Below, piece by piece: positions 1 to 19,233 of a stretch of 19,233 nt of DNA. Position 1 is the first letter of the stretch. Each line of letters starts with the position of its first letter. The stretch is from Thermoproteota archaeon (GTDB lineage Archaea > Thermoproteota > Thermoprotei_A > Sulfolobales > Ignisphaeraceae), in NCBI GenBank assembly GCA_030550585.1, contig JAUQPB010000001.1:771250-790482 (forward strand), written 5' to 3'. Below the pieces are notes generated by a model that searched no databases, had not been told where the DNA came from, and saw only the letters and a list, made by a program, of their open reading frames with translations. Position numbers and translations under genes: made by a program.

Positions 1-1
1 T

Positions 2-25
2 GAATCCAATAAATGGAATTGAAAG
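2..25 (+). CRISPR. Single family-A repeat, probably the trailer end of an array continuing left of the window
   Basis: GAATCCAATAAATGGAATTGAAAG, the exact reverse complement of the repeats at 14512-14800; ends in the ATTGAAAG tag. Confidence 0.85.
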
Positions 26-136
26 ACAGAAATGCTTAGAGTTTGACTCATGGTAGACAAGGGCATTCAACTCTCCTTCTGCAACGTGTTATTGAGGGCT
101 TGTACTGAGTTTGCTGAAGTCTGCGTCGCTATGGCC

Positions 137-1753
137 TTAGCCGCCTTTCGCAATTATCTCGTTGATGAGTTCTAGACATGCTGGTATATAGCGTATGTAG
201 ATCTTCCCGTTCTGCTTCTTTACCTCTACAATATTTCTCTCCAATCCGGCGTGCGCATAGAAGTGTCTCTCGTTGGCTTGGCATCTCTGCTCGGGCCTGC
301 TTCTCGCTTTGTGCTCTGCTTCCATGAGTACTTCTCTCAGCTTCTCCCTCGCTATGGCATCTTCAAGGCTCATATTGAGGACTTGGATTATGGTGTTGTA
401 GACTAGCGGCTTGGACAGGTCTACTCCCAGCGTCTCGAGGGCATTCACATGCTTTTCAATGTCTTGCACTTCGTACATGAGGATCTTCGATGCTATTCTA
501 CTGAGCCCCAGCTCCCCACCCAGCTTCTCCAACAGCTCTAGCTCAACCCAGCCCTCCCAAGCTTTGAAGTCGAGCTTGATGGCTTCCCTCAGCCTCTTCA
601 GCAATCTCAGAGCTGAGAGCAGGTCCACGACCCCTGGGGTTACTGCATACTTGTGTTCAACTGTAACCGAGTCTCCCTCTAGCCTCACACTCCTAGAGTA
701 TAGAGCGTCCTTGACCTTGCCCTCGAGGCTGGATATATCCCTCTCGAGCTCTCCCAGGTCTAAGCCGGCCATCCTCGTTAGTATGTATAGAACGAGTCCA
801 TAGCTAGACGCCCTTGTAAGAGCGTTCATCAAGTCTGTGTAGCTTTTGGAGGTGTAGTCTATGACCCTGCTCAGCTCCTGAATTTCCTTCGGCGGCTCAA
901 CCCTCTCGAGCGCTCTCGGCTTTAACTCCTCCATGGAAAGGTCGCTGACTGTCGACTCGAAGAGCTCCAGCGGCTTCTCCTCATACGTTCTAAGCTCAAC
1001 TAGGTGAATGTGTGAGGACTGGCCTGGCTCCTGTACCGGATCGCTATTCACAACAGCTACCACCACTTTCTTCCCCCTCAGCGCACTGTAAAGCCTTATG
1101 GACTTGTGAACAGCCTCTCTGCCAAGCACCGGAAGGTAGTTTACGCCATGGCTTATGTCTAGCACCACCAGGTCTGGGTCTACACAATTGAGAGCATCTG
1201 CTAAATCGATCAACAATGCGGCATATGTGTTGAGCGGCGACCCCCTATAGACAAACCTCCTAAGGTTAGAACATGCCCTGTACACACCAATACCTGGAAG
1301 CACACTAACGCTTGCAGCAAGCTGCTCACCTACCTCCTTAGTGTACATGTCTGTGAATCTCTCTAGAACCCACCTAGCCACCTCCACAACATCATTGTAC
1401 TCGATGTGGTCACTACACAGAGATCCCTCGACACGCCTGCCCACCTCCTCAACGAGCTTAGCCCTTGGATCGCCCTCAACAGCCTTACCTGGTTGCTTAC
1501 CCGAGCTGGGCCTCGGCGGGGTTGCAAGCGTGTCCAAGCCATAGATCCTCAGATGGATCTCGAAGCCCAGCCTCTTCAAGGCAACCGCTTCAACAATAGT
1601 CGTTGAGTAGGAGTCTATACCCTCCCCCGGCACCCAACAACTAGGCTTACCCACACACCTCTTGTCATTGGGCACCACAGGGATGTATCTAGCTCTGTGC
1701 CACCCACCAGGGTAGCCCCACAAACCAATTACCAGTACATTGATATTCGTCAT
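137..1753 (-). CDS. csx1: Csx1-family cOA-activated ribonuclease (CARF + HEPN)
   Basis: CARF motif DISHGVNYLP (DxT/SHGxN) and C-terminal HEPN RxxxxH motif RHFYAHAG; last gene of the operon. ATG at 1753 preferred over the ORF-track start at 1795, which overlaps the upstream gene. Confidence 0.9.
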   Translation of the reverse strand: MTNINVLVIGLWGYPGGWHRARYIPVVPNDKRCVGKPSCWVPGEGIDSYSTTIVEAVALKRLGFEIHLRIYGLDTLATPPRPSSGKQPGKAVEGDPRAKLVEEVGRRVEGSLCSDHIEYNDVVEVARWVLERFTDMYTKEVGEQLAASVSVLPGIGVYRACSNLRRFVYRGSPLNTYAALLIDLADALNCVDPDLVVLDISHGVNYLPVLGREAVHKSIRLYSALRGKKVVVAVVNSDPVQEPGQSSHIHLVELRTYEEKPLELFESTVSDLSMEELKPRALERVEPPKEIQELSRVIDYTSKSYTDLMNALTRASSYGLVLYILTRMAGLDLGELERDISSLEGKVKDALYSRSVRLEGDSVTVEHKYAVTPGVVDLLSALRLLKRLREAIKLDFKAWEGWVELELLEKLGGELGLSRIASKILMYEVQDIEKHVNALETLGVDLSKPLVYNTIIQVLNMSLEDAIAREKLREVLMEAEHKARSRPEQRCQANERHFYAHAGLERNIVEVKKQNGKIYIRYIPACLELINEIIAKGG

Positions 1754-1766
1754 GGCGCTATCGCGA

Positions 1767-2729
1767 CTAGGCGAACTCTTTAAGCAGTTCGCCAAGAGGT
1801 TTCTGAGCTAGGTTCTCGATATTTATCAGCGCATCAAGTAGTTTTGTTTTGTCGTTAATGGTATTCAGATCTATGTATATCCCTCTACTGTTTTCAAGAT
1901 CTAGGAAAAGCTTGCCAACGCCTATAGACTTCGCACCTCCAATAGATATCCCCACCTTGTTTAGATATTCTAGCACAGCTCTAAGCATTCTAAGCTCTGG
2001 GCCACCTCTTACAACATTCTTTATGGTTATATCTATCGATAGAGAGTCTAATGCTGCGTACTCTCGTGTGTATAGCCGTTGGGGCATTGCTGTAGAGCTC
2101 TGGCGAGAGATAGATACATGGGTAACCATATGCGTAGAAACTATGTGTGGCTCTACCCTAAGCACAGATATCTTGGATCCCAGACCAGGGCCTCCGAAGA
2201 GCCTGCATATCGGGCACAGAGCTGAGAGCACCGGCTCTAGCTCTCTAGGTATTTTGTCGAGGCTATCAACACCCCCCATTATATTCGAAATCTCTGTAGC
2301 GGCATCATCGGTTAAGAAATGCCTGTAGAGATCTCTGTTACTGGTTAATACCTTGACTAAGTTCTTGACGAGGCTTAGGTACTCATCTCCGCGAGGAGAA
2401 CATATATGTCTGATTATATCTTCCTCAGGTTCGCAGTGTGCCTCAGCGAAGATTCTGTCGGCTGTGTCTCCAAACGCGTTGAGAGACGCCTTGGCAATGG
2501 ATTCTGCAGCTGATCTGAGAGCCCCTATGAAACTCGATGCAGGTATGTAGATCTCGTCACCAACTCTGAATACTGGGGTGTATGCCGCCCCCCTCTCCGA
2601 GGCTATATGCACTAGCCCAAGACTGTTAAGGGGCTTGAACACCAGCTTTAGGTAGAGCACAGTGTTCAGCTTTTTCTCTCGCTCAATAAACTCTCTCAGC
2701 CTATTGCCAACAATGTTGGCGTCCATCAC
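1767..2729 (-). CDS. cas7: Cas7-group RAMP subunit, probably non-catalytic
   Basis: YIPASSFIGALRS, CPICRLFG and G-rich loop IGGAKSIGVGK; no Asp at the usual Csm3 catalytic position. Confidence 0.85.
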   Translation of the reverse strand: MMDANIVGNRLREFIEREKKLNTVLYLKLVFKPLNSLGLVHIASERGAAYTPVFRVGDEIYIPASSFIGALRSAAESIAKASLNAFGDTADRIFAEAHCEPEEDIIRHICSPRGDEYLSLVKNLVKVLTSNRDLYRHFLTDDAATEISNIMGGVDSLDKIPRELEPVLSALCPICRLFGGPGLGSKISVLRVEPHIVSTHMVTHVSISRQSSTAMPQRLYTREYAALDSLSIDITIKNVVRGGPELRMLRAVLEYLNKVGISIGGAKSIGVGKLFLDLENSRGIYIDLNTINDKTKLLDALINIENLAQKPLGELLKEFA

Positions 2730-2730
2730 T

Positions 2731-3924
2731 TTACACCACCTCTACAAAATCTTGTCTAACGAACTTGACGAAGTTGAATCCCTGAGACGATAAGCTGTTG
2801 AATCCTGTCGCTACTGTATAGGCTAGAAGCTCATGGTTGTACACACGCAGTATCTCAGCCACAGCCAGGGTTCCAGGGCTGTTAACCTCCACAGGCAGCT
2901 TTGGTAGCCCAGTTCTATAAGACCACCCATAATACTTTGTTGTATGTCTGCCGATAACAGCGCGAATCTTTATCACAGCAGCTGTTGATCCAAAGACCTT
3001 CACAGTTATTTCATCACCTGTCATCACAGGTCCTGGCACACCATCTATGTTTAGCATTGGTGATGCAGCGTAGAGTACATATAGTTTGTTGCCTAGGTCA
3101 AATGGGTCAATGACTTTTGATTGGTCTATACTCTCTATGCATAGTCTCGATATCCCGAACCCCCGCCCAACACCTCTGCCAACTCTAACAACTAGGCAGC
3201 TCTTATCATAGGATTTGAGCGCGTCAGCTATAGGCGAACCACTTTGAGTCGCTATAAGCCCTACAAACGTGTTGCCAGGCTCTATGTACTCGTACGCATA
3301 GAGAGCCCCCGAAGCCGCGCTTCCGCGGGCTCTATCAACAGCTGTCTCTACGTAGATACTTGTGCTCGGCTCCGATACCACCCATCCACCAGCATCCCTA
3401 ACTATTGTGCTTCCACAGGCACTTTTCATCTCCGTAGAGGACTTTAGCACCTCAATTGGGTTGCTAACAGCGTTTTTGAATGCCTTTACATCTGTGTTGA
3501 GTGTGACATTAAATATCAGCTCCTTCAGAGCTTCTTCCACACCATATTTCCCTGTTTCAATGTATTGTAGGAGCCTGTCTATGCCGAAGCTCAGCACCCT
3601 GGGGGATCCAGTCGCGTGCTTGAACATAAATGTGAGTGCATGTGCAAATGCCACGTCTTTGATTGGTATAGCTGTATCGGCTTTTTCGCGGGGTACATGT
3701 AGAGCCGGAGTCACACTGTGGCTTGGATTTAGAGACTCGCGGTGAGCGTCTGCACTTGTTATAGCGTTTTCACTTAGAAGCTGTGAGAATAGAGCGCCTC
3801 TAACCACCGAGCCCAATATGTATTTGGATACGGTGGTGTAGCTCATGCCTCTGTAGCCCTGGGCGGAGGTCACGATGGCGGGCGTCAACAGCTCTAGTCT
3901 ATACCTATATAACCCTATCTCCAT
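2731..3924 (-). CDS. cas5: Cas5-group RAMP (Csx10/Csm4-like)
   Basis: YILGSVVRGAL, TAVDRARGSA..GALY, internal G-loop VGRGVGRGFG and second RRM ending SQGFN; RBS GGAGGTG before ATG 3924. Confidence 0.8.
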   Translation of the reverse strand: MEIGLYRYRLELLTPAIVTSAQGYRGMSYTTVSKYILGSVVRGALFSQLLSENAITSADAHRESLNPSHSVTPALHVPREKADTAIPIKDVAFAHALTFMFKHATGSPRVLSFGIDRLLQYIETGKYGVEEALKELIFNVTLNTDVKAFKNAVSNPIEVLKSSTEMKSACGSTIVRDAGGWVVSEPSTSIYVETAVDRARGSAASGALYAYEYIEPGNTFVGLIATQSGSPIADALKSYDKSCLVVRVGRGVGRGFGISRLCIESIDQSKVIDPFDLGNKLYVLYAASPMLNIDGVPGPVMTGDEITVKVFGSTAAVIKIRAVIGRHTTKYYGWSYRTGLPKLPVEVNSPGTLAVAEILRVYNHELLAYTVATGFNSLSSQGFNFVKFVRQDFVEVV

Positions 3925-3933
3925 ATCCACCTC

Positions 3934-4638
3934 CTAAGAAACCTGGGTAACGGAGAGCACGTATTTTACATTCTCATCTTCTGCAATGTCCGGAGGCTCA
4001 ATCTTTAAGATGTAGCTCTTTGCCGACGACCTTCTACCCACATACTTGTAGCGTAGCATAGCTATCGCTACGGTTAGTAGCCTAGCCACATCAGTAAGCT
4101 CGCTGAAATCGGCTGACTCGTACATTATCTCCCCATAGAACAGGGTTGCTGGGACAACCCTAAGCTCTTTGAACAAAGCTCCTTTGGCAGCTCTAGCACA
4201 TCTGTCGTCTAGCCTCACATGGGGCTCGATATAGGTACTTGGAGACAGTAGAGTGCTGTCCTTGAACAGATAGGCCATTGGCTCATCGTTTGCCAGTGAC
4301 TTAGCCGACTCCACATCTTTAACTGGGTAGAGAGGGCCGAACATGGTTGGCGACGGCACTACAGCAACTTTGTCGCTAAATGGTGTTAGGGGCCCAAATA
4401 CCTTCAATATGATGTCTCTGCTCTGCACAATGCCTACTCTAGTGAGGTGGTCAAAAACCTCCTCAGCTGCTCTCCTCAGAACCCCCTTGATGTAGGTGTG
4501 TGGTATACAGAGAACCTCGCCTACTCGTGCATGCCTACAGGTTGTTGTAACAACATTTGCTTCGAGAAGCCCTTTGCCACTGCCCCACAGCCCACCACCC
4601 TCAAGCTTGAGCAAATAACATATTCTGAGACGAGCCAT
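3934..4638 (-). CDS. cas7: Short Cas7-group RAMP subunit
   Basis: CIPHTYIKGVLRR, VFG, HVRLDDRCARAAKGALF, reduced G-loop (YVGRRS); ATG 4638 follows GGTGG at the cas10 stop. Confidence 0.8.
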   Translation of the reverse strand: MARLRICYLLKLEGGGLWGSGKGLLEANVVTTTCRHARVGEVLCIPHTYIKGVLRRAAEEVFDHLTRVGIVQSRDIILKVFGPLTPFSDKVAVVPSPTMFGPLYPVKDVESAKSLANDEPMAYLFKDSTLLSPSTYIEPHVRLDDRCARAAKGALFKELRVVPATLFYGEIMYESADFSELTDVARLLTVAIAMLRYKYVGRRSSAKSYILKIEPPDIAEDENVKYVLSVTQVS

Positions 4639-4642
4639 TGCA

Positions 4643-7468
4643 TCAACCACCAATGACTATTTCGACAAGGTTGTAGATGTCGAATAGAGGTGGCATATCT
4701 TTGCAGAGAAGCGATAGTCTTGCCATGCCCTGGTAAACACCTCTGCTCCTCTCCTCAACGCGGTTAGACTCTCTAGCTAGGTATAGACCTAGGATGAGGT
4801 TGTTAGCCCCGTGGTCATGGACGACGGTCATGGCCTCTTGTACCAATGACTCTATGTCCCGCAGAACATTCTTCAGACCCACTTTGCTGACTAGCTGTAT
4901 AAGGATCTCCGTAGCTGTGCCCAGGTCATCGACTCTCTTCCCAATTCCTTGGCTTAGAAGCGCATCGAGAACTGTTAGCATGTCGTCGCAGCCCACACCC
5001 ACACCCCTCTGAACAGTTGCTACGAAAGGTTGTTGACTCAGTCTATAGCCGGTAGCAGAGTACTTTTTGAAGAGCTGTGCAACCTCTGTCTCGAAGAGCT
5101 GCCACTCGCTTTTGATGAAAGATACGGTGGCAACGAGCTTCGGGCCCAGCTTAAACACCCTCTCTTCTCGGAATCTAGACTTGCACCTCTTGAGTAGGTA
5201 CTCAGCTGCGTCGAGGACATTCCATATGTTGTGTTTGGGCTTGGCAGCTGCTATAGCTATAGACAGGCTGAGCTCGCCGCCATTCAATCTCCAGAAGGTC
5301 TCGGCTATGGCTAGGGCCAGCGGCAGAGCTACGCTGGAGGGCCATATAGCAAGCATATCGTCTCCACCAGCATATAGAGTACCTGCGAAAACCCTGGTAG
5401 CAATCTTGTCGAACTCGTCGATATTGCCAATACCGTTCCTGAGCCTTTGAAGCGCTGCTAGGAACCCCAGCTTCAAACCCATATCTATTCTAATGCTTCT
5501 GCACATAGCCTCAGCAATGTTTAGTGCCGACGCCATGTACTGCCCAGCGGCATTTCCATCAACTTTAACTATAGCGATCTTGCGCTGCTCAACACCAAGC
5601 CTACCTAGCTCAACTCCTGAGAGCCAGGAGATGAGGTATTGATACACCTCCTTAACCCTGTTCTTCTCGATTATATCTCTAGCCTCTCTATAGCCTAGGG
5701 AGGCTAGGTACCCGAGCTTCGTTCTTATATACATGCCTGTGCCAAGGTCGTGCAGATCCCTGCACTCAGAACACACATACTCGCCGTTGAGATTCACTGT
5801 AGCCGGCCTCCGTCTACAGTACTCGCATAGCACCTCATACCCCGTCTCAGTCAATCTTCTCATTGTCCTGCGAAGCTCTTTCCTTGCTGCAAGTTCGGCA
5901 ACAGCTCTTCTAATGGACCAGCCCCAACTGGATTTAAGCTCCGATAAAGCGTAGGTCAAATCGATGTCGAAGCCAACTAGGCTCTTAACGTACTCAGCAA
6001 CCTTCTCAACATCTCTATCTGTGGTGCGCGACGGGGCAAAGGCTATTACAAAGCCCCCGCCTGCATAGACTATAGCGTCTAGCGAGAGACTGAGCTTCTC
6101 GATTATCGCTCTGGGGATGGCATATACCGTGCAGGCGTCTATCACAAAGCTTGCAGCTGTTAGTATTCTAAGCGACTCCCTCTTTATGAAGCTCTGAATC
6201 CCTGCCACATCAACTACCAGCAGCTTGACCTCCTCTATGCTTGACCCAGGATCCTCGAGGAGGTCAGAGGGTATCAGCCGGGCTTTGAGGCTCCCAGCTA
6301 TCTTCTCTACAACACTGCTGTACAAGTCGTTAGGCATAGAGAGCCAGGCATCCCATATCTTGGGCCCTGTCCCTGCAAAAAGATCCTCAACCTTTAGCCC
6401 ACGCCCTTCAGCATATTTGGCGAGGGTGTCATGTACAATAGATGCGAAGTACTTGCTAAGCCTATCGATATTCGAAGACCTCTGGTCAGCTTTGCTTAGA
6501 ATCTCTCCTAGCTCCTTTAGTTTCACCTCCAATCCCAAACCATCTAGCTTAAATGAGCTTGGCAACTTCTCTACATCGTGATGCTTCTCTATGAGTTCAC
6601 AAAGAGCTTTGTAGACCTCGCCCAAGCCCAGCCCAGACAAGAAGTCTTTGAGTCTGCTCTTCTCGATTAGCTCAACAGACTTCGCAGCATGGCTTACATA
6701 AACCCTATTTCTGTAGATCTCAACCCAGCTAGCGGGCTTGCCTATATCGTGTAGAAGCGCAGCTAGTCTAAGCAAAGCCAGCTCCAGTCTATGTTGCTTA
6801 TTCTTCTGGAGGGAATCCCAATATTTGTTGACATACATTGCTACAGCCAGTCCTGTTGTGGCAATGGTGTGCGGGATTAGCTTAGATATGCTACACCCAG
6901 GCCTAGTATCTGAAGGCAAATTCAATAAGAGGTCGAGCCTCTCGAGAGCCTCTTTCATGTCCTGCGGTGGAGCCACAATTTCTCCGAAGTGCTTCACAAA
7001 CTCGTTGATGGCCCCAGCAACCTTCTCGTAATCAAACTCTTTGGCTAACCCCCTCAAACTCCTGCCTTCACCCAGTATCTCCCGCATAACAGCTGTGTCT
7101 CTACCCATAATCCATGCGTAGAGCAGGTCTTGTGGAGACGGTGTCACAGCGCCGACCACTCCCTGAAGCTGTACCGGGGGTGTCAGCGGGGTTACGAAGT
7201 ATCTGCGAAAGGCTATCGATATAGCGTCGGCGAGCCTCTCAAGCAAGCATATCGCTAGGTCTACCCCCTGCAAGTCTCTGCAAATCCTAAACGCCTGTTC
7301 CACACCTTGGAAGAGCGTTGAGACAGCGTTGACAGCAGACTCAACTAATCCAAGCAGCTTTTTCCCATAGTTCGAGAGCTTCTCCAGACTCACACTAGTT
7401 ATATAGGTCTGTTGTCCAGTCTCATCGATGAGGGGGGACTGGTGTGTCACAACTATGTACTCGCTCAT
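4643..7468 (-). CDS. cas10: Cas10 large subunit with HD nuclease and cyclase palm domains
   Basis: PSDTRPG..LIPH, LLHDIGKP, SHA, KHHD, ADQRSS (HD); DVAGIQSFI and YAGGG (palm 1); CEYC..CSEC Zn finger; KVDGN and YAGGDD (palm 2); RBS AAGGTG. Confidence 0.95.
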   Translation of the reverse strand: MSEYIVVTHQSPLIDETGQQTYITSVSLEKLSNYGKKLLGLVESAVNAVSTLFQGVEQAFRICRDLQGVDLAICLLERLADAISIAFRRYFVTPLTPPVQLQGVVGAVTPSPQDLLYAWIMGRDTAVMREILGEGRSLRGLAKEFDYEKVAGAINEFVKHFGEIVAPPQDMKEALERLDLLLNLPSDTRPGCSISKLIPHTIATTGLAVAMYVNKYWDSLQKNKQHRLELALLRLAALLHDIGKPASWVEIYRNRVYVSHAAKSVELIEKSRLKDFLSGLGLGEVYKALCELIEKHHDVEKLPSSFKLDGLGLEVKLKELGEILSKADQRSSNIDRLSKYFASIVHDTLAKYAEGRGLKVEDLFAGTGPKIWDAWLSMPNDLYSSVVEKIAGSLKARLIPSDLLEDPGSSIEEVKLLVVDVAGIQSFIKRESLRILTAASFVIDACTVYAIPRAIIEKLSLSLDAIVYAGGGFVIAFAPSRTTDRDVEKVAEYVKSLVGFDIDLTYALSELKSSWGWSIRRAVAELAARKELRRTMRRLTETGYEVLCEYCRRRPATVNLNGEYVCSECRDLHDLGTGMYIRTKLGYLASLGYREARDIIEKNRVKEVYQYLISWLSGVELGRLGVEQRKIAIVKVDGNAAGQYMASALNIAEAMCRSIRIDMGLKLGFLAALQRLRNGIGNIDEFDKIATRVFAGTLYAGGDDMLAIWPSSVALPLALAIAETFWRLNGGELSLSIAIAAAKPKHNIWNVLDAAEYLLKRCKSRFREERVFKLGPKLVATVSFIKSEWQLFETEVAQLFKKYSATGYRLSQQPFVATVQRGVGVGCDDMLTVLDALLSQGIGKRVDDLGTATEILIQLVSKVGLKNVLRDIESLVQEAMTVVHDHGANNLILGLYLARESNRVEERSRGVYQGMARLSLLCKDMPPLFDIYNLVEIVIGG

Positions 7469-7480
7469 CTATTCACACCT

Positions 7481-7789
7481 TCACAGTTTGGTCGATAGAT
7501 TCTCTGCTGACCTATAGTCTCTCCTTAGAACAGATTGGCTGTCGAAGACATACGGGCATTCCACACTATATCTGCCAACTCGATCGCCTCCAGATATAAC
7601 GTGGTATATGCACACCTCTCTACCCTTGTCCGATCTCTCTTTCGTCACTACTATGGCTAGCTTACTCCTCTTCACATCGCTAATCACATTGTTGTCCACG
7701 GTGCAGACAACTTGGCCTCTAGACGATAGGTCGTCGTCGTAAAAGACTATGAAGGCCTTCTTACCTAGGAGCTCCCCCTCGAAACTCAC
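7481..7789 (-). CDS. Small beta-rich hypothetical protein inside the effector operon (possible Csx19-like subunit)
   Basis: 102 aa; GTG start overlaps the upstream TGA; ends 12 nt before the cas10 ATG; no motif recognised. Confidence 0.7.
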   Translation of the reverse strand: MSFEGELLGKKAFIVFYDDDLSSRGQVVCTVDNNVISDVKRSKLAIVVTKERSDKGREVCIYHVISGGDRVGRYSVECPYVFDSQSVLRRDYRSAENLSTKL

Positions 7790-8802
7790 TTCGCAACCAC
7801 CTTGTCTCTTACATCAGCTTCTGAAAATCCGTGTAGTTGCGATAGCTGGGGGTACCTGGTGAGGGCTGCATCAATGGCCATGTCAATGAGTTTCTGCAAC
7901 TCCTTTTCTCTGCAAACAATTTCGATGTGCTCGGCACTGCAGTTCAGTCCCCACTTGGCGAGGGTCTCGGCGAATCGAAGTGGAGCTCTGAGCACTGCAA
8001 CCATGAATCTCGCTTTGCCCATGTCGGGATACGCATATTTGTGTTTGCCGATGAGCACCGGTATGCCGATGGAGCTGCCCTTAGCTATGCCCATTGATAT
8101 GAGCAGCGCCCCTATCTCCTCAAGCTTGAGTGCAGAGAACATGATTGAGCCTTTGAGTCTAGTGCCCGGCTTTATTGCATAGACCTTTTCCCCGTATGGC
8201 AGATCCCTCTTCTCGTAAGCTTCTAGACCACAACAGAAGTTGCTTGGCATAACCCTTCCCACAACCCCTGGAGCACCAAAGATGTCGCAGACAACACATA
8301 TTGTATAGTCTTGCGTCTCTATAGGATTGCAATATGGGCCTCGATTCTCTGAAACTGCTTTCCAGATTCTTGCATGTCTCCAGCCGTGGGCGCCTGGTGG
8401 TGGAGGTGATGTAATTGGCTTGACATCGCTTCGCATACAAGATATAGCCGAGCCATCTTTGGCATGGCATAGCTCTAGCCTAGCCCTTAAGAGACCCTTT
8501 ATTGTGGAGCCCGGTATACACACACTATCTCCATAAACAACGTTGTCTATATAGTCGAGAGCAACATACGATGAAACCCTCTGCAACGCTTTTATATCAC
8601 CTTTAATGAGAGCTTCTTCAACAGTATTTAGCAGGCTAGCAGCTGTTTTAATGTCGATTAGACGCTCCAGCCTCTCCCTACCCATAGACACATGGATATA
8701 TGAAAGAGCCTCTATCTCAGCCTCGATAACGCCGCTGAGTGTCCCCTCCACCTCTATATCTCTTACAGTAAAAGCCTTTCTGGTCACAGCTATACTAGAC
8801 AT
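7786..8802 (-). CDS. cas7: Cas7-group RAMP subunit with helical insertion
   Basis: CIPGSTIKGLLRAR, CVVCDIFG, variant G-loop IGKHKYAYPDMGK; RBS GGAGGTG before ATG 8802. Confidence 0.85.
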   Translation of the reverse strand: MSSIAVTRKAFTVRDIEVEGTLSGVIEAEIEALSYIHVSMGRERLERLIDIKTAASLLNTVEEALIKGDIKALQRVSSYVALDYIDNVVYGDSVCIPGSTIKGLLRARLELCHAKDGSAISCMRSDVKPITSPPPPGAHGWRHARIWKAVSENRGPYCNPIETQDYTICVVCDIFGAPGVVGRVMPSNFCCGLEAYEKRDLPYGEKVYAIKPGTRLKGSIMFSALKLEEIGALLISMGIAKGSSIGIPVLIGKHKYAYPDMGKARFMVAVLRAPLRFAETLAKWGLNCSAEHIEIVCREKELQKLIDMAIDAALTRYPQLSQLHGFSEADVRDKVVAK

Positions 8803-9701
8803 GAGCTCCACCTCCAACCACTTTCAGACACCTTCCTAAGCTTCTGCAATGCACCTCTCCAAGCATTGGCAAAGTTCTTGAGCGTCTCCAGCCAGCTGCT
8901 CTCCACCACCTTTACATCCACGTCCAACGGATCGAGAGCCGGTATAGAGTCTTTAAGTTCCGCACCCCCTCTATAGTCATAGCCATAAACTTTCAGATTC
9001 TCGATTTTGACCCAGCCAAAGCCCCGTGTCTTGAGGCCTCCAATCTTCAGAAGACCCATGTGCATATCCAGTAGGGACTCTGCAACAACGCCAATTGCAT
9101 AGTTGGGTAGATTAACAAACTCTACTCTGAAGCTAAATTTGGCACCAGGCTCCACATACTCAACACTGAACAGAGCCCTGGGTTTTGCCGTACCAGTCCT
9201 CCTATCGATTGCAACCATAGTTCTATAGCCAAGTCTGTACCCATCAGTGGGGTAGCTGTCGTAGAACCTGATATGCGAGGCTAGGCCAGGGGAGCCAAAC
9301 ATTAGGCATGCCAAGCATATAGGCTTAGGTAACGCATTAGCTATGTTCTCCACAAGGCTCTCATAAGAAGCCCTATGCTTTTCAAGCTCCTCAAACTCAT
9401 CTCCTTTGAGACATGTATCCCCGGGCACACCACCACAAACAGCAAGCTCTGCACTCCTCATCAATTTAACGACATAGCTTCTGAAAACCCCTTTCAGTGA
9501 CGAGCCAGGGATATAGGGGATGCTTTTGCCGTCAGCCGTGGTTATCTTGACAACCACCAGGTCTACAGGCTCGAAAGTAGCTGCAGCACGACCAGCCCCG
9601 ACCCTGAGCGGCTCAATATTTGTTATAGTGCCCTCAAACACCACCCTTCTAACCAGCTTGTGAAGCCCAAACCATTCAAAAGCCTTGGCAGCTACACTCA
9701 C
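8790..9701 (-). CDS. csm3: Cas7 (Csm3) backbone subunit
   Basis: PLRVGAG, candidate catalytic Asp in EPVDLVV, PYIPGSSLKGVFRS, CLACLMFG, AIDRRTGTA, IGGLKTRGFG; RBS GAGGTG before GTG 9701. Confidence 0.92.
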   Translation of the reverse strand: MSVAAKAFEWFGLHKLVRRVVFEGTITNIEPLRVGAGRAAATFEPVDLVVVKITTADGKSIPYIPGSSLKGVFRSYVVKLMRSAELAVCGGVPGDTCLKGDEFEELEKHRASYESLVENIANALPKPICLACLMFGSPGLASHIRFYDSYPTDGYRLGYRTMVAIDRRTGTAKPRALFSVEYVEPGAKFSFRVEFVNLPNYAIGVVAESLLDMHMGLLKIGGLKTRGFGWVKIENLKVYGYDYRGGAELKDSIPALDPLDVDVKVVESSWLETLKNFANAWRGALQKLRKVSESGWRWSSCLV

Positions 9702-9703
9702 TT

Positions 9704-10660
9704 TCACCACCTCGAAATCAATTCTCTTAGTGTAATGTTCTTCTCCTCAACTAGGGAAAGGTCTTTCACAACATAGACTACAACACGGGTTTTCTCGGGA
9801 TCTAGCCTCAGAACCCCGTGTCCAACGCTCTTCATACCACCAAACATTATACCTTGAGATGCAAACATCTTTAGATATGTTCTCAGAAGTTTACAGACAT
9901 CGCTATCACATGCAGTGATGTCTATATTCTTTAGCTCTGCTCTGAAGCGCCACTTGTATCCAGGGGGTATGAATTCATATTCAAATAGCGCACCACTTCT
10001 AGCAGCCTCTCTAAACCGGTCTATTGCTACTCGTGCGCGTGTAGCTGGCTTAACCTCCTGATCTTTCACTGGATACACATCGAAGAATATGGCTTTAGAG
10101 GCGAGGGCTTGGTTGCCGAAGACCCTGCATATTATACATGGGCTATACTGCTTCAACACAGACAACAGCTTATCTACAGACGACACCTGCTCTATACTAG
10201 ACATAATGTTGCTGACCACAGCTTCCGCATCTCTTATGTGCCTACGGGAAGCTATTTCAGCAATAACCCCCTGGCTTTGTTTATCAAGAAGTGTCTTCTT
10301 CAATTCATCAAAGCTTCTAGATTTTTGTGCCACTTGATACACATAGTTAAGGAATTCAACTGCAAAAGAGCATGTTGCATCATTGAATAGTTCACACACC
10401 TTGTAGTTACCGGCTCTAGCCACAGCCTCTAACAGAGACCTAGTAGCACCTTTGATGGTAGATGCAGGAATGTATGGCACACCTCTAGGATCCCTCAGCA
10501 CAGGAAGGTCTACTTCGCCTAACCCACCACGGCCTTTACCAACGCGAAGCGGTGTTTCATTAACAGCTTCACCTTCTATAACAGTAATCGATTTCAGAAC
10601 ATCGTGATCGATGCCTAGTACACGAAGCTCTTCCACAACCTTCTGAATCTCGTCACTCAA
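9704..10660 (-). CDS. csm3: Cas7 (Csm3) backbone subunit
   Basis: TPLRVGKG, candidate catalytic Asp in GEVDLPV, PYIPASTIKGATRS, CIICRVFG, AIDRFREAA, FGGMKSVGHG; RBS GAGGT before TTG. Confidence 0.92.
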   Translation of the reverse strand: MSDEIQKVVEELRVLGIDHDVLKSITVIEGEAVNETPLRVGKGRGGLGEVDLPVLRDPRGVPYIPASTIKGATRSLLEAVARAGNYKVCELFNDATCSFAVEFLNYVYQVAQKSRSFDELKKTLLDKQSQGVIAEIASRRHIRDAEAVVSNIMSSIEQVSSVDKLLSVLKQYSPCIICRVFGNQALASKAIFFDVYPVKDQEVKPATRARVAIDRFREAARSGALFEYEFIPPGYKWRFRAELKNIDITACDSDVCKLLRTYLKMFASQGIMFGGMKSVGHGVLRLDPEKTRVVVYVVKDLSLVEEKNITLRELISRW

Positions 10661-10680
10661 GATTCCAACCTCTAAGACTT

Positions 10681-11118
10681 TTAAATACGTAAAATACTTC
10701 TCAGATATTCCTCAGCAAAGCCTTGTGGTGCCGGGATGTTCGGGTCACGACGTGCTTGAGCTAGGTCTTTGTACTTTCTCTGCAAAGCAGCATAAACACC
10801 CTGATTAAGCTCCCAGCACTCGTAAAACCACTTAAAATAGCCGAGGGCGCGTCTTAACTTGTCTTTTCTCTCCTCCTCACTTGATGTTCCAGCAATTAGC
10901 CTATTTAATATTTTGTATAATCTGGCAGCGCTAACTGGATCCCAGCGGTTTCGAGCCGTTTGACGAACTAAGAACAAAAGTAGCGTAAAACTATCAGTAG
11001 ACTCAAGGTATTCTACGAGTTTATTGACTTGAGATGATTCAACCACACCATTTACTCTCGCAAGAAGAGCTGCTAATGCTAATTCGTCCAATATATTAGG
11101 GGGGAGCATGGAAACCAT
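10681..11118 (-). CDS. cas11: Cas11 (Csm2-like) small helical subunit
   Basis: 145-aa helical protein heading the operon, with SQVNKL..LLFLVRQTAR pattern seen in type III-D small subunits; assignment rests partly on position. Confidence 0.7.
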   Translation of the reverse strand: MVSMLPPNILDELALAALLARVNGVVESSQVNKLVEYLESTDSFTLLLFLVRQTARNRWDPVSAARLYKILNRLIAGTSSEEERKDKLRRALGYFKWFYECWELNQGVYAALQRKYKDLAQARRDPNIPAPQGFAEEYLRSILRI

Positions 11119-11143
11119 CCTAACATTACATTTTGTGGCACTA

Positions 11144-11158
11144 ATATAAAAGTTTTTT
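11144..11158 (-). promoter_or_regulatory. Candidate BRE/TATA promoter of the cas operon
   Basis: Minus strand AAAAAAC-TTTTATAT, TATA ending about 26 nt upstream of ATG 11118, the spacing of a leaderless archaeal transcript. Confidence 0.65.
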
Positions 11159-11250
11159 AGATCTTGTTCTCGTTAATAGATTTAAAACATGTTATAATAA
11201 CAAATCAAAACATAGAAATATTAATCGGCATTATACTTTGGGGGTTAGCG

Positions 11251-12993
11251 ATGTCATATTCATCAATGGCAATGATTTCAACATCATTGCCATTGATGAA
11301 GCTGTCGCGTTTTCTAACTAGACTACCGATTACGTTATACCATATCATATTGTATAATTTTGTCAGAGGGTTGGCGGAGGAGACAGGGATCCGCATTACT
11401 ACTTGCGGTTGCTTGCGTCGTATTTTATCGCTAAGCAGAGAAGATATTGAAGTTTTTAAAGCCTTTGTTGCCAATCAAATCAATATACCCAAACCTTTCA
11501 TTGAATATCGCATTCAGGTAGATATTAAAGATAAAGAGTTTTTTAATGATTTAGATAAAGGGTATGAGCCCTTAACATCATTGTCGTTAGAGGAAATCGA
11601 GTTTATTGAAAATGAAACACGTGAAAAGGTTTGCAATGTAATTTATGATTCTATTGATAGATTAATTGTAGAGAAAGGTGAATATTGTTGCCTAGAAAGG
11701 AGGAAGGAATGCCAAGATGAAGCATTACGTGTGCTACTATACCCTAAGTTTGCACCATTTCATCTTCTGTCCTTAACATCAGAGGATACCTTAAGTAAAT
11801 ATCTTGATTTAAATCAGATACAGCATCTGATTAATCATGAACTTCACGGATTTCTTTACATGTGGCTATTTCAACGTCTTAGGATGATGTATAGAAGTGA
11901 GGAGTCGCAAATTGATATGCCAACTATATCAATAGAGTTTAGGGCGGTAGCCAAAAGTCACAACATGTTGCCGTCATATTTACTTAGTGCATTAGTCATT
12001 AGAAGACCAAAATTGTATCGCACATTAAATAATTTAAATCAGCAGTTAGAACAATTAGAACAACAATACCAATTAGAACATCAGCGACTTCATTTGTTGC
12101 GACAACGTATTCAAAATCTTCTTGAATTTCTTAATCGTTTTTCGCAGATACGTGACAGCCTTGTTCAAAAATTAATATCAGCCTCTCCTGATGAGCTTGC
12201 ACTACTTGGTAAAGTCATTGCATGTTTACCGAATAAACAATCTGATAGTGATAGTAAAGAATATGGTGAACACAATGAAATTGCTAAAATTATTGAAAAA
12301 GAAGTTATTGAGTTGGGTGGCTCTATTGAAGAACAATCGAAAAGATTTAGAGACGCTGCAAAAAAATACGTAAATTTATGTATTAAGGATTACAAAGAAA
12401 AGAAAGAAGAGAAAGAACATGTTGTAGATTACACGACAGAACTTTTAATTATGTTGAGATATCTTCGTAAATTAGAAGAGGCGTGTATAACACACGAATG
12501 TTCAGATGGCATTTCTCAGGGTTTAAAGTTTAATAGTGCAGGTAATTTGTTAAGTGCAATGATTATTTTGAATACGCTTCCAATACTCTTCTTTTCAATA
12601 CCAAGTTTAGAGATATACTCGAGTGAATGGAGAATGGAGTCGTCAGAAGTTGATGTTGTTATCTTAGGTTATGAACCTGAAGATTATAGGCCTATACTAC
12701 GCTTCGTTGAGATAACAACATCAAGAAACCTAGATAAGGATAAGTCTAAACAAGAGAAGTTGAAGTATCTTGATAAACTTTGTCAGAGGATTAATGACAA
12801 TCTAGATCCATCTCAAGACTGTTGCAAAGTCTTGCTTATCGCCCCATGTGATCTTAATATAGGTGATAATAAAATTTGTTTTGAAGGTGAAGATAGCTTA
12901 TATATGTATGAATATCGCGAAAAGTTATGCATCCCAAGGATATGTTTGGAGGAGGTGTTTTTGCCCCATGTATTTTTAGCCAAGATTTTGTGA
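11251..12993 (+). CDS. Large AT-rich hypothetical protein with central coiled coil and C-terminal PD-(D/E)xK-like domain
   Basis: Uninterrupted ORF (open from 11164; ATG 11251 follows GGGGTTAGCG); Q/L coiled coil LNNLNQQLEQLEQQYQLEHQRLHLLRQRIQNLLE; SEVDVVIL..LRFVEITT resembles a restriction-endonuclease core. Confidence 0.75.
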   Translation: MSYSSMAMISTSLPLMKLSRFLTRLPITLYHIILYNFVRGLAEETGIRITTCGCLRRILSLSREDIEVFKAFVANQINIPKPFIEYRIQVDIKDKEFFNDLDKGYEPLTSLSLEEIEFIENETREKVCNVIYDSIDRLIVEKGEYCCLERRKECQDEALRVLLYPKFAPFHLLSLTSEDTLSKYLDLNQIQHLINHELHGFLYMWLFQRLRMMYRSEESQIDMPTISIEFRAVAKSHNMLPSYLLSALVIRRPKLYRTLNNLNQQLEQLEQQYQLEHQRLHLLRQRIQNLLEFLNRFSQIRDSLVQKLISASPDELALLGKVIACLPNKQSDSDSKEYGEHNEIAKIIEKEVIELGGSIEEQSKRFRDAAKKYVNLCIKDYKEKKEEKEHVVDYTTELLIMLRYLRKLEEACITHECSDGISQGLKFNSAGNLLSAMIILNTLPILFFSIPSLEIYSSEWRMESSEVDVVILGYEPEDYRPILRFVEITTSRNLDKDKSKQEKLKYLDKLCQRINDNLDPSQDCCKVLLIAPCDLNIGDNKICFEGEDSLYMYEYREKLCIPRICLEEVFLPHVFLAKIL

Positions 12994-13584
12994 AGCTGAC
13001 TGTTCTATGAAGCGTATTTTTATGGGTATAGCCACTCTGTGCTGTGGTATTTCTATGTTTATTGTTGGTGCGCATATTCCCTGTGAAATGTTTTTTATTT
13101 GGATTTTTCTTAGCTGTTTTATTGTCTCTACATAGTCTTTATAGTGGCTTCTATCTATGTGTAGAATTGCCTTGGGATTGTCTTTGACGCTAGCTATTTT
13201 CATGTATTTAACGTGTTTGAACATTTTTGCTATTTCTACACACAGTCTAATGTCTTTGCATGTGATCTCGAGCTCCTCGGCATTTAGATAGTCGTCGGGT
13301 TTCCTAGAGACTCTTGGGATTCGAAACCCCATATCTATTTCTACAACCTCAGAGCTCTCCACATCCAATAGAGCTGCATATCTCACCTCAGCCCCTGTCA
13401 AAATCATTTCGACAACGCATTCAATGCACTGCTCGATACTGCTACACTGCGAAACAGCATAGATGTTGCCGTAGCTCTCTACACAAACAGCATAAACATT
13501 GCAGTACGTCAAAAGAGAATCATTGCCAGCAGCGCTACCCAAAACCAACCGCCACAACATCAACAAGCCTAGCGCCCCACACAA
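12976..13584 (-). CDS. Hypothetical Cys-rich protein (true start may be TTG 13512)
   Basis: Long ORF with protein-like composition; its 3' end overlaps the convergent ORF by 18 nt; no motif recognised. Confidence 0.55.
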   Translation of the reverse strand: MCGALGLLMLWRLVLGSAAGNDSLLTYCNVYAVCVESYGNIYAVSQCSSIEQCIECVVEMILTGAEVRYAALLDVESSEVVEIDMGFRIPRVSRKPDDYLNAEELEITCKDIRLCVEIAKMFKHVKYMKIASVKDNPKAILHIDRSHYKDYVETIKQLRKIQIKNISQGICAPTINIEIPQHRVAIPIKIRFIEQSASQNLG

Positions 13585-13820
13585 CCAATAACTGATCTAC
13601 ATAAACCATAACACAATTTAGGATTTCGTTTTACAACAAAGCAATAGCTCACCACCTTCACCCCCAAACAGCTACTCAAAGAGAAAGCCAAGACTCGTTT
13701 ATATAGCTATCTCCCACCTTTCTACCCTGCTATGAGATCTCAACAAATTGCAGACAAGGTGTCCAAACACGGTCAGAGGCTAGAAGATCTTCACCCTCTC
13801 TTCATAGTCTCACAGCCGTG

Positions 13821-13835
13821 AAATCAAAAGAAAAA
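13821..13835 (-). terminator. Candidate U-rich archaeal terminator
   Basis: TTTTTCTTTTGATTT on the minus strand just after the stop at 13843. Confidence 0.4.
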
Positions 13836-13842
13836 TTGTTTT

Positions 13843-14128
13843 TTAGTCTTCTGGCAGGTCTGGAGGTGGTCTGAGCTCCGGTGAGAACATTTTGTCGATG
13901 TCTTCTCCGAGTGCTGTTGCAGCGACTGTCAGCATTCGGTCTATCAGCGATATCTTTGTGATTGTCGGCAGGTCTTCTTTTGCATGTTTCAGATAGTATT
14001 TGAGTAGCTCTGCCTTTTCCCTGTCCACCCTTTCGACTATTGGCAGTAGGGTCTCCTCGATGTCCCTTATGAGCTTCTCTACCCTGAGCCTAAGCTGCGA
14101 CAGCCTTTCGTCTGCCGTGTTTGAACAC
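13843..14128 (-). pseudogene. Small helical protein (~94 aa) whose likely start is out of frame by one base
   Basis: Frame is open upstream of GTG 14028 (SNTADERLSQLRLRVEKLIRDIEETLLPIVER) up to TAG at 14136, with no in-frame ATG/GTG/TTG; GTG at 14128 is one base off; TATA-like TTTATAAG lies about 26-34 nt upstream of it. Confidence 0.5.
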
Positions 14129-14443
14129 CCACACTACATCTTTTTCTAACCTACTTATAAACTGTATCATAGCATGGGTCAAATAGCCACAGCTTCTGCA
14201 TATCCCGTCTCTAGCAAAATTAAAGCTGCTAACCAACTTGCGTTAAAAATATTAGTCATTTGATTAAGGATTGTACAAACGAAACTGCAAGACGGTGATG
14301 AGGTTTCTGGTACCTGAAAACTGATGAAACCCTGCCTCACTGACCCCACCCACAAAACAGTTTGAAAAAGACTGTGCCACAGTCCAAACCATACCACACC
14401 CCACACTAATTTCTAGTATAACATGGTAAAAGTCTAATAGCAA

Positions 14444-14800
14444 CTTCCAACTCTATTTATCGGATTCAATCTCGGCTATCTCATCCTATCACCTTTTTCA
14501 ACGGCTTTTGCCTTTCAATTCCATTTATTGGATTCTTCAGCTGAAACAAGCAAAGAGAGTGAGGAGGTGGAGGAGGAGTGAACTTTCAATTCCATTTATT
14601 GGATTCTTTACGGCAAGCCATGTTTAAAAATCCGCTAAGCCCTTCTCTACTTTCAATTCCATTTATTGGATTCGCTACTGCCAAGCAGCCCAGTAGCGAC
14701 AAGTGTTAGACTTTCAATTCCATTTATTGGATTCCGCTATTGTTTTCCCGTCTTTTCCTTGAACCGCCACAGCTTTCTTTCAATTCCATTTATTGGATTC
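14444..14800 (-). CRISPR. CRISPR array A: 6 repeats of 24 nt, 5 spacers of 37-47 nt
   Basis: CTTTCAATTCCATTTATTGGATTC at 14512, 14583, 14650, 14711, 14777 and a 4-mismatch trailer copy at 14444; degenerate left end, ATTGAAAG tag and right-hand leader all indicate minus-strand transcription. Confidence 0.97.
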
Positions 14801-15125
14801 TGTGCTTGGTTCTCTTGGATGGGAGTCTCCATTTGCGGATTCGAAGCAGTTCAATATACTATGTGTTGAATCTGGTATAAAAGCTTTTAAGCAAATTAGC
14901 GTTAATCGCCATGCGATTGCCATAAAACATCAATGATCTGAAGAGATCATAGCAGCAATGCCGCTATTGCAATGTCTCCCATGGGAAAACTCTAGAAAGA
15001 GTTGACAAAATTGCATACACAGAGATTGTTCTCACGAAGTGATAAAAACTTTTAAAGGGCTTAAATATCTTTGCAAACCCCGCACTGTATGTAACGAATA
15101 TGGAAAGAGATGAAAAGCTTAAAAC
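14801..15125 (-). promoter_or_regulatory. Leader of array A with BRE/TATA
   Basis: Non-coding AT-rich stretch next to the last perfect repeat; minus-strand AAAAGC-TTTTATA at 14888-14876. Outer boundary is approximate. Confidence 0.7.
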
Positions 15126-15384
15126 TCTATTGTTTTGTGTGTTTTGTTTTTTGTTTTGATTTGGTTTAACGTTTATATTGCTTTTCGGTGTTTTGTGTGT
15201 TGGGGTGTGGGTCTACAGTGTCTCATGGGATGTATATTGTTTTTGTTGGGATTGCTGTTGTTTGGTGTGGCATTGTGATGCTATGCAATGTGTGTTGATG
15301 CAGTGAATTGTTTTGTAGATGGTGGATGGGATGCAATGGGTTTTGAGGTTGTTGGTGGGGTGGTTCCCTGGTTTTGGTAGGTGA

Positions 15385-15961
15385 TTGTGGGGTGCTGGGG
15401 CTGCACTACGTAACAGCAGATGTGCTTGGACTATCTTTGTTTATGCTCTGCCCACTGCTTTGTTGGTGATAGTTGGTCTCTTGCTTGGTTTGCTTAGCTT
15501 ATTGGGGTCGCCGGTCTTAGCACAGTTCTTTGCAACATTGTGTAGTGCGATGGTGGTGGCAGGTTTTAGCATTTCTTGTTTGTCTCGCTGGAGACTCTGG
15601 TCACAGCTCTAGCTAGTTGGAGCTGCCATCGCATCTACTAGACAGAGACGGAATCTGGGTTCCTTGCGGGGCTCGGTTGTTTCACTTCGTCGAGTTGCTT
15701 CATCAGACTCTATGAGCGAGTTCATGTGTAGAGTTTATGTGTGGTCTATGCGAACAAGATTTGTCAGCAGACTTTATAGACTGGACTAGCATAGTACTAT
15801 ATTCCGGGGCGGCGCCAGCGGTTCTGGTCTACATCACAGCTCAGCTGGTAGGGCAATCACCATCTGCCGCCCCCGCCTGCTCTGTTTGTCAGATGGCTTA
15901 TATACATGGCTTTTCATCGTTTGATGTGGGGTTTAAGAAGCGGGGTGGACCGGCTGATTAA
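15385..15961 (+). pseudogene. Probable decayed membrane-protein gene
   Basis: Hydrophobic segments in two short ORFs (TALLVIVGLLLGLLSLLG; SIVLYSGAAPAVLVYITAQL) separated by stops and frame changes. Confidence 0.3.
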
Positions 15962-16082
15962 CCAAAACTTTTGCTGGGCTCTCCATGTCTTTGTAGAGAA
16001 GGTATTTAACTGGGTCTCTAACGGCTAGAGCTGCAATCATTGACTACCCAGTTTGAAGTGGGCTGAGCTGAAATTGTCTATG

Positions 16083-17610
16083 CTTTCTACTCCCTTATGG
16101 GAGTTTCCAACTTATCCACTGTGCTTCGAGTGCAATAATCCGTTAAGGATAATCTTTCTACTCCCTTATGGGAGTTTCATAGGTACAAAACGTATCACAT
16201 AAGCAACGTATTTGTTCATAATATCACTTTCTACTCCCTTATGGGAGTTTCATGGCAGGGAGTACATCTATATTGTGCATGAGTGGTATGAGAGCTTTCT
16301 ACTCCCTTATGGGAGTTTCGTGGCAGTGGCAGGGTTGAAGAGGATAAGGGCTTGTTGCATCTGAACTTTCTACTCCCTTATGGGAGTTTCGTCTCTTTCA
16401 TGATCAAGGAGAGGGCTTTCGTGGACATGGCTATAGTCTTTCTACTCCCTTATGGGAGTTTTAACAATACTAGTGTTCTATGGTGTGAAGCCCAATGGAA
16501 AAGGATACACAATTCCACTTTCTACTCCCTTATGGGAGTTTCAAATGTCGCTCCCTGCAGTTGTCTCTGCAGTTACAGACATTGCAAAGGGGGCTTTCTA
16601 CTCCCTTATGGGAGTTTCCTTACCCTCTCTCCAAGCTTGCTTCAATTGCAGATACTGTTTGTCTTTCTACTCCCTTATGGGAGTTTCCTGAAATCACAAA
16701 CAATCGTTGCAAGGTTCGAGAAAAGCATCAGCCTTTCTACTCCCTTATGGGAGTTTCTGCGTTGGGGCCTATTCGACTACTGGTCTGTGCAGGTAGGACC
16801 ATTTACCTTTCTACTCCCTTATGGGAGTTTCAAAATGGGCGATGCAACTATCTGCAACACGAAAGACCCTTACATAGCTGCTTTCTACTCCCTTATGGGA
16901 GTTTCCGGCGTTGTTTGTTGTGTAGCATGCTGTAATTGCTTCTAGCAGCGACTTTCTACTCCCTTATGGGAGTTTCGGCTTTGGAACGGGCTTCAAACGG
17001 TTTGGAAGGGTATAGTAGACTTCTTCTTTCTACTCCCTTATGGGAGTTTCAGTGCTTCACCTATCGAGGCTTTAGAGCATGGCTGTTCAAACAGCCTATG
17101 CTTTCTACTCCCTTATGGGAGTTTCTCAGATACACCTACAGCTCTGGGGAACAGGAGCAGACAGACATCGAGATACTTTCTACTCCCTTATGGGAGTTTC
17201 ATAAGGAAGAGGGTGTTTAACAGGGAGACGAGGAGGTTCGAGTACCTTTCTACTCCCTTATGGGAGTTTCTAGATGATGATAATCATAGGCGGTATCTAG
17301 CCGTCTGCTATGACTTTCTACTCCCTTATGGGAGTTTCGATCATATGCCTTGCCACGCACCTTGAGGCATCTGTAGCACCTTTCTACTCCCTTATGGGAG
17401 TTTCGAGCCAGTACAACATACCTCCTGGGCTCTGGGGCGTATACATCTTTCTACTCCCTTATGGGAGTTTCCATTTCTCAACAATTTTTGCAAGAAAGTT
17501 TGATATCTTTCTATCTTTCTACTCCCTTATGGGAGTTTCAATGGGGGTGTGTGGTGTCAGGGAGCCAAGCAAGTATTGGTACTAGCTTTCTACTCCCTTA
17601 TGGGAGTTTC
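16083..17610 (-). CRISPR. CRISPR array B: 22 repeats of 25 nt, 21 spacers of 41-55 nt
   Basis: CTTTCTACTCCCTTATGGGAGTTTC x22 (copy at 16438 ends in T); 6-bp stem ACTCCC/GGGAGT with 4-nt loop. Minus orientation is inferred only from the GAAAG 3' end. Confidence 0.97.
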
Positions 17611-18167
17611 CTAGTTGTTTCAAGGATAGGGGTGTGGTATGGATTCATGGACTGGATACATATATAACTACATATGTTAAGAATTTGAAGATGTGGAACA
17701 TATTCATGGGTATAGGTTTTATAGCTGATCCTTTGGATCCTGATCTCTCTGTTGAGAAGATGTTGTATGATCGCCTTAGTTTCGATTTTGATGATGAGGC
17801 TAATCCACGTGAAGCGGTGGAGTGGGGACTGGGGTTCGCTAAGATTATTGAGGATAGATATGGTGCTACTCCACTAGTTTTCGAGTCCGGTTTCAAGGGT
17901 GCTCATGTGGTTATACCATTGTCTAGGCCTGTGGAGTGGGGGGTGTACCAGCTACTGTGGAGACATCTCTATGTAGAGATTCCTCCTGAAGCTAGAAGGC
18001 TCATAGATTTAAACATGTTGCAATGGAATAGAGTGAATAGAGTGCCTCTAACCTATAACGTTAAAGAGAGCGGTGCCAGGTTCTGTAGGATTATATATCC
18101 AAGGAAGTTTACATGGGATAACTTCAGCTGGAGGGAGCTTATGCCTCTAGAAATGGTTTGCTGTTAG
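17611..18167 (+). pseudogene. Archaeo-eukaryotic primase (AEP/Prim-Pol) catalytic domain, plasmid/virus-like, apparently truncated
   Basis: Motif I LSFDFD, motif II FESGFKGAHV, motif III LIDLNM followed by RVPLTYN; frame open back into the last repeat; ends at MVCC* soon after the core. Confidence 0.75.
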
Positions 18168-18337
18168 CTCTGTGAGAGAATCGTGATAGTAGTTAATATT
18201 TTTGCTTTAATAGCTTGTCAGAATCTTCTATCTATAAGAATTGTTAGAGATTTGCAACATTCTTTACTCATTCAATGATTCTCATTGTTAGAGATGGACA
18301 TCTTTCTGCTCTATCATATGTTTAGAGTATGTAACAT

Positions 18338-18766
18338 TTATTTCCAGTATTTTGGTGGCTCACTTTTTCTAAGTTTGGTGGTAGGTTCCCACCTAAATCT
18401 CCATAAACCTTTGCCAACATCTTCTAACACAAGTTGGAATTCACTAATAGTTTTATCGCTTAAAAGAACCTCATCAGCTAGAGGCGATATAACTATATCG
18501 ATATCTACTTCAGATGATATAGTGTCTTCTGCAACTACTACAGATTTACAGATCCTAGGCGCAATCCAGACTCTTAAGGGTCCTCCAGCAGTTTCAAAAA
18601 CTGTTTCTTCAAAGCTTTGTGTAGGAGGCCAAAGCCCTAGAGTCTGGGCAACAGGTATAGGAATTAAAATTTGTGGTGTTTCTGATTCGTAACCACTATT
18701 AGCTAAAGCACTTACATCAATACTTTTACTACCACAGAGAATCCTAACCTTAACCCTTACAACCAA
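18338..18766 (-). CDS. Retropepsin-like (clan AA) fold protein with NSG in place of DTG
   Basis: ALANSGY, LIPIPVAQTLGL, flap-like FETAGG and EVLLSD match the archaeal single-domain aspartyl-protease layout; RBS AAGGTG before TTG. Confidence 0.7.
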   Translation of the reverse strand: MVVRVKVRILCGSKSIDVSALANSGYESETPQILIPIPVAQTLGLWPPTQSFEETVFETAGGPLRVWIAPRICKSVVVAEDTISSEVDIDIVISPLADEVLLSDKTISEFQLVLEDVGKGLWRFRWEPTTKLRKSEPPKYWK

Positions 18767-19050
18767 AACTATGCACCTTTACAAGCCTTAATTCTCCCAA
18801 CTCTAGTCTTATGATCTCTAATAAGACCAACGAAAATCTTCTTCATAGAGTAAGCACCTCAAGCTACTTCTTAACTCAAAAAGATTATCTATTTATCTAC
18901 TGAAGCAACCTATATCTACCGATTTTCTTGACAATATTGATTAGATTATAGTTAACTACAGTAGATGGATTATGTGTCCAACTTAATGAATGATATCATC
19001 TTTCAGCAATCTCTGTATCGTTACATAGCTAAACCCAACTTATTATATAG

Positions 19051-19233
19051 ACTTTCTTTTCAGTATTCATCAACAAGGTAAGAGAATATTGTGACAAGAA
19101 TCTTTATCTAGATGAAGATCTAAACAGAGAGCACACTTTCGAAAGAGATATACCAGGATATGGTTTACCTAACGCCATCACCTTTGACGAAAATGGCTCT
19201 GCCTATATAGCTGGAGCAGGTATAGCTATGTTT
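19051..19233 (+). pseudogene. Beta-propeller-repeat protein fragment running off the window
   Basis: Frame reads ...DIPGYGLPNAITFDENGSAYIAGAGIAMF (SBBP/NHL-like blade); in-frame stops at 19030 and 19048 and no start codon before the motif. Confidence 0.4.

Follow-up and report, generated by a model that had tools for sequence, protein, structure and literature searches.

A CRISPR array with a primase gene fragment in the place of its leader: probable import of foreign DNA at the leader-repeat boundary

In the archaeal genome studied here, a CRISPR array ends on a perfect repeat that is followed directly by part of a primase-polymerase (AEP) gene, where a leader is expected. The question raised by this locus is whether the gene belongs to the array or marks a rearrangement of it. 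The original prediction, made from the letters of the DNA, described an in-frame fusion of the array to a truncated primase-polymerase gene and offered four origins: mobile DNA captured by aberrant Cas1-Cas2 integration, recombination between a spacer and its protospacer, a minimal CRISPR-linked primase, or an assembly chimera.

The stretch of DNA that was analysed (the window; 19,233 nucleotides) is the final 19.2 kb of contig C4 of its source genome (G000; 1.76 Mb, 7 contigs, 99.92% complete), and the contig ends at window base 19233. On the minus strand, the window carries a type III interference module (Csx1, RAMPs and Cas10; 137..10660), which is the likely user of the crRNAs of the window's arrays. 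Profile searches for cas1 and cas2 (PF01867 and PF09827) gave no match in the G000 assembly, at 99.92% completeness and in 7 contigs; Cas1 was found in 9 of 16 sister genomes.

Polarity of array B and its missing leader

The array in question, array B (16083..17610), consists of 22 repeats of 25 nt (CTTTCTACTCCCTTATGGGAGTTTC; 21 copies are perfect and one has a single mismatch, with a chance expectation of 0) and 21 spacers of about 41-55 nt, and it has the regular direct repeats and unique spacers of a canonical CRISPR array. A repeat scan confirmed that the terminal repeat on the leader side (17586..17610, minus strand) is perfect, and the joint with foreign DNA lies between 17610 and 17611. 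The same repeat builds four further arrays in G000, and across this genome the spacers of the repeat family measure 38-57 nt (mode 46), plus one of 100 nt.

We then determined on which side of array B its leader should stand. In two other G000 arrays, the flank directly after ...GTTTC is conserved (91% over 228 bp) and constitutes the leader, and a homologous leader flank, in which motif pairs recur periodically (about 102/135/171 and 114/154/183/206 nt), is present in 17 of the 17 arrays from eight sister genomes in which that side was assembled. Five more sister-genome arrays end at contig edges and stand outside this count. Since conserved leaders occupy this position in both the G000 and the sister arrays, the leader of array B belongs at its right-hand end, as the original prediction had assumed, and the transcribed strand would be the minus strand. 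Array A (14443-14808, minus strand; 14443..15141 with its leader) has six repeats of a different repeat family. Taken as an internal control for polarity, it too carries its leader on the right-hand side (14809-15141); copies of this leader lie at G000:C4:814-1146 and 769666-769998, and others in genomes G010 and G004. The minus-strand repeat of array B ends in GTAGAAAG, which resembles the 5′ tag of Sulfolobales crRNAs. The Rfam model CRISPR-DR17 aligns to 17586-17610 on the plus strand, with a score below the gathering cut-off; because Rfam repeat models are arbitrarily oriented, this match was left out of the polarity call.

At this right-hand end, the leader is absent. The 228-bp leader of G000 has no copy anywhere in the window, and the leader motifs, present in 19 of 19 control leaders, were not found in 17611-17870. 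The original prediction had spoken of a missing AT-rich leader, and the sequence of the leader is indeed missing, but the flank that stands in its place is not poor in A+T (65% in 17611-17870 versus 61-62% in real leaders), and the absence is a matter of sequence rather than of base composition. With regard to what an adaptation-competent CRISPR array has, array B is without a leader and G000 is without detected cas1 and cas2. No further copy of 17611-19233 or of the leader was found in G000, the syntenic array of G010 runs off its contig and has no spacer in common with the window, and phage records gave no DNA match to 17611-19233 or to two whole arrays. A giant spacer closed by a second flanking repeat was considered separately and rejected, the best repeat-like site in 17611-19233 having 11 mismatches in 25 positions, which is the chance level.

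The joint was also looked for in public sequencing runs, where a 1.2-kb query had 93-94% of its words in two runs, X1 and X2, both from one study; the support for the joint consists of assembled Logan contigs. An X2 contig of 874 nt (depth 27) spans 17510-18383 and thereby both the left joint and a second joint at the far end of the primase fragment, with more than 31 letters on each side, and an X1 contig of 1581 nt (depth 12) spans 17582-19162, with 29 letters to the left of the array joint. The contigs of the two runs have a single difference from the window (18036 A>G). The 177-aa ORF whose C-terminus is made by the junction was found, in two alleles, on at least six other contigs. In both X1 and X2, 17620-17727 is exactly as deep as the single junction contig, and hence these runs contain no assembled copy of an intact primase gene and no normal-array form of the putative spacer. 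The older spacers of array B are deeper by a factor of 3-8 (36-103 in X1 and 159-179 in X2), which indicates that the joint is carried by a minority lineage of a population with a common trailer end.

The primase fragment and the imported flank

The DNA adjoining the terminal repeat is an internal fragment of an AEP gene of the PrimPol-PriX type (17611..18152, plus strand), corresponding approximately to residues 36-215 in relatives some 345 aa long and cut at both ends. Its assignment as an AEP was borne out by a Pfam LigD_Prim-Pol match, which lies under the cut-off (E 1.2e-4; 22.2 bits for a cut-off of 27.4), and by 75 relatives at E<=1e-3 of the 185-aa translation (17610-18164) among 1.84 billion representatives; a word-indexed protein search with the fragment returned 12 relatives. 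Full-length relatives measure about 280-480 aa, with the PrimPol core at about 85-190 and the PriX domain at about 240-340. Homology starts at ..SCFKDRGVVW, the first codons past the repeat, and stops at ..PLE (18152), and the relatives reach about 35-90 aa further on the N-terminal side and at least 130 aa further on the C-terminal side; their conserved N-terminal block of about 35 residues and their C-terminal PriX domain are both missing from the fragment. The truncation that had been predicted is thus seen at both ends of the gene.

The listed ORF (17634..18167, plus strand; 177 aa, GTG start) ends on the codons MVCC and a stop, which come from the neighbouring segment and are read in a foreign frame. 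The translation of 17586-18167 reads LSTPLWEFPSCFKDRGVVWIHGLD...MVCC followed by the stop. The frame does run open through the repeat, as had been claimed, but only for the 8 repeat codons, behind a TAG at 17583-17585, so the apparent in-frame fusion carries no weight. The claim that all three catalytic motifs are kept holds for motif I (FDFDD; DxD) and motif II (SGFKGAH; SGxxGxH), which are present and align to LigD PolDom structures. For the third, acidic motif there are two conserved Asp candidates: that of LID is kept, but that of NRV-D-RVP, an Asp in 9 of the 10 relatives that span the column, is an Asn in the window and an Asp in X1 and X2.

The family is sporadic: 0 of 16 genomes of the same genus have it, and it occurs in 4 of 26 genomes at the family level and 24 of 325 at the order level (the last two counts include G000). 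A survey of the adjacency of such genes to arrays, which the original prediction had called for, gave no instance: for each of 25 related AEP loci, the surrounding DNA that was retrieved contained no CRISPR-like repeats. The closest relative (81%) is represented by two partial proteins on contigs that are both 9069 bases long, and these proteins have 42 identical residues in common; the equal contigs and the common residues suggest that its source is a small circular element. The other short matches in the searches, outside the cluster of this locus, are either annotated as partial or come from short contigs. PHROGs had no match for the fragment, for the 142-aa ORF described below or for a full-length relative, IMG/VR had no close relative of the fragment, and the related proteins in JGI metagenomes are only 48-50% identical. 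A genome_contigs search yielded no relative for the window protein; P0003 as the query yielded one, at 68%. As judged from its sequence, the primase piece is probably a pseudogene relic, an internal fragment whose parent is a replication gene of the type found in small archaeal plasmids, viruses or integrated elements. Self-targeting was considered as well, and no match to the fragment or to its flanking DNA was found among the 131 G000 spacers.

To the right of the fragment lies a 968-bp segment (18146..19113) that is 99% identical to G013:C2, where its counterpart sits between a small ORF and a tRNA-Arg gene, with no CRISPR nearby. The segment contains a conserved 142-aa ORF (18338-18766, minus strand) that points toward array B, and the last codons of the small G013 ORF span the right breakpoint intact. 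The hexamer TCTAGA (18146-18151) can be assigned to either parent of this right joint and is a microhomology. Since G000 and G013 are only 65-73% identical in their ordinary orthologous DNA, the 968-bp segment is recently exchanged DNA; in runs X3 and X7, which come from other studies, it has G013-type flanks. Another sequence (19114..19233, plus strand; 98% to G012:C29 and 89% to G013:C9) begins beyond it and is cut by the contig end. At least three pieces are, therefore, patched together in the 1.6 kb to the right of array B: one of about 540 bp, one of 968 bp and a different sequence thereafter.

A second leaderless array in G000 (G000:C7:57815-61036) has 46 repeats of a one-base variant of the repeat, and the same repeat edge is joined to a pyrE gene that is without about 60 codons. 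The DNA of the truncated pyrE is 100% identical to that of G012 over 1053 bp and 99.5% identical over 8.8 kb, and pyrE is whole in G012; G000 also retains its own pyr operon, which is 67-68% identical. The pyrE breakpoint is exact to the base and without microhomology, and both of its parents are known. The trailer flank of this array is G012-like (99.6%), the whole block is bounded by a tRNA-Thr gene and an archaeal integrase gene, and run X2 carries the pyrE joint too. Leaderless arrays thus make up 2 of 4 in G000 versus 0 of 17 in the sister genomes, and both G000 joints carry DNA that is at least 99% identical to co-occurring species. That a second array was joined just as exactly points to a joining mechanism that is specific to the leader-repeat site.

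In summary, array B very probably has a real joint at which the leader is absent and imported DNA, beginning with a gene fragment, has taken its place. Its right end appears to be a recent rearrangement scar of gene traffic.

Routes to the joint

Of the origins first proposed, recombination between a spacer and its protospacer and mis-integration by Cas1-Cas2 both still stand. The junction of the cut 3′ end of the fragment to 99% identical sister-species DNA and the like joint in a second array were not part of the original prediction. We tentatively prefer the spacer-protospacer crossover for the left joint, although our confidence in it stays below even. By this route, the then-newest spacer (about 17611-17652) would have recombined with its homologous protospacer on an invading element, and a deletion or a second illegitimate joint would next have removed the remaining end of the array together with the leader. 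Whatever the route, the foreign DNA is joined base-exactly to the leader-side edge of the first repeat of array B, with the leader lost and with the first 540 bp or so of the import, a putatively dead PrimPol-PriX fragment, joined by microhomology to the 968-bp G013-like piece. Array B is now an orphan, unable to gain spacers, and it may still be transcribed by read-through from the right.

The crossover accounts for the position of the joints, since a joint at the boundary of repeat and spacer is expected of its product; the homology of the AEP piece starts at the first codon past the repeat, and the pyrE joint lies there exact to the base. The AEP joint has an NGG (CCN on the crRNA-sense strand) at a distance of 42 nt and the pyrE joint one at 46 nt, and the spacer lengths of G000 (38-57 nt, mode 46) bracket both offsets. 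For Sulfolobales, the PAM end is described as the one nearest the leader, with CCN among the usual PAMs (PMC4390879). One 46-nt spacer of G000 aligns over 40 bases, 38 of them identical, to a relative's AEP gene, where GGG lies toward the leader side. A 52-nt spacer of G013 aligns over 50 bases, 49 of them identical, to the chromosome of G012, which shows that spacers sample the chromosomal DNA of sister species. On the other hand, a random site has an NGG at 38-57 nt with p=0.52, which gives a chance of about 0.27 for both sites, and CCN is found at only one of the two clean protospacers. The putative spacer at 17611-1765x, which the original prediction had proposed to look for as an ordinary spacer (17611-17655) in related arrays, was not found among the 611 unique spacers collected from the genus of the source genome, a 30-mer from it had 0 exact matches in JGI metagenomes and IMG/VR, and its normal-array form was not found in the X1 and X2 contigs. 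In addition, a patchwork of short pieces is explained no less well by fragments captured at a break.

Such a break at the adaptation site, or a half-site integration by Cas1-Cas2 at the leader-repeat boundary, is a possible but doubtful origin of the joint. Here, either a long foreign 3′ end would have been joined to the repeat or a break would have been repaired by capturing loose DNA fragments, with the loss of the leader and neighbouring DNA, possibly with cas1 and cas2. Both G000 joints lie at the exact site of the Cas1-Cas2 reaction, the pyrE case being without microhomology, and both the three pieces patched together within 1.6 kb and the TCTAGA microhomology at the right joint are consistent with this route, as is the lack of a detected Cas1 and Cas2 in G000 when Cas1 is found in 9 of 16 sister genomes. 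However, we know of no in vivo case in which Cas1-Cas2 joined kilobase DNA. The present absence of Cas1 and Cas2 also counts against the route, since a Cas1-Cas2 event must then predate the loss of cas1 and cas2, and the route does not predict an NGG one spacer length away. As a precedent, Geue et al. 2017 (PMC5359238) describe an E. coli deletion that ends at the last base of a repeat.

A chance endpoint at the repeat edge, left by ordinary illegitimate recombination or deletion with no CRISPR-specific step, is improbable. The region is a mosaic of mobile-DNA fragments with a microhomology at 18146, and leaderless arrays are known, such as locus F of S. solfataricus as presented in PMC4390879. 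Against chance stand two independent joints within about 1 nt of a repeat edge in units of about 71 bp, for which a rough estimate gives (3/71)^2, about 0.002, and the 0 of 17 sister-genome arrays that are affected.

Still less likely is a mobile element that integrated site-specifically into a CRISPR repeat and later decayed. Temperate phages of Streptococcus pyogenes integrate in a CRISPR repeat that has 8 bp in common with the phage attP (bioRxiv 10.1101/2020.10.09.333658), which provides a precedent, and the pyrE-linked array lies in an island with a tRNA-Thr gene and an archaeal integrase gene at its ends. At array B, however, the terminal repeat is complete, 17611-19233 contains no further repeat, full or degenerate (the best site, with 11 of 25 mismatches, is at the chance level), no integrase is encoded in the 1.6 kb up to the contig end, and what adjoins the repeat is a truncated primase gene instead of an att site.

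An assembly chimera running from a spacer into its target is very unlikely, because an independent assembly bridges both joints with one base difference from the window. The joint does lie 1.6 kb from the contig end, and its support comes entirely from assemblies of mixed hot-spring communities that contain sister species. But the X2 contig crosses 17510-18383 unbroken and does not branch where the putative spacer begins or ends, the depth over the primase fragment matches one contig, and the joint is seen with either A or G at 18036. Moreover, the primase gene is cut at its 3′ end as well, an end that a run-on from spacer to target would leave whole. Least probable of all is a functional minimal CRISPR-linked primase starting at GTG 17634, for although its 177 codons are open, its motifs I and II intact and its ORF recurrent in several assemblies, it is without the conserved N-terminal block and the PriX domain, its last codons are the DNA of another gene read out of frame, its conserved Asp is an Asn in G000, no genome of the same genus (0/16) has the family, and a CRISPR link is not supported, since 0 of the 25 related loci lie near an array and cas1 and cas2 were not found.

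Meaning and comparison with known systems

Taken beyond this locus, the two joints raise the possibility, which we hold as a tentative one, that the leader-repeat junction is an in vivo entry point for kilobase foreign DNA, either via a crossover in the newest spacer or via Cas1-Cas2 joining. If this is true, one event imports the genes of a sister species and decapitates the array, and CRISPR adaptation sites would be hotspots at which horizontal transfer and the loss of CRISPR recur. Although many orphan and leaderless arrays are known, one can seldom trace how they arose; in G000, the two parents of a joint are identifiable. If an enrichment of such joints at the leader-repeat boundary were established, CRISPR adaptation, by its chemistry or by its memory, would be tied to rearrangement, to interspecies gene import and to the loss of immunity. 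The interest of the locus lies in this exact and repeated joining of imported DNA to the leader-repeat site, the primase piece itself being, to all appearances, an ordinary dead fragment and no new enzyme.

Among known systems, the CRISPR-associated primase-polymerases (CAPP) are intact genes of the AEP superfamily that are conserved next to cas1 and cas2 or fused with them. Array B resembles them in that a gene of this superfamily adjoins CRISPR components, but its primase is a fragment cut on two sides, cas1 and cas2 were not found in G000, and the relatives of the fragment have no CRISPR link. In staphylococci, recombination between phage and CRISPR spacers and protospacers reportedly proceeds through the identity of spacer and target during phage transduction and leaves joints of repeat and target. 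The joint of array B would likewise be one of a repeat with target DNA, if the putative spacer at 17611-1765x was indeed a spacer.

The prophages of S. pyogenes are similar in that mobile DNA lies within an array and separates it from its control region, but there (bioRxiv 10.1101/2020.10.09.333658) insertion is mediated by an integrase, with the att core in the repeat and a copy of the repeat at each end, neither of which is seen at array B. The E. coli locus cited above (PMC5359238) lost its leader and cas genes with a breakpoint at a repeat boundary and retained an orphan array, in the same manner as array B; it arose by a simple deletion with its other end in cas3 of the same locus, whereas the partners of the G000 joints are imported primase and pyrE DNA, in an archaeal host. 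A parallel in form is CRISPR locus F of S. solfataricus, which is presented as large, leaderless, without spacer uptake and invariant between strains, normal leaders of this species being conserved over about 230 bp from the first repeat (PMC4390879). Array B is, like locus F, a large leaderless array, and the 228-bp leader of G000 is of similar length to those of S. solfataricus. However, that source, in its description of locus F, mentions no foreign fragment, whereas at array B the DNA that replaced the leader is identifiable and the joint is base-exact.

Relatives of the primase fragment and spacer matches between genomes

The primase fragment joined to the right edge of array B has its closest relative, at 81%, in a pair of proteins annotated as partial, P0003 and P0013. 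These lie on contigs that are both 9069 bases long and share an overlap of 42 identical residues, a pattern expected if the sequence of a small circular element had been opened within a single gene. We also found a PrimPol-PriX gene among the spacer targets of the window's own genome, G000: spacer 19 of the array at G000:C7:275275-276886 (locus L053; 46 nt) matches the gene of a relative in another genome, G162 (L025:1661-1706), with 38 of 40 aligned bases identical and GGG on the leader side. The same spacer does not match the primase fragment in the window. A second match joins two sister genomes, as spacer 22 of the G013:C2 array (L073; 52 nt) is identical at 49 of 50 aligned bases to the chromosome of sister species G012 (L067:6255-6304, contig G012:C13), where no CCN stands beside the match. 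The match is a hint that CRISPR systems sample DNA passed from one species to another.

Surroundings of array B in the window

On the right of array B, a 142-aa ORF on the minus strand (window 18338-18766) points toward the array. It has no match in Pfam or PHROGs, and its length is constant, at 60-76% identity, across Thermoprotei, Bathyarchaeota, Methanomethylicia and Nezhaarchaeota. The ORF is intact in G000 and, among the four sister genomes examined (G003, G010, G012 and G013), only in G013; it is broken in G003. On the other side, 2.3 kb upstream of array B, a solitary stretch resembling the array B repeat (window 13715-13737; 74-78% to several repeat copies) lies between the type III genes and the small array A, and a strongly G+T-rich, low-complexity tract (window 15100-15400) separates the array A leader from array B.

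cas genes, arrays and leaders of the repeat family

The array B repeat family amounts to about 137 repeats in five arrays in G000. Neither Cas1 (PF01867) nor Cas2 (PF09827) was found in the whole genome (99.92% complete), for which an assembly gap is possible because the array at C1:29-194 runs off the contig start. Cas1 is present in 9/16 sister genomes but not in G010, the closest of them.

In the array at G000:C3:33419-36431, spacers 1 and 3 are identical and one 'spacer' measures 100 nt, a length that suggests a lost repeat. The array at G010:C1:1-1600 carries the same spacer twice at the contig end, which may be an assembly loop.

Judged from the flanks of 19 arrays, leaders of this family contain a motif pair, GTTCYDRTD and ARRRRTTGA, the second about 12 nt after the first. 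Each leader holds three to four copies of the pair at a spacing of about 33-36 nt, the first of them about 100 nt from repeat 1, and the set may be a protein-binding array.

A pyrE-linked array block on C7

Outside the window, a block of about 20 kb (G000:C7:56117-76330; loci L052, L062, L093 and L094) is flanked by tRNA-Thr and an archaeal integrase gene (PF16795). Within it, a 46-repeat array without a leader meets an N-truncated second pyrE-pyrB operon in a base-exact joint; the pyr operon native to G000 is retained 19 kb upstream. Compared with sister species G012, the DNA of the block is 99.5-100% identical.
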